DNA of 62,428 bases, filler included. It is 4 parts of 4 records of this genome, joined end to end, with 100 filler letters (N's around TTAATTAATTAA, not from the genome) between each part and the next. Parts side by side here need not be neighbours in the genome. Positions count along the whole stretch, not along the records: positions 54,171 to 62,428 come from SRR22947727_6074; 3 more parts are not named here. One strand, written 5' to 3'. This document shows positions 1 to 62,428 of this stretch, in pieces (positions within the stretch are counted from its first letter, which is position 1; each line of letters opens with the position of its first letter). The position numbers were made by a program, and so were the translations under genes. The notes beneath the pieces were generated by a model. It was not told the DNA's origin. It did not search any database and saw only the letters and a list, made by a program, of their open reading frames with translations.

Positions 1-652
1 CCACCGCATGCACCTCATCAAGATAGGTCATCGCGTTGTATTTCTCCGCCAGGTCACAGATTTCAGCAATGGGAGCAATGTCACCATCCATGGAATAGAC
101 GCTTTCAAAAGCAATCAGCTTCGGACGATCCAAAGGCTGCTGTGCCAATTTGGCCTCAAGATCGGCCAAATCATTATGCTTCCAAATTTTCCGTTCGGCT
201 TTTGAGTGGCGAATACCTTCAATCATCGACGCATGGTTCAAAGCATCAGAGAGCACCAAACAGTCCGGAATGCGCGCCGCCAAAGTGCCAAGCGCAGCCC
301 AGTTTGACACATAGCCAGAGGTGAATAACAGCGCGGCGGGTTTGCCGTGTAGATCGGCCAATTCCTCTTCAAGCTGCACGTGGTATTGGGTGGTGCCAGA
401 GATGTTACGCGTTCCGCCCGCCCCTGCGCCACAAGCGTCAATCGCGTCATGCATAGCGTTCAAGACAGTCGGGTGCTGCCCCATGCCGAGGTAATCGTTG
501 GAGCACCAAATCGTGACCTTCTGCGCATGTTCTGCTCGCGCCGTCGCATGGGGAAAATTGCCATTGTGGCGTTCTAGATTGGCAAACACACGATAGTCAC
601 CGCTTGTGCGCAGCTTGTCTAAAGAGGCTTTGAAAAACGCGTCATAATTCAT
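1..652 (-). CDS. hemA: 5-aminolevulinate synthase (3' end runs off the window; absent from the ORF track)
   Basis: Manual translation from ATG 652: [29 protein letters not shown]...[13 protein letters not shown]...[13 protein letters not shown]...YLDEVHAV; these are ALAS motifs and share one frame through to base 1. Confidence 0.93.
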
Positions 653-653
653 A

Positions 654-1106
654 TCACTCTCCAAGCGCGTCTTGTACCAAAGAGTCGAGCAAAGCTTGAA
701 CCTGCTGCATGATACCATCGGGGTATCTGCGATATCCAATCATCACTTCACCCGCTCGATCGGCGACGAAAATCGAATAGGGGCAATGGGCCACATTCAT
801 CGGATCGGCTTCCATCACACGGCGCGAGACAACCGCAGAGCAAAACAAAAAGATATCCGCCGCATCAAAAATCCTAACGTCGCTGCCAAGATCTTGACCC
901 GTCCGCTCCAGCATCTCACCTGTGTGGCTGACGTAATCGATCACCAAACCCGCGTCTAAAATCGCACTTTCAACGCTGAAGGTCGCGTCCTCGAACGTGC
1001 CATCAAAAGCATAGGTTATGGCAGGATTTTGCGCCAAAACGGGCGAGGATAGAGTGAGAGACAGAATGAGAGAGAGTCCAAACCCTAAACATGTCTTGCG
1101 CATCAT
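654..1106 (-). CDS. DUF302-family exported protein
   Basis: Signal peptide; FLFCSA...[10 protein letters not shown] pattern typical of DUF302; stop lies 1 nt from the hemA start. Confidence 0.75.
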
Positions 1107-1135
1107 CTATCCCTGCCTTGTCCTGGGGGGTGTCC

Positions 1136-1582
1136 TTATGGACGCACCAAGGTCCAACCGTTTTCGTCAAGTGTCATCAGATCCACAACACCGGCTGGAA
1201 CTGTTTCCGCCATGGCCACAATCGGCGGCGCTTTGCCCTCTTTTTTCGTCATGCCGGCGATCGTATTGGAGCACGCCGCAAAGGTCACATTTGGCATCGA
1301 GGCACCAAAGCTCTGCAGGCGCTCCAGAACGGGCGAAGTGTCTTCGCGCAACATGTGCAGCCCAGCATTGAAAGCCACAACGCGCACTTCAATGGTCTCG
1401 CCGATACCTTCATAGTGGCGCACCACATTGGCAGCGACATTCAACACTGTATTCATTTTCTGCGGGTTATTGTCGCTGATTTGCAGCGCCAGCTTGTGAT
1501 CGGCCAGCCCATCCTGGGCCATAGCAGCTGCCCCAATCACACAGGACAGCAAGAAAGCTGAGAGTTTCATTACAAGTCGCAT
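1136..1582 (-). CDS. DsrE-like exported protein
   Basis: Signal peptide; VLNVAANV...VRVVAFNAGLHML...FAACSNT...VPAGVVDL...GWTLVRP matches the DsrE/DsrF-like (YchN-type) pattern with one Cys; GGGAG RBS. Confidence 0.75.
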   Translation of the reverse strand: MRLVMKLSAFLLSCVIGAAAMAQDGLADHKLALQISDNNPQKMNTVLNVAANVVRHYEGIGETIEVRVVAFNAGLHMLREDTSPVLERLQSFGASMPNVTFAACSNTIAGMTKKEGKAPPIVAMAETVPAGVVDLMTLDENGWTLVRP

Positions 1583-1605
1583 CGTTGATCTCCCTGAATA
1601 AAAGG

Positions 1606-1635
1606 GGTTTGAGGCAGGCCAGCCCGCCTCAAACC
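1606..1635 (-). terminator. Probable intrinsic terminator or stabilising hairpin after soxD
   Basis: GGTTTGAGGC/GCCTCAAACC 10-bp inverted repeat, followed by CCTTTT on the minus strand. Confidence 0.6.
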
Positions 1636-1655
1636 GGTGATATCATCGTGCAGTC

Positions 1656-2684
1656 TTACTCGAAGGTTTTCAAGTATTCGACAACGGCGGCTTGATCCGC
1701 CTCCTTGCGAAGCCCGGCAAAGGACATTTTTGTGCCCTTGAGATAGGCCTTTGGTTTCGCCAAAAATGCTGTCAATTCCGCTTCAGACCAAATTAATCCA
1801 TCCTGAGCTGCATCGCGCAGCGCTTTGGAGTATTTGAAACCCTCCACAGATCCCGCAGCCGCGCCCACAACACCGTTAAGAACCGGGCCAGAGCGGTTTT
1901 TCGCTTTCTCACCAACCTGATGGCAAGATTTGCATTTCTTGAACACTTTCTCACCGGCAGCCGCCAGCTCCATATCAATTGCAGGGGCCTCCGGCTCAGG
2001 GGCCGCTTCTGGCGCGGCGGAGGCACTAGCCTCAGTGGCGCCCGAATTTGTATCCAGCTCAGGTGTCACATCCAAGACCAATGCGCGCATAGTGATTTCA
2101 ACGCTGTCTTTGCAATCTGTCATGCAAGGCTCGCCTGACCAAATCGCATATTCTGCCTCAGCGCGGTCATCTACGATGAAACCATCCGCATTTGGCATTT
2201 CGAAATCCATGAAATTCTCATCGGATAATACGTAGTCATCCTCGATCAAGTCATTGGAATAAAGAATATAAGCCACGATTGCATAGACTTCGTCATCACT
2301 TAATGTGCCGGCGTTGCCGTAGGGCATGGAGCGTTTAATGTAATCATAGGCAGTGGTCAAATGAGGCCAGTAAGATCCCACGGTTTTCAACGGATCCTCA
2401 TGATCCAGCGTATCGGCGCCCCCTGCCAATTTTGGCCAATTGTCGATGCCTTCGGCGAAATCCCCATGACAGGCCGCACATTTCTCAGCGAAAATCTCTT
2501 CGCCATCTAGCGCGTCTCCAGACCCGACAGGCAGACCATCTCCCTTAGCATTGATGTCCCAATCCCAAGCGGCAATTTCAGCGGGCAAAGCGGCCCGGCC
2601 CAAGCCAAGTTTTTCGGCCATAACAGGAGCGGCCAGGCAGGAGGCGGTCAAAGCGATGGTTAAGGATTTAAGATACTTCGACAT
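1656..2684 (-). CDS. soxD: Sulfur dehydrogenase dihaem cytochrome c subunit SoxD
   Basis: Start re-assigned to ATG 2684 (MSKYLKSL, signal peptide, GGAGG RBS); CAACH and CKSCH haem motifs; KTVGSYWP motif; Ala/Pro/Glu linker before a c2-like domain. Confidence 0.93.
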   Translation of the reverse strand: MSKYLKSLTIALTASCLAAPVMAEKLGLGRAALPAEIAAWDWDINAKGDGLPVGSGDALDGEEIFAEKCAACHGDFAEGIDNWPKLAGGADTLDHEDPLKTVGSYWPHLTTAYDYIKRSMPYGNAGTLSDDEVYAIVAYILYSNDLIEDDYVLSDENFMDFEMPNADGFIVDDRAEAEYAIWSGEPCMTDCKDSVEITMRALVLDVTPELDTNSGATEASASAAPEAAPEPEAPAIDMELAAAGEKVFKKCKSCHQVGEKAKNRSGPVLNGVVGAAAGSVEGFKYSKALRDAAQDGLIWSEAELTAFLAKPKAYLKGTKMSFAGLRKEADQAAVVEYLKTFE

Positions 2685-3936
2685 TTTCTGCCTCCCCGTT
2701 TTCACGCACCCACCAAGTTTGAATGCAATTATTGTGATAGATTGAGTTGAGACCGCGCACCTCGCGGAGCTGTGCTTTGGTCGGCTGCACATAGCCCGTC
2801 TCATCCATGGCCCGCGATTGCAAAAGCATTTCCGAGCCATCCCAATCCACATCCAGATAAAAGCGGGTGAGCGCCATTTTCTCGCCAGGCTTGGCCAAGC
2901 GGGCGGTTTCCCAGGTCTTGCCCCCGTCTCTGGACACATCCACGCGGGTGATGGCACCATTTCCAGACCAAGCCAGCCCGGTGATCACCAAAGGCCCTTT
3001 GCCATGGGTGATGGGGGCTTGTGGGCTTGGAGAGGTCACAACAGATTTCGCATCCATGGCCCATGTCCATTTCCGGCTGGTGCCGTCCTCAAGCGTATCG
3101 GTATATTTTGACGTTTCCTCGCGGGATTCTACCGGCTCATTGGTCACCTCAATACGGCGGATCCATTTGACCCACATATTGCCTTCCCAACCGGGCACAA
3201 CCAAACGCACCGGATAGCCATGCTCTTTGCGCAGGGCTTCGCCATTGGCCTTGAAGGCCACCAGAACATCGTCCAAAGCCTTTTCCATGGGAATAGAGCG
3301 CCCGTTCGATGAGGCATCCGCCCCTTCGACAAAGACCCATTTGCCCGCTGTGTCATACCCGGCTTCTTGCAAAAGCAGGCGCAGCGGCACACCGGTATAT
3401 TCCATATTGTGGATCATACCATGGGTGAACTGCGCGCCATTGAGCTGCGCGCCGGCCCATTCCATGCCCGTATTGGCCGCGCATTCGCAGAAATACACAT
3501 GGTTTTCCCGTGGAAAGCGCTCCAAATCTTCATAGGTAAATACCAAAGGCGTATCAACCAACCCATTGATCATCAAACGGTAATCACTTTTCTTAAGGTC
3601 AATCGCGCCAGAGTGGTGACGCTCAAAAGCGCAGCCCTGCGGTGTGATCGTGCCATCGAGTGCATGGATCGGTGTGAAATTGATCGAACTGACCGTATCG
3701 GCGGTCAACCACTCCACATTGCGGCGGATAACATCCCCCTCATATTCAATCGGCAAACCATAAGGCGTGGCATCAACACCATCGCCGAAGCTTTGCGCCC
3801 AGTCTTGGGGCTCGACAATCAAGGGATCCGCAGTTTGCGCCCGCGCTGCGGAAGAGGTCACAACCCCTGCCCCAACTGCCGCGGCGCCACTCAAAAACGC
3901 CCGGCGGGATGGTTTTTTGACGTTATATGTCGACAT
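2668..3936 (-). CDS. soxC: Sulfur dehydrogenase molybdopterin subunit SoxC
   Basis: Tat signal SRRAFL; FERHHSG, CECAANTG, EHGYPVRL, YHNNCIQTW sulfite-oxidase-family motifs; position in the sox operon. Confidence 0.95.
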   Translation of the reverse strand: MSTYNVKKPSRRAFLSGAAAVGAGVVTSSAARAQTADPLIVEPQDWAQSFGDGVDATPYGLPIEYEGDVIRRNVEWLTADTVSSINFTPIHALDGTITPQGCAFERHHSGAIDLKKSDYRLMINGLVDTPLVFTYEDLERFPRENHVYFCECAANTGMEWAGAQLNGAQFTHGMIHNMEYTGVPLRLLLQEAGYDTAGKWVFVEGADASSNGRSIPMEKALDDVLVAFKANGEALRKEHGYPVRLVVPGWEGNMWVKWIRRIEVTNEPVESREETSKYTDTLEDGTSRKWTWAMDAKSVVTSPSPQAPITHGKGPLVITGLAWSGNGAITRVDVSRDGGKTWETARLAKPGEKMALTRFYLDVDWDGSEMLLQSRAMDETGYVQPTKAQLREVRGLNSIYHNNCIQTWWVRENGEAENVEVS

Positions 3937-3966
3937 AGTATTTTCCTTCAATCACACAGAGCCGCC

Positions 3967-5670
3967 TTAGGCCCCGATAACCTCAACAGAGTTGTTCGGA
4001 TCCAATGAGATCGTCCCTTGCTTGCGGATATGATTTTCCACCACATCCCAAATTTGCGGCCCCTCAGTGCCTTCGTTCACACTGGCCCAACCGGCAATTG
4101 TGTAGCTTTTCGCAGCTTCGATCTTCTCACCCGTTTTCAATAAAGTCATATCGGTGATCCGCTGACCCTGGGGTTTGTTGATATCGATGCGATAACCAAG
4201 GCCGCCAACCCGCACCATATCCCCGCCTTGCTGATAGTAAGGATCCGGGTTGAACAGGTTGTCGGCCACATCTTCCAAGACCACATGCAGGAATTCACCG
4301 GTCATCTCGGTTCGATAAGCCTCACCGTAAGACATTGAAGTTACATTCCAAATATCTTCGCGAGTAATATCTTGGCCAGGAAGAATCGATGGACCCCAGC
4401 GCACGCCGGGCGACAAGGCAATGTCCGCATCCCGCTCTTCAATCAATGCATTACAAATGAGATCATCCCATGTGCCATTGAAATTGCCGCGGCGATAAAG
4501 CGTTTGATCCTCTGCTGTGCGGCCAATGACTTCGCGCAGCTCCGTCTCATAGGGAGCGCGCTGCGCGTCAATGACTTTTGCAACTTCCACATCTGGCTCA
4601 ATCACATCTGAGAAGATTGGAATCAGCTTGTGACGGAAGCCCATCATCTGGCCGTTGCGCACGTCCAGATCCACGCGGCTGACGAATTTTCCGTTAGAGC
4701 CGGACGCCACGATGATGGTTTTTCCCACCAATACAGGTTCGGGCAAGGCGTCATGGGTATGGCCAGAAAGGATCACATCAATCCCTGTCACAATGCCAGC
4801 CATTTGTTTGTCCACATCAAAGCCATTGTGGCTGAGACAGACCACCAGATCGGCCCCATTGGCGCGGACCTCATCCACCATCGCTTGCATATTCTCATCG
4901 CGGATACCGAAGGCATACTCGGGGAACATCCAGCCGGGATTGGCGATGGGCATATAGGGGAAGGCCTGACCAATCACGGCAACTTTCACCCCACCGGTTT
5001 CAAAGAACTTATAGGGCGGGAACATGTCGGTCGGCTCATCCCATTCGCTGTCAAAAATATTCTGGCCCAAAGCCGCGAAAGGCAGCCCTTCGACAATCTC
5101 ATTGACCCGCTCGCTGCCCAGGGTGAACTCCCAATGGAAGGTCATCGCATCAGGCCGCAAGGCATTCATAACATTGACCATATCCTGCCCGGCGGTTTTG
5201 TGGCAGGTGTAAGAGCCATGCCAAGTATCCCCCCCATCCAGCAGCAAAGCATCGGGACGCTCGGCGCGGATATGATTGATGACAGTGGCGACACGATCCA
5301 ATCCACCAACGCGCCCATAGCCCTTGGCCAGAGAGGAAAAATCATCATACGTCAGCGCATAGGCCGAGGCGCTGCCGTCATTAATGCCATAGAGCTTGCG
5401 AAAATCTGCCCCGGTGACATGCGGCACCTGTCCGCGATTGCCACCGACACCGATATTGATCTCAGGTTCGCGGAAGAAGATGGGTTTCATCTGAGCGTGA
5501 ATATCTGTCACATGGATCAAAGAGACATTGCCGAAGGTATCAAATTCGAGCAGCTTACTTTGGGTCAAGGATTGTTGTGCGGCCAGCCGGCCCCAGTTGC
5601 CAAAGCCAGATCCACCGTAAAGCGCGGCCGCGGCCATAGTGGTTTGCAAAAAATCACGACGAGATATCAT
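3967..5670 (-). CDS. soxB: Thiosulfohydrolase SoxB
   Basis: Tat signal MISRRDFL; TDIHAQ, LLDGGDTWHGS, TFHWEF, LSHNG, GHTHD metal-binding motifs; NPDPYYQQGGDMVR. Confidence 0.97.
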   Translation of the reverse strand: MISRRDFLQTTMAAAALYGGSGFGNWGRLAAQQSLTQSKLLEFDTFGNVSLIHVTDIHAQMKPIFFREPEINIGVGGNRGQVPHVTGADFRKLYGINDGSASAYALTYDDFSSLAKGYGRVGGLDRVATVINHIRAERPDALLLDGGDTWHGSYTCHKTAGQDMVNVMNALRPDAMTFHWEFTLGSERVNEIVEGLPFAALGQNIFDSEWDEPTDMFPPYKFFETGGVKVAVIGQAFPYMPIANPGWMFPEYAFGIRDENMQAMVDEVRANGADLVVCLSHNGFDVDKQMAGIVTGIDVILSGHTHDALPEPVLVGKTIIVASGSNGKFVSRVDLDVRNGQMMGFRHKLIPIFSDVIEPDVEVAKVIDAQRAPYETELREVIGRTAEDQTLYRRGNFNGTWDDLICNALIEERDADIALSPGVRWGPSILPGQDITREDIWNVTSMSYGEAYRTEMTGEFLHVVLEDVADNLFNPDPYYQQGGDMVRVGGLGYRIDINKPQGQRITDMTLLKTGEKIEAAKSYTIAGWASVNEGTEGPQIWDVVENHIRKQGTISLDPNNSVEVIGA

Positions 5671-5723
5671 TTCGGTCCTCACATCCGCGCCACACATGCA
5701 CGATAATGAATTCGTTTAACTGT

Positions 5724-5758
5724 AAAAGAACCCATGGCCCTCATAGGACATGGGTTCT
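5724..5758 (-). terminator. Hairpin with short U-tract between soxA and soxB
   Basis: AGAACCCATG (5727-5736) / CATGGGTTCT (5749-5758) inverted repeat; T-run follows on the minus strand. Confidence 0.55.
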
Positions 5759-5769
5759 CAAGATTTATA

Positions 5770-6606
5770 TTAGTTGCGGACCGATGGGGTCTCTACAGAC
5801 AGACCGTTCCCACGCGCCGCGAGATACAGCTCAAGAGCCCTAAATTCATCGCCGCCCACCTTAAAGGGTGTCGCCCGAATATTTTCCATACAGCCTTTGA
5901 AACGCCCATGCGCAGAGTTCAGCTTAGCATTTTTCAAACGGTATGTTGGAAAGCCGTTGATTTGACCTTGGCTCAGGTGATCGGCGCGGATCATCACGCC
6001 GTAATTGTCTTCATGACAATTTGAGCAGGCCATATCCAATTGACCAACACGCTGGTAATAGAGGTCCTTACCCCGTTCAAAGAACGGCGCCGCATCACCA
6101 TCAACCGCGACATTAATCGACATGCCGCGCGATTGCAGCCCAATCAAAGCGGTCACAGAGGTCATTTGACCACCGGAATACTTCCAAGGCTCCGCACCCA
6201 TACGGTCAGTGCGGCATTCATTGACCAGATCTTCCATGGTGACCAATTCGCCATTCTCCACCCGTGGCAGAGTTGGACGCAGGCCAGCAAAATCGGCTAC
6301 ATCTTCGTGACAGCTTGCACAGGCCTTGCCTTCGGACCCTTCAACCTTATCAAACAAATCAACGCCTTGATCGACGAAAACGAAGGACGGATTCTCGAAA
6401 TCATCCATTTGCAGAACCTGGGTTTCACCCGATCTAAAGTGCCAACCAGAATAGACCGTATCGAGGTTTTCAGCAAAGGCTGGCGCATCGGCCCGGGTCT
6501 TAATAACTTCCCCGTCTACCGACAATGTCGCGTCATCTTGTGCAGACGCAAAACCAGCGGACAAAGCGACAATGGCTGCACTCGTTAGTAAAGTCTTGAA
6601 TTCCAT
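5770..6606 (-). CDS. soxA: Dihaem cytochrome SoxA
   Basis: CASCH and CSNCH; IRADHLSQGQINGFPTYRL; RFKGC active-site Cys; C-terminal PSVRN. Confidence 0.96.
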   Translation of the reverse strand: MEFKTLLTSAAIVALSAGFASAQDDATLSVDGEVIKTRADAPAFAENLDTVYSGWHFRSGETQVLQMDDFENPSFVFVDQGVDLFDKVEGSEGKACASCHEDVADFAGLRPTLPRVENGELVTMEDLVNECRTDRMGAEPWKYSGGQMTSVTALIGLQSRGMSINVAVDGDAAPFFERGKDLYYQRVGQLDMACSNCHEDNYGVMIRADHLSQGQINGFPTYRLKNAKLNSAHGRFKGCMENIRATPFKVGGDEFRALELYLAARGNGLSVETPSVRN

Positions 6607-6633
6607 TTTCAGTCCTCCCTAGACCACAAGATG

Positions 6634-6963
6634 TTAGGCTATTTTTATTTTCTTTGAGGTCTCATAGACAGAACCATCGTCGTCATACCAAGTGAATTTG
6701 AACTCACCGGCTTCACGCACCATGGCATCAAATTGGAAATATGGATTCGTTGAAATCGCAGGTTCCAAAGTCACATCGATGATATTTTGACCATTAAAGT
6801 CGGCTACAAACCGATTGATAATTGAGCGCGGGATGATGTTTCCGTCGCCATCTTTGCGCACACCGGATTCCATTTTATGGCTGATCAAAGTCTTGATCGT
6901 GATCACATCACCTGCTGCGGCCGATTTTGGAACCTTAACGCGCGGTTTTACACCTTTCGCCAT
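6634..6963 (-). CDS. soxZ: Sulfur carrier subunit SoxZ
   Basis: LISHKMESG-RKD, ISTNPYFQF, W-DDDG motifs. Confidence 0.96.
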   Translation of the reverse strand: MAKGVKPRVKVPKSAAAGDVITIKTLISHKMESGVRKDGDGNIIPRSIINRFVADFNGQNIIDVTLEPAISTNPYFQFDAMVREAGEFKFTWYDDDGSVYETSKKIKIA

Positions 6964-6988
6964 CAGTACTTCTCCTTAAATTCTAAGT

Positions 6989-7411
6989 TTAGCCGCCGCA
7001 GCCGCCGATTGTTACTTTTACAGTGGCACCCGCTTGGCGGAATGAGCCATCTTCCATTTTCGCCACAGCAACCACGTCTTGGGTCTTTGCCAAACGAATC
7101 CGCGTCGCACCGGACCGCGCGCCAGCCATTGGACCGAAATTAAATGTGGCGACGGCTGGCGTCGGGTTGCCCGTTGCCAACAGCATGATGGACACGGCGC
7201 CGGGCGCTGTGACCGATACGGGCACAGTGTTGCCATTTTCGGCGATTTCAGGGGCTGTCAGCTCAATGCCGCCCTCTGCAACGCTGGCGCCGCCAGTAAA
7301 GGCCGCAATTGCATCATCAGTTTTCGATGCAAAGGCGGGCATCCCTGCGAAACTCGCAGCGGCAAATGCGCCGGATCCGAGGGCCAGAATGTTTCGTCTC
7401 GTAAATTCCAT
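6989..7411 (-). CDS. soxY: Sulfur carrier subunit SoxY
   Basis: Tat signal TRRNIL; APEIAENG; C-terminal VKVTIGGCGG swinging arm. Confidence 0.98.
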   Translation of the reverse strand: MEFTRRNILALGSGAFAAASFAGMPAFASKTDDAIAAFTGGASVAEGGIELTAPEIAENGNTVPVSVTAPGAVSIMLLATGNPTPAVATFNFGPMAGARSGATRIRLAKTQDVVAVAKMEDGSFRQAGATVKVTIGGCGG

Positions 7412-7440
7412 GTTATGTCTCCCTGATCTTAGTCAGATCT

Positions 7441-7890
7441 TTAGTCTTTAAGGGTCAAAAGATATGCCACCACATCTTCAACTTGTTGGGCTGTCAGAAT
7501 CGATTTGCCATCGAATTTTTTGAGCGGGCGCTCATATCCGCTATCGATGTAGAAAGCTGGCATAATCGTACCATCGAACATCATCTTGGCGTTGACCACG
7601 ATCCCGCGCAATTCAGCCGCTTCCCAGCGATCACCAACGCCGGTCAGTGGCGGGCCGACTTCCCCGTGAAACTGCTGCTCTGGCATGTCATCATTCGTAT
7701 GACAGGCAAGGCAGTTGCCCAGTTTGCGGTTCATAAAGGTTTTACGACCTGCGGCAGCATCCCCAGTAGAACCGCTCAAAGAGGCCATCACAGAGCCATC
7801 CTCAAACGCGACATTAATCGGAGCAGTTTCCGCAACAGCGCTTGTCACACTCAACACCGACACGGCGGCGATTGTAAAAATATTTCTCAT
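7441..7890 (-). CDS. soxX: Monohaem cytochrome SoxX
   Basis: GNCLACH; GEVGPPL; TIMPAF; LTAQQVEDVVAYLLTLK. Confidence 0.95.
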   Translation of the reverse strand: MRNIFTIAAVSVLSVTSAVAETAPINVAFEDGSVMASLSGSTGDAAAGRKTFMNRKLGNCLACHTNDDMPEQQFHGEVGPPLTGVGDRWEAAELRGIVVNAKMMFDGTIMPAFYIDSGYERPLKKFDGKSILTAQQVEDVVAYLLTLKD

Positions 7891-7955
7891 GCGTCCTCCC
7901 GAAACACTTTTTTAATTATGTGTACCGTAGTCTACCAAAAGGGTGTCAATCAACC

Positions 7956-7979
7956 ATAAATTCACTTTTATGAATTTAT
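7956..7979. promoter_or_regulatory. Candidate SoxR operator (soxW-soxX intergenic)
   Basis: Perfect inverted repeat ATAAATTCA-N6-TGAATTTAT just upstream of a minus-strand TTGACA (7944-7949). Confidence 0.65.
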
Positions 7980-8016
7980 TATTTCTGACGGACCTCCAAA
8001 TAGGCCTCGAAAACTG

Positions 8017-8574
8017 CTAACTTTGCTCGGCAAACTTGCGGGCATGGTACTTTTGAAAACTCTCTTCGCCGTCATAACCATGTTCAACAACCCAGTTTAA
8101 CATATTGAATGTCGTGTGTTTTCCAAAGGCTCCGGGCATATTGGCCACAGCGGCCTGGCTGGCGGTGACATCGTCTGCCACCTCTTCAGGGAAAAACAGG
8201 AGTGACGGAGTAAACAGCGCGCCCCAACGGCGAACCATATCTTTTTCCGGCAAGACAGTCCCGTCAAAGTCCGTCACTTCGACGTCTCCAAACATATTTA
8301 TCTGCACAACGAAGAAGTTTTCGTCGATATAATCGGCGATCTTGGCCACAGGAAAAACTTCTTCATGCATTTTCTTACAATAGATACAGCCGCGCTGCTC
8401 AATGATCACCATGAGCCGTTTGCCTTCGGCATTTGCGTCAGCCAGATCCTCTGACAGATCTTTGAACGTGTCTCGCATCCACGGCGCCTTATGCAAACCA
8501 TCGTCACCCATTTCGGCGAACCCCATGGTTGCACTCATGAAAACAACGGCGGCGGCCAATAATAAACGTGTCAT
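8017..8574 (-). CDS. soxW: Periplasmic thioredoxin SoxW
   Basis: Signal peptide; EQRGCIYC; FGDVEVTDFDG; FTP cis-Pro motif. Confidence 0.92.
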   Translation of the reverse strand: MTRLLLAAAVVFMSATMGFAEMGDDGLHKAPWMRDTFKDLSEDLADANAEGKRLMVIIEQRGCIYCKKMHEEVFPVAKIADYIDENFFVVQINMFGDVEVTDFDGTVLPEKDMVRRWGALFTPSLLFFPEEVADDVTASQAAVANMPGAFGKHTTFNMLNWVVEHGYDGEESFQKYHARKFAEQS

Positions 8575-8586
8575 TGCAGTCCCTTC

Positions 8587-9327
8587 CTATCCGATACGCC
8601 CAAAACTGGGCACAAGTTCTAACATCCATTGCGCGATATAGTTCATAGAATTTGTCGCGATAAGCAATCCAAAAACAATCAAAAACACACCCATTGCTTT
8701 TTCAACCAGCCCCAAGTGCCGCCGAAACCGCGCCATCCAGCGCATGAATGGAGCAATGAAGAAGGCCGCAATGATGAAGGGCAATGTCATTCCCAGCCCA
8801 TAGGCCAAGAGCAGCAAGGCCCCATTCCAAGCCGTTTCCGCACCAGCTGCGGTAAACAAAATCGCCGCCAGAACCGGACCGACACAAGGGGTCCAGCCAA
8901 AGGCAAAGGCCAGACCAACCACATAGGAGCCGATCAGGCTGAGGTTCGACATTTTCCCGGTATCAAAACTCATCTGCCGATAGAGCAGAGCGATCTTGAT
9001 AACCCCTAGGAAATGTAAACCCATGGTGATGATAATGGCAGCCGCCACCCAGCGCAGAATATCGAAATATTCGCGCACAACCTGTCCAAAGCTGGTCGCC
9101 GCAGCGCCAAGCCCCATGAAAATAGTGATCACACCGGCCGCAAAAAACATGGCCGCAAGCACTGCACGGCGTCGCGTGGCGCTATCAATCTCTGACTCGC
9201 TGCTGATTTGGTTCATGCCAACCCCAGCCAGATAACTCAGATAAAACGGCACAATTGGCAAAATACAGGGAGAAACGAAAGATAACAGCCCCGCCAAAAA
9301 TGCTGAAACAATGGAAATGTCGAACAT
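8587..9327 (-). CDS. soxV: CcdA-type membrane disulfide reductase SoxV
   Basis: LSFVSPCILP and FGWTPCVGP motifs; multiple TM helices. Confidence 0.92.
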   Translation of the reverse strand: MFDISIVSAFLAGLLSFVSPCILPIVPFYLSYLAGVGMNQISSESEIDSATRRRAVLAAMFFAAGVITIFMGLGAAATSFGQVVREYFDILRWVAAAIIITMGLHFLGVIKIALLYRQMSFDTGKMSNLSLIGSYVVGLAFAFGWTPCVGPVLAAILFTAAGAETAWNGALLLLAYGLGMTLPFIIAAFFIAPFMRWMARFRRHLGLVEKAMGVFLIVFGLLIATNSMNYIAQWMLELVPSFGRIG

Positions 9328-9352
9328 GAGGCGTCACCTATATTGCAATTTG

Positions 9353-9378
9353 ATAAATTCATATTACAATTTATGAAT
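9353..9378. promoter_or_regulatory. Candidate SoxR operator in the divergent soxV/soxS promoter
   Basis: ATTCATA-N8-TATGAAT inverted repeat (9357-9378); shares ATAAATTCA and TTTATGAAT with the site at 7956-7979. Confidence 0.65.
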
Positions 9379-9397
9379 ACGAAAGGTCAATTTCCAA

Positions 9398-9757
9398 ATG
9401 TGGACTAAAGCACTGAGCCTCACCCTTGCGATGCTCGCCCTTCCAGCCATGTCAGAGACACGCTTGATTATGGCGGAGGAAGAGGGCTGCATGTGGTGTG
9501 CCCGCTGGAATGAAGAGATTGGCCCGATTTATCCAAAAACACCCGAAGGCCGCGCCGCGCCGCTCCAGCGTTTGGATGTGCATGGTCCCCTGCCAGCCGA
9601 GTTGCAATTCGACCGCAGCCTGCATTTCACGCCAACCTTTGTGCTTATGGTGGATGGGGTTGAGGCCTCCAGAATTGAAGGCTACCCGGGGGAAGATTTC
9701 TTTTGGGGCCTGCTTGGGCAGATGCTGATCGCGGCCGCTGTTCCCGTGGGCCAATGA
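9398..9757 (+). CDS. soxS: Periplasmic thioredoxin-like SoxS
   Basis: Signal peptide; GCMWC; YPKTPEG, FTPTFVL, RIEGYPGEDFFW. Confidence 0.9.
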   Translation: MWTKALSLTLAMLALPAMSETRLIMAEEEGCMWCARWNEEIGPIYPKTPEGRAAPLQRLDVHGPLPAELQFDRSLHFTPTFVLMVDGVEASRIEGYPGEDFFWGLLGQMLIAAAVPVGQ

Positions 9758-9833
9758 AATTCGTGTTATTGACCCATGAGGGCCTAATATGTCACATATA
9801 CTAGACAGTGTGCACATGAGGCAGAACAAAACC

Positions 9834-10169
9834 ATGGCTTTGCCGGTTTTTGACAAAAATATTTGTCCCGAAGATATGGACAAAATGGCAGGTAACGCGG
9901 TTCGAGCCGCAAACTTTCTCAAGGCGATCAGCCATGAGGGGCGCCTCATGATTCTGTGCTATCTCGCCTCTGGTGAGAAATCCGTGACGGATCTTGAAGA
10001 GCTGCTCTCGGCCCGCCAAGCGGCTGTATCGCAGCAATTGTCGCGCCTACGGATGGAGGGGCTTGTCACCCCACGCCGCGAAGGCAAGGTGATTTATTAC
10101 AGTTTGACCGACAAACGCTCCACGCAAATCATGGAGGTCGTCTATGATCTTTTTTGCCGAGGCACCTAG
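9834..10169 (+). CDS. soxR: ArsR/BigR-type sulfane-sulfur-responsive repressor SoxR
   Basis: LKAISHEGRLMILCYL...VSQQLSRLR wHTH; Cys in ILC and in C-terminal LFC; start placed at ATG 9834 after GAGG. Confidence 0.9.
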   Translation: MALPVFDKNICPEDMDKMAGNAVRAANFLKAISHEGRLMILCYLASGEKSVTDLEELLSARQAAVSQQLSRLRMEGLVTPRREGKVIYYSLTDKRSTQIMEVVYDLFCRGT

Positions 10170-10178
10170 GGCGGTCAC

Positions 10179-11234
10179 ATGCTAGACACACTTTCAGAAC
10201 CCGCAATTGTCGCATGGATCGGCTTGGCGGGCGGCGTGGTTCTTGGGCTCGCGGCCCGCATTGGCCGATTTTGTACGCTTGGCGCTCTGGAAGATCTTTT
10301 TTACGGCGACAGCTCTGAGCGCGTGCGCATGTGGGGCATTGCGATTGGTTTGTCGATTGCCGGCAGTTTCACCGCCCAGGCGCTCGGCTGGATCGATCTG
10401 ACTAACTCAATCTACCTCTCGGCGGCTTGGAACCCATGGGCGAGCGTCGCAGGCGGCCTCACCTTTGGCTATGGCATGGCGCTCGCGGGAAATTGCGGCT
10501 ATGGCGCATTGGCCCGACTGGGCGGCGGAGATATTCGCGCCTTCATCATTGTTCTGGTCATGGGCATATTCGCCTATATGACGATTGCAGGCCCCTTGGC
10601 CTATATGCGCATTTGGGTCTTCGGGGGCGGCAGTGCAGCCCCTACCCCGCCAAGCATCGCATTTGCGCTGTCGGATCAACTCGGGCTCTCCCTTACTTGG
10701 GTCGGTATGGGCCTAGGGTTTTGCATCTTTGCCCTCGCCGCTGTCCGTCGCCCGATTTGGCAACATCTCAAAACACTGTTTTGGGGCGGGCTGGTTGCCG
10801 GGGCGATTGTGTCTGGCTGGATTGGCACACAATGGATTGCCACCCATGGCTTCGAAGAACTGCCCGTTGTCACCCACACCTTCTCTGCCCCGATCGGTGA
10901 AAGCCTCATCTACCTGATGAGCGCCAGCGGCAATTCTGTGAGCTTTGCCACAGGATCTGTCTTAGGCGTTTTAATTGGTGCTTTTCTCGGCTCCATATTC
11001 AAAGGGCACTTTCGCTGGGAGGCCTGTGACGATGCGCGCGAGTTGCGCCGGCAAATCTTTGGGGCGGCGCTTATGGGCGTCGGATCCGTCTTGGCGCTGG
11101 GATGCAGCGTTGGACAGGGACTATCCGCCTTCTCCACCCTCGCCTATGGTGCCCCTGTAACGCTCATCTGCATCATGATTGGTGCCGCGATCGGGCTACA
11201 CCAATTGATCCAAGGGTTTCATCAAATCGATTGA
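10179..11234 (+). CDS. soxT: YeeE/YedE-family (SoxT-type) membrane protein, copy 1
   Basis: RFCTLGA, LAGNCGYG, LALGCSVGQG Cys motifs; highly hydrophobic; 9 nt after soxR. Confidence 0.8.
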   Translation: MLDTLSEPAIVAWIGLAGGVVLGLAARIGRFCTLGALEDLFYGDSSERVRMWGIAIGLSIAGSFTAQALGWIDLTNSIYLSAAWNPWASVAGGLTFGYGMALAGNCGYGALARLGGGDIRAFIIVLVMGIFAYMTIAGPLAYMRIWVFGGGSAAPTPPSIAFALSDQLGLSLTWVGMGLGFCIFALAAVRRPIWQHLKTLFWGGLVAGAIVSGWIGTQWIATHGFEELPVVTHTFSAPIGESLIYLMSASGNSVSFATGSVLGVLIGAFLGSIFKGHFRWEACDDARELRRQIFGAALMGVGSVLALGCSVGQGLSAFSTLAYGAPVTLICIMIGAAIGLHQLIQGFHQID

Positions 11235-11450
11235 GCCCTGCGGCACTGGCAAAATTTTTGACCACCACCGCATTTAGGACCAAATTTCTGCACCTCAATT
11301 CAGCCTCTCCAATAAGGTTCTGACCTTTCAACGCCCCGCAGAACCCTATTCCTTCTATCCCGCTCACAGTAGAATTTCGTCACCCCAAGCGCATTTGCAT
11401 CCTTGAGTTTTAAGGGGCAAGTGAGGATCAAACAATAAAAGGTGTTTGAT

Positions 11451-12503
11451 ATGTTTGAACAACTCGGTTTCGAAAACCTGAACCCAACACAGGCGTCGCT
11501 GATCTTAGCATTGATCCTTGGCCTGCTGTTCGGCGGGATTGCCCAGCATCTCAAGTTTTGCTTCAGAAGCGCTGTTGTGGGCACAGGAAACAGCGCTCAA
11601 ACAGCGCGCGGCATCTGGTTTATCACCTTGGGAACAGCCTTGCTCGGCACGCAGCTTTTGACCGTGACGGGATATATCTCGTTTGACGATCACCGTTTGC
11701 TGGCAAGCGATCTTCCAATTGCAGCAATCCTTGTCGGCGGTGTCATGTTTGGCATTGGCATGGTGCTCACCCGTGGGTGTATCTCGCGCCTCTCCGTGCT
11801 GACCGGCTCGGGCAATCTGCGGGCCCTCACCGTGCTTGTGGTCTTCGCAATTCTTGCCCATGCGACGCTTAAAGGCATTCTAGCCCCTCTGCGCGTCTGG
11901 CTTGGCTCTGTCACCCTGCCCATGGGCGAGGTCAGCTCGCTTGCGGGACTTCCCGGCGGCGCTGCCGTTTGGGCGGTTCTGGTGGCTTTGATCTGCTTTG
12001 CCCTCGCCGCCCGCTCTGGTGTTGCTTGGAGTAAAGCGCTCTGGTCCGGGCTGCTGGGCCTCTTGGTCCCCGCGGGATGGCTTGGCACAGGTTTTGTCTT
12101 ACAAGATGAATTTGACCCCATCGTGATGCAATCTCTGTCCTTTACCGCCCCTGCTGCAGATTTACTCTTTTGGACAGTGGCCTCCTCCGCCATTCCGGCC
12201 GGATTCGGAGTTGGGTTGATCCTCGGCGTGGTGCTCGGAGCAGCGGCGGCCTCCCTCAGCAAAGGTGAATTTCACTGGCAATCTTTCGACACAGCCAAAC
12301 AAACCGGCCGTTATTTCTTGGGCGCGGCGCTCATGGGTGTGGGCGGGGTATTGGCAGGTGGCTGTACCGTTGGTGCGGGTCTGGCGGGCATTGCAAGCCT
12401 CAGCATCGCCGCACTCCTTGCGCTGGCCTCAATCGCTATCGGCGGATGGGCCATGCAGGCGTTGTTGTCAGAAAAAAATAGCGCAGCTATTGGCGCGCAT
12501 TAG
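11451..12503 (+). CDS. YeeE/YedE-family (SoxT-type) membrane protein, copy 2
   Basis: KFCFRSA, LTRGCISR, LAGGCTVGAG Cys motifs; alternative GTG start at 11442. Confidence 0.85.
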   Translation: MFEQLGFENLNPTQASLILALILGLLFGGIAQHLKFCFRSAVVGTGNSAQTARGIWFITLGTALLGTQLLTVTGYISFDDHRLLASDLPIAAILVGGVMFGIGMVLTRGCISRLSVLTGSGNLRALTVLVVFAILAHATLKGILAPLRVWLGSVTLPMGEVSSLAGLPGGAAVWAVLVALICFALAARSGVAWSKALWSGLLGLLVPAGWLGTGFVLQDEFDPIVMQSLSFTAPAADLLFWTVASSAIPAGFGVGLILGVVLGAAAASLSKGEFHWQSFDTAKQTGRYFLGAALMGVGGVLAGGCTVGAGLAGIASLSIAALLALASIAIGGWAMQALLSEKNSAAIGAH

Positions 12504-12513
12504 AAGATTGAGC

Positions 12514-12542
12514 GCTCAAGGGCGGGTGATCTGCCCTTGAGC
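12514..12542. terminator. Hairpin between convergent genes
   Basis: GCTCAAGGGC/GCCCTTGAGC 10-bp inverted repeat. Confidence 0.6.
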
Positions 12543-12551
12543 TTCTTATCG

Positions 12552-13433
12552 TTACAGCGCCTGCAACCGTTTGAACAATGACGAAGTATCCCAGCGACCA
12601 CCGCCCATCCTCTGCACGTCTTTATAGAATTGATCGACCAAGGCCGTAACAGGCAGGCTCGCGCCATTCTCATCGGCCGTCGCCAAACAAATTCCCAGAT
12701 CCTTGCGCATCCAATCCACAGCGAAGCCATGCTCAAAGTGATCGTCCAGCATCGTCTCGAAGCGATTGGACATTTGCCAGCTGCCGGCAGCGCCTTGGCT
12801 AATGACCTCAACCACAGAGGCACCATCCAGCCCAGCTTTTGAGGCAAAATGCATCGCCTCTGAAAGGCCTTGCACCAGACCGGCAATGGCGATCTGGTTG
12901 CACATCTTGGTCATTTGTCCCGCACCGCTCTCGCCAATGCGACGGCAGAGCTTTGAATAGACCGCCATAGCAGGCTCAGCGCGGTCAAAATCGGCCTGAT
13001 CACCACCGCACATGATCGACAATTGGCCATTCTCAGCGCCCGCCTGGCCGCCAGAAACAGGCGCATCCACAAATGCGATGCCTTTGATGCGCGCGGCCTC
13101 ATACAGCTCACGCGTGACCGCGGCAGAGACCGTGGTGTGATCTACGAAAATACTGCCCTCGGCCATAGACGCAAAGGCGCCGTCTGGTCCCAAACAGATC
13201 GACCGCAGATCGTTATCATTGCCGACGCAGGCCATGACCATCTCAGCTCCCTTTGAGGCTTCAGCCGGGGTTGCGCCAGTTGCACCGCCATGCTCAGAGG
13301 CCCAAGCGCCGGCTTTTGCAGCCGTCCGATTGTATACTGTGACCTCATGGCCCGCACGCGCCAGATGTCCCGCCATTGGGTAGCCCATGACACCTAAGCC
13401 TAAGAACGTAATTTTTGTCATTGTCTTATCCAT
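12552..13433 (-). CDS. Beta-hydroxyacid dehydrogenase (3-hydroxyisobutyrate dehydrogenase / tartronate semialdehyde reductase family)
   Basis: FLGLGVMGYPMA Rossmann motif; FVDAPVSGG; GAGQMTKMCNQ; KDL motif. Confidence 0.9.
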   Translation of the reverse strand: MDKTMTKITFLGLGVMGYPMAGHLARAGHEVTVYNRTAAKAGAWASEHGGATGATPAEASKGAEMVMACVGNDNDLRSICLGPDGAFASMAEGSIFVDHTTVSAAVTRELYEAARIKGIAFVDAPVSGGQAGAENGQLSIMCGGDQADFDRAEPAMAVYSKLCRRIGESGAGQMTKMCNQIAIAGLVQGLSEAMHFASKAGLDGASVVEVISQGAAGSWQMSNRFETMLDDHFEHGFAVDWMRKDLGICLATADENGASLPVTALVDQFYKDVQRMGGGRWDTSSLFKRLQAL

Positions 13434-13438
13434 CTCAG

Positions 13439-14398
13439 TTAAAGCTGATCGCCGGGCGCCTTACCCGCGAAAAATGCATCCAAATTGTCGAGGGCACGAA
13501 AGCCCATAGCGTCCCGCGTCTGGCCGGTCGCACTGCCAATATGGGGCAGCATGAAAATATTATCAAAACGGCTGAACGCGGGATTTCCACCCGGCTCGAC
13601 TTGAAAACAATCCAAACCCGCAGCGGAAAGCTGCCCGCTGTCTAGGGCCGCGATCAAGGCGGCCTCATCGACCAAAGCTCCACGCGCCGTATTCACAAAC
13701 ACCGCACCGGCCGGCATGAGAGCGAAGCGCTCTGCGCTCATCAAACCGTTGGTTTCAGGCGTCGCCGGGCAGTGAAGCGACAGAAAATCGCTGACCCCCA
13801 GCAGGCTTTCAACCGTGTGATGATAGACGGCCCCCTGGGTGAGCTCTTCGGCAAGCGGGCTGCGGTTGAAGTAATGCAGCTCCATATCAAAGCCGCGGGC
13901 CTTCGCAGCAAAAGCCCGTCCCACACGGCCCATGCCAATGATCCCAAGCCGCGCGCCTGTGACCTGTTTGCCAACCATAAAAGCCGGTGACCAGCTGTCC
14001 CAGGCGCCTGAGCGCACGATCCGGTCTCCCGCCACCGCATGACGCGCAGCACCGAGCAATAAAAGCATGGCAAGTTCAGCGGTGGCATCGGACAAGACAT
14101 CAGGCGTGTTTGTCACCACGATGCCGCGGCTTTTCAGCGCCGGCAAATCACAATGATCCACGCCGACTGAATGATTGGCCACAATTTTCAACCGATCCGA
14201 AAACTGCGCGACAACCTCGGCTGAAAAATGCTCAGAATGACAAGGGATGATGCCATCGCAGGCAGCGCTGGCCGCAATAATTTCCTCGGCGGTTCCTGGT
14301 CTATCTTCATAGTTGATGACCACCTCATAGTCCCGTGCCGCCCGCTCAAGCGTCGCGTAAGATAAGCGCCGGGTGACCCAAATTCGTGGCTTGCTCAT
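13439..14398 (-). CDS. D-2-hydroxyacid dehydrogenase (glyoxylate/hydroxypyruvate reductase-like)
   Basis: VTNTPDVLSDATAE; GIIGMGRVG; VNTARG; AGLD; PHIGSAT. Confidence 0.9.
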   Translation of the reverse strand: MSKPRIWVTRRLSYATLERAARDYEVVINYEDRPGTAEEIIAASAACDGIIPCHSEHFSAEVVAQFSDRLKIVANHSVGVDHCDLPALKSRGIVVTNTPDVLSDATAELAMLLLLGAARHAVAGDRIVRSGAWDSWSPAFMVGKQVTGARLGIIGMGRVGRAFAAKARGFDMELHYFNRSPLAEELTQGAVYHHTVESLLGVSDFLSLHCPATPETNGLMSAERFALMPAGAVFVNTARGALVDEAALIAALDSGQLSAAGLDCFQVEPGGNPAFSRFDNIFMLPHIGSATGQTRDAMGFRALDNLDAFFAGKAPGDQL

Positions 14399-14589
14399 TT
14401 TTTGGAAACACATTCTTCCCAGAAATTATACACCGCCGCCACGCAGACCAGCAGCGCAATCAGCATGAAGGGCAGACCGCCCGAAAACCCTGCAAAACCG
14501 GTCGAAATACTATGTGACAGGCCCGCGATGAATATGAGGAAAAGAGCCGTGCCCACAAGCCCCCCGATGAGTTTGACAGTTCTTGACAT
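14395..14589 (-). CDS. Small two-TM membrane protein (64 aa)
   Basis: MSRTVKLIGG... with two hydrophobic segments; AAGGA RBS; ATGA overlap with the downstream gene. Confidence 0.7.
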   Translation of the reverse strand: MSRTVKLIGGLVGTALFLIFIAGLSHSISTGFAGFSGGLPFMLIALLVCVAAVYNFWEECVSKK

Positions 14590-14603
14590 GAGATTGTCCT
14601 TCG

Positions 14604-15941
14604 TTAGGTGGCTTGCGCCAGGTGGAGTTGCAACCATCGCGCGGTGCGCAAAAGACGGTCATCTTTTTCAATTGGCCCGATGAGCTGTACGCCAATTGGG
14701 AGGTTATTGTCACCCACCAAAAGGGGCAGGCTGACGCAGGGCAGACCGGCCAGGGTCCATAGGGTGCAAAATATCGGATCGCCCGTGCCTGACCCAAATT
14801 TGGGGGCTTCCCCGGTTGCGCAGGGGGCAATGATCGCATCAAATTCGACAAACAGCTCATCAAAGAAAGTTTGGGCCGAGGCCTTCACCGCAAGCGCATC
14901 GGTGTACTCAGCTTCACTAATTTTCCGACCCCGGGCCACAATGAGCTGCAGTTCGCGGCTCAGATCTTCGAAATTCGCATCAAAGACCGCGGCTTGATGT
15001 TGGCAAATTTCATATTCATGAATGCGTGCCTGTACCGCTACAAGGTTGGCCAAAGTATCGGCCGCCGCCATGCGCGTGATCCGCGGACCGAGCACATCCA
15101 GAACAGCCTCCATCCCTTCGTGAGCGTCGGGTGACAGCCGGTCATAAAATGGCAGGTTGAACCAGACCAAATCTGGCGCAACAGGCGCTTCAGCTTGCGC
15201 GCCGGCGCGCATTTGAGGGCGCGGTCTGGCAAAGCTGCAGCTGTCGGCCTGATCATAGCCTGCCAGGGCATCGGTCAGCAATGCCACATCTTCCAACGAG
15301 CGGCCAAAGCAGCCAACTTGATCGAGACTATCGGAGGTTTTCAACACCCCTGCCCGGCTGATCACGCCCCGGGTGGGTTTAAAACCAAAGGTGCCGCAGA
15401 AGGATGCCGGCCGGATTACAGACCCGTTGGTTTGCGTTCCAACTGCCAAAGGCACGTGGCAGGCCGCGACAGCCGCGGCAGAGCCGCTGGAAGAGCCGCC
15501 AGGGCTGTGCTCTGGATTGTGCGGATTTCGGGTGTCATTGGCGTGAACAAAGGCCAATTCGGTTGTCACCGTTTTGCCCATAATCACGGCCCCAGATTCA
15601 CGCAGACGCTCGACCAAGCGCGCATCTTTACCTGGCTGACGATCTTTGAAAATATCAGTCCCGCGCTGGGTTGGCATATCGCGGGTATCGATGACATCTT
15701 TCAAACCGACGGGCAAACCATGTAAAGGCCCGGTGCCCAACCCTGCTTTGCGAATGCGGTCGCATTCTGCCGCCTGCGCCAAGGCGCTCTCCGGGTCCAA
15801 ATGGGCCCAAGCTTTGATTGATGCATCCGTATCTGCAATCTGCTCAAGGCAGGATTTCACCAGGTCCACGGAGGAGAGGCGACCTGAGGCGATGGCTTGC
15901 ACCGCCTCAGTTGCTGTTAATGTATAGGGGGCTATCTTCAC
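14604..15941 (-). CDS. Amidase-signature family amidase
   Basis: GLPVGLKD; SPGGSSSGSAAAVA; GTQTNGSVIRPASFCG; LPIGVQL; GTGA overlap with dctM. Confidence 0.92.
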   Translation of the reverse strand: MKIAPYTLTATEAVQAIASGRLSSVDLVKSCLEQIADTDASIKAWAHLDPESALAQAAECDRIRKAGLGTGPLHGLPVGLKDVIDTRDMPTQRGTDIFKDRQPGKDARLVERLRESGAVIMGKTVTTELAFVHANDTRNPHNPEHSPGGSSSGSAAAVAACHVPLAVGTQTNGSVIRPASFCGTFGFKPTRGVISRAGVLKTSDSLDQVGCFGRSLEDVALLTDALAGYDQADSCSFARPRPQMRAGAQAEAPVAPDLVWFNLPFYDRLSPDAHEGMEAVLDVLGPRITRMAAADTLANLVAVQARIHEYEICQHQAAVFDANFEDLSRELQLIVARGRKISEAEYTDALAVKASAQTFFDELFVEFDAIIAPCATGEAPKFGSGTGDPIFCTLWTLAGLPCVSLPLLVGDNNLPIGVQLIGPIEKDDRLLRTARWLQLHLAQAT

Positions 15942-17305
15942 GGGACGTAAACACCAAACAGATAGTCAGGGAACCATAGGGCAATCCCAGGGAAAATATA
16001 CATCAAGACCATTGTGAAAATCACAATGCCCAAATATGGCATAATCCCCTTGAAAATTTCAATCAGCTCGATCTGATTTTTCAGCACACCTTTAAGGTAA
16101 TAGGCCGACATGGCCATGGGCGGCGTTAAAAACGACGTCTGCAGATTCAAGGCCACGAGCATCGCGAAAAAGTAAGGGTTCACGCCAAAGGGCTCAAGAA
16201 GCGGCAAGAAGATCGGAACGAAGATGATCAGAATTTCTGACCACTCCAAAGGCCAGCCCAAAACGAAGATGATCAACTGCGCCATGATCAAAAATTGGAT
16301 CGTGGTCAAGTTCATGCCGATGACCCAATCGCTGATCAAATCATGCCCCCCGAGGTAGGAAAACACCGATGCAAATGTCCAAGACCCAACAAAGAGCCAG
16401 CACACCATCGCCGTCGCTTTCGCGGTGAGAAAGACGCTTTCCTTAAGCTTATCCCAAGTCATGGAGCGGTAGATCACCGCTAGGATGATACCGCCCAATG
16501 CCCCCATAGCCGCCGCTTCTGCTGGCGTTGCGAGGCCGCCCAGAATAGAGCCCAAAACCAAAGCAATGAGCACCGTCAGCGGAACAAAGGACACCAAAAG
16601 GTCCCAGTAGATTTTCGAAGGCGGCGGCACATCATCCAGATTTGGCTTTGGCGCCAGTTTTGGGTTTATCCAAACACGGACGATCACATATACAATGTAG
16701 AGACCCGCGAGCAAAAGGCCCGGAAAAACGGCCGCTGCATAGAGGCGCAGAGGCGACAGGTTGCCGATGGCGGCATAGACAATCAACATGATTGACGGTG
16801 GGATCAAGATCCCCAAAGTACCTCCAGCACAGATCACACCAGAGGCAAAGCTTCGGTTATAATTGGCATTGGCCATGGCCGGATAGGCCAACAAGCCCAT
16901 CAATGTCACAACCGCGCCCACAATGCCCGAGGCCGTGGAAAACACCGCACAGGTCAGCAAAGCGGCAATCGCCAAAGAGCCCGGCAAGTTGCGCGCAGCC
17001 ATGTAGAGCGAAAAGAACAGCCTGTTCACAATATTGGCCCGTTCCACCACATAGCCCATGAACAAAAACAAAGGAATGGCGACCAGCGTGTCGTTCTCCA
17101 TGACCGAATAGGTGTTTTGGTTCAGCAAGTAGAAGATGTTGTTATTGAAAATATCCGAGAACATTTCCGGAGGACCTTGATAATAGGCGTAATAGCCAAA
17201 GCCAACGCCCATGGCGATCAAAGTAAAAGCAATTGGAAATCCAAGTAATACCAGCACGATAAACAGGCAAAGCATTAGGATGGCGACTTCAGGGTTTGTC
17301 ATCAT
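15938..17305 (-). CDS. dctM: TRAP transporter large permease DctM
   Basis: AIPLFLFMG; GGTLGILIPPSI; ATPAEAAAMG; SFLTPP. Confidence 0.93.
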   Translation of the reverse strand: MMTNPEVAILMLCLFIVLVLLGFPIAFTLIAMGVGFGYYAYYQGPPEMFSDIFNNNIFYLLNQNTYSVMENDTLVAIPLFLFMGYVVERANIVNRLFFSLYMAARNLPGSLAIAALLTCAVFSTASGIVGAVVTLMGLLAYPAMANANYNRSFASGVICAGGTLGILIPPSIMLIVYAAIGNLSPLRLYAAAVFPGLLLAGLYIVYVIVRVWINPKLAPKPNLDDVPPPSKIYWDLLVSFVPLTVLIALVLGSILGGLATPAEAAAMGALGGIILAVIYRSMTWDKLKESVFLTAKATAMVCWLFVGSWTFASVFSYLGGHDLISDWVIGMNLTTIQFLIMAQLIIFVLGWPLEWSEILIIFVPIFLPLLEPFGVNPYFFAMLVALNLQTSFLTPPMAMSAYYLKGVLKNQIELIEIFKGIMPYLGIVIFTMVLMYIFPGIALWFPDYLFGVYVP

Positions 17306-17331
17306 GTTATCTTTCAAAAAGTGCCAAAGGC

Positions 17332-17949
17332 TTAGTGAGAACCGCGCGAGCTTGGCTCACCGCCGCTCAAAGGGGATGGGATTGTCAGGTCGTCGCTATC
17401 CATCAACATGTCTTCAGTCTCGCGCACATCGCTCAGACGTTCCATCCATTGACCCGTTTTCATGGCCGTCCAGCAGCGGATGAGCTCAGCAACCCCTTGC
17501 ACCAAGAGCAAGGCACCGGCCAGAGGGATGAGTGTTTTGAAGAAATAAATCTGAATCCGCGCCGGGCTGTTCCAGCTCACCTCTTTATAACGCCAGCTGT
17601 CAGATGCAATTTCCCAACCGTACCAGAACAGTGCCAAAATGCCTGGGAAGAAAAACAAAAGATACAGCAAAAAGTCGACCCGGGCTTGCCAACGCACAGA
17701 GAAAAGGCGGTACACCACATCGCCGCGCACATGCGTATCCTGCGCCAAAGCGTAGGGACCGGCCATTAAAAACAGCGCCCCATACATTTGCACCATCATA
17801 TCGAAAGCCCAAACCGTCGGTGCGTTGAGCACGTATCGCATGAAGACCTCATAAGAGACTGACAGCGTCAGGATCAGAATGCACCACCCAAAGGCGCGCC
17901 CGACCCATATATTCAGACCTTCGATTGCATGAACTAATTTTATCACCAC
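17332..17949 (-). CDS. dctQ: TRAP transporter small permease DctQ
   Basis: Four TM segments; EVFMRY...APTVWA...HVRGD. Confidence 0.92.
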   Translation of the reverse strand: MVIKLVHAIEGLNIWVGRAFGWCILILTLSVSYEVFMRYVLNAPTVWAFDMMVQMYGALFLMAGPYALAQDTHVRGDVVYRLFSVRWQARVDFLLYLLFFFPGILALFWYGWEIASDSWRYKEVSWNSPARIQIYFFKTLIPLAGALLLVQGVAELIRCWTAMKTGQWMERLSDVRETEDMLMDSDDLTIPSPLSGGEPSSRGSH

Positions 17950-18018
17950 TTTGCCCCTTCAAGATATACGAAATCCGGAGGCTCATAGACAAGCCCCCGG
18001 ACCTCATGTGTGTTCAGA

Positions 18019-19113
18019 TCAACCGAAATAGTGGTTATAGGCCAGCTTATAATCCGGCTGGTTGAGGTTCAGGTAGCCCATGACGTTTTTGGCGTAGGCT
18101 TTCTGGCTTTCGATGACTTTCGCAAAGAACGCATCTTCGCCCGAGATCCGGTCAACAACCACATCCCAAGCTGCCAATTGCGCAGCCATAACGTCATCTG
18201 GAGTCCGGTGCACATTCACGCCCTGTTCGTTTTGCAACGTTTGCAAATCGTCTGCATAGCGCTTGGTATTATGCCAATAGAAGTTGGAGTTTTCAGCTTC
18301 GGAAGCATATTTCAAGATCGACTGCAGCTCTTCGGGCAGTGCTTCGAACTTACGCTTGTTGAACGTGACTTCGAAGAATTCTTGCGACTGGTGGAACGAC
18401 GCCAGGTGATAGTCTTTAGAGACGTCCTGCATCCCGAAATCGCGGTCAGACGTCGGGTTGTTGAACTCAGCCGCGTCAATCAGGCCAGATTTCATCGCTG
18501 GCTGGATCTCACCGCCTGGCAATTGAACAACAGACATGCCCATTTCTAGCAAAACATCTGCGGCCAAACCAACCGTACGGTATTTCAGACCATCCATTTG
18601 CGAGACGTTTTTGATTTCTTCTTTAAACCACCCCAGCGGCTGCGCTGGCATAGGTGAGTTGAAGAAGGATACAACATTTAGGCCCAAAGTGCCCATGAGC
18701 TCGTCGAACAGCTCTTGGCCGCCGCCATAGTTGACCCAACCCAAAACCTCTTGAGACGACCAACCAAAACATGGGCCGGTGCCAAACAAGGACGCAGCTT
18801 TGGATTTGGAATACCAATAAGCGGGCACATAATGTGCGGCGTCCAGAACACCGCGGTGCACCGCGTCTTGCATCTGGCTGGTTTTGACAACCGAGTCGAC
18901 GGCCAGAAGGTCAATTTTCAGCGAGCTGCCGGCCATGGCGTGAACACGATCCACATAGGATTGCGCATTCTCCAAGAATATGCCGCCGCCCCAGGCTGCT
19001 TGCATTTTCAATGTGGTTGTGTGGTTTGCGGCAATCGCTGGCGTCGCCAATGCTGCGGCACCTACAACGGCAGAGCCGCGCAGGAATTTTCTACGATTCA
19101 GAGTGTCAGTCAT
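18019..19113 (-). CDS. dctP: TRAP substrate-binding protein, TakP-like
   Basis: Start ATG 19113 after GGAGG; Tat signal NRRKFL...LATPAIA; QPLGWF, GLKYRTVGL, LPGGEI, IDAAEF typical of the TakP (2-oxo/2-hydroxy acid) group. Confidence 0.88.
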   Translation of the reverse strand: MTDTLNRRKFLRGSAVVGAAALATPAIAANHTTTLKMQAAWGGGIFLENAQSYVDRVHAMAGSSLKIDLLAVDSVVKTSQMQDAVHRGVLDAAHYVPAYWYSKSKAASLFGTGPCFGWSSQEVLGWVNYGGGQELFDELMGTLGLNVVSFFNSPMPAQPLGWFKEEIKNVSQMDGLKYRTVGLAADVLLEMGMSVVQLPGGEIQPAMKSGLIDAAEFNNPTSDRDFGMQDVSKDYHLASFHQSQEFFEVTFNKRKFEALPEELQSILKYASEAENSNFYWHNTKRYADDLQTLQNEQGVNVHRTPDDVMAAQLAAWDVVVDRISGEDAFFAKVIESQKAYAKNVMGYLNLNQPDYKLAYNHYFG

Positions 19114-19492
19114 GTTTCCTCCCAAGGATTTCTCGAGTCTGACGATACGCAATGCGCCGCCAGACTTTATTTTAGGCTTCTCGCACCTAACTTGGCCTCT
19201 AAAGATCACCGATCCTCATACCCAAGCCCTCACAGCACCAGTTCCTCAAACAACAGTTGACGAATAGATCGCCGAAGACAAGCAATTCCTATGCATTTTA
19301 TTGGACAGATTGCCGCTCCAAAGATGGAAAGTTCCAAATTATAGGCGCTCGCATCGGCAACCCATATTTGGAGAAAATGAGGCATCCTTCGAATAATTAC
19401 CTATTTTATTTAAAAAATCGGGATAATTCAGTCTATATTGAAAATATTTAAATGATATTTTCGATGAAATCATAGCATCATATTTCGGGTCA

Positions 19493-19515
19493 TTTGGTTA
19501 GAAAATTTTACCAAA
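19493..19515. promoter_or_regulatory. Palindromic operator candidate (GntR/FadR-like)
   Basis: TTTGGT-N11-ACCAAA in the AT-rich region upstream of dctP. Confidence 0.4.
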
Positions 19516-19754
19516 ATAATTTGTTAAAATGATTGAGGCTCATTCCAGATAGCGTCTTTCAAAGTGTCAGACCCTCCGAATCGACCTTTCTGCTCAGTGC
19601 AAACGAGCAACTTCTCTCGGCTCCACGTCTCAGTGCCAAATCGTTTGGCGGATCCCCTGCACCCCATCGCGCCGCACAGCTGAGGTGCGTCGATCAAAAC
19701 AGTGCGAGTCTGATAACTTGCTCACGTAACCACGCAATTTTCGAAACCCAAGTC

Positions 19755-20126
19755 CTATTCAACGACCGTGCAGGCAAAGGCTTGCGACTGTATAACTGGC
19801 TCTGATCGATATTTTATGATCGCAGTGTGAAACAATATCCCCGCGTCGAGCCAATACAAATCGTCACGCTCCTCAGATTGCGCACGGGCACGAAATCCAG
19901 AGGCGCCATCAAGCGTGACGTGATAGATCTCGTGATAAAACACACCGTCGCCAGTAAGGTTTTGTCCTTCTTGTAAAAAATTCAAAATCCGTCCTGGAAA
20001 TGCGGGGCTCATGCGCCCGTCTGCCGACAGCGAAATGCGATCAAGTTCAACACAGCTATACCGTACATCGGCCAAAATGGTGGTCCCGATGAGTGTAAAC
20101 GAAAGAACTATTGCAAACCATTTCAT
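19755..20126 (-). CDS. Hypothetical exported protein
   Basis: MKWFAIVLSFTLIGTTILA signal-like N-terminus; one Cys near each end of the mature chain. Confidence 0.6.
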   Translation of the reverse strand: MKWFAIVLSFTLIGTTILADVRYSCVELDRISLSADGRMSPAFPGRILNFLQEGQNLTGDGVFYHEIYHVTLDGASGFRARAQSEERDDLYWLDAGILFHTAIIKYRSEPVIQSQAFACTVVE

Positions 20127-20321
20127 GGCCAAGAGGTAGCGTCTTTGAACGCAAAGGCAACAGCTGCTATTGTGTCATTATAAAGCCCTCTGCATAACGC
20201 CCTTTTAACATTGAAAAAGAGGGCAACGCCGGCTTGGGTGGGCGCATATATGCGGTGGTGGAACCGCTACAATATTTGAACGATACATATATCAGTAAGT
20301 TGAAGCGCTGAATGCGCCTAA

Positions 20322-20349
20322 GGGGCTACTGGGCTACGGGGCTACTGGG
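20322..20349 (+). repeat. 8-bp tandem repeat GGGCTAC(T/G) x3
   Basis: G GGGCTACT GGGCTACG GGGCTACT GGG read directly. Confidence 0.8.
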
Positions 20350-20558
20350 AGGCAGGCCGCCGCAGCCCGGTGTTGCAACCGAGCTAAGTGTTTTGGCTTG
20401 GCAACTATGTTATGTAGATGTCTTTTATATATCCTACCGAAACAAACCACCCAAAGCCTAACTCTGCAATAAAGATTAACCAAGACAACCCGGTTTCGGG
20501 CAAGGTGACAAAGTGCAAGTAATAACATGTCCCTAAACCACTTTCTCTAATACCTCAA

Positions 20559-20593
20559 AGGCGTCCCAGGGCTTTTCAGCCTGTGGGACGCCT
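20559..20593 (-). terminator. Terminator of the autotransporter gene
   Basis: AGGCGTCCCA/TGGGACGCCT stem with inner GGCT/AGCC; short T-run on the minus strand; ~20 nt after the stop. Confidence 0.65.
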
Positions 20594-20614
20594 GCCTAGT
20601 TCATATGTTTCGCT

Positions 20615-21979
20615 CTAGAACTGATGCTGAAACGAGAGCTTTACTGATCGGCGCTTTGTGCCCCCAATTCCCTCATGCTCCAGTTCCGCTTGAAAAACGG
20701 TGGCACCATCGTTGGAGATCATTGTCATCCCCAACACACCCCCCGTACCACAGTCTTTGCTAAGACTAGGTGCGCGCACGGCTTCACAGGAGATTTTAGG
20801 ACCAATCGAGAAAGATGACCGATTGCCCGGCATTGCGTGATCTGCCACCCTCAGTTTAACATGGGGTGTGAACGAAATGGATGCAAGATCGACACCGCCA
20901 ACGTCCAAGCTCAAGTTATTATTGGTCAGACCATAGGCTGTTCCTGAGATCGGGATTGAATGCACATTGGTGCGGGCGACGTTGAACGCCAGTTCCGGAG
21001 CAATTGTGATATTCCCCCGCTCGATGAAGCCCGTGACACTCCCACCAACGCGCCCAATAGCTGTCCGATAGTCACTGGACACAGCCAGGGTGGTATTGGA
21101 CGCATCAAAATCATGCTGCCGCTGCCCGAGCGAGGCGAAGCCGCTGACAATCAGCTTGTCATTATAGATCCGGTTAAAATATCCGCCAAAGGACAGGCCA
21201 ACACTATTTTGCGTCCCATTGAATGTCCCGCCAACCTTGGCCTTGCCGATGTCAGCGCCGATATAATACCCCAACATAACATCCTGTGAAAACTGAGTTT
21301 CATAGGCCAATCGCGCGGTGAGGTAGCCACTGGAGTTGCCAAGGCTGTCACTGAGGAAGTCAAAATCGCCAAAGGCAACCCTGTGCCATTGTTTACCACC
21401 CACAGTGGAGAGGGCGAAAAAATCACCGTTGGTTCTAAAGCTGCCATTGCGATAGCGCGCCGTGCCGGTGATGTCGAAGGGCACAAAACCGTTCACCCCT
21501 TGGGCGTTGGATTGGCGCCGTGCCATGAACCTCTGGAAGCCCGCGCGAACCATTCGCTGGTCAGCGGCCAGTCCAGCGCGCAATTCACGGCCCGCTTCCC
21601 CCCGGATCACCGCCGCAAGCTCATCTTCATGCGCCGCCAAGGCCGTGGCAGGGCTGCCCGCTTGCACCTGTAGGATGTTGGACAGCTGGTTCGACGTCCC
21701 AAGAGCGGTCGAGACCACGCCAGCGGCCACAGAGACAGACACTTGCTGCCCCAGCACCGGCGTCACAGCAATCGCATAGCTCGTACCGCTGCCGGTCACG
21801 CCAGTGACTTGGCCATTTACCACCGTGACATCGCTTGCCACAAAGCTCACGACAGGGCTGGACAAGGTTGCCATGACAGTGAAAGGTCCAGTGACCGCAC
21901 CCGAAGGCCCAGTTAAAGCAACCGTCAAGGACGCCGCGCGGGTGACAGTCACCGTATAGCTTTGGGTGGTGACCCCGTC
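20615..21979 (-). CDS. Autotransporter-type surface protein with Ig-like passenger (5' truncated by the contig end)
   Basis: Frame open to the gap (DGVTTQSYTVTVTRA, a cadherin-like beta-sandwich end); Ig-like domain FVASDVTVVNG...GSGTSY; helical linker; alternating beta strands ending in FQHQF. Confidence 0.75.
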   Translation of the reverse strand, partial: DGVTTQSYTVTVTRAASLTVALTGPSGAVTGPFTVMATLSSPVVSFVASDVTVVNGQVTGVTGSGTSYAIAVTPVLGQQVSVSVAAGVVSTALGTSNQLSNILQVQAGSPATALAAHEDELAAVIRGEAGRELRAGLAADQRMVRAGFQRFMARRQSNAQGVNGFVPFDITGTARYRNGSFRTNGDFFALSTVGGKQWHRVAFGDFDFLSDSLGNSSGYLTARLAYETQFSQDVMLGYYIGADIGKAKVGGTFNGTQNSVGLSFGGYFNRIYNDKLIVSGFASLGQRQHDFDASNTTLAVSSDYRTAIGRVGGSVTGFIERGNITIAPELAFNVARTNVHSIPISGTAYGLTNNNLSLDVGGVDLASISFTPHVKLRVADHAMPGNRSSFSIGPKISCEAVRAPSLSKDCGTGGVLGMTMISNDGATVFQAELEHEGIGGTKRRSVKLSFQHQF

Positions 21980-22079
21980 NNNNNNNNNNNNNNNNNNNNN
22001 NNNNNNNNNNNNNNNNNNNNNNNTTAATTAATTAANNNNNNNNNNNNNNNNNNNNNNNNNNNNNNNNNNNNNNNNNNNN
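21980..22079. other. Artificial contig linker
   Basis: 44 N + TTAATTAATTAA + 44 N. Confidence 0.99.
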
Positions 22080-22455
22080 CAGGCCCGGCCGCTGAGGTCG
22101 CCGCGCGCGCCCAAATGGGCGCCCCATGCATGGTTTTGCGCCGTTCTTCAGCACTCAGCTTTGGCAAAAGCGCAGCATCTGGTGCGCTGGCGGCACTGGC
22201 ATCTCCCTTGAAGCGGACAAATCCGCCAAACGGCAGCGCTGCAAATTGCCACCGCGTTCCATGCCGGTCCACACGCGAAAGGAGCACGGCGCCAAATCCC
22301 ACCGAGAAGACCTCCGCATGGATACCGCACCAACGTCCGACGATGTAATGGCCATATTCATGCACCGCGACGATGACCGATAGAGCGATGACAAAAAAGA
22401 AGATCATCCAAATAAATCCGCCAAAAGAGGCAGAGAGTGCCGCGATATCAAACAT
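22080..22455 (-). CDS. rseP: RIP metalloprotease RseP (3' truncated)
   Basis: HEYGHY zinc motif; FSVGFG; LPFGGFV; AAGP; follows dxr. Confidence 0.93.
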
Positions 22456-23611
22456 TTATTGTCCGGGCCCTTTCGCGCGTGGCTTGATCGGCCTGCAACA
22501 CATCCGTTAAATCACGAGGCGCGCCGCGCAGCAGCTCCGCGCGATCCATCGCGTGCAACGCCTTTTCAACCAGTATCGCCATATCTAAAAATCCAATATC
22601 CCCTTCAATAAAACGATCTAAGGCCACTTCCTTAGCCGCATTGAACGCAGCGCCCCACAGATTGCCCCGCCTCATCACCTCGCGCGCCAAACTTAGAGCC
22701 GGATAGCGCCCCTCATCGGCAGCATAGAAGCGAAACTGGCCGATCTGCGTAAGATCCAAGCGTGCGACATCCAGGGGGCGGCGCTCGGGATAGTGAAGCG
22801 CAAAGCCGATGGCGTGGCGCATATCAGGCGGCCCCACATGGGCCATCATCCCGCCGTCTTGAAATCCAACCATCGCATGGATCAGGCTTTCGGGATGAAT
22901 AATCGTCTCGATCTGCGTCTCATGAACCCCAAAAAATTCTTTGGTCTCAATCAATTCCATGGCCTTGTTAAACATAGAGGCACTGTCAATGGTGATCCTT
23001 TGCCCCATGGACCAATTGGGATGCGTTTGCGCCTGCGCCGGGGTGGCCTTGGCCAGATCCGCCTGGGGCCAATCGCGAAAGGCGCCGCCGCTGGCGGTAA
23101 TGATGATACGCTCAACGGTCGAAATATCTTCGCCTATTAAGGCTTGAAACACCGCGGAATGCTCACTGTCCACCGGCAAAATTGTCGCCCCATGACGCCG
23201 GGCCTCTGCCATCAAAATAGGACCTGCGGCCACAAGGGATTCTTTATTGGCCAGGGCCAAGGTCGTGCCTTGCTGCACCGCATGTAAACTGGGCGTTAGC
23301 CCCGCCACGCCCACAATACATGACATGATCCAATCGGCCGGGCGCTCAGCCGCTCTGGCGATTGCCTCAGCGCCCGCCTCGACCGCCACGCCAGATCCCG
23401 CCATAGCCGCCTGCAGCTCTGGTAAAAGATCGGCAAAGGCTGTGACAATCACTTCGGGGGAAAACTCAAGCGCGTCCTTGGCCAGCTGCGCAATGTTGCG
23501 GCCACCGCTCAAGGCCACCACCTGATAGGCCGTTGGATCGCGCCGCAAGAGATCCAACGTATTTTGGCCAATGGAGCCGGTCGCGCCAAAGATTGAAACC
23601 CTGCGCATCAC
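22448..23611 (-). CDS. dxr: 1-deoxy-D-xylulose 5-phosphate reductoisomerase
   Basis: GATGSIG; LANKESLV; LPVDSEHSA; HPNWSMG; DSASMFNK. Confidence 0.97.
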   Translation of the reverse strand: MMRRVSIFGATGSIGQNTLDLLRRDPTAYQVVALSGGRNIAQLAKDALEFSPEVIVTAFADLLPELQAAMAGSGVAVEAGAEAIARAAERPADWIMSCIVGVAGLTPSLHAVQQGTTLALANKESLVAAGPILMAEARRHGATILPVDSEHSAVFQALIGEDISTVERIIITASGGAFRDWPQADLAKATPAQAQTHPNWSMGQRITIDSASMFNKAMELIETKEFFGVHETQIETIIHPESLIHAMVGFQDGGMMAHVGPPDMRHAIGFALHYPERRPLDVARLDLTQIGQFRFYAADEGRYPALSLAREVMRRGNLWGAAFNAAKEVALDRFIEGDIGFLDMAILVEKALHAMDRAELLRGAPRDLTDVLQADQATRERARTINV

Positions 23612-24393
23612 GATAAAAACAACGCGGTAATCAGGCCGAAAGCGGCGGCCCCACCGATAAATCCATCAAGGCGATCTAAAAAACCACCGTGCCCAGGAAT
23701 GAGTTGTGAGCTGTCTTTGACGCCCATGCGGCGTTTCACCCAGCTTTCTGCAATGTCACCCATCTGCGCACCAAAGGCCACGGCGATCGCAGCCGGAACG
23801 GACCACCAAGCCCCTGTCTGCTGCATGAGATACAGCCCAAAAAGACCAGCCAGCGCCCATCCTGCCACTGTGCCGCTCCAGGTTTTTTTCGGGCTGATCG
23901 CGGGCCAGAACTTGGGCCCACCCATCAAGCGCCCAGCGATATAACCGCCAATATCCGATAGTATGACCACGGCTGCTAAGATCGCAATGCCAATGGCGCC
24001 AAAGGTTAATGCCAAAAACCAAAAAGACATCATCCCAAGCGTCAAGAGCGCGCCATAGCCGATATAAACCATCCGATTGTGCGCGATAAAAGCCGCTGCA
24101 AGCAGGATCGGAAGCAATCCTGCCGCGGCTGCTAGAGGCAAACTCTGCGTCAAAATCATGGGCTGGACCGCCATAGGCAACCATCCCACGGCGGCCACAA
24201 CGGTCACCGCCAACAGGCGGCGGCCGCTGAGGCCAAACATGCGCGCCAATTCCCATTGCATGGCCACCACCGCAACCAGGCCAAGCGCTAAAACCCCTAG
24301 GCGTCCCACATAGAGGGACGCAGAAAAAACAAGAAGCAATACAATCGCCGAGGCCAAGCGCAAAGGCAGATCTGCCCACCGGTCCTGTGTCAT
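23608..24393 (-). CDS. cdsA: Phosphatidate cytidylyltransferase
   Basis: ISPKKTWSG; GDIAESWVKRRMGVKDSSQLIPGHGGFLDRLD. Confidence 0.96.
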   Translation of the reverse strand: MTQDRWADLPLRLASAIVLLLVFSASLYVGRLGVLALGLVAVVAMQWELARMFGLSGRRLLAVTVVAAVGWLPMAVQPMILTQSLPLAAAAGLLPILLAAAFIAHNRMVYIGYGALLTLGMMSFWFLALTFGAIGIAILAAVVILSDIGGYIAGRLMGGPKFWPAISPKKTWSGTVAGWALAGLFGLYLMQQTGAWWSVPAAIAVAFGAQMGDIAESWVKRRMGVKDSSQLIPGHGGFLDRLDGFIGGAAAFGLITALFLS

Positions 24394-25097
24394 GCGGGAA
24401 TTGCTCCGAAGCGGCGCTCGCGCGATCCAAAATTGACCAGCAATTTTGTAAATTCGCCAGCACTAAAATCAGGCCAAAGCGTGTCGATAAACTCATATTC
24501 CGCATAGGCGGACTGCCACAGAAGGAAATTGGAAATGCGCGCTGCGCCGCTGGTGCGGATCACCAAATCGGGATCAGGCAGTGAATGCGTATCCAAATAC
24601 CGCGCCAAGACCTCCGCCGTCACCTCTTTTGCGGCCAGCTTGCCGCTCTCCACATCCCCCGCCATGCGCTGCGCCGCGCGCGTCACCTCATCGCGGCCCC
24701 CATAGTTGAGCGCGATGGTCAGGTGCACTTTGGCGTTCTGAGCCGTCAATGCCTCAAGCTCGTCCATCAGTCTGATCAGCGTTTTATCGAGCCGCAAGCG
24801 ATCCCCAATGAAGCGAACCCGCACGCCCTCATTCACCAAATCCTGGGCCTCACGCAATATGTAACGCTTGAACAGGCGCATTAAGCCGCCAACTTCAACC
24901 TGGGTGCGCTTCCAGTTTTCTGTTGAAAAGGCAAATATAGTCAGATGCTTCACACCAACACTGGGACAGGCTTGGACGATTTCACGAATTCTTTTGGCCC
25001 CCTCGTGGTGGCCGGCCAACCGCGGCAGGCCGCGTTGCTGCGCCCAACGGCCATTTCCATCCATGATAATCGCAACATGTTCCGCGGATTGTCCCAT
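24390..25097 (-). CDS. uppS: Undecaprenyl diphosphate synthase
   Basis: HVAIIMDGNGRWA; AFSTENWKR; ALNYGGR; DLVIRTSG-RISNFLLWQ; start re-assigned to ATG 25097. Confidence 0.96.
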   Translation of the reverse strand: MGQSAEHVAIIMDGNGRWAQQRGLPRLAGHHEGAKRIREIVQACPSVGVKHLTIFAFSTENWKRTQVEVGGLMRLFKRYILREAQDLVNEGVRVRFIGDRLRLDKTLIRLMDELEALTAQNAKVHLTIALNYGGRDEVTRAAQRMAGDVESGKLAAKEVTAEVLARYLDTHSLPDPDLVIRTSGAARISNFLLWQSAYAEYEFIDTLWPDFSAGEFTKLLVNFGSRERRFGAIPA

Positions 25098-25111
25098 CAA
25101 TAAAGCCCACT

Positions 25112-25678
25112 CTAAACCATCATGATTTCGGCTTGTTTGGTCTCCAATGCGGCATCGACCAATTTGATCTGCGCATCGGTCAGGGCCTGTACCTCTGTTT
25201 CCCAAAGTTTTTGGTCATCTTCGGACATGCCAGCAGCCTTGGCTTTTTTGATCTGATCCATGCCGTCCCGGCGGATATTGCGCACAGACACACGGCAATT
25301 CTCCGCATAGCCTGCTGCCACTTTTGTCAACTCCCGGCGCCGTTCCTCGTTGAGTTCCGGGATGGGCAGCATGATGATCGTGCCATTGGTTTGAGGGTTG
25401 ATTCCCAGACCGCTTTCACGAATGGCTTTCTCGACTTTGCCAACCAGTGTTTTGTCCCAGACATTGACCGTCACCATACGCGATTCCGGTACATTCACTG
25501 TGCCGACTTGGTTGATAGGAGTCATCTGCCCGTAAGCGTCCACCATCACCGGATCGAGAATAGATCCGCTGGCCCGCCCCGTGCGCAAAGAGGCAAATTC
25601 GGTTTTCAAAGAGACCATGGCCCCGTCCATGCGACGTTGCAGGTCATCAATATCAATATCTAATGGGTCATCCGACAT
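25112..25678 (-). CDS. frr: Ribosome recycling factor
   Basis: [24 protein letters not shown]; canonical pyrH-frr-uppS order. Confidence 0.97.
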
Positions 25679-25699
25679 GATTTTTCTTTCTTAAGTTGG

Positions 25700-26431
25700 T
25701 TAACCGTGGACCTTGGTATATGTTCCGTTGCCCGACAAAATCCCCCTGAACCCGCCGGGCTCATCTAGGGAGAATACAATGATCGGTAAATTATTGTCAC
25801 GCGCCAAAGCGATCGCTGACGCATCCATGACCTTCAGGCGCTTTTGCAACACCTCATCATAGGTCACCGCGTCATAACGCACCGCATCGCTGTGTCGCTT
25901 GGGATCCTTATCATATATCCCATCAACCTGCGTGCCTTTGAAAATCGCCTCGCAGGCCATTTCACTGGCCCGCAATGTGGCCGCGGTATCTGTGGTGAAA
26001 TAGGGATTGCCGGTGCCGGCTGCGAAAATCACCACCCTCTTTTTCTCCAAATGACGCACCGCGCGGCGGCGGATATAGGGTTCACAGACCTGATCCATTG
26101 GTATGGCTGAGACAACTCGGGTATGAACGCCCTGCTCTTCCAAAGAGCTTTGCATCGCCAGCGCGTTCATAACGGTGGCCAGCATGCCCATGTAATCGGC
26201 GGTGGTGCGCTCCATGCCCTGGGCAGAGCCCTGCAGACCTCGAAAGATATTACCGCCACCGATGACCATGCAAATCTCAGCCCCGAGATCGTGAACCGTT
26301 TTGACCTCAGCGGCGATCCGCTCCACAGTTGGGGGATGAAGACCGTAGCCTTGGTCTCCCATCAGGGCTTCTCCAGAAATTTTTAATAGAACACGTTTGA
26401 ATTGACCTTGGGAACCGGAAGTTTGGTGCAT
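25700..26431 (-). CDS. pyrH: UMP kinase
   Basis: [37 protein letters not shown]. Confidence 0.97.
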
Positions 26432-26529
26432 TGTGCCCTCATGCTATTTTGGCCTAAGATGTCGCAAAAATCGACCAAGAGCAACGGCGTGTGACAGAGC
26501 AAATGCAAAAAAGCGGAAAAATGCAATAA

Positions 26530-27420
26530 ATGGTGAATAAATCTTTGCTCTCAACGTTGGGCGAAACCCGCCCCGTTCTGATTGCCGGGGCAACTGCAAG
26601 TGGAAAATCCGCCCTCGCGCTCCAAATCGCAGAACAATTGGGCGGCGTTATCGTCAATGCGGATGCTTTGCAGGTCTACAGCGGTTGGCGCATTCTCACC
26701 GCGCGCCCTTCGGCCAAGGAAGAAAGCCGCGCACCGCACGCTTTATATGGGCATGTGGCCAATCACGAAAGCTATTCTGTGGGCGATTGGTTGCGCGACA
26801 TCGGCCCGATCTTGAGTCCAGGCAAACGCCCGATCATTGTGGGCGGCACGGGGCTATACTTTCGCGCGCTGACAGAAGGGCTGGCAGATATCCCCCCCAT
26901 TCCGGCCAATATTCGCGCTCAATCGGCGGGCCTTCTGTCTCAGGGCGGATTGCAGCCGATGCTGGAGGATTTAGATGATGAAACGCGCGCGCAGATTGAT
27001 GTGCAAAACCCGATGCGGGTTGCGCGGGCTTGGGAGGTTTTGCAGGCCACCGGTCAGTCTATTCGGAGCTGGCAGGCACGGACCCCGCCGCCGCTGCTGC
27101 CTCTGGAGGCCTGTCATGCGCTGCATTTAACCAGCCCGGTGGATTGGCTCAACGACAGGCTGAAGCGACGCTTCGATATTATGATCGCAGAGGGTGCATT
27201 GGAAGAAGCGCGCCGCAATTTTGAACTTTGGGACTCCAAATGGCAATCCTCACAGGCCATTGGCGCCCCTGAGTTGATCGCTCACCTGCAGGGGCAGTTC
27301 ACTTTGGATGAAGCCAAGAGCCGCGCTGTGACCGCCTCAAGCCAATTCGCCAAACGCCAAAGAACATGGTTTCGCAAGCGCATGGTCGCCTGGCAAACCG
27401 TCGCGGCCGAGCAGCTGTAA
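26530..27420 (+). CDS. miaA: tRNA dimethylallyltransferase
   Basis: GATASGKS; NADALQVY; VGGTGLY; FAKRQRTWFR. Confidence 0.96.
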   Translation: MVNKSLLSTLGETRPVLIAGATASGKSALALQIAEQLGGVIVNADALQVYSGWRILTARPSAKEESRAPHALYGHVANHESYSVGDWLRDIGPILSPGKRPIIVGGTGLYFRALTEGLADIPPIPANIRAQSAGLLSQGGLQPMLEDLDDETRAQIDVQNPMRVARAWEVLQATGQSIRSWQARTPPPLLPLEACHALHLTSPVDWLNDRLKRRFDIMIAEGALEEARRNFELWDSKWQSSQAIGAPELIAHLQGQFTLDEAKSRAVTASSQFAKRQRTWFRKRMVAWQTVAAEQL

Positions 27421-27774
27421 CGCGCAATGTCGCAAATAGACCATTGCGACGAATCTGACACACCAAAATCGCAGCACTTCCCAATACTTTCAGCCATCAA
27501 AACAGGAAACCTAGCCGGCAAAAAGCCATGTCTCCTTGTATTTAACAGCGCATTGCGAAAAAATTAGCCCCTGAAGTTTCGCCGAATGTCAAGGCAAAGG
27601 TCGCGGTTAAAACGAAGTTAAAACGTCGGTTTTGCGCTATTTTCCGCAATATTTTACATTGACCTATGGCCCAATATGCGCATGAATGGGCGACAGTCAG
27701 TTTGCGTTGAGAAGGTCGCACCAGCGGCCCAGAGCACAATCTGTTATGACGTACGGTGTCACAGGGAGAAACAC

Positions 27775-29421
27775 ATGACCCAAAAAAACAATTTCATGCA
27801 TCCAGCCGCAAAGATGTACGCGCAAGAAGTGAAAGACGGCAAGCTTGACCGTCGTGAATTCTTGTCGCGCGCAACGGCCTTGGGTGTAACAACCGTTGCA
27901 GCTTACGGCTTGCTGGGCCTCGACACCCCGGCCCAAGCGGGCGGCCACGCGAAAAAAGGCGGTACGATCCGCATGCAAATGGATGTGAAAGCATTCAAAG
28001 ATCCGCGTACCCATGACTGGACGCAGATCTCGATCATCTCAGCCGGTTGGCTTGAGTATCTTGTTGAGTACAACAGCGACGGTTCCTTTGAGCCAATGCT
28101 GCTGACCAGCTGGGAAGCCAATGCGAACGCCACACAGTACACTTTAAAAGTGCGTGAAGGCGTGAAATGGAACAATGGCGATGATTTCACCGCAGAGGAT
28201 GTTGCACGCAACATCATCGGCTGGTGTGACAAGAGCCTCGAAGGCAACTCCATGGCGGGCCGGATGGCGTCCTTAGTGGATGCAGACACTGGTAAAGCCC
28301 GTGACGGCGCAGTTGTGGTCGTAGACCAAAACACCGTTCAGCTGAATCTCTTGCAGCCCGACATCACCATTGTGCCCGGCATGGCCGATTACCCCGCACA
28401 AATCGTTCACAAATCCTTCACCGTTGAAACAGCCCTGTCCAACCCGGTTGGAACCGGCTTCATGCTTCCTGATGAATGGGAAGTTGGCGTGAAAGCTTCT
28501 ATTGTTCGCAATGAGGGCTTTGAATGGTGGGGCTATGCCGCGGGTAAGGGCGGTCACGTTGATCGGATTGAATTCATTGACTATGGCTCCGATCCAGCAA
28601 CCCATATGGCCGGTTTTGAATCCGAAGAATTTGACCTGAACTGGGAAACCACAGGTGAATTCGTTGATCTCTATGACGCTCTGGGCCTTGTGAAATCACA
28701 AGTGGCCTCTGGTGCCACAATCGTTGTACGTCCAAACCAAGATCACGCGCCATATGACAATAAGATGGTGCGTCAGGCTCTGGCGATGGCTGTGGACAAC
28801 GAAGTGATCAACGAGCTGGGCAATGCTGGCCTTGGGGTTGCGGCGGACAATTGCCACGTGGGTCCAATTCACCCAGAGCATGACCCATCGGTCACACGCA
28901 TGCCCTACGATCCGGCGAAAGCTAAAGAGCTTATGGACGCATCGGGACATAGCGATTTTGAGCATGAGCTGCGCTCACTCGACACAGGTTTCTGGAAAGA
29001 CACTTGTGACGCGGTCGCCGCACAGCTGCGCGACGCTGGGATCAAGGTCAAACGGACTTTGATGCCAGGCAGCACCTTCTGGAACGATTGGGCGAAATTC
29101 CCCTACTCAGCCACAAACTGGAACCACCGCCCCTTGGGCACTCAGGTTCTGGGTCTGGCCTATCGCTCCGGCGAGGCTTGGAATGAGTTTGCATGGAGCA
29201 ACGCCGAGTTCGATGCGTTGCTCGCAGAAGCCAACTCTTTGGCCAATGCCGATGAGCGCCGGGTTGTCATGGGCAAAATTCAAGCCCTGATCATCGAGGA
29301 AGGCGTGACCTGTCAGCCGTATTGGCGCTATGTGCAGCGTCACCATGTTGAAGGTTTGGTGGGCTGCGATATGCATATCGCTTATCTGCCTCAAATCTAT
29401 AAGTGGGGCTGGGCAGCCTAA
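27775..29421 (+). CDS. ABC transporter substrate-binding protein, family 5 (Dpp/Opp-like)
   Basis: Start ATG 27775 after GGGAG; Tat-like [26 protein letters not shown] family-5 signature; VGTG. Confidence 0.9.
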
Positions 29422-29436
29422 CCCCCACTAAATCAG

Positions 29437-29470
29437 AAGGCCGTCCCCAAGTTTTGGGGGCGGCCTTTTT
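29437..29470 (+). terminator. Intrinsic terminator after the SBP gene
   Basis: AAGGCCGTCCCC / GGGGGCGGCCTT stem with a T-run. Confidence 0.7.
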
Positions 29471-29514
29471 CGACCGATAAAGCTATTATAGACTAATCAA
29501 CGGGAATCCACACC

Positions 29515-30561
29515 ATGGGGATGTTTATCCTACGCAGAACAGGTGTTATGCTGCTAACCGCTCTCTGCCTGACATTCATTGTATTTATCCTAACGACACT
29601 TTACCCAAACTTGGAAAAATTGGCCAAGAACCAAGGTAATTTCAGAATGTCGGATGCTGAAGTGGCCAGCTATTTGGGCAACCGTGGCTATACACAGGGC
29701 AAATTGCAAAACTATGGTGAATGGCTGGGTGTTTTGCCGGGCTATGTCATTGAAGGTGTGGATGGGAAAACCCGCGGCCGCTGTTCAAACCACGGCGTGG
29801 TTGAGCCGGATGCACCGAAGTTTTGCGGCGTTTTGCAAGGCAATTGGGGATTTTCCAGCGTGTTTAAGGAACCCGTCAGTGATGTGGTCAAAACCCGTCT
29901 GGCGCTTACAGGTAAATTGATGTTTTGGGTGATGATCGTGATGATTCCCGGTGCGCTGATCATCGGCGTTTTCGCCGGTATGCGCGAGGGCTCGCGGCTG
30001 GACCGCTCACTCTCAACCGGAGCGATTGTCACCACGGCCACGCCCGAATATGTCTCTGGTGTTATTTTCATCGCGATTTTCACGTCCTCTGCCGTGGGAT
30101 TGAAGTGGTTTAAGGGCTCGGCCACCTCTGCCATGGACAATGCCACATTGGAAAATTTTCTTCTGCCCGTGCTGACCATTGCGCTTTATGGTATGGGCTA
30201 TATTGCCCGCATGACCCGCGCCTCCATGACAGAAGTCATGACCGCCCAATATATCCGCACCGCCCGGCTCAAAGGGGTTAGCTTTGCCAATATCGTGCTG
30301 AAGCATGCGCTGCGCAATGCATTGATTGCACCCTTCACCGTCATCATGCTGCAAATTCCTTGGCTCCTGAATGGCGTGGTGATTGTGGAAACCCTTTTCA
30401 ACTTCAAAGGCTTTGGATGGGTGCTGGTGCAAGCCGCCAGCAACAATGACATTGATCTGCTTTTGGCGGTGGCGGTTGTTGGGGTGATTGTCGTGCTTTT
30501 GACACAGCTGATTTCTGATATCGGTTACGTCTTCTTAAACCCTCGTATTCGCATTTCTTAA
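29515..30561 (+). CDS. ABC permease, DppB-like
   Basis: YIRTARLKG...KHALRNAL EAA loop; VETLF; LNPRI C-terminus. Confidence 0.92.
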   Translation: MGMFILRRTGVMLLTALCLTFIVFILTTLYPNLEKLAKNQGNFRMSDAEVASYLGNRGYTQGKLQNYGEWLGVLPGYVIEGVDGKTRGRCSNHGVVEPDAPKFCGVLQGNWGFSSVFKEPVSDVVKTRLALTGKLMFWVMIVMIPGALIIGVFAGMREGSRLDRSLSTGAIVTTATPEYVSGVIFIAIFTSSAVGLKWFKGSATSAMDNATLENFLLPVLTIALYGMGYIARMTRASMTEVMTAQYIRTARLKGVSFANIVLKHALRNALIAPFTVIMLQIPWLLNGVVIVETLFNFKGFGWVLVQAASNNDIDLLLAVAVVGVIVVLLTQLISDIGYVFLNPRIRIS

Positions 30562-30574
30562 GGAGACCAGTTCC

Positions 30575-32176
30575 ATGCAACATCTATCCTGGACCGGCAC
30601 CTTGGGTGCGTATCTTAATCCCCTATTTTTGACAGCCCTCGTCTGTTTTCTGACCTTGGCTGTTGCTGCCATCGCGCGCGGCTTTTCCCCACGCGCGGAC
30701 GGGCCGCATTTGATCAACCCCACCCCTCCCTCAGTCTCCTTGATGGGACCGAGTTTGGTGATTGGGCTGGCGCTTTGGCTGTTAAGCCTGTCGGGCGTCG
30801 CCCTGCTCGCCCCTCTGGCCTTGGGGAATATATGGCTCTCGTTGATCCTATGCCTTATTCTGGGCGCTGCGGCGGGCTTTGCTTTGTTTCAAATTTCTGC
30901 AGAGATGATCTTCAAATTGGTCTGGTTGGCCTTTCACGTCACCCTGCTGTTGTTTGGCCTTTATTTGGTCATCGGTCTGTTCGTAAAGCCCGAAACCATG
31001 GGCATTGTTGGGGCAATCTCTCAACGCCTCATTCCCACCTGGATCGCTCTTGCGGTAACCTTTGCCCTGTCGATCCTCTTCAAGCGCAAGCTGGGCCTAT
31101 ATGGCAAACTCTTTGACAGCCCAATCGGGATGATTGGATTGGGGCTGGTGTTGTTTTGGATTTTCACAGCGATATTCGGCGCGGGCTTCGATTGGATTGC
31201 GACCCATGATCCTTTGGCGCAAGTCTCTGGCATGAAGAACAAGCACCCCGGAATTCCGCTGCAGGGCGCAACCGAGGCGGATTACCCCTATTATCTGCTC
31301 GGCGGTGACACTTTGGCGCGCGACGTGTTTAGCCGCGCCATCTTTGGCAGCGGTATTGTGATCGTCATCGCGCCAGCGGCCACCATCTTTGCCTTTATGG
31401 TCGGCATTACACTCGGCCTGCCTGCCGGCTACTTTGGCGGGCGTTTGGACACCGTGTTGAGCTTCCTGTCCAACCTGGTTTTGGCCTTCCCTGTGATCTT
31501 GCTATTCTTCTTGCTGGTCACGCCCGAGATCGTTCAAACCGGCCTGCCCAATTACCTGGCGGTGATCCTCTTCGTCTTTCCTGTGGTGTTCATCGCCGTG
31601 GCGCAATATTCGAAGAACCGGCTCAAACCGGGATTTTTGACCCTGCAATTCCCAATCCTGCTGATCATTGGCGTTTGGCTCTACCTCAGCTTGGTGTCTG
31701 AAACCGGCAAGCCCGTTGACGTTCTGCCGCCCATGTTGGATTTATTTGATGTGCCCGCCGAAATCCTGCTGGTCTTTGTTTCCGTGGTCTTTGTGAATTC
31801 CCCCACAGCCTTCCGGATTGTGCGCGGTTTGACCTTGGACGTGAAAACCCGCGACTATGTGGCCGCAGCTCAAACCCGCGGTGAAGGCCCTTGGTACATT
31901 ATGCTGTGGGAAATTCTTCCCAATGTGCGCGGTCCGCTGATCGTCGACTTCTGCCTGCGCATTGGATATGCGACCATCCTGCTCGGCACTTTGGGATTCT
32001 TCGGCCTTGGGCTGGAATCGGAAAGCCCTGACTGGGGAACGACGATCAACGCCGGGCGTAAATTGCTCTCGGTCTATCTGGCCCCGCCCCTGGTTCCAGC
32101 CTTTTCGCTTATGAGCTTGGTTTTAGGTTTGAACCTTCTGGCCGATGGCCTGCGTGAAGAAAGCTTGAGGGATTAA
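30575..32176 (+). CDS. ABC permease, DppC-like, with a long N-terminal membrane extension
   Basis: LLGGDTLARDVFSR; DYVAAAQTRGE...EILPN; LGFFGLG; PDWG; NLLADGLRE. Confidence 0.9.
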   Translation: MQHLSWTGTLGAYLNPLFLTALVCFLTLAVAAIARGFSPRADGPHLINPTPPSVSLMGPSLVIGLALWLLSLSGVALLAPLALGNIWLSLILCLILGAAAGFALFQISAEMIFKLVWLAFHVTLLLFGLYLVIGLFVKPETMGIVGAISQRLIPTWIALAVTFALSILFKRKLGLYGKLFDSPIGMIGLGLVLFWIFTAIFGAGFDWIATHDPLAQVSGMKNKHPGIPLQGATEADYPYYLLGGDTLARDVFSRAIFGSGIVIVIAPAATIFAFMVGITLGLPAGYFGGRLDTVLSFLSNLVLAFPVILLFFLLVTPEIVQTGLPNYLAVILFVFPVVFIAVAQYSKNRLKPGFLTLQFPILLIIGVWLYLSLVSETGKPVDVLPPMLDLFDVPAEILLVFVSVVFVNSPTAFRIVRGLTLDVKTRDYVAAAQTRGEGPWYIMLWEILPNVRGPLIVDFCLRIGYATILLGTLGFFGLGLESESPDWGTTINAGRKLLSVYLAPPLVPAFSLMSLVLGLNLLADGLREESLRD

Positions 32177-32180
32177 TTCA

Positions 32181-34265
32181 ATGGAAAAGCAAGACTATAA
32201 CGGCCCAATCCTTGAAATTGATCAACTCTCGATTTCATTTTTCACCCGGCTAAATGAAATTCCAGCGGTCATGGATTTCAGCTGCACGATCCAACCCGGC
32301 GAAGCGATGGGATTGGTTGGCGAATCTGGATGCGGTAAATCCACAGTGGCCCTTGGGGTCATGCAAGACCTCGGGGTCAACGGCCGCATTGTTGGCGGAT
32401 CCATCAAATTTAAAGGGCGCGACCTTAATCTCATGTCCGACGAGGAGCTGCGGGATATTCGCGGCTCCGAAATTGCGATGATCTACCAAGAACCCATGGC
32501 GTCGCTCAATCCGGCCATGAAAATTGGTAAGCAATTGATGGAAGTGCCGATGATCCATGAGGGGATCAGCAAAGAGGCCGCCTATGCGCGGGCTTTGGAA
32601 GTGGTTACGGATGTGAAATTGCCAGATCCCGAGCGCATCTTGAAATCCTTCCCCCACCAATTGTCCGGTGGCCAACAGCAGCGCATCGTTATTGCGATGG
32701 CGCTTATGTCCAAGCCGAGCCTTTTGATCCTCGATGAGCCGACCACAGCTTTGGATGTGACCGTGGAGGCCGCCGTTGTGGAATTGGTGAAGGATTTGGG
32801 AAAAAAATACGGCACTTCGATGTTGTTCATTTCGCACAATCTTGGCTTGGTTTTGGAAACCTGCGACCGGATCTGCGTGATGTATTCCGGCGAGGCGGTT
32901 GAGACCGGCCGTATTGAAGATGTGTTCGACAAAATGCAGCACCCCTATACGCAGGCCTTGTTCCGTTCGATCCCACTGCCAGGCGCAGATAAGAACGATC
33001 GCCCGCTGATTGCCATTCCCGGCAATTTTCCACTGCCGTATGAGCGGCCGAATGGCTGTAACTTTGGGCCCCGCTGCGATTATTTTGAGGCGGGCCGCTG
33101 TGACCAGGGCCATATCTCAATGGACACGGTGCCCCATGGGGAGCGACACGGATCTCGCTGCCTACGCTGGAGCGAGATTGATTGGGACGCCCCGCTTGAG
33201 TTGGCGGAAACCAAAACCAAAGCTGAGCCGGGCCGAGTGGTTCTCAAAATTGAAGAACTCAAAAAATATTATGAGGTGGCGGCCAATGCCCTCTTTGGAG
33301 GTGGCAACAAAAAGGTTGTGAAAGCCAATGAGACCTTAAGTTTCGAGGCCCGCGAATCCGAAACACTCGCCATTGTTGGCGAATCGGGCTGTGGCAAGTC
33401 GACCTTTGCCAAAGTTCTGATGGGCCTAGAGACGGCGACGGAGGGACATATCCTTTTGGAAGGCAAGAACATCGAAGGTATCGCCATTGAAGATCGCGAC
33501 ACAAAGACGGTGTCCGATGTCCAGATGGTCTTTCAAAACCCCTTTGATACATTGAACCCCTCTATGACGGTCGGCAGCCAGATTGTCCGCGCCTTGGAAT
33601 TGTTCAAAATTGGTGAGAATGCGGCCGATCGCCAAGACCGGATGCTGGAGCTTCTGGATTTGGTCAAACTGCCCCGCGAATTTGCTGACCGCATGCCGCG
33701 GCAACTTTCAGGCGGGCAAAAGCAACGGGTGGGCATTGCCCGCGCCTTTGCAGGCGATGCGAAGATCGTTGTGGCCGATGAGCCCGTGTCAGCGCTCGAT
33801 GTCTCCGTCCAAGCGGCAGTGACCGATTTGCTCATGGATATCCAACGCGAGCAAAAGACGACCTTGCTGTTTATCAGCCATGATCTGTCCATCGTGCGCT
33901 ATCTGTCGGATCGGGTTTTGGTCATGTATCTTGGGCATGTGGTTGAAATGGGTACAACGGAGCAAGTGTTCCAACCGCCCTATCACCCCTATACCGAAGC
34001 GCTGCTCAGCGCGGTGCCAATCGCCGATACCTCAATTGAGAAAAAGCATATCGTTCTTGAGGGCGACATTCCATCAGCGATGAACCCTCCATCAGGCTGT
34101 CCGTTCCAAACCCGTTGCGGGTGGAAATCGGAAGTTCTTGGTGGTCTATGTGAAACCGAGGTGCCCAGCATCCGAAAATTGGCCGGGGGCCATCAGATCA
34201 AATGCCATCTGGCCGATGATATTTTGGCAAAAATGGACGCGGTCATCAAAATCGCAGCCGAATAA
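32181..34265 (+). CDS. ABC ATPase, fused DppD-DppF
   Basis: Two GESGCGKS Walker A motifs; two LSGGQ signatures; two Cys-rich oligopeptide-ABC C-terminal motifs. Confidence 0.95.
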   Translation: MEKQDYNGPILEIDQLSISFFTRLNEIPAVMDFSCTIQPGEAMGLVGESGCGKSTVALGVMQDLGVNGRIVGGSIKFKGRDLNLMSDEELRDIRGSEIAMIYQEPMASLNPAMKIGKQLMEVPMIHEGISKEAAYARALEVVTDVKLPDPERILKSFPHQLSGGQQQRIVIAMALMSKPSLLILDEPTTALDVTVEAAVVELVKDLGKKYGTSMLFISHNLGLVLETCDRICVMYSGEAVETGRIEDVFDKMQHPYTQALFRSIPLPGADKNDRPLIAIPGNFPLPYERPNGCNFGPRCDYFEAGRCDQGHISMDTVPHGERHGSRCLRWSEIDWDAPLELAETKTKAEPGRVVLKIEELKKYYEVAANALFGGGNKKVVKANETLSFEARESETLAIVGESGCGKSTFAKVLMGLETATEGHILLEGKNIEGIAIEDRDTKTVSDVQMVFQNPFDTLNPSMTVGSQIVRALELFKIGENAADRQDRMLELLDLVKLPREFADRMPRQLSGGQKQRVGIARAFAGDAKIVVADEPVSALDVSVQAAVTDLLMDIQREQKTTLLFISHDLSIVRYLSDRVLVMYLGHVVEMGTTEQVFQPPYHPYTEALLSAVPIADTSIEKKHIVLEGDIPSAMNPPSGCPFQTRCGWKSEVLGGLCETEVPSIRKLAGGHQIKCHLADDILAKMDAVIKIAAE

Positions 34266-34277
34266 CCGTTCAAGCAC

Positions 34278-34308
34278 GCGCATAGCCCGCATCATTGGGG
34301 CTATGCGC
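34278..34308 (+). terminator. Hairpin after the ABC operon
   Basis: GCGCATAGCCC/GGGCTATGCGC 11-bp inverted repeat. Confidence 0.65.
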
Positions 34309-34490
34309 TTCATTTTGGGTGCCGCCACGCAAAGAAAACTCATCCTCATCCCTTTCGATGGTTGCACCGCAGGGCAGTTCCAGAGATATATAGCGCAACG
34401 GAGCCGTGTCAGGCAGGCAGGGCTTACTTGATTAAACTTAACTCAAATTTAGCATAAATGCTGGATTGATAGAGAAACAACCTGGGGGCA

Positions 34491-35009
34491 ATGGCTATGG
34501 CCGGATCAGTAAATAAAGTGATTATCATCGGAAACTTGGGACAAGATCCTGAAGTGCGCAGCTTTCCAAGCGGCGGAAAAGTTTGTAACTTTTCGGTCGC
34601 GACCTCCGAAAATTGGAAGGATCGCAACACTGGGGAGCGCCGTGAGAAAACCGAATGGCATCGTGTCTCCATCACCTCAGAACCTCTGGTGCGCGTGGCA
34701 GAACAATATTTGCGCAAGGGATCAAAAGTTTACCTTGAGGGACAGTTAGAAACCCGTAAATGGCAAGATCAATCCGGTCAGGACCGCTACACAACTGAAG
34801 TGGTGCTGCGCCCCTACCGTTCAGAATTGACCATGCTCGACAGCCGCGGTGAAGGCGGCGGTGGCGGCCAAGGTGGTGGGTATGTCTCCAATCAAGACGG
34901 CGGTGGCCAGGGCGGTTACATGGCCGATCCGAACCAGGGCGGCAATCAAGCGGGCGGCTATAGCAGCCCCGCGCCCTCAGCCGATCTCGACGACGAAATC
35001 CCATTTTAA
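34491..35009 (+). CDS. ssb: Single-stranded DNA-binding protein
   Basis: [22 protein letters not shown]; Gly-rich tail ending DLDDEIPF. Confidence 0.98.
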
Positions 35010-35072
35010 ACCACACCCCAGCGCAGAAAGCTCTCCGCGCTGGGATCATTACCCAAGCGATTAAACGCGAAC

Positions 35073-36191
35073 CTATACGGACAGCGGGCCCATCGAGGCC
35101 TCCAGCACAGATAATACGACCTCCTCAGAAACATCCGAGGTGACAAACGCCCGCCCGATGGCGCGCGCCATGATAAAATTCAATTGGCCCGCAATCACCT
35201 TTTTGTCCTGCCCCATGAGCGCAAACAGAGCCGCAGGCGTGGGCATTAAACCCTCGATATCGGAAATATCGGTTTTCATCCCCATGGCCTTTAAATGCGC
35301 CCGCACCCGTGACGGTGCCTCTTGGGCACACAGCCCCAAACGGGCGGAGGTCTCAAAAGCCACAGCGCAGCCAATGGCCACGCCTTCCCCATGCAGCAGG
35401 CGATCAGAATACCCCGTGGCCGCTTCCAGCGCGTGGCAAAACGTATGCCCAAGATTGAGCAAGGCGCGATCCCCCTGCTCTGTCTCATCGCGCACCACAA
35501 TCTGCGCTTTCATCTGGCAAGACACCCGTACCGCCTCACTGCGCGCCGCGTGATCACCAGCGGCCAGAGCGGCTCCGTTCTGCTCCAGCCACTCAAAAAA
35601 TGGCTCATTACCGAGCAACCCGTATTTCACAACCTCACCATAACCGGCCAAAAAATCCCGAGGGGTCAACGTGTCTAGAACATCTATATCGGCCAAAACG
35701 AGACTGGGCTGATGAAAGGCCCCGATGAGGTTTTTACCCTGAGTGGCATTTATCCCAGTCTTTCCACCGACCGAGCTGTCCACCTGCGCGAGCAGGCTGG
35801 TTGGAATTTGAACAAAACGCACACCGCGGCGTAAAATGGCAGCGGCAAAACCCACCAAATCTCCTATCACACCGCCCCCCAGGGCGACGACAACGTCCCG
35901 CCGCTCCACTTTCTCATTCAAAAAGAAATCGATCGTCTGGCTCAAATATGGCCAGCTTTTCGTCGCCTCGCCTGCGGGCAGAACCAGGGACGCATGCGCA
36001 ATGCCCGCGCCCTGCAAGGCCTCCGTCAACCGGCGCAAATGTAGCGGGGCGACGTTCCTATCTGTGACAATAGCCACTTTGGCCCGCTGCAAAATAGGTC
36101 CAATCAGGCCGCCTGCTTGATCCAAAAGACCGCGGCCAATGTGAATATCATAAGCCCGATCTCCCAAAGGGACGTGAACCACCTGCGTCAT
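35073..36191 (-). CDS. aroB: 3-dehydroquinate synthase
   Basis: GEATKS; ALGGGVIGDL; QVDSSVGGKTG; LNLGHTFCHA; LHGE. Confidence 0.97.
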   Translation of the reverse strand: MTQVVHVPLGDRAYDIHIGRGLLDQAGGLIGPILQRAKVAIVTDRNVAPLHLRRLTEALQGAGIAHASLVLPAGEATKSWPYLSQTIDFFLNEKVERRDVVVALGGGVIGDLVGFAAAILRRGVRFVQIPTSLLAQVDSSVGGKTGINATQGKNLIGAFHQPSLVLADIDVLDTLTPRDFLAGYGEVVKYGLLGNEPFFEWLEQNGAALAAGDHAARSEAVRVSCQMKAQIVVRDETEQGDRALLNLGHTFCHALEAATGYSDRLLHGEGVAIGCAVAFETSARLGLCAQEAPSRVRAHLKAMGMKTDISDIEGLMPTPAALFALMGQDKKVIAGQLNFIMARAIGRAFVTSDVSEEVVLSVLEASMGPLSV

Positions 36192-36739
36192 GACTTCTCT
36201 CCTGATGGGCTGAATACTCCAGGCTGCGCGCGCAATGCGGCAATCACCTGCTCAGTCGTTTGGGCTATGGAGTAATTGGGATGGGATTGGACGGTGACAT
36301 CGGCCAGCGCATATTGATCTTTGCGACCTTCAAATATGCGGATCAATGTCGCCTTGGGATCTGCGGTTTTGAGCAAAGGGCGGGTATCCTTGCTGCGGAC
36401 CCGCTCCCAGAGCAAGTCCAAATCAGCGCTCAGAAATACCGATATGCCAAGTTTCGAAATCAACGCGCGATTGTTGCCAAACATGAATGCGCCACCACCC
36501 GTCGACAAGACGCAGGGCGGGCCTTGCAGCAGCCGCTCCAACACTTTCGATTCGACCGAACGGAAAAAAGGCTCCCCATCTCGCTCAAAAATTTCCGCAA
36601 TGGAGCGATTGGCGGCCAGAGATATCTCCTGATCCGAATCTTTGAATGCAACATGCAGCTCCGCCGCCAGTGCTTTTCCTACGGCAGTTTTCCCAGATCC
36701 CATCATCCCGACCAGAACGACTGTTTTGTTGAGCGACAT
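36188..36739 (-). CDS. aroK: Shikimate kinase
   Basis: GMMGSGKT; GEPFFR; STGGG; RPLL; start at ATG 36739. Confidence 0.95.
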   Translation of the reverse strand: MSLNKTVVLVGMMGSGKTAVGKALAAELHVAFKDSDQEISLAANRSIAEIFERDGEPFFRSVESKVLERLLQGPPCVLSTGGGAFMFGNNRALISKLGISVFLSADLDLLWERVRSKDTRPLLKTADPKATLIRIFEGRKDQYALADVTVQSHPNYSIAQTTEQVIAALRAQPGVFSPSGEKS

Positions 36740-36843
36740 CTGTCTTATTCCATGACTTAAGATTAACTTGCCTTGCGTCTTCAATGGCGCGATTGTTACA
36801 AAAAGACCATAAGCAAAACCGCGCCAAAGGAAAACTCTTCAAA

Positions 36844-36993
36844 ATGCTCAGATTGCTCAAATATATTTTCTACTTGTTCATAGTGGCTGCAATCGCATTC
36901 GTGGGTTTTGCCTATCTCGGGCCTTTTTTTGGTGTGGATTTTTCCGCTCATATGCAAGCTATTGAATTACCACTGACTTTGGATATCAACTGA
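36844..36993 (+). CDS. Small membrane protein (49 aa)
   Basis: MLRLLKYIFYLFIVAAIAFVGFAYLGP single TM; 1 nt before the next gene. Confidence 0.7.
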   Translation: MLRLLKYIFYLFIVAAIAFVGFAYLGPFFGVDFSAHMQAIELPLTLDIN

Positions 36994-36994
36994 T

Positions 36995-38449
36995 ATGAAG
37001 ATTGCGCACGTCTGTTTTGTCGGCCTGCTCATGGCGCCGCCGCTTTGGGCTCAAACCGATGCTCCAATATCAGCAATTGATTGGCTGTCGCAGCCCGGGC
37101 TTGCGCCGCTCAGCGAAGAACCTTTGGTGGTGGGCGATCCAACGCGTGGGGCGGAACTGACTGAGATTGATGTCATTGAACTGGATGCCCCTGTTGAGAA
37201 GACCTATGGGCTGATCCCGAGCAAGATTTCTGGCATCCATGAAAATTTTTGGACGGATCTTGACCCCCGAATGCTGCGGCAGATCCTTAATTCGGTGCCC
37301 CTGTCCGGGCTTCCCGCGGCTGACGATCTGTTGCTGCGCGCGCTCTTGGCTGAAACCTTGGGCGATGAGACGGTTTTGAACACGCGCGTTCAAGCGCTGA
37401 TCGAGCGCGGCGCGGTGCAGGCCGCCTATAGCCTTTTGGGACAGGCTCAGATCCAGTCGCAGGAAGGTTTTGCACTCTTTGCAGAGACGGCTCTTTTGAC
37501 GGGCAATGTGGAACGGATGTGCCGCCAGCTCAACCTGTCGCGGCATCTGTCAGACAACGAGGCCTTGAAAGTCTATTGTCAGGCCCGTGTCGGCTCATGG
37601 AGCACGGCGGAATTAAATTTCTTCACCCTCGACACACTCGGCGCCTTCCCGCCAACCCTCTCATCGCTCCTGGCCGTTGATTTAGATCCAGAGCTCGCTG
37701 ACAGTTTGGGATTGCCGAATGTGGAGCCGAACCAGTTGACCGCCTTAGAGTTCCAACTGCGCGCGGGCGTCGGCCAGCCGGTTCCAACTCAGGGCCTGCC
37801 TTTGAAATTTGTGCCCTCAGATTTGAGCCCCTCCAGCGGCTGGAAGACTCAGATTGAAGCCGCCGAACGTTTGGGCGCAGTCGGCAGCCTGCCCGCGGCG
37901 CAATTGCTTGAGCGTTATAAATCTGGCCAGCCATCGGCCTCGGGCGGTGTGTGGGATCGGGTGAATGCGGTTCAAAACCTAGATCTAACCCTGGCCGATC
38001 CGATTATTGACCCAAGCGACGAGCTGCTCGCATTTTGGACACTGATGCGGGCCCGCGGCCTTGCCGCCCCTTTGGCGCATGCTTGGTCACCGATGTTGAT
38101 GAAATTTGATGCCTCTGGCGATGGAGATGATATCCTCTTCCAAATGCAGGTCCTCAGCCGCTCAAATGCTTTCGACTTTGAACCAACAATGGCCCGTTTA
38201 CAGCGTATTAATCCGCATATATTGTCAGAAAATTATGATCGGCTTATGGCAGAGTTCAATCAAGAAATCCCGGCCAACCTGCCCTTCCGCTCGGCCAATA
38301 TGCTGCGCGCAACCGGATTGATCACGGATGGATTGGAGGGAAATGAGCTGGCTTTGATTGAGGCGGTGGCCCTTTTCCGTGCCATGGGGCTGACGCCACT
38401 GGCGCAACAATTGGCCTTGGAGTTCATGATCTTGGCCGATATGCGATGA
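36995..38449 (+). CDS. Hypothetical exported alpha-helical protein upstream of xerD
   Basis: 484 aa; signal peptide; PISAIDWLS and PSASGGVWDRV motifs; ATGA overlap with xerD. Confidence 0.8.
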   Translation: MKIAHVCFVGLLMAPPLWAQTDAPISAIDWLSQPGLAPLSEEPLVVGDPTRGAELTEIDVIELDAPVEKTYGLIPSKISGIHENFWTDLDPRMLRQILNSVPLSGLPAADDLLLRALLAETLGDETVLNTRVQALIERGAVQAAYSLLGQAQIQSQEGFALFAETALLTGNVERMCRQLNLSRHLSDNEALKVYCQARVGSWSTAELNFFTLDTLGAFPPTLSSLLAVDLDPELADSLGLPNVEPNQLTALEFQLRAGVGQPVPTQGLPLKFVPSDLSPSSGWKTQIEAAERLGAVGSLPAAQLLERYKSGQPSASGGVWDRVNAVQNLDLTLADPIIDPSDELLAFWTLMRARGLAAPLAHAWSPMLMKFDASGDGDDILFQMQVLSRSNAFDFEPTMARLQRINPHILSENYDRLMAEFNQEIPANLPFRSANMLRATGLITDGLEGNELALIEAVALFRAMGLTPLAQQLALEFMILADMR

Positions 38450-39366
38450 GCCTGTCATGGATTTCCCTTTTCCTTGAAGCGCAAGCGGCGGATTTCGGTG
38501 CCGCGCGCAATACGCAAGAGGCCTATGGCCGCGACCTGAAAGATTTTCTGGCCTATCTTGAGGCGCGTGGCGCGGAATTTGCGACAGCCACACGCCCAAT
38601 GGTCGAGGACTATCTGGTGCACTGCGAGGCCGCCGGTCTTGCCACCGCCACCAAAGCCCGGCGGCTCTCGGCAATCAAACAGCTCTACCGTTTCGCCTTT
38701 GAAGAGGAGCTGCGCAAAGACAACCCCGCCATTCAAGTCAGAGGACCAGGCAAGGACAAACATCTGCCAAAATATCTGGGTCATGATGAGGTCGACCAGC
38801 TGCTGCTGCAGGCAAGGAAGATGCCAGAAAAACGCCATGACAAGCTGCGGTTAACCTGTTTGATGGAACTTCTTTATGCAACGGGCATGCGGGTGACAGA
38901 ATTGGTCAGCCTGCCAGCCGAGGCGGTTCGCGGCAATCCGCAGATGATTTTGGTGCGCGGCAAAGGCGGCAAAGAGCGTATGGTGCCACTTTCCCCGGCA
39001 GCCCGCGAGGCGACACAAGTTTGGCTTACGCTGCGGGACTCCGACCCTGTGACGGAAAAATCCACCTTTCTCTTTCCCTCACGCGGGAAATTAGGCCATT
39101 TGACCCGCATTTGGTTTTTTCAGCAGATCAAGAAATTGGCGATTTGTGCTGGTATTGATCCGATCAACGTCACGCCGCATACTCTGAGACATGCGTTTGC
39201 CACCCATTTACTGGCTGGTGGCGCTGATTTAAGAGCTATTCAAACGCTTTTAGGCCATGCGGATATTGCGACAACAGAGATTTACACGCATATCCAAGAA
39301 GAACGGTTGCGCGAGCTGGTGTTGGAGCATCATCCCTTGGCACACCCCTTGAAAACAGGTCTGTGA
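38446..39366 (+). CDS. xerD: Tyrosine recombinase XerD
   Basis: LLYATGMRVTEL; GKGGKER; TPHTLRHAFATHLL; LLGHADIATTEIYTH; housekeeping context. Confidence 0.9.
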   Translation: MSLSWISLFLEAQAADFGAARNTQEAYGRDLKDFLAYLEARGAEFATATRPMVEDYLVHCEAAGLATATKARRLSAIKQLYRFAFEEELRKDNPAIQVRGPGKDKHLPKYLGHDEVDQLLLQARKMPEKRHDKLRLTCLMELLYATGMRVTELVSLPAEAVRGNPQMILVRGKGGKERMVPLSPAAREATQVWLTLRDSDPVTEKSTFLFPSRGKLGHLTRIWFFQQIKKLAICAGIDPINVTPHTLRHAFATHLLAGGADLRAIQTLLGHADIATTEIYTHIQEERLRELVLEHHPLAHPLKTGL

Positions 39367-40664
39367 TGGAAAATTTTGACTTTGACTCTGGCTTTTGGAT
39401 GACCTTTGGGGCGATTTTCGTCCTGCTGATCCTATCGGGGTTTTTCTCCGGCTCAGAGACCGCCTTGACCGCAGCCTCGCGCAGCAAGCTGCAAGCGCAG
39501 GCTGACAAAGGCTCACTTGGCGCCGCAAGGGCCTTGAAAGTGACCAATGACAATGAGCGTTTGATCGGTTCGGTTCTTTTGGGCAATAACTTGGTCAATA
39601 TCCTGGCAACCTCTTTGATCACCGCGCTTTTCACACAGATGGTGGGCGAGAATGGCATTGTTTTGGCCACATTGGTCATGACATTTTTGGTTTTGGTCTT
39701 CGCCGAGGTGCTGCCCAAGACCTATGCGATTACCAATGCGGAAAGCGCCGCCATAAGGGTCTCGCGCCCCATATCCTTGGTTGTCTTCATCTTCGCCCCA
39801 GTGGTCAGCTTCGTGCGCCTTTTGGTGCGCGGCGTTTTATGGGTTTTCGGCGTCGCCACGGACCCTGATACAAATATTTTAGCCGTACGCGAAGAAATCG
39901 CCGGGGCACTCACGTTGGGCCATCAAGAGGGTTTGGTTGAAAAAGAGGACCGGGACCGTATCCTGGGCGCAATGGATCTCTCAGAACGCACGGTCGAGGA
40001 AATCATGCTGCATAGATCAGGCATTGAGATGATTGACGTCTCCTTGCCGGCCGAAGAGATTCTCTCTCAATGCCTGGAAAGCGCGCATACGCGTCTCCCC
40101 CTCTATCGCGGAAATCCTGAAAACATCGTTGGGGTGATTCACGCGAAGGATTTGGCGCGCGCAATGGTTAAGCTCACACGCGACAGCGCAGCCCGCAGCG
40201 AAGATTTGGCCAAGTTTCAGGTGCTAGATGTGGCGATGGAGCCCTATTTTGTTCCAGAAACAACCCCTCTGGATGATCAAATGCGGCAGTTTTTAAAGCG
40301 GCACACGCATTTCGCCTTGGTGGTGGATGAGTATGGCGCATTGCAGGGGTTGATCACTTTGGAAGATATTTTGGAAGAAATCGTTGGCGAAATCACCGAC
40401 GAGTTTGACACCAGTGACCAAGGGGTCACTGCGGCTCAGGACGGTCATGTGGTGGTTGATGGGTCTATGACCATTCGCGATTTGAACAGGGCGCAGGATT
40501 GGAGCCTGCCGGATGAAGAGGCCAACACGCTCGCCGGCTTGGTGATCCACGAGGCGCAGATGATACCGGCCGAGGGCCAAGTCTTCGTATTTCACGGATT
40601 TCGCTTTGAGGTCGCTGCCCGCAAAGAAAACCGCATCACACAGCTCAAGATATACAAGCTGTAA
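39363..40664 (+). CDS. HlyC/CorC (CNNM) family transporter
   Basis: FFSGSETA; FAEVLPK; CBS pair (HTRLPLY, VVDEYG, LEDILEEIVG); CorC C-terminal domain. Confidence 0.93.
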   Translation: MMENFDFDSGFWMTFGAIFVLLILSGFFSGSETALTAASRSKLQAQADKGSLGAARALKVTNDNERLIGSVLLGNNLVNILATSLITALFTQMVGENGIVLATLVMTFLVLVFAEVLPKTYAITNAESAAIRVSRPISLVVFIFAPVVSFVRLLVRGVLWVFGVATDPDTNILAVREEIAGALTLGHQEGLVEKEDRDRILGAMDLSERTVEEIMLHRSGIEMIDVSLPAEEILSQCLESAHTRLPLYRGNPENIVGVIHAKDLARAMVKLTRDSAARSEDLAKFQVLDVAMEPYFVPETTPLDDQMRQFLKRHTHFALVVDEYGALQGLITLEDILEEIVGEITDEFDTSDQGVTAAQDGHVVVDGSMTIRDLNRAQDWSLPDEEANTLAGLVIHEAQMIPAEGQVFVFHGFRFEVAARKENRITQLKIYKL

Positions 40665-40740
40665 GCGTAGGGCAAAGTAGGTGCAAACACCGCACCTTGT
40701 ACACACGAAATTTTAACAATCAGGGGCTATAAGCTAGATG

Positions 40741-40805
40741 TGATAGAAGTTTTCTTCATGTCATACCTCCTTGAACTAAACCGCGCCTTCGGGCGCGGTT
40801 TTTTT
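40741..40805 (+). ncRNA. Candidate small RNA with exposed anti-SD motif and its own terminator
   Basis: 5' hairpin (TGATAGAAG-TTTT-CTTCATGTCA), unpaired ACCTCCTT, then AAACCGCGCC-TTCG-GGCGCGGTTT plus T-run; 5' end uncertain. Confidence 0.5.
40778..40805 (+). terminator. Strong intrinsic terminator
   Basis: GC stem with C(UUCG)G tetraloop followed by 7 T. Confidence 0.85.
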
Positions 40806-41034
40806 GGAAAATGGTTTAAAATTCTCATTGACGACCAAAACATAATTTGTTTTTCTCTGCCCATAGTCGGCAAGCCCGACAGGGAGAAAAATAAAAGCAG
40901 AGGTTTTTGGCAACAAATCCTCTGCTTTAATTTTTTCAGATTGCGCTCCCAGAGGCTGGCTGGCACATCAGTATAAATTTTAAGACATTTGTGGCAAGAT
41001 CACTGTTCATACTGCGTGCGATAGAAAGGACCAT

Positions 41035-41628
41035 TTGGTGTTTAAAGTAACAAACTATATTGGCGCGATCCTATACCTTCTGTTGTACCACACTGCGCTT
41101 CAGGCGCAAACGGCTCAAATGCCGGCGGCAGAGGACTTCTCAACCGGTGAAGTTGTCGAAAGCACTCCGGCGATCGGCGACTACTATGCCAAAGGCAGCT
41201 TTGGGGATTGGACGCTGCGCTGTCTGAAAACAGAGCAAACGCAAGACCCCTGTCAGCTATTTCAATTGATGCATACCCCCGATGGCTCGCCCGTGGCAGA
41301 ATATAACTTAAACCCCGTCCAATCGGATGGGCTCGTTATTGCCGGAGCCAATGTCATTACACCTTTGGAAACCCTATTAACCCAACAATTGACCATCCAA
41401 GTGGATGATGAAAATGCCAAAATATATCCCTTCGCATTCTGTGTGCAAATGGGCTGCGTGGCGCGCATCGGTCTCACGGAAGAAGATCTCGACAGCTACC
41501 GCTCCGGCGCGCAGGCCATCATCACCATGTTTCCCGCCGCGGCCCCAACGAAGCCCGAACGCCTTACATTATCTTTGACAGGATTTACCGCAGGGCATGA
41601 GGCCTTGATGGGCACAATAGGTAATTAA
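41035..41628 (+). CDS. Invasion-associated locus B (IalB) family protein
   Basis: FGDWTLRC...DPCQLFQL; TPLETLL; YPFAFCVQMGCVA; LSLTGFTA; start codon uncertain. Confidence 0.85.
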   Translation: MVFKVTNYIGAILYLLLYHTALQAQTAQMPAAEDFSTGEVVESTPAIGDYYAKGSFGDWTLRCLKTEQTQDPCQLFQLMHTPDGSPVAEYNLNPVQSDGLVIAGANVITPLETLLTQQLTIQVDDENAKIYPFAFCVQMGCVARIGLTEEDLDSYRSGAQAIITMFPAAAPTKPERLTLSLTGFTAGHEALMGTIGN

Positions 41629-41641
41629 TTGCGCATAGGCC

Positions 41642-42850
41642 CTAAATCGCTTTCAACGCCAGAACCGCATTCATGCCGCCAAAGGCGAAGGCATTGGACA
41701 AAGTCGCCGTGACCTTTGCTTGACGGGCCACATTTGGCACCACATCAAGCGCGCAGTTGGGGTCTGGCTGTTCATAGCCAATGGTGGGCGCAATTACCCC
41801 GTCCCGCAGCGCCATGAGGCATGCAAGTAACTCCACAGCGCCCGTCCCGCCTATCAAATGTCCATGCATGGATTTGGTCGATGACATCATCAAGGCCGGC
41901 GCATGGGCGCCGAAGGCCTCCGTCACAGCCGCACATTCGGTCTTGTCATTGGCCGCAGTTCCCGTACCGTGAGCGTTGATATAGCCAATATCTTGTGGAT
42001 CTAGACACGCATCGCGGAGCGCTCCGCGGATGGCGCGCACTGCCCCCTGCTGGTTTGGCATCACGATATCACCAGCATCTGAGGTCATAGAAAAGCCGAT
42101 GAGTTCCGCGAGCATTTCAGCACCTCGCGCCTTGGCTCCCTCATAGGTCTCAAGCACGAAGACCCCTGCCCCCTCTCCTTGGACCATGCCCGATCTATTG
42201 GCGGAAAAAGGCCGGCAAGCGGTTTTGGACATCACGCGCAGCCCTTCCCAGGCCTTGATGCCACCAAAGGTCAGCATCGCATCGCCGCCGCCGGCCAGCA
42301 TCACCTGTGCCATGCCGCTGCGGACCATATGAAACGCCAATCCAATCGCGTGATTTGAGCTGGCGCAGGCGGTTGAGACAGTCAAGGAGGGACCTTTGAT
42401 ATTATGGGCCATCGATAGATGGCTGGCGGCTGCATTGGTCATGAGTTTCGGCACCACGAAAGGGTGCACCCTATTTTTGCCCTCTTCATAGACAGACCGA
42501 AAATTATCATCCCAGGTGTTCATCCCACCTGCAGCGGTTCCAAGAACCACACCCGTCGTTTCCGACAGCTCCTCCGTGATCTCCAAGCCAGACTGCGCCA
42601 TCGCCTCGCGACTGGCCAAAAGCACCAGTTGAGTCACCCGATCATAGAGTGCCAATTTTTGCCTATCAAAATGCGCTTCAGGATCAAAATCCTTGATTTG
42701 CCCACCGATTTTTACAGATAACCTGTCCAGGTCACGCATCTGCAAAGGCCCAATCCCAAGCTGTCCTTCGCGCATGGCTTGCAAAGTTTCCGACACCGAT
42801 CCACCCAAAGCATTAATGGTCCCAGCCCCTGTAATCACCACGCGGTTCAT
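41642..42850 (-). CDS. Beta-ketoacyl-ACP synthase (FabF/NodE-like)
   Basis: STACASS active Cys; YINAHGTGT; STKSMHGH; SNAFAFGG. Confidence 0.92.
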   Translation of the reverse strand: MNRVVITGAGTINALGGSVSETLQAMREGQLGIGPLQMRDLDRLSVKIGGQIKDFDPEAHFDRQKLALYDRVTQLVLLASREAMAQSGLEITEELSETTGVVLGTAAGGMNTWDDNFRSVYEEGKNRVHPFVVPKLMTNAAASHLSMAHNIKGPSLTVSTACASSNHAIGLAFHMVRSGMAQVMLAGGGDAMLTFGGIKAWEGLRVMSKTACRPFSANRSGMVQGEGAGVFVLETYEGAKARGAEMLAELIGFSMTSDAGDIVMPNQQGAVRAIRGALRDACLDPQDIGYINAHGTGTAANDKTECAAVTEAFGAHAPALMMSSTKSMHGHLIGGTGAVELLACLMALRDGVIAPTIGYEQPDPNCALDVVPNVARQAKVTATLSNAFAFGGMNAVLALKAI

Positions 42851-42853
42851 GGG

Positions 42854-43111
42854 CTAGGTCTGCTCCGCAACAAGGGTTTCAACCGCAAAAATAATGGTCG
42901 CCACAGAGGATATATCAAATTCACTTTCCTGCGGGGCATTGGCATTAAACGGCACTTCGATGTCGAATTCTTCTTCGATCGCGAAAATACTTTCCACCAC
43001 GCCAAGGCTGTCAATGCCCAGCTCCTCTAGCGTGGCCGTTAGGCTCACATCAGCCACATCCAGCAGACCTTGCTCAGCAATGATTTGAATGACCTTGTCT
43101 TTTACACTCAT
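42854..43111 (-). CDS. Specialised acyl carrier protein (NodF-like)
   Basis: LGIDSLG phosphopantetheine site, unlike AcpP LGADSLD; acidic, 85 aa. Confidence 0.9.
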   Translation of the reverse strand: MSVKDKVIQIIAEQGLLDVADVSLTATLEELGIDSLGVVESIFAIEEEFDIEVPFNANAPQESEFDISSVATIIFAVETLVAEQT

Positions 43112-43130
43112 AGGAACGCCTTTTTGCCCA

Positions 43131-43208
43131 TTAAGGACTGTTGTCAGAGTCGGGCAGTGACTTTTTAAGCCGCGCGAGGTCTTTTAACATCCGCGGCAGG
43201 CGCCGCAA
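43131..43208 (-). CDS. lpxD: C-terminal fragment, probably LpxD
   Basis: Manual translation LRRLPRMLKDLARLKKSLPDSDNSP*, resembling the LpxD C-terminal helix; truncated by the linker. Confidence 0.6.
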   Translation of the reverse strand: MRRLPRMLKDLARLKKSLPDSDNSP

Positions 43209-43209
43209 G

Positions 43210-43309
43210 NNNNNNNNNNNNNNNNNNNNNNNNNNNNNNNNNNNNNNNNNNNNTTAATTAATTAANNNNNNNNNNNNNNNNNNNNNNNNNNNNNNNNNNN
43301 NNNNNNNNN
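43210..43309. other. Artificial contig linker
   Basis: 44 N + TTAATTAATTAA + 44 N. Confidence 0.99.
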
Positions 43310-44079
43310 AGGTGTTTTTGTCGGAAATCATTGGCGCGGCGGCATTTGATGGGGCGCGTCATATGTCGATGGAATCAATCTATGAATATGGGTCGCGGGC
43401 GGGTGTCTGGCGTATTCTGGATCTGTTTCGTCAACGCCAGTTACCGCTGACGGTTTTTGCTGTTGCCATGGCGGCGGCACGTCACCCAAAGGTGATTGAG
43501 ACCGCGCTTGTCAATGGGCATGAAATCGCAGCGCATGGGTATCGCTGGATCAATTATCACGGTATGCCAATTGATGAAGAACGCGACCATATGCAAAAGG
43601 CGATTTCGATTCTAACCGATATTTGTGGCACCCGTCCGCTTGGTTGGTATACGGGGCGAACATCGGAAAACACGCGCAATCTTGTTGCCGAAGATGGCGG
43701 GTTTGTTTACGACGCCGATGATTATTCGGATGATTTGCCATTCTGGTCGGCGCAGGTGAAAACACCGCATTTGATTGTTCCTTATACGCTGGATACAAAT
43801 GACATGCGCTTTGCCACTGCGCAGGGATTTCATACTGGTGATCAATTTGCCCAATATCTGATTGACGCCTTTGATGTGCTTTATGCCGAAGGTGCGGCGG
43901 CACCAAAGATGCTGTCGATTGGGCTGCATTGCCGTTTGATCGGGCGGCCAGCGCGGTTTGCCGGATTGGTCAAATTTCTTGATCATATCATGGCGCATGA
44001 CAAGGTATGGGTTGCGCGGCGAATCGATATTGCAAATCACTGGATTGCAAACCATCCGTTTCAGGCTAACCGATCATGA
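43310..44079 (+). CDS. puuE: Allantoinase PuuE (5' truncated)
   Basis: RHMSMESIYEYGSRAG; HGYRWI; GWYTGR; PYTLDTNDMRF; MLSIGLHCRL. Confidence 0.93.
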
Positions 44080-44594
44080 TCCCATCAGACCTAAAACAAC
44101 TTGATATCCAGCCGCTTACCAAAGCCAGCTTTGCGCCCTTTGGAACGGTCATTGAAACCGATGGTGCAACCGAGATCGGCATCAATCAGGGAACGACCAT
44201 AAGATTTGATGCCATGGCGGGCGTTGATGTGGCGGCGGGCGATGGCAGGCCCATCATATCGCTATTTCGCGGCACGCTCCGCCCCGATCCGATTGAAATT
44301 CATCTTCTTGAACGCCACCCGCTTGGCTCGCAAGCCTTTATGCCGCTAAGCCAGCATGATTGGCTGGTTGTGGTGGCACATGGCAATACGGCAGGTGACG
44401 CCCCTGATTTTTCGACGCTGGCCTGTTTTCGCGCCAGTGGTGAACAGGGGGTCAGCTATGATCGTGGGGTCTGGCATCACCCTTTGCTGGTTCTGCAACC
44501 GGTGCAAGATTTTCTGGTGATTGATCGTCAAGGCGAGGGGCATAATCTCGATGAAGTCTGGCATGACGGACCAGCGGCACTGATCCATCCATAG
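44076..44594 (+). CDS. allA: Ureidoglycolate lyase
   Basis: FAPFG-VI; INQGTT; LERHPLGSQAF; GVWHHPL; FLVIDR. Confidence 0.92.
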   Translation: MIPSDLKQLDIQPLTKASFAPFGTVIETDGATEIGINQGTTIRFDAMAGVDVAAGDGRPIISLFRGTLRPDPIEIHLLERHPLGSQAFMPLSQHDWLVVVAHGNTAGDAPDFSTLACFRASGEQGVSYDRGVWHHPLLVLQPVQDFLVIDRQGEGHNLDEVWHDGPAALIHP

Positions 44595-44622
44595 CGCTGC
44601 CTGTATTTGAACAGGATTTTGG

Positions 44623-46038
44623 TTAGGCTTTGCCCATCAAATCGGCCGTCATGGCACGATGTTTTGACAGCAAATGCTGCATATCCATGCTCACAAGCTG
44701 GCCTTGGTCGACAATGATTTTGCCATTGATGATCGTATAGCTGGTTTTGATGGGGCCGCAAAATAACAGCCCCGCCAGCAAATCCCATTCAGCACCAGCA
44801 AAATCAATACCGCGACAATCAAAAGCAGCGATATCGGCAGCATAGCCCGGTGCCAGAACGCCGATATCATCACGGTTCAAGACCGCCGCACCGCCGCGTG
44901 TTGCAAGCGCCAAAGATTCGCGCGCCGTCATGGCATCACCCGATTTCATCACCCGCTGCAACAGCATCGCCTGACGCGCCTCATTCAGCATATGACCACT
45001 ATCATTCGATGCTGATCCATCAACGCCAAGGCCGACTTTCACGCCAGCATCAATCATTTCACGAACCGGCGCGATGCCGCTTGATAGGCGCATATTTGAA
45101 CAGGGGCAATGGGCAATGCCGGTTCCGGTGCGGGCAAACAGGTTAATTTCCCGTGGGTCAAGCTGCACACAATGCGCATGCCAGACATCATTGCCAATCC
45201 ATTCGACAGCTTCGATATATTCGCCCGGACGCATGCCAAAACTGGCAAGGCTATAGTCAATATCTTCGCTATTTTCGGCCAAATGCGTATGCATGCCAAC
45301 CTGATAGGCGCGTGCCATATGGGCGGTTTCCCGCATCAGATCCATGCTGACCGAAAAGGGCGAACAAGGGGCAAGTGCCACACGATGCATAGCGTAACGA
45401 TCGGCATTGTGATGCGTTTCGATCAAGCGCTGGCAATCGGCCAAAATCGTAGGTTCAGCTTCGGTTAGGCGGTCAGGCGGAAGCCCGCCTTTTGATTCGC
45501 CAATGCTCATTGATCCGCGGGTGCCATGAAACCGCATGCCAATATCTGCCGCCGCCGCAAAGGAATCATCAAGCCGCGCACCGTTTGGATATAGATAGAG
45601 ATGATCAGATGATGTGGTGCAGCCGCTAAGCGCAAGCTCGGCCATCGCAAGGGCGTTTGACCAGTAAATATGATCAGGGCCAAGATTGCACCAGATCGGA
45701 TAGAGCGTTTGCAACCAGCCAAATAGGGGGGCATTTTGCGCCGCTGGAACGGCGCGTGTAAGATTTTGAAACATATGATGATGCGTATTGACCATGCCCG
45801 GTATCACCACATGGCCGGTCATATCCATCACCGTATCAGCGTCAGCCGGTAAAGAGTCTGTATCGCCAACGGCCTCGATGATCCCGTTACGGGCAAACAG
45901 GCCACCATTTTTGATTTCGGCACCGCAATGATCACCCGGGCGTCCTACATGTGCTGCAGACAGGCCGCTGCCCGCATCGCGTGGCCCCATCGTGCATAGC
46001 AGGTCGGCATTTTTCAACAGAAGCGTTTTATCAGCCAT
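44623..46038 (-). CDS. 8-oxoguanine deaminase (amidohydrolase)
   Basis: NTHHHMFQNLTR; LFGWLQTLYPIW; GCTTSSDHLY; APCSPFSV; HTHLAE; HCPCSNMRL; GVDGSASND; start ATG 46038. Confidence 0.88.
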   Translation of the reverse strand: MADKTLLLKNADLLCTMGPRDAGSGLSAAHVGRPGDHCGAEIKNGGLFARNGIIEAVGDTDSLPADADTVMDMTGHVVIPGMVNTHHHMFQNLTRAVPAAQNAPLFGWLQTLYPIWCNLGPDHIYWSNALAMAELALSGCTTSSDHLYLYPNGARLDDSFAAAADIGMRFHGTRGSMSIGESKGGLPPDRLTEAEPTILADCQRLIETHHNADRYAMHRVALAPCSPFSVSMDLMRETAHMARAYQVGMHTHLAENSEDIDYSLASFGMRPGEYIEAVEWIGNDVWHAHCVQLDPREINLFARTGTGIAHCPCSNMRLSSGIAPVREMIDAGVKVGLGVDGSASNDSGHMLNEARQAMLLQRVMKSGDAMTARESLALATRGGAAVLNRDDIGVLAPGYAADIAAFDCRGIDFAGAEWDLLAGLLFCGPIKTSYTIINGKIIVDQGQLVSMDMQHLLSKHRAMTADLMGKA

Positions 46039-46149
46039 AATTGATATATTCCTGTCATAGATATGCCGCCGAATCATGGGATCCGGCGGCATGATGATTG
46101 TTCCTTATCATGGCCATGCGTGTGTTCGTCTCGCAAGACTTCTTTTTGA

Positions 46150-47481
46150 TTAATCGATATCTTTTGGAATCAACAGGTTCAAGATCACCGAAATCGCCGC
46201 CGCAGGAAGCAAACCTGACACCATCAGCATTTCCAATGAGTCGGGAAGATGCTGCATTGATTTTGGCACGGCTTGAATGCCAAGCCCAACCGATAGTGAC
46301 ATTGCCAAAATGATCATATTGCGGCGGTTCCAATGCACATCTGACAACATGTTAATGCCAGCGCTTACAACCATACCAAACATCACGATCACACCGCCGC
46401 CCAAAACCGAAATTGGCATTGCCGCAACAACGGCACCAACCTTTGGAATGAGACCACAGGCGACAAGGAACAAGGCACCAAGCGTGACCACCGAACGGCT
46501 CATCACCCCTGTCATCGAGATCAATCCGACATTCTGGCTGAATGAAGTGTTTGGCAAACCGCCAAATAAACCAGCGATAAAGCTGCCAAAACCATCAGCA
46601 TAAGTGCCACCCGATAGCTCTTTATCAGTGGCTTCGCGGTTTGCACCACCTTTGGCAATGCCCGAAATATCACCAACTGTTTCAATGGCGCTGACAAGCG
46701 ACATTAAGCACATGCCGATAATGGCAAAGGCGCTAAACTCGACGCCATATTTGAACGGCTGCGGCACGGCAAACCAAGCCGCCTTGGCAACACCGCCAAA
46801 ATTAACCGCACCCGTCAGATAGCCAACAACATAACCGGCAATCAAGCCGATTAGAATGGCCGCAGATGACATGGTGCCGCGGGTGAAGAATTTGAAACCA
46901 AGGGCAACGAAAATCACCACAAGTGCAAGACCCCAGCGGCTAAAATCGCCCCATTCAGGTGCGTTCATTTGAAAAGCTGCGGCACCACCAGACGCATATT
47001 TAATGCCGACTGGCAGTAATGCCAAGCCAATGGCGGTAATCACAATGCCCGTCACCAATGGCGGAAACCAATGGCGAATACGGCCAATGACACTGCCAAG
47101 AAATGTATGAAACAGACCGGCAACAATCACCGCGCCGAACAAGGCGGCCATGCCACTGGTTTTCACGATACCAATCATGATCGGAACAAAGGCAAAGCTT
47201 GTGCCCTGCATGACAGGCAGTCTTGCGCCAATCGGGCCAAAGCCGATTGTCTGGAATAATGTGGCAACCCCCGCAAATAGCATCGCCATTTGCACAAGAT
47301 AGACCATGTCCTCGCCACCAAAAGCAAAACCGGCAGCGCCGGCGATGATAATTGATGGGGTGACGTTACTGGCAAACATTGCCAGAACATGCTGGATTCC
47401 AAGGGCAGTACGCGGCCCAAGCGGTATCTCATGATTTGGATCTTTAAGTTGCTCGGACGTGCCGATTTTTGCATTGATCAT
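46150..47481 (-). CDS. NCS2/NAT purine (xanthine/urate) permease
   Basis: GIQHVLAMF; GTSFAF; FPPLVTG; IETVGD; NAT signature SFSQNVGLISMTG. Confidence 0.93.
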   Translation of the reverse strand: MINAKIGTSEQLKDPNHEIPLGPRTALGIQHVLAMFASNVTPSIIIAGAAGFAFGGEDMVYLVQMAMLFAGVATLFQTIGFGPIGARLPVMQGTSFAFVPIMIGIVKTSGMAALFGAVIVAGLFHTFLGSVIGRIRHWFPPLVTGIVITAIGLALLPVGIKYASGGAAAFQMNAPEWGDFSRWGLALVVIFVALGFKFFTRGTMSSAAILIGLIAGYVVGYLTGAVNFGGVAKAAWFAVPQPFKYGVEFSAFAIIGMCLMSLVSAIETVGDISGIAKGGANREATDKELSGGTYADGFGSFIAGLFGGLPNTSFSQNVGLISMTGVMSRSVVTLGALFLVACGLIPKVGAVVAAMPISVLGGGVIVMFGMVVSAGINMLSDVHWNRRNMIILAMSLSVGLGIQAVPKSMQHLPDSLEMLMVSGLLPAAAISVILNLLIPKDID

Positions 47482-47784
47482 TCTAAATTCCCCCTTTAGT
47501 TAGCCAATAGAAAAAGCCTAGGGCGAATTTGCCATTGTGCAAGTTAAATCGCATCTCTCTAATGGTGAAAATCATAAAAAATAAAACATTATCAATTAGG
47601 TATTCATTTTATGGTTTGGTAATTCTCGAGGAATTCGGCTTGTCAGCGTATCTGACTAGCAATTTTGCTGAATAGGCAGTAAGAGACAAAGAGAATTTTT
47701 GCCGTTATTTACCGGTTTCGGATCGGGCTTTGCGGCTAGATAGATGAATGCTAAACCGACATATAGATTTCAAGGAGATAGAGA

Positions 47785-48759
47785 ATGGGTTACGCAATGG
47801 CAGCCGCCAAACCGGGTGGGTCTGAAGTTCTTCATAAAATCACGCTTGGGGATTTAACCCCTGCAGCGGGTGAAGTGTTGATCAAACATGACGCGGTTGG
47901 CATTAATTTTCTCGATATTTATATCCGCAATGGTGCCTATCCATGGCCGGTTGATGGTGATCTCATTCTCGGGTCTGAAGGTGCTGGCATCATCGAAGCG
48001 GTTGGCAGTGATGTCAAAGGTCTGGCCGTCGGCGACCGGGTTGGCTATACGCTTGCCAATGGCGCCTATGCCACCCACCGGGTGATTGACGCCGCTTATG
48101 TTGTCAAATTGCCGGATAATGTGCCAAGTGATTTGGCCGCATCGATCATGCTGAAAGGCTTGACCGTTGCCTATCTTATCCATGACAGCTATGCGGTTAA
48201 GCCGGGTGATACAGTGCTGTTTCACGCTGCGGCTGGCGGTGTTGGTCTGATTGCCGGCCAATGGCTAAAGGCGCTTGGTGCCATCACAATTGGCACGGCT
48301 GGCGGTGCCGAAAAATGCGCCCTTGCCAAGGCCAATGGGTTTGATCATGTGATTGATTATACCAGTACCGATTTCGAAGCCGAAGTGATGCGCCTGACTA
48401 ATGGTGAAGGCGTGACTGTGGCATATGATTCGGTTGGCAATGACACAATGGCGCGAACCATCACATCGACCAAACGGCGCGGTACGATCATCGCCTTTGG
48501 CCAATCATCAGGGCCATATGCCGATTTCAAAATCACCGATCTTTCAAAAGGGTCTTATTATCTGAGCCGCCCAACATTATTTCATTTTGTTGGCGATCGG
48601 TCATGGCTTGATACGGCATCGGCAAAACTATTCAAGGCCGTTACCGATGGCACAATCAATGTTTCGATCAATCAGCGTTTTGCCTTGGAAGATGTGGCAA
48701 AAGCCCATGAGGCATTGACCGGCCGTGCCACAACAGGCTGTACGATCCTAACTGTTTAG
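47785..48759 (+). CDS. qor: NADPH:quinone oxidoreductase (zeta-crystallin/MDR family)
   Basis: GINFLDIY; LKGLT; HAAAGGVG; YDSVG; FGQSSG; RPTL; TTG. Confidence 0.9.
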   Translation: MGYAMAAAKPGGSEVLHKITLGDLTPAAGEVLIKHDAVGINFLDIYIRNGAYPWPVDGDLILGSEGAGIIEAVGSDVKGLAVGDRVGYTLANGAYATHRVIDAAYVVKLPDNVPSDLAASIMLKGLTVAYLIHDSYAVKPGDTVLFHAAAGGVGLIAGQWLKALGAITIGTAGGAEKCALAKANGFDHVIDYTSTDFEAEVMRLTNGEGVTVAYDSVGNDTMARTITSTKRRGTIIAFGQSSGPYADFKITDLSKGSYYLSRPTLFHFVGDRSWLDTASAKLFKAVTDGTINVSINQRFALEDVAKAHEALTGRATTGCTILTV

Positions 48760-48873
48760 CGAGCCAACGATCTGTCCACATAACGGGCGGGTCAGATAAT
48801 GAGCTGGTCAGATAAGGGGTTTTGACCTGCATCCGAGCGGCACAGGTCATGCCTTTTGCCTTTTGCAAAAATT

Positions 48874-48898
48874 AAGGGGCTGCCATTGGCAGCCCCTT
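48874..48898. terminator. Probable bidirectional terminator between qor and xsc
   Basis: AAGGGGCTGCC-ATT-GGCAGCCCCTT with T-runs on both strands. Confidence 0.75.
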
Positions 48899-48942
48899 TT
48901 TCATGCTTGTATTTTGGCCTTTGCCATATCGAAAGTGCGATA

Positions 48943-50721
48943 TTATGCGCCTTGCTGTGGCCGCATATCGGCTTGGCTGATGCCAGCAACCGAAACGGGC
49001 TTTTTCATGGCGTCACGACGGAATGGCTCGCCAAGCTCTTGGTTCAACAGCACTTCGATAAAGGTGGTCACGCCATCCTTCATTTGCGCGTCAACCGCTT
49101 TGGCCAATGCATCGCGAAGCTCATCCATTGTTGAAACGGCAACGCCCTCAACACCACATGCCTTGGCAACTCCAGCATATGAGACTTGCTGATCAAGCTC
49201 GGTGCCAACAAAGTTATCGTCAAACCACAAGGTTGTGTTGCGCTTTTCCGCGCCCCACTGGTAATTGCGGAAAATAACCATGGTGATGGCTGGCCATTCT
49301 TCACGGCCAATTGCCGACATTTCATTCATTGAAATGCCAAAGGCACCATCGCCAGCAAAGCCAACAACCGGAACATCACGGCGGCCAATTTTTGCCCCCA
49401 TGATTGACGGCAGGCCATAACCACAAGGCCCGAACAGACCCGGTGCCAGATATTTGCGGCCTTCTTCAAATGTCGGATAGGCGTTACCAATCGCGCAATT
49501 ATTGCCAATGTCAGATGAAATGATTGCATCTTTTGGCAGCGCAGACTGGATGGCCCGCCATGCCATGCGTGGCGACATTTTCTTTGGCTCACGGTCACGC
49601 GCACGTTCGTTCCATGTTGTTCCCGGATCATCATCTTCATGATCAAGCGAGGTTAGTTCTTGCGCCCATGCTGATTTGGTTGTGGCAATCAGTTCTTTGC
49701 GGCTACTGCGGCCGCTATCGCCAGCGGTGCTTGCCAGCTTGTCAAGAATGCTGATGGCAACCTTCTTGGCGTCGCCAACGATGCCAACAGAAACCGGCTT
49801 GGTCAGGCCAATGCGATCAGGGTTGATATCGACCTGAATGATCTTGGCATCTTTTGGCCAGTAATCAATGCCGTAACCGGGAAGTGTTGAAAATGGGTTC
49901 AGGCGTGTGCCCAAAGCCAGAACAACATCGGCCTTGGCAATCAGTTCCATACCGGCTTTTGATCCGTTATAGCCAAGTGGGCCCGCAAATAGCGGATGTG
50001 AACCCGGAAATGCGTCATTATGCTGATAGCCACAGCAAACAGGCGCGTCAAGACGCTCGGCCAGTTTCATTGACGCGTCGATTGCACCGCCAATGACAAC
50101 GCCAGCACCATTCAACAGAACGGGGAATTTGGCGTCTGATAGCAAAGCTGCGGCCTGGCTGATGGCATCTTCGCCGCCTGATGGGCGCTCAAACTCAACA
50201 ATCGCCGGCAATTCAATATCAATGACCTGTGTCCAGAAATCGCGTGGGATATTGATTTGGGCTGGTGCTGATGCACGCTTTGCCTGAAGAATCACGCGGT
50301 TTAATGTTTCGGCAATCCGTGTTGGGTCGCGCACTTCTTCTTGATAGGCAACCATGTCCTTGAACAAAGCCATTTGTTCAACTTCCTGAAAACCACCTTG
50401 GCCAAGTGTCTTATTGGCCGCTTGTGGGGTGACCAAAAGCAATGGCGTATGGTTCCAATAAGCGGTTTTGACCGGCGTTACGAAATTGGTGATGCCAGGG
50501 CCGTTCTGCGCAACCATCATCGACATTTTGCCGGTAGCGCGGGTAAAGCCGTCGGCCATCATACCTGCATTACATTCATGCGCGGCGTCCCAGAAGGTAA
50601 TACCGGCCTGCGGGAATAGGTCAGAAATTGGCATCATTGCCGAGCCAATAATGCCAAAAGCATTTTCAATGCCATGCATTTGCAATACTTTTACAAACGC
50701 TTCTTCGGTTGTCATCTTCAT
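48943..50721 (-). CDS. xsc: Sulfoacetaldehyde acetyltransferase
   Basis: MKMTTEEAFVKVL; FGIIGSA; AQNGPG; QGGFQE; ThDP motif GDGAFG...FRNYQWGAEKRN; ELGEPFRRDAM. Confidence 0.96.
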   Translation of the reverse strand: MKMTTEEAFVKVLQMHGIENAFGIIGSAMMPISDLFPQAGITFWDAAHECNAGMMADGFTRATGKMSMMVAQNGPGITNFVTPVKTAYWNHTPLLLVTPQAANKTLGQGGFQEVEQMALFKDMVAYQEEVRDPTRIAETLNRVILQAKRASAPAQINIPRDFWTQVIDIELPAIVEFERPSGGEDAISQAAALLSDAKFPVLLNGAGVVIGGAIDASMKLAERLDAPVCCGYQHNDAFPGSHPLFAGPLGYNGSKAGMELIAKADVVLALGTRLNPFSTLPGYGIDYWPKDAKIIQVDINPDRIGLTKPVSVGIVGDAKKVAISILDKLASTAGDSGRSSRKELIATTKSAWAQELTSLDHEDDDPGTTWNERARDREPKKMSPRMAWRAIQSALPKDAIISSDIGNNCAIGNAYPTFEEGRKYLAPGLFGPCGYGLPSIMGAKIGRRDVPVVGFAGDGAFGISMNEMSAIGREEWPAITMVIFRNYQWGAEKRNTTLWFDDNFVGTELDQQVSYAGVAKACGVEGVAVSTMDELRDALAKAVDAQMKDGVTTFIEVLLNQELGEPFRRDAMKKPVSVAGISQADMRPQQGA

Positions 50722-50881
50722 GAGTGTCACCCTGTCGTTGAATCGAGTTATTGTTAAAATGGTATGTCGTCAGATGTTGGTCTTTCGGCCTGTCGTATCT
50801 TGCCTCAAGATCGTGTCTGACGCCGACCGGAAACTTTAGGCGACGGTTGTACTATCATTTTCCGGCGAAGCCAAGCTGACT

Positions 50882-50913
50882 TTGGTACCAGTTGTGGCTA
50901 AATTTAGATCCAG
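50882..50913 (-). promoter_or_regulatory. TauR-like direct-repeat operator upstream of xsc
   Basis: Minus strand CTGGATCTAA-N12-CTGGTACCAA (22-bp period), overlapping TTGACT. Confidence 0.55.
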
Positions 50914-51069
50914 TCAATCAGGCTTGCTTTTTCCTAAATCTTGGCGAAGATAATTTATCGGTGATGTGGCGTCCGGCCAGTTCAATCATTGCGACCTGAT
51001 ATATAGCTAAGTAAGCTCAAGGGCAAATTGAGGCTCAAAGGGCGCATCATTTAGGGACGAGGTTTTTTG

Positions 51070-51894
51070 ATGAAGGTAACAGCGCTAGCGCCTGCAATGG
51101 GCGCCGAGGTAACAAATGTTGATCTGAGCGCCGCACATGATGACGGGCTGATTGCCGAATTGCGCGCTGTCTGGCTTGAATATCAGATGATCGTGATTCG
51201 CGGACAGGATATTACACCGGCACAGCAGCTGGCTTTTGCCAGCGCCATTGGCGAGCCTGATATCTATCCGTTCCTGACCGGCCTTGACGGGTTTCCGATG
51301 ATTACCGAGGTGCTGAAAAAAGAAAATGAGAAGGTCAATTTCGGCGGCATCTGGCATTCTGATACGACCTATCAAAAATGTCCGCCAATGGCGACATTGC
51401 TTTATGCCAAGGAATTGCCACCGCTTGGCGGTGATACGCTGTTTGCCAGCCAATATGATGCCTATGACCAATTGTCGGATTCATTGCGTGCGGTTCTTGA
51501 TGGGCTATGCGCGGTAAATGCCGCTGGTAAAAAGCGCGTTGCCTCAACCCGGAGCGAACGGTTAAAGGATTCGGGAAGCGGCGTTGATCCTGACGCGTTG
51601 GTTGGCATCCATCCAGTGGTGCGAACGCATCCCGAAACGGGTCGCAAGGCGCTATTTGTCAATGCGGCGCATACGGTTGCGTTTGATGGCTGGAGCGAAG
51701 AGGAAAGCCGCGGGCTTTTGGATTATCTGTTCACACATCAGATTTCGCCCGAATTTCAATGCCGGTTGCGTTGGCAGGTTGGTGATGTCGCTTTTTGGGA
51801 CAATCGGTGCGTGCAGCATTACCCCTTGAATGATTATCACGGATATCGCCGGTTATTGCATCGCATAACCTTAAAAGGTGACGCGCCGATCTAA
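51070..51894 (+). CDS. TauD/TfdA-family Fe(II)/2-oxoglutarate dioxygenase
   Basis: WHSDTT; GGDTLF; HPVVRTHPETGRKALFVN; WDNRCVQH; RLLHR. Confidence 0.92.
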   Translation: MKVTALAPAMGAEVTNVDLSAAHDDGLIAELRAVWLEYQMIVIRGQDITPAQQLAFASAIGEPDIYPFLTGLDGFPMITEVLKKENEKVNFGGIWHSDTTYQKCPPMATLLYAKELPPLGGDTLFASQYDAYDQLSDSLRAVLDGLCAVNAAGKKRVASTRSERLKDSGSGVDPDALVGIHPVVRTHPETGRKALFVNAAHTVAFDGWSEEESRGLLDYLFTHQISPEFQCRLRWQVGDVAFWDNRCVQHYPLNDYHGYRRLLHRITLKGDAPI

Positions 51895-52119
51895 TCCGGC
51901 TCTGCCTTTGATGATTGAACTCAAGGTGGTTTATCAGCCTTGATATTTGGTTTTTTGACTCGGATGCTGCAACTTTAGTCATTAATTAAGCATTTGGGGC
52001 CGGTTTGTGTTGCGCTGGGTATAATTTTTCATTTTAATGTGGGTTCTTACTTGGCGGCTTGATCAAAATCGAGCAAGTTAAGGCTGAGCTCTAATTTTCA
52101 ATTCTGGGAGGAATTAAGA

Positions 52120-53349
52120 ATGTATAACAAATTATCGATGGCGCTGGGTACTGCCCTTGCTGTTGGGGTTGCCGGTGTTGCCGGTGGCGCCATGGCGAAA
52201 GTCGAAGGCGATACCATCATCCTTGGGTCAGCAATCTCACTTTCTGGTAAATATTCTACGAACGGCTTGCACACACAGCGCGGGTATGATTTTGCAGTCG
52301 ATCGTATCAACGAAATGGGTGGTGTTAAAGTTGGGGGCAAAAGTTACAAGCTTTCAGTTAAATATTATGATGATGAATCTACACCTGCGCGTGCTACTCA
52401 GCTTGCCGAGCGTTTGATCCAGCAGGATGGCGTTGAATTCATGCTTGGGCCATATGGCACAGGCCTGACTAAAGCTGTTGCGCCAGTAACTGAAAAGTTT
52501 GGTGTGCCAATGGTTGAGGCTGAGGGCGCATCTCGTTCTTTGTTCACGCAAGGCTACAAGTACATGTTTGCCGTATTGTCAACCTCTGAGTATTACCTTG
52601 CGCCAGTGCTCGACATCATTGCGCAGCGAGCAAAAGCAGGGTGGAAATCGCCATCTGAGCTACGTATTGGTATGGCGTTTGAGAATGACGGTTTCTCCCT
52701 TGACGTTCGTGCGGGTGTTCTCGATGTTGCCAAAAAATACGACATGAAGATTGTGATTGACGACAAGTTGCCTGCCGATTTGTCGGACATGTCAGCAACT
52801 TTAACCAAGTTTAAGGCATTGAAGCCTGACATTCTTCTGATTTCAGGTCACTCGAAAGGCGCAGCAACTGCTGCACGTCAGATCGAAGAAATGAAAATTC
52901 AGGCTCCTGTCATTGCTTACACACATTGTGAAGCTGCAAAGGTGCACGAAAAATTTCCAAAATCAGCTGTTGGCGTAATGTGCCCAACGCAGTGGTTAGA
53001 TAATCTTCCAAAGCAAGACAAATATTTTGGTGATGCTGCGAAGTGGAATGCGGATTTCAAGAAAGTCCACCCAAGTTACACAGAGGTGCCTTATCAGACA
53101 GCCCAGGCTTCAGCTGCGGTCCTAGTATTTAAGGATGCTTTTGAGCGTGCAAATAGCTTTGATCAAGACAAAGTCCGTGATGCTTTGGCAGCAACCGATA
53201 TGGAAACTTTCTATGGTGATATTCGGTTTGCACCTGAAGGTAATAACATTGCCAAGCCAATGTTCTATCGTCAAATCCAGGCTGATGGGACATACAAGCC
53301 TATTATCACTCACAAAGATATGGACTTCCCGCGCAAAGTTAATTACTAG
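52120..53349 (+). CDS. Liv-type (branched-chain amino acid family) ABC substrate-binding protein
   Basis: Signal peptide; SLSGKYS; INEMGGV; YYDDES; LGPYG; ETFYGDIRF. Confidence 0.9.
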   Translation: MYNKLSMALGTALAVGVAGVAGGAMAKVEGDTIILGSAISLSGKYSTNGLHTQRGYDFAVDRINEMGGVKVGGKSYKLSVKYYDDESTPARATQLAERLIQQDGVEFMLGPYGTGLTKAVAPVTEKFGVPMVEAEGASRSLFTQGYKYMFAVLSTSEYYLAPVLDIIAQRAKAGWKSPSELRIGMAFENDGFSLDVRAGVLDVAKKYDMKIVIDDKLPADLSDMSATLTKFKALKPDILLISGHSKGAATAARQIEEMKIQAPVIAYTHCEAAKVHEKFPKSAVGVMCPTQWLDNLPKQDKYFGDAAKWNADFKKVHPSYTEVPYQTAQASAAVLVFKDAFERANSFDQDKVRDALAATDMETFYGDIRFAPEGNNIAKPMFYRQIQADGTYKPIITHKDMDFPRKVNY

Positions 53350-53369
53350 TCTGCGGCCTAATAACTTTT

Positions 53370-53402
53370 GGGAAGCCCCCTTTGGGCTTCCCTCTCTTTT
53401 TT
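53370..53402 (+). terminator. Hairpin after the SBP gene
   Basis: GGGAAGCCC/GGGCTTCCC followed by a pyrimidine/T-run. Confidence 0.65.
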
Positions 53403-53442
53403 GCGTCTCCCTATTTTCTAGTGAATGTGGGTTGGAGGAATT

Positions 53443-54070
53443 ATGTTAGATAATCTTCAATTGCTGTTTGTTTATGCACCGGTGATGAATGTTCAAATGA
53501 TACTGGACGGTATTTTTGTGGGTGCCGTTTTTGCCCTGTCAGCTTATGGTTTGGCTCTTGTTTGGGGTGTGATGAACGTTAAAAACTTAGCCCAGGGTGA
53601 TTTTGTCATTTTAGGGGGCTACGTCGCCTTTTCGCTCTACAAAATGGGCGTGCATCCGGTTTTGTCGATCCCCATAGTAGCCATAGTGATGTTTATGTTT
53701 GGTTGGCTGGTCTATATATCTATCATCAGACGAGTTATCGATAACGATATGTTTGTTTCACTACTCGCAACTTTTGGCTTATCGCTTTTATTGCAGCAGG
53801 TAATGAATCTAATTTATGGGCCAGAAGTGCAAACTATCGACTCTCATTTCCCCATAGCAACGATGTTTGATGATTTTGTTACCATACCAATGGTTAAAGT
53901 CGTTTCGTTGATCTTGGCGGCAGCTTTTGCGGCTACAGTTGTGATTTTTATGAAAAAATCTCGCATGGGTCAGGCTATTCGTGCAACTGCGCAGGATGCG
54001 CGTGCGGCACGTGTGCTCGGCATCAATACAGATAATGTGTTTGCGTTCACATTTTCATTGAATGCTTCGA
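53443..54070 (+). CDS. LivH-type ABC permease (3' truncated)
   Basis: GGAGG RBS; GLALVWGVMNVKNLAQGDF; GQAIRATAQD...GIN. Confidence 0.9.
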
Positions 54071-54170
54071 NNNNNNNNNNNNNNNNNNNNNNNNNNNNNN
54101 NNNNNNNNNNNNNNTTAATTAATTAANNNNNNNNNNNNNNNNNNNNNNNNNNNNNNNNNNNNNNNNNNNN
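54071..54170. other. Artificial contig linker
   Basis: 44 N + TTAATTAATTAA + 44 N. Confidence 0.99.
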
Positions 54171-57100
54171 AGTGATGAAATAACATTAACTCAACCAGAT
54201 AATCCATTAGCCATTTCAGAAAGTATTTCTAATGTTCTTTGTTTTGGTCAAAGTAATGGTGAAATAGATATTACAGTTACTGGTGGAACAGTAAATTATT
54301 CATATCAGTGGTCTAAACAAGGCGATGCCAATTACAATGCAACATCTCAGGATATAACTGGATTAACACCTGGCACTTATACAGTTGTAGTAACTGATGC
54401 GAATGGTTGTCCTAAAAGTAAATCTTTCACTGTAACACAACCTGATAATTTAGTTATAAGCTCCATTGTTTCAGATTACAATGGGTTTGAAATTTCCGGA
54501 AATGATAAAAATGATGCTTTTATTGACCTAACGGTTCAAGGAGGAACAGCGCCTTTCAGTTTTTCGTGGACAACTAATGGAGGAAGCGGTTTAGATGTTA
54601 ATGCAGAAGATCAGACTAAACTAGGACCTGGAACTTATAATGTTACTGTTACTGATGCGAATGGTTGTCCTGAATCTGCTGAATATGTAATTGAGGAACC
54701 AGACGAACTTGATGACAACGAAAATATTCCAACATCAAATACTTTTCAAATTAGTTGTAATGGAGATAATGATGGAGCTATCAATATTACTCCATCTGGA
54801 GGATCTGGTTCCTATACTTTTAACTGGACGTCAAATGTTTCAAATAGTGGACTAGTTCAGGGTCAAGAAGATCAGTCTAACTTAAAACCTGGCTTATATA
54901 CTTTAATTTTAACTGATTCAAATGGAAACAGATCAACATTTAACTATACTCTAACAGAACCAAATGCTATTTTAATTGAAGCAGAACTATCTAATTATAA
55001 TGGATTTGGAGTAAGTAAACAAGGCGCTTCAGATGGTAAGATAGAGTTGTCAGTTACAGGCGGGTATTTAAGTAGTGGAGAGGATTATACTTATATCTGG
55101 TCAACTACAAATGGTAGTGGATTAACTCAGGGAGAACAAGATCAAACTGGATTGAGTGCAGGTACTTATGAGGTAATTATTAAAGACAGTAATGATTGTG
55201 AAGAAGAAAGAGAATACACTCTTAGGGAACCAGCAGAATTAACCTTAGATTTAGATTTATCTGTTTTTGGAAACTTTAATATAAAATGTTTTGGAGATGA
55301 TAACGGATCTATTGATTTAACTATTACAGGAGGTTCTGGAACTTACACTATTGTTTGGTCTACTACAGATGGAGGAACTGGATTAGTACAAGGTCAGGAA
55401 GATCAAAGCGGATTAGGACCAGGAACTTATACTGTTAAAGTAACAGATAGTAATAACGTTGAGGTCAATAAAACAGTTCAAATTACAGAACCATCACTAT
55501 TAGAGTTAGATAGTTCAATACCGTTATTTAATGGATATGCTATTTCTTGTAATGGAGGAAATAATGGTTCAATTGATATTTCTCCGTCTGGTGGAACAGG
55601 TGCATACACTTACACTTGGTCTACAACCAACGGATCAGGACTTACAGCTGGAGCTGAGGATCAGACTGGACTTACTGCGGGGACTTATTTCCTAACATTA
55701 ACAGATTCAAATAATTGTCCAACAACTGAATCATTTGTTCTTCAGGAACCTGATGCAATTAATATTTCTGCTAATCTTTCAAATTATAATGGCTTCGAAG
55801 TTAGTGGAGCAGGTGAGTCCGATGGTGAAATCAATATAACAGTTGGTGGTGGTATAGAAGCTTATTCTTACCAATGGTCGACAAGCGACGGAAGTGGTTT
55901 AGATGTTAATGCTGAAGATCAAACTGGTTTGACTGCTGGAACTTATACAGTTTTAGTAACTGATCAGAACTTATGTGCTGAAACTAAAGTATATAAATTG
56001 AGCGAACCTGATCAGCTATCATTTAATAAAAATGTTTCAATTTTTGTTGGAGGTTTTAATATTAGCTGTAAAGATGCTGATGATGGTTCTATAGATATTA
56101 ACCCATTAGGTGGTAGTGGAACATATACTTACATTTGGTCTACCAACAACGGATCAGGATTAGTGCAAGGAGATCAAGATCAAACCGGTTTAGGACCTGG
56201 AACTTATTCATTTATATTAAGAGATTCAAATGGCAATGAATCTTCTCAAGATTTTACATTAACAGAACCTAATGAAGTTTTACTTTCTAGCACTATTTCC
56301 GATTATAATAATTTTGAAGTAAGTTGTTTTGGAGGGGCAGACGGCGAGATAGACATTTCTATTACAGGGGGGACATCTGTTTACACGTATAATTGGACAA
56401 CGAGTAATGGAGTTGGTCTTGTGCAAGGTCAGCAAGATCAAACAGGACTTACTGTCGGGTCATATTCTGTTATTGTTACAGACGAGAACGGTTGTTCTAT
56501 CACAAAATCATTTACACTTACATCACCAAATGAAATAGCAATAATATCAACTAAAAAAGACTACAACGGGTTTAACGTGTCTTGTAACGGATCAACTGAT
56601 GGTGAAATTGATATCGAGGTTTCGGGAGGATATTTAGATACTGGGGCTGTATACTCATATTCATGGACTACTGATGGAGGGAGTGGTTTAAATCCTAATA
56701 CTGAAGATCAAACTGGATTAAGTGCAGGATCTTATACTGTTATTGCTACAGATGATAACGGGTGTACAATGAGTCAAACAATAGTTATAACAGAATCAGA
56801 TATTTTAAATATTAGTGAAGTCATCTCTGATTACAATGGATTTCAAATAAGTGAAGCTGGTGAAAATGATGGCTCAATTAATATATCCGTTTCAGGCGGA
56901 ACTTCAAATTACTCATATGTTTGGTCAACATTAGACGGTTCAGGTCTTTCTATAAATAATGAAGATCAAAATTCTCTTACTGCAGGAACATATTCTGTTA
57001 TTGTAACAGACACAAACGGATGTGTTATCAATAAAGAATACACCTTAATTGAACCTAAAGAACTTTTAATTTCATTAGATAACGACGCCTATAAAAACGA

Positions 57101-59582
57101 TGTTTTTTGTTATGGAGATTCAACAGCTTCAATAAAAGTAGACATCACTCAAGGTTCAGTTGCCCCTTACACCTATTCAATAAACGGAACTACATATTTA
57201 AACGAAAATTACAGTCAGTCTTTTGAGAGTATTTCTAATTTGACATATACTTTCACAAATCTTACAGCAGGCTCGTACTCAATTACTATTACTGATACAA
57301 ACGGAGCTAGTAAAACTTTATCAAAAGATATAAGAGGACCAGACAATCCTTTAGGATTAGAAGGCTCAACAACTGATATTACTTGTAATGGTGCAGCTGA
57401 TGGTATAATTGATATTACAGTTAGCGGTGGAGGTGGTTCTTCAAATCAATTTACGTACTTTTATTCATGGACAACTTTAGATGGAAGTGGTTTAGATTCA
57501 ACATCAGAAGATCAGTCTGGTTTAGGTCCTGGAACCTATACAGTTGTAGCAAAAGATATAAATGATTGTGAAATTACTAAATCATTTACCATAACTCAAT
57601 CGCCTCCATTAACGTATAATTTAGATTCAACTAAGAATATTACATGTAAAGGAGACAATGATGGTGAAATTAACATAACTGTCACTGGTGGAACAGGAAA
57701 TTACACATACGAGTGGTCGACCGAAAATGGTAGTGGATTAGCTCAAGATCAAGAAGATCAAAGCGGTTTAGGTCCTGGTAATTATAAGCTAATTCTTAGA
57801 GACGGCTGTAATACTTTTGAATATATATATACGATAACTACACCAGATTCTCTGGAAATTTCTTTAGACGAAAAAGTTAATGTTTTATGTCATGATGATA
57901 GTACGGGAAAAATTAATATTTCTGTAAGCGGAGGAACTCTTCCTTATAATTATGTTTGGAAAGATAATTTTGGAAACGTTTATGATAGAAATGTCGGAAA
58001 TGTATTTAATGATGGAGATCTATCAAATATTCCAGCAGGGCTGTATGATTTGACAGTTACAGATGCTAATTATTGTATTGCAACATATTCAACAGAAATT
58101 ACTCAGTCTGAAGATTTATTAATTCAAATTGATAAAACAGATTTAAATTGCTATGATTCTAATGACGGATCAATAAAAGTAACTCCTAGTGGCGGAGTTG
58201 CTCCTTATACTTATGCATGGAACGATTTTGGGAATGGAGATTTTAGACAAAATCTTTCAGCAGGCAGTTATCAAGTAACTATAACAGATTCTAATGGATG
58301 TATTGAAATTAGAGATGTTGAAATACTAAATGCTCCATTATTCGACGTAAATCCAATCGTCACTCCAGTGTCTTGTTTTGGAGCCAATGACGGCTCAATT
58401 GAACTTAACTTTGAAGGGGGCATAGCTCCAATAAGTTTTAATTGGACAGATGATTCTTCTGCCGGTCAAGTAAGAAATAATTTATCACCAGGCTTATATT
58501 CGGTTTTAATTACTGACGGTTCTGGATGCGAAATTCAAGAGGATTTTGTTATTATTGAACCTAAAGAAATTTCCATAGCAGGTGTTATAACTGATGCTAT
58601 TGACTGTGACAACCCAGAGAGTGGAAGCATAGACCTGCAGGTTTCAGGAGGAAATCTTCCTTACACTTTTTTATGGTCAAACGGAGCAACTACAGAAGAT
58701 GTTTCAAATTTACTAGCAAACAATTATTCAGTTAAAATCACTGACAGTAAAGGCTGTACTGCTGAAAAAGAATTTTCAATTAATAGACAAGAGGATTTAG
58801 AGATTAGTTTACAATCTGACTTTTTTGCTATATGTGAAACTAAAGAAGTATATCAAAAAAATATTGTAACGGTGCTCGGAGGGGTTGCTCCTTATACAAT
58901 AGAATGGTCAAATGGGCTTGTTTCTGGCGGTAATAATGAAATTATGGATACCAAAATTGAAGGATCCTATCAAGTGACAGTAACAGACTTTTTAGGGTGC
59001 TCTGAATCTTTAGTTTTTGATGTGACAACTCCAGTAATAGGATCTCCAGAGTTTGAATATGATTCTTTCTACTTGCAAACCTACGAAGCGTTAGCAGTCA
59101 ACGATCCAATAACATTTACTAATTTATCCTCTGAAGAATACACTAATGTTAGCTGGGATTTTGGAGATGGGAATACTTCGAATGAAGAAAACCCCGTACA
59201 TACTTACTCTAGAAGAGGTGAATACGATGTGACATTAACTGTTGAATTTATTTTGGGATGTTCTTATTCAATTACAAAAACCATTTATGTTGGTGATCCA
59301 TACGAAATTGTTATTCCTAATGCTTTTACACCTAACAATGATAATTTTAATGATGTGTTCAGACCGATATATTATGGATTTAAGAGTATCACTATTGGCA
59401 TATATGATACGTGGGGAACTTTAATTTATTCAGAAGAAACAACTGCAAATGAGATGACAGGATGGAATGGAAGAATTAAGGGCATGGAATCTGAAAATGG
59501 AAATTATTTTTACCAAATATCTGGTACAACTCACACAGATGAAGAGTTTAGTAAAAATGGTAGTTTTACCCTAATAAAATAA
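54171..59582 (+). CDS. Large SprB-repeat/PKD surface protein with T9SS type-B C-terminal domain (5' truncated, >=1803 aa)
   Basis: Frame open from 54171 (292 codons upstream of the track start; SDEITLTQPDNP...); 19 SprB-like repeats (C-G--DG-I-I-V-GG...Y-Y-W...L-AG-Y-V-VTD-NGC); PKD (WDFGDG...NPVHTY); IPNAFTPNND-ND-F...IYD-WG...GWNG...G-YFY. Confidence 0.92.
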   Translation, partial: SDEITLTQPDNPLAISESISNVLCFGQSNGEIDITVTGGTVNYSYQWSKQGDANYNATSQDITGLTPGTYTVVVTDANGCPKSKSFTVTQPDNLVISSIVSDYNGFEISGNDKNDAFIDLTVQGGTAPFSFSWTTNGGSGLDVNAEDQTKLGPGTYNVTVTDANGCPESAEYVIEEPDELDDNENIPTSNTFQISCNGDNDGAINITPSGGSGSYTFNWTSNVSNSGLVQGQEDQSNLKPGLYTLILTDSNGNRSTFNYTLTEPNAILIEAELSNYNGFGVSKQGASDGKIELSVTGGYLSSGEDYTYIWSTTNGSGLTQGEQDQTGLSAGTYEVIIKDSNDCEEEREYTLREPAELTLDLDLSVFGNFNIKCFGDDNGSIDLTITGGSGTYTIVWSTTDGGTGLVQGQEDQSGLGPGTYTVKVTDSNNVEVNKTVQITEPSLLELDSSIPLFNGYAISCNGGNNGSIDISPSGGTGAYTYTWSTTNGSGLTAGAEDQTGLTAGTYFLTLTDSNNCPTTESFVLQEPDAINISANLSNYNGFEVSGAGESDGEINITVGGGIEAYSYQWSTSDGSGLDVNAEDQTGLTAGTYTVLVTDQNLCAETKVYKLSEPDQLSFNKNVSIFVGGFNISCKDADDGSIDINPLGGSGTYTYIWSTNNGSGLVQGDQDQTGLGPGTYSFILRDSNGNESSQDFTLTEPNEVLLSSTISDYNNFEVSCFGGADGEIDISITGGTSVYTYNWTTSNGVGLVQGQQDQTGLTVGSYSVIVTDENGCSITKSFTLTSPNEIAIISTKKDYNGFNVSCNGSTDGEIDIEVSGGYLDTGAVYSYSWTTDGGSGLNPNTEDQTGLSAGSYTVIATDDNGCTMSQTIVITESDILNISEVISDYNGFQISEAGENDGSINISVSGGTSNYSYVWSTLDGSGLSINNEDQNSLTAGTYSVIVTDTNGCVINKEYTLIEPKELLISLDNDAYKNDVFCYGDSTASIKVDITQGSVAPYTYSINGTTYLNENYSQSFESISNLTYTFTNLTAGSYSITITDTNGASKTLSKDIRGPDNPLGLEGSTTDITCNGAADGIIDITVSGGGGSSNQFTYFYSWTTLDGSGLDSTSEDQSGLGPGTYTVVAKDINDCEITKSFTITQSPPLTYNLDSTKNITCKGDNDGEINITVTGGTGNYTYEWSTENGSGLAQDQEDQSGLGPGNYKLILRDGCNTFEYIYTITTPDSLEISLDEKVNVLCHDDSTGKINISVSGGTLPYNYVWKDNFGNVYDRNVGNVFNDGDLSNIPAGLYDLTVTDANYCIATYSTEITQSEDLLIQIDKTDLNCYDSNDGSIKVTPSGGVAPYTYAWNDFGNGDFRQNLSAGSYQVTITDSNGCIEIRDVEILNAPLFDVNPIVTPVSCFGANDGSIELNFEGGIAPISFNWTDDSSAGQVRNNLSPGLYSVLITDGSGCEIQEDFVIIEPKEISIAGVITDAIDCDNPESGSIDLQVSGGNLPYTFLWSNGATTEDVSNLLANNYSVKITDSKGCTAEKEFSINRQEDLEISLQSDFFAICETKEVYQKNIVTVLGGVAPYTIEWSNGLVSGGNNEIMDTKIEGSYQVTVTDFLGCSESLVFDVTTPVIGSPEFEYDSFYLQTYEALAVNDPITFTNLSSEEYTNVSWDFGDGNTSNEENPVHTYSRRGEYDVTLTVEFILGCSYSITKTIYVGDPYEIVIPNAFTPNNDNFNDVFRPIYYGFKSITIGIYDTWGTLIYSEETTANEMTGWNGRIKGMESENGNYFYQISGTTHTDEEFSKNGSFTLIK

Positions 59583-59585
59583 ATT

Positions 59586-60704
59586 ATGAAAAAACAATTA
59601 TTAATTATTTTACTATTTCCTTTTTTGCTTTTTTCTCAATCAAATAGTGATTGTAATTATAAAAAAAAATATGATAATGGAGATGTTTATGAGGGTTGTA
59701 GAGATGTTGAAGAAAGACGTAATGGAAAAGGTAAATATACATGGGCTGATGGCTCGTATTATAATGGGGAATGGGTTAATAACAAAAAAGAAGGAATAGG
59801 AGAATATAAATTTAAAGACGGCTCCATATTCAACGGTGATTGGGTTAATAATAAAAGAAATGGGCTTGGAAAATTTATAAGTTCAAGTGGGGATACTTAT
59901 TATGGATTCTATAAAAATGATATGAGAAATGGTGAGGGTAAACGCTCATACACTGTTGGGAACATTAAAGTATCACAAAATGGAATTTTTAAAAATGACA
60001 TGTTTTTTAGCGGAGAGTATTTACAATTAGATAGTATAGATGGAACAATAGTTAAAACAATCTTTGAAGATGGTGATAGAAAAAACTCTATTCAAACTTC
60101 CCCGGAGTTTACAATAAAAACAAAAGGATCATATTTTTCAAACGGGACTTTAAAGTCTGGGACAAAAACAGTGTTAAAAAAAAATGGAGAAGTAGTAGTT
60201 TCAGAATTTAAGAATGGAGATGAGGTTTTGAATAGTATTCGAAGCAACATTAAAAATTATTACAATGAAAACGATATTAAAGGTATTTTGGAGTCAATAA
60301 TTATAGATTTAGAGTTTGAGGAAAATGACAATACTAAGTATGTTAACCTAAGTTTTCTAACTAATAATAAAACCCAAACTGATAACGAAAGATTTATTTT
60401 TGATACTGGCGCTGAAATGTTTTCTATTGGTTATAATCTTTTTAACAAATTAAAAGAGAATGGATTAGATTATGTTGATTTAGGGATTGTAGTCCCAACA
60501 ATAGGAGTCAGAGGAGAAACAAGTGAAAACAATGTCATTATAATAAAAGAAATTAGAATAGGCGAATATAAATTAATGAATATTATTGCATTTGTTGAAA
60601 CGTTGGAAACAGCTAATTCCTCACTTTTGGGAATAGGATTTTTAAAGAAATTTAGTGAAGTTCAATGGTCTTTAATAAGTAATCAACTGATTTTGTATAA
60701 ATAG
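59586..60704 (+). CDS. Exported MORN-repeat protein with C-terminal clan AA (retropepsin-like) aspartic protease
   Basis: Signal peptide; G-G-Y-W-DG--Y-G-W-NNK MORN repeats; FIFDTGAE catalytic motif; SLLGIGFLKKF. Confidence 0.85.
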   Translation: MKKQLLIILLFPFLLFSQSNSDCNYKKKYDNGDVYEGCRDVEERRNGKGKYTWADGSYYNGEWVNNKKEGIGEYKFKDGSIFNGDWVNNKRNGLGKFISSSGDTYYGFYKNDMRNGEGKRSYTVGNIKVSQNGIFKNDMFFSGEYLQLDSIDGTIVKTIFEDGDRKNSIQTSPEFTIKTKGSYFSNGTLKSGTKTVLKKNGEVVVSEFKNGDEVLNSIRSNIKNYYNENDIKGILESIIIDLEFEENDNTKYVNLSFLTNNKTQTDNERFIFDTGAEMFSIGYNLFNKLKENGLDYVDLGIVVPTIGVRGETSENNVIIIKEIRIGEYKLMNIIAFVETLETANSSLLGIGFLKKFSEVQWSLISNQLILYK

Positions 60705-60744
60705 ATTTCAAGTAATAAAACACATTTCTTTATAGTAGTTGATT

Positions 60745-61827
60745 TTAAATCTTAACAAAAATCTTTCTTTTATACATCTGTTTTACAATTAAGTAAATAA
60801 AAAAGGTGTAAAAGAGCGCCCACATTAAAGAGATTAGTTGGGGATCAATCCCAGTTGAAATTCCAAAATCCATCCAGTTTTGCTGAATACCTCTTTCATT
60901 AAATATTGGAATTTGAAAAAGCCTCCAAAGCATTGAGTGTAAGACATAAGCAAAGATTGCATTCGATCCAAATACAATTCCAAAATGAAAGGGTTTAGTT
61001 TTCTTTTTTAAATCTATTGTCCAGATGCAACTTGCAAGAAAGAGCATAGCAAGACCAGAACTAAATAAAACATATGAACTTGTCCAGATGTGTTTATTCA
61101 TTGGAAAACTATAATCCCAAAGCATACCAAGACACATTGCACTAAATCCAACTACAAAAATTAAAATGATTTTATCTTTCAAATCCTTTGATTTGTTTAA
61201 AAGAACGTGTCCACAAAACATTCCAGATAAGCCAGTTGCGATCGCAGGAATTGTACTAAAGAAACCTTCTGGATCCCAAGTTTTTTGATACATCCTTCCT
61301 GGTGTGATAAACTGATCCACCCAAGCAGCAAAATTAGTTCCTGGCTCGAGTGTTCCAGCTAATACATTATCAAAAGGAATCTTTGTCATAAAAACCCAAT
61401 ATAGAAGAAGTAAAATAATCCCAATCCAAATTTGAACTAGAAAAGAGGAGTTAAGATAAATTACAGAACAGAAAAGGTAAACAAGAGCAATCCTTTGAAG
61501 AACTCCAGCTATTCTTAGATTTTCGAAATCGAAATTTGGAAATAACGCTAAAAAAAGCCCAATCGAAAAAATAATTATTGTTCTTTTTATGATTTTAAAA
61601 TAAATAGACTTGTCTGTTTTATTTCTTTTTGAAAGAGCTAAAACAATTGAAACTCCAACTATAAATAAGAAAAATGGAAATACTAAATCAGTAGGGGTAA
61701 CACCATGCCAATCAGCATGTCTTAACGGAGGATAAACATAAGACCAACTCCCAGGATCATTTACAACAATCATTGCAGCAATTGTGAGGCCTCTAAAAAA
61801 ATCTAATGAAATTAACCTTGAATTCAT
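60745..61827 (-). CDS. Heparan-alpha-glucosaminide N-acetyltransferase-like (HGSNAT/NagX-type) membrane protein
   Basis: RLISLDFFRG; HADWHG-TPTDLVFPFFLF; GVLQRIA; DPEG; PMNKHIWTSSY. Confidence 0.88.
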   Translation of the reverse strand: MNSRLISLDFFRGLTIAAMIVVNDPGSWSYVYPPLRHADWHGVTPTDLVFPFFLFIVGVSIVLALSKRNKTDKSIYFKIIKRTIIIFSIGLFLALFPNFDFENLRIAGVLQRIALVYLFCSVIYLNSSFLVQIWIGIILLLLYWVFMTKIPFDNVLAGTLEPGTNFAAWVDQFITPGRMYQKTWDPEGFFSTIPAIATGLSGMFCGHVLLNKSKDLKDKIILIFVVGFSAMCLGMLWDYSFPMNKHIWTSSYVLFSSGLAMLFLASCIWTIDLKKKTKPFHFGIVFGSNAIFAYVLHSMLWRLFQIPIFNERGIQQNWMDFGISTGIDPQLISLMWALFYTFFIYLIVKQMYKRKIFVKI

Positions 61828-61847
61828 TTAATCAAGGTACAAATTAT

Positions 61848-62428
61848 TTATAAGCCCAAACCCTCAAGATCCTCAGCCTCAGAGCTGTCTTCTTCTACAG
61901 GCTTTATAGTTTCACAATCAATGGGGATTGAAAGTTCTTCGGGAGCTAAAAAATCTTCTTTGGAAATACCTAGACCTTCATTTTCGTAACATTTTTTCAT
62001 AAACATTCCCCATATAGGAAGAGCCATAGTTGCGCCTTGCCCATAGGCGATAGTTTCAAAATGAGTTGCCCTGTCTTCAGCACCTACCCAAACACCGGTA
62101 ACTAAATTAGGAACCATCCCCATAAACCAACCGTCGCTTTGATTTTGAGTAGTACCTGTTTTTCCAGCAATTGCATTGTCAAAACTATAAGGATATCCTG
62201 TAACAACGTCTCTGTAAACTGGGTTTCTCTCTTCTTCAGGAATATTATGTCTTAATCTAGCTCCAGATCCAAATTTTGTTACACCCTCTAATAAATTAAC
62301 AGTAACATAAGCTGACTCAGCACCTATAACATCCTTAGTTTCGGGCGCAGATTGGTACAATAAGGTTCCGTTTTTATCTTCAATTCTAGAAACCATAGTT
62401 GGCTTAACATAAATTCCTTGGTTTGCAA
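61848..62428 (-). CDS. Penicillin-binding protein 1A, C-terminal part (5' end off the window)
   Basis: Frame open to the edge (ANQGIYVKPTMVSRIEDKNG); AGKTGTTQNQSDGWFMG; GVWVG; GATMALPIW. Confidence 0.9.
   Translation of the reverse strand, partial: ANQGIYVKPTMVSRIEDKNGTLLYQSAPETKDVIGAESAYVTVNLLEGVTKFGSGARLRHNIPEEERNPVYRDVVTGYPYSFDNAIAGKTGTTQNQSDGWFMGMVPNLVTGVWVGAEDRATHFETIAYGQGATMALPIWGMFMKKCYENEGLGISKEDFLAPEELSIPIDCETIKPVEEDSSEAEDLEGLGL

What the first reader, a model, noticed from the sequence alone, without database searches (positions are those of the whole stretch)
54171..59290. Cysteine co-loss between neighbouring SprB repeats: inter-domain disulfide staples with four unstapled junctions
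Seen: each of 19 repeats has an early Cys slot (C1, e.g. ISC-G) and a late slot (C2, D-NGC). C1 is missing in repeats 2, 4, 7, 11 (EISGN, GVSKQ, EVSGA, QISEA; ~54490, 55011, 55800, 56847). C2 is missing in exactly repeats 3, 5, 8, 12 (DSNGN, DSNNV, DSNGN, DTNGA; ~54915, 55446, 56223, 57294). No repeat loses both of its own Cys, but C1(n) and C2(n+1) agree at all 19 junctions, counting the PKD ILGC as the last partner. A random match would be 1 in C(19,4)=3876, though duplication history makes the repeats non-independent. Inference: the disulfide links domain n to n+1, which fits tandem Ig geometry (A-B loop facing the next F-G turn). The filament would be rigid segments separated by unstapled hinge, extensible or cleavable joints, fully stapled near the C-terminal anchor. 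I do not know whether this rule has been described.
Basis: partly seen in the sequence, partly recalled or inferred. Interest (0 to 1): 0.78.

Follow-up and report, generated by a model that had tools for sequence, protein, structure and literature searches.

The report
Disulfide-laddered SprB-repeat surface protein
This is part of an ordinary secreted Bacteroidota-type surface filament whose antibody-like beads are very probably tied each to the next by a cysteine bridge, as already seen in a solved relative, while the idea that the four unbridged joints are purpose-built hinges remains untested.

Summary
The ORF 54171-59582 (+) is cut at its 5' end by a contig boundary. It encodes 19 SprB-type repeats of about 86 aa, then a PKD domain and a type-B T9SS sorting domain. 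The early Cys (C1) is missing in repeats 2, 4, 7 and 11. The late Cys (C2) is missing in repeats 3, 5, 8 and 12. All 31 cysteines fit a C1(n)-C2(n+1) pairing: 15 pairs, plus one Cys whose partner lies in the missing 5' part.

The rule holds family-wide. In 121 close homologues there were 3484 junctions with both Cys, 70 with neither and 7 discordant. In 141 further representatives of separate 50%-identity clusters the counts were 5617, 97 and 42. Both Cys of one repeat are almost never lost together (0 and 1 cases). Direct-coupling analysis ranks C1(n)-C2(n+1) as the strongest inter-repeat coupling in both sets.

The nearest solved structure is the Aureispira grappling-hook protein GhpA. Its cryoEM paper reports disulfides between neighbouring Ig-like domains, and the example bond maps to C1(n)-C2(n+1). 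So the inter-domain staple is well supported but not new in kind.

The hinge, extensible or cleavable reading of the unstapled joints is unsupported. Those joints instead recur with a Gly/Asn replacement and an aromatic insertion. This scan noted the same rule earlier on other DNA.

The parts
54171..59582 (+). ORF truncated at its 5' end by the contig start, 1803 aa plus stop: a SprB-repeat T9SS surface protein. It corresponds to residues 940-2743 of the 2743-aa homologue P0003.
54192..59030 (+). Array of 19 SprB-type Ig-like repeats (R1-R19, 75-95 aa each), contiguous with gaps of 0-2 aa
   Evidence: Pfam PF13573 513 bits, 18 stretches; own repeat profile finds 19 domains
54498..54929 (+). 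Unstapled junction R2/R3: C1 slot is Gly110, C2 slot is Asn253. Recent loss, specific to this lineage.
55017..55460 (+). Unstapled junction R4/R5: C1 slot is Lys283, C2 slot is Val430. Shared with homologues down to about 52% identity.
55806..56237 (+). Unstapled junction R7/R8: C1 slot is Gly546, C2 slot is Asn689
56853..57308 (+). Unstapled junction R11/R12: C1 slot is Glu895, C2 slot is Ala1046
59088..59288 (+). PKD domain. Its only Cys (C1697, nt 59259-59261, in the turn equivalent to F-G) is the inferred partner of C1 of R19 (C1555).
   Evidence: PF18911 51.8 bits; the PKD Gly-Cys columns are at least 90% conserved in alignment A1; rule for the last repeat
59310..59561 (+). C-terminal type-B T9SS sorting domain (CHU_C)
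   Evidence: PF13585 45.7 bits against cut-off 27; TIGR04131 46.3 bits against cut-off 35 in P0003

Best explanation
The gene encodes the C-terminal two thirds of a T9SS-exported fibrillar surface protein built of tandem SprB-type Ig-like beads. In each bead, C1 sits in the A-B loop at the C-terminal pole and C2 sits in the F-G turn at the N-terminal pole. C1 of bead n therefore bonds to C2 of bead n+1 across the junction. This gives a ladder of inter-domain disulfides, 15 in this fragment, that ends on the equivalent Cys of the PKD domain. When one Cys of a pair is lost, its partner is a free thiol and is soon lost or re-partnered, which produces the strict co-loss. Four of the 19 junctions here have lost the staple. 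Shown: the pattern, its generality, and the structural and sequence kinship to GhpA. Inferred: the bond itself in this protein, that it forms in the periplasm before export, and its stiffening role.
For: Set 1 is the window protein plus 120 homologues (3757 repeats, 3561 scored junctions). It has both Cys present at 3484 junctions, both absent at 70, C1 only absent at 6 and C2 only absent at 1. Within one repeat, both were absent in 0 cases against 244 single absences. Set 2 is 141 new representatives of separate 50%-identity clusters (6205 repeats, 5756 junctions). It gives 5617, 97, 13 and 29, and within one repeat 1 double absence against 324 single ones. The 97 co-absences lie in 23 proteins. 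C2(n) and C1(n+1) show no association (2 and 7 co-absences). Direct-coupling analysis ranks n:21 with n+1:77 at 15 of 14196 column pairs in set 1 and 5 of 14196 in set 2, the top inter-repeat pair in both. The same-repeat pair 21-77 ranks 7174 and 13147. Exceptions compensate. In P0193 and P0232, repeats without C1 are followed by an extra Cys at the start of the next repeat. With a stricter caller, 39 such junctions appear in set 2. For the last repeat of an array, C1 absent goes with no Cys downstream in 28 of 28 proteins, and C1 present goes with at least one downstream Cys in 68 of 69. The AF2 model of residues 1-439 has mean pLDDT 90.8. Its strand order A-B-C-C'-E-F-G puts C1 just before strand B and C2 at the F-G turn, at opposite poles. 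GhpA fragments are the best structural matches (Foldseek E 2.7e-11; VIA Z 10.2-12.3, and for 9g8b 298 residues at 6.0 A). The repeat profile hits the GhpA sequence at E 4.7e-16. The GhpA preprint reports many intramolecular disulfides between nearby Ig-like domains, with Cys2988-Cys3140 as the example (passages and the Fig. S8 legend read). Profile-aligned C2-type Cys in GhpA fall at about 2961 and 3222. Thus 2988 equals 2961+27, the C2-to-next-C1 spacing, and 3140 equals 3222-82, one repeat earlier. This is a C1(n)-C2(n+1) bond.
Against: No SG-SG distance was measured, because the structure tool returns no coordinates, and there is no chemical evidence for this protein. The mapping onto GhpA rests on alignment ranges and spacing arithmetic, not on residue-by-residue superposition. 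The counts are not phylogenetically independent, since repeats duplicate and set 1 holds many orthologues. Discordant junctions exist, and their number depends on the calling rule. There are 7 in set 1 and 42 in set 2 with wide zones. A strict anchor leaves 35 and 31 unexplained. Of the strict-anchor cases in set 1, most (28 of 35) are one recurring first-repeat motif whose printed segment shows a Cys shifted by loop length. A few lone losses look real (P0063 repeat 10 Cys to Tyr, P0014 repeat 30).
Confidence: 0.85

Rival explanations
1. The unstapled junctions are selected mechanical elements (hinges, force-extensible joints or protease-accessible joints) that divide the filament into rigid segments.
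For: Three of the four unstapled positions are kept in homologues down to about 52-60% identity. Unstapled junctions are rare family-wide, about 2% of junctions, but make up 4 of 19 here. The C-terminal 7 junctions are all stapled.
Against: Conservation is expected without selection, because restoring a pair needs two simultaneous changes. Part of the pattern is explained by duplication of a two-repeat unit. Unstapled junctions are enriched for an aromatic insertion next to the C1 slot: 63 of 70 against 498 of 3484 in set 1, and 29 of 97 against 429 of 5617 in set 2. They also recurrently carry Gly at the C1 slot and Asn at the C2 slot (14 of 70 and 23 of 97). This suggests a packed, non-covalent alternative junction. 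The stretch from the conserved Asp of repeat n (column 73) to the conserved Gly of repeat n+1 (column 36) differs by only 1-3 residues between junction types. AF2 pLDDT is above 90 across the R2/R3 junction, as at the stapled ones.
Confidence: 0.15
2. The disulfides lie within a repeat (C1(n)-C2(n)), and the neighbour co-loss is only an accident of repeat duplication.
For: Most repeats carry exactly two Cys, so this is the naive default. Some of the window's co-loss units are paralogous.
Against: Both Cys of one repeat are co-absent in 0 cases in set 1 and 1 case in set 2, against 568 single absences (244 and 324). The DCA coupling 21-77 within a repeat ranks 7174 and 13147 of 14196. In the AF2 topology the two sites are at opposite poles. 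The R2/R3 double loss is recent and not inherited by duplication. This reading would also leave 8 unpaired Cys in this fragment.
Confidence: 0.03
3. The short-range pair C2(n)-C1(n+1), about 30 residues apart, forms the bond across the linker.
For: The two are close in sequence. In set 2 this column pair has a weak coupling (rank 128, score 0.86).
Against: There is no co-absence signal: 2 of 219 in set 1 and 7 of 267 in set 2. The pair ranks 12126 in set 1. In the window, every repeat that lacks C1 is preceded by a repeat that keeps C2. The two sites would lie nearly two domain lengths apart in the inferred topology.
Confidence: 0.02

Closest known systems
GhpA, grappling-hook protein of Aureispira sp. 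CCB-QB1 (PDB 9flp, 9fls, 9flu, 9flv, 9flw, 9flx, 9fly, 9g8b; bioRxiv 10.1101/2024.01.29.577165)
   Same: It is a T9SS substrate made of tandem Ig-like repeats. It gives the best structural matches to the AF2 model over four to five consecutive domains. The shared F-G motif '..G.Y.v.vtD.nGC' is detectable by profile (E 4.7e-16). CryoEM shows intramolecular disulfides between neighbouring Ig-like domains, with an example bond 152 residues apart, against 126-153 here.
   Different: GhpA is a 5898-aa protein whose stem is a heptamer of parallel strands. Only 16-18% of residues are identical to the model over its stem fragments. Its repeats score weakly against the SprB profile and mostly lack the N-terminal SprB motif. 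The paper, as far as I read it (text passages and the Fig. S8 legend, not the figures or supplements), does not describe a co-loss rule or unstapled junctions.
SprB of Flavobacterium johnsoniae and other SprB-repeat (Pfam PF13573) type-B-CTD T9SS surface proteins
   Same: The same repeat family (513 bits, 18 stretches) and the same CHU_C sorting domain. The family is very large: 50404 cluster representatives at E<=0.001.
   Different: A role in gliding is not shown for this protein. No sprF/porP-like gene follows it, and the upstream side is lost at the contig end. That SprB is the 6497-aa gliding adhesin comes from the GhpA preprint's discussion and from recall.
Ca2+-rigidified extender repeats of RTX adhesins (e.g. 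MpAFP region II; PMC4083281, PMC7493085, search listing and abstracts only)
   Same: Tandem Ig-like beads whose junctions are stiffened so that the protein projects from the cell.
   Different: Stiffening there is by Ca2+ bound in the linkers, not by covalent bonds, and the fold family and the secretion system (T1SS) differ.
Phage capsid decoration Ig-like domains (PDB 5lxk, 8zvi 'Decoration protein'; 3shs Hoc)
   Same: The repeat profile matches them (E 1.5e-9, 3.6e-9, 6.6e-5) and they share 'GGt.PYtY.W ... aG.Y.v.vtD'.
   Different: In the printed alignments for 5lxk and 8zvi the C1 and C2 positions are not Cys, as expected where no disulfide ladder is formed (3shs was not shown residue by residue).

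Membership tests
SprB repeat (Pfam PF13573) | Match to the family HMM above the gathering score, in tandem copies | tested here: met
   513.2 bits against cut-off 28, 18 stretches
T9SS type-B sorting-domain cargo (PF13585 CHU_C / TIGR04131) | C-terminal sorting domain above the curated cut-off | tested here: met
   PF13585 45.7 bits against 27 at residues 1714-1797; TIGR04131 46.3 bits against 35 in the 98%-identical P0003
T9SS type-B sorting-domain cargo (PF13585 CHU_C / TIGR04131) | Adjacent PorP/SprF-family outer-membrane partner gene (typical of type-B cargo; recalled) | tested here: inconclusive
   The downstream gene is a MORN-repeat protein with an aspartic-protease-like domain, not PorP/SprF. 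The upstream side is missing at the contig end.
PKD domain (PF18911/PF00801) | HMM match above the gathering score | tested here: met
   51.8 bits against 27 and 40.7 bits against 23.5; PDB PKD domains hit by sequence
GhpA-type inter-domain disulfide ladder | Tandem Ig-like fold superposable on the GhpA stem over several domains | tested here: met
   Foldseek E 2.7e-11; VIA Z 10.2-12.3, and for 9g8b 298 aligned residues at rmsd 6.0 A
GhpA-type inter-domain disulfide ladder | Cys of bead n covalently bonded to Cys of bead n+1 | not testable with these tools
   Only indirect support is available: covariation, DCA, topology and mapping of GhpA Cys2988-Cys3140. No coordinates and no chemistry.
GhpA-type inter-domain disulfide ladder | Heptameric parallel-strand stem | not tested
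   No oligomer prediction was run.
SprB gliding adhesin (functional sense) | Movement along the cell surface and requirement for gliding | not testable with these tools
   This needs genetics or microscopy, and the organism is unknown.

The most novel reading that the evidence does not exclude
SprB-type filaments have two alternative, heritable junction types. One is a covalent Cys-Cys staple. The other is a non-covalent junction, typically Gly/Asn with an aromatic 'YNGF' insertion. Their order along the array would set the local stiffness or force response of the filament, so mechanics could be read from sequence. The four unstapled junctions here would then be functional soft or extensible points.
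Probability: 0.15. Interest if true: 0.6.

Novelty: new member of a known kind. Interest (0 to 1): 0.35.

Why it matters
SprB-repeat proteins are among the largest and commonest surface proteins of Bacteroidota (50404 cluster representatives). Their Pfam model covers only 37 residues and says nothing about disulfides. A simple sequence rule, C1(n)-C2(n+1), allows a disulfide map to be drawn for any member. The rule also explains why Cys are lost in neighbour pairs. It flags re-partnered variants that use a linker Cys, and it identifies junctions without a staple for mechanical study. It also extends the GhpA cryoEM observation to the canonical SprB repeat family. It is not a new mechanism.

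Tried and rejected
1. The whole-protein homologue search timed out and was rerun on residues 1-440.
2. phmmer of the whole protein against PDB found only PKD-domain relatives and weak phage hits. GhpA appeared only with the repeat profile and by fold.
3. A strict caller anchored on Gly36 produced many false 'C1 absent' calls where the loop between C1 and the GG motif varies in length. It is kept only as an upper bound on discordance.
4. Clustering co-loss junctions by identity is a poor measure of independence, because all repeats are about 40% alike. At the 50% identity threshold it gave 7 clusters in set 1 and 37 in set 2. At 60% and 70% it gave 58 and 69 in set 2.
5. Comparing linker length and Pro content between stapled and unstapled junctions was confounded by the insertion in the next repeat and by partial alignments. 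It gives no evidence for or against hinges.
6. The rule that the first repeat of an array lacks C2 is only weakly enriched (17 of 106 and 22 of 254), presumably because flanking domains supply Cys.
7. The window's own assembly is not held, so T9SS or Dsb genes of the organism could not be checked.
8. SG-SG distances could not be measured, because structure prediction returns no coordinates.
9. Literature searches found no statement of the co-loss rule: 'SprB'+'disulfide', 'SprB repeat', 'interdomain disulfide'/Ig-like/adhesin/tandem, disulfide/adjacent domains/T9SS/Ig-like and GhpA/grappling hook. The SprF-GldK disulfide paper PMC12635249 (passages read) concerns a different bond.
10. Metal binding by the Cys pairs was considered and rejected. 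There are only two ligands per site, the protein is extracellular, and the solved relative shows disulfides.
Full report
WHAT THE DNA IS.
The window is four contigs joined by N spacers with a TTAATTAATTAA linker (N runs at 21980-22079, 43210-43309 and 54071-54170). The finding lies in the last contig, 54171-62428. That contig has about 33% G+C, against about 54% for the rest. The reading frame is open from the first base of this contig to the stop at 59580-59582, so the gene is cut at its 5' end. The 1803-aa product (P0001) has 18 Pfam SprB-repeat matches (513 bits). It also has a PKD domain (residues 1640-1706) and a CHU_C type-B T9SS sorting domain (1714-1797). It is 98% identical to residues 940-2743 of a complete 2743-aa metagenomic protein, P0003. 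P0003 also passes TIGR04131. It is therefore an ordinary member of the very large family of SprB-repeat surface proteins of Bacteroidota-type bacteria. There are 50404 cluster representatives at E<=0.001.

THE OBSERVATION.
I cut the array into 19 repeats and aligned them. A profile built from them finds all 19 as contiguous domains of 75-95 aa. The early Cys (C1) is profile column 21 and the late Cys (C2) is column 77.
- C1 is replaced in R2, R4, R7 and R11 (by G, K, G and E).
- C2 is replaced in R3, R5, R8 and R12 (by N, V, N and A).
All 31 cysteines of the fragment belong to these two slots or are the single PKD Cys. Under C1(n)-C2(n+1) they form 15 pairs, 126-153 residues apart. That leaves C80, whose partner would be in the upstream repeat lost at the contig end.

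IS IT MORE THAN CHANCE?
Inside this protein the four cases are not fully independent. R2, R4, R7 and R11 are each other's closest repeats (51-61% identity), and so are R3, R5 and R8 (51-53%). So a two-repeat unit was probably duplicated. Two cases stand apart.
- R12 is unrelated to R3, R5 and R8 (26-33% identity).
- The R2/R3 loss is recent. In an alignment with 18 homologues, only the window protein and the 98-99% identical P0003 lack these Cys. Sixteen of 18 have Cys at the R2 slot (one is gapped) and 17 of 18 at the R3 slot. These include the five homologues at 85-88% identity, whose register is secure.

The wider test is decisive. Set 1 is P0001 plus the 120 best homologues of 991-3156 aa. 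It has 3757 repeats and 3561 scorable junctions. With wide Cys zones, it shows 3484 junctions with both Cys and 70 with neither. In 6 only C1 is missing and in 1 only C2. Within one repeat, the two Cys are never both missing, against 244 single absences. C2(n) against C1(n+1) shows 2 co-absences among 219 absences. An earlier strict-column count gave 3374, 67, 4 and 10.

Set 2 is 141 new representatives of separate 50%-identity clusters. These are the best 150, of which 9 were already in set 1. It has 6205 repeats and 5756 junctions. The counts are 5617 with both, 97 with neither, 13 with only C1 missing and 29 with only C2 missing. The same-repeat comparison gives 1 double absence against 324 single ones. 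The 97 co-absences lie in 23 proteins.

The discordant cases are instructive.
- In P0193 (5 junctions) and P0232 (2 junctions), a repeat without C1 is followed by an extra Cys in the first residues of the next repeat. C2(n+1) is thus re-partnered locally.
- In P0222, the 'C1-zone' Cys is really a strand-A Cys paired with an extra strand-G Cys.
- 'G.CDG' Cys (column 25) pair with column 63.
- A few 'C..C' loops appear to pair with themselves.
- Real lone losses are rare (for example P0063 repeat 10, Cys to Tyr, and P0014 repeat 30).
A stricter caller anchored on Gly36 leaves 35 unexplained cases in set 1 and 31 in set 2. Of the set 1 cases, most (28 of 35) are one recurring first-repeat motif whose printed segment shows a Cys displaced by loop-length variation. 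I give these numbers as an upper bound.

INDEPENDENT LINES OF SUPPORT.
- Coupling analysis. Mean-field direct-coupling analysis was run on concatenated neighbour repeats. It ranks column 21 of n with column 77 of n+1 as the strongest inter-repeat coupling in both sets. That is rank 15 of 14196 in set 1 (3470 sequences, effective number 2376) and rank 5 in set 2 (5670 sequences, effective number 5287). The same-repeat pair 21-77 ranks 7174 and 13147. The other top couplings are plausible beta-sandwich contacts (68-82, 42-69, 33-42, 9-83). The strongest of all is 25-63, an optional second Cys pair. So the method is seeing contacts.
- Array ends. In set 1, the last repeat lacks C1 in 28 proteins, and all 28 have no Cys downstream. 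It has C1 in 69 proteins, of which 68 have at least one Cys downstream. Twenty-four were not scorable. That Cys column is at least 90% conserved in alignment A1.

STRUCTURE.
AF2 on residues 1-439 (R1-R5), with 18 homologues as alignment, gave mean pLDDT 90.8 and pTM 0.64. The tool gives no coordinates, so SG-SG distances could not be measured. The strand order is seven strands in R1: 14-20, 30-37, 44-49, 52-57, 62-65, 68-75 and 81-88. This puts C1 (residue 24) in the A-B connection and C2 (residue 80) in the F-G turn. In a seven-strand sandwich whose termini are at opposite ends, these lie at the C-terminal and N-terminal poles. A bond within one domain is then geometrically implausible. C1(n) faces C2(n+1). 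This is inference from topology.

The best PDB matches are cryoEM fragments of GhpA, the T9SS grappling-hook protein of Aureispira (Foldseek E 2.7e-11; VIA Z 10.2-12.3 over four to five domains). The repeat profile also finds the GhpA sequence (E 4.7e-16). I read passages and the Fig. S8 legend of the preprint 10.1101/2024.01.29.577165. I did not see its figures, supplements or journal version. [quoted passage not shown]

In the profile alignment, C2-type Cys of GhpA fall at about 2961 and 3222. The VIA ranges (model 10-356 on chain 2892-3236) place these on the model's C80 and C343.
- Residue 2988 is 27 residues after a C2, which is the C2-to-next-C1 spacing (25-31 residues here).
- Residue 3140 is one repeat (82 residues) before 3222.
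- Mapped onto the model, they fall at about 107 and 259, next to the C1 slot of R2 (110) and the C2 slot of R3 (253).
The solved bond is therefore of the C1(n)-C2(n+1) type, to the accuracy of range-based mapping.

MECHANISM AND WHAT REMAINS INFERRED.
The most likely mechanism (confidence 0.85) is a ladder of inter-domain disulfides. They would form in the periplasm before T9SS export; this step rests on general knowledge and was not tested. The ladder would stiffen and mechanically protect the filament. Co-loss follows because an orphan thiol is harmful. It is removed, or it is re-partnered by a new nearby Cys.

That claim is that the four unstapled junctions are hinges, extensible points or cleavage points.
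- Conservation of unstapled positions in orthologues is expected from a ratchet alone.
- Unstapled junctions are enriched for an aromatic insertion beside the C1 slot. The figures are 63 of 70 against 498 of 3484 in set 1, and 29 of 97 against 429 of 5617 in set 2.
- They also converge on Gly at the C1 slot with Asn at the C2 slot (14 of 70 and 23 of 97). This includes the recent R2/R3 event here.
These features suggest a packed non-covalent junction rather than a loose one, although the counts are not phylogenetically independent. I give the hinge reading about 0.15.

NOVELTY.
Inter-domain disulfides in a T9SS Ig-like stem are in print for GhpA. My searches found no paper stating the rule or the co-loss for SprB repeats. 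Subscription journals and supplements were not searchable. After I had reached GhpA, a look-up showed that this scan had already noted the same rule on other DNA (e1-5250418 and e1-5304507). Those notes reached the same conclusion, including that 'programmed hinges' were not supported. This is therefore a new member of a known kind. It is a sound and useful sequence rule, of moderate interest.

Noticed in passing
window 1-62428; N runs at 21980-22079, 43210-43309, 54071-54170: The window is four contigs joined by N spacers. The last contig (54171-62428) has about 33% G+C against about 54% for the others. The nearest held genome, G001, is complete and shares 45% of the window's words, but it has no match to 59000-62428. 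The low-GC contig may therefore be mis-binned or a strain-specific island.
   Followed up: partly
repeat profile columns 25 and 63, and 68/69 with 81/82 (homologues P0002-P0262): There are optional extra Cys pairs inside a repeat. Columns 25-63 form the strongest DCA coupling of all, with Cys in about 4% of set 1 repeats and 11% of set 2 repeats. Columns 68/69 with 81/82 form a cross-strand F-G pair. The window protein has none of these.
   Followed up: partly
P0193 repeats 24-38; P0232 repeats 1-4: In these proteins the C1 Cys is replaced, and a new Cys appears in the linker or first residues of the next repeat. This looks like re-partnering of C2(n+1) within its own domain, and it recurs with a three-repeat period in P0193.
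   Followed up: partly
window 59586-60704 (+): The gene directly downstream encodes a 372-aa protein with MORN repeats and a clan AA (retropepsin-like) aspartic-protease domain (PF02493, PF13975; TIGR02281 below cut-off). It is not the PorP/SprF-type partner usual for type-B T9SS cargo.
   Followed up: no
PDB 5lxk, 8zvi, 9occ, 9e99, 3shs against the repeat profile A2: Ig-like domains of phage capsid decoration, whisker and Hoc proteins match the SprB-repeat profile (E 1.5e-9 to 6.6e-5). In the printed alignments (5lxk, 8zvi, 9occ, 9e99) they share 'GGt.PYtY.W...aG.Y.v.vtD', and where the C1 and C2 columns are covered they are not Cys.
   Followed up: no
P0063 repeat 10 (residues 807-881): This is a lone C1 loss (Cys to Tyr) with C2 of the next repeat retained. 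It could be an evolutionary intermediate or a sequencing error.
   Followed up: no
AF2 model, residues 361-380 (R5 A-B loop, window about 55251-55310): pLDDT drops to 67-74 only in the C1 loop of the last modelled repeat, whose following repeat was not included. The same loop scores above 90 in R1-R4. This fits the loop packing on the next domain, but an end effect cannot be excluded.
   Followed up: no
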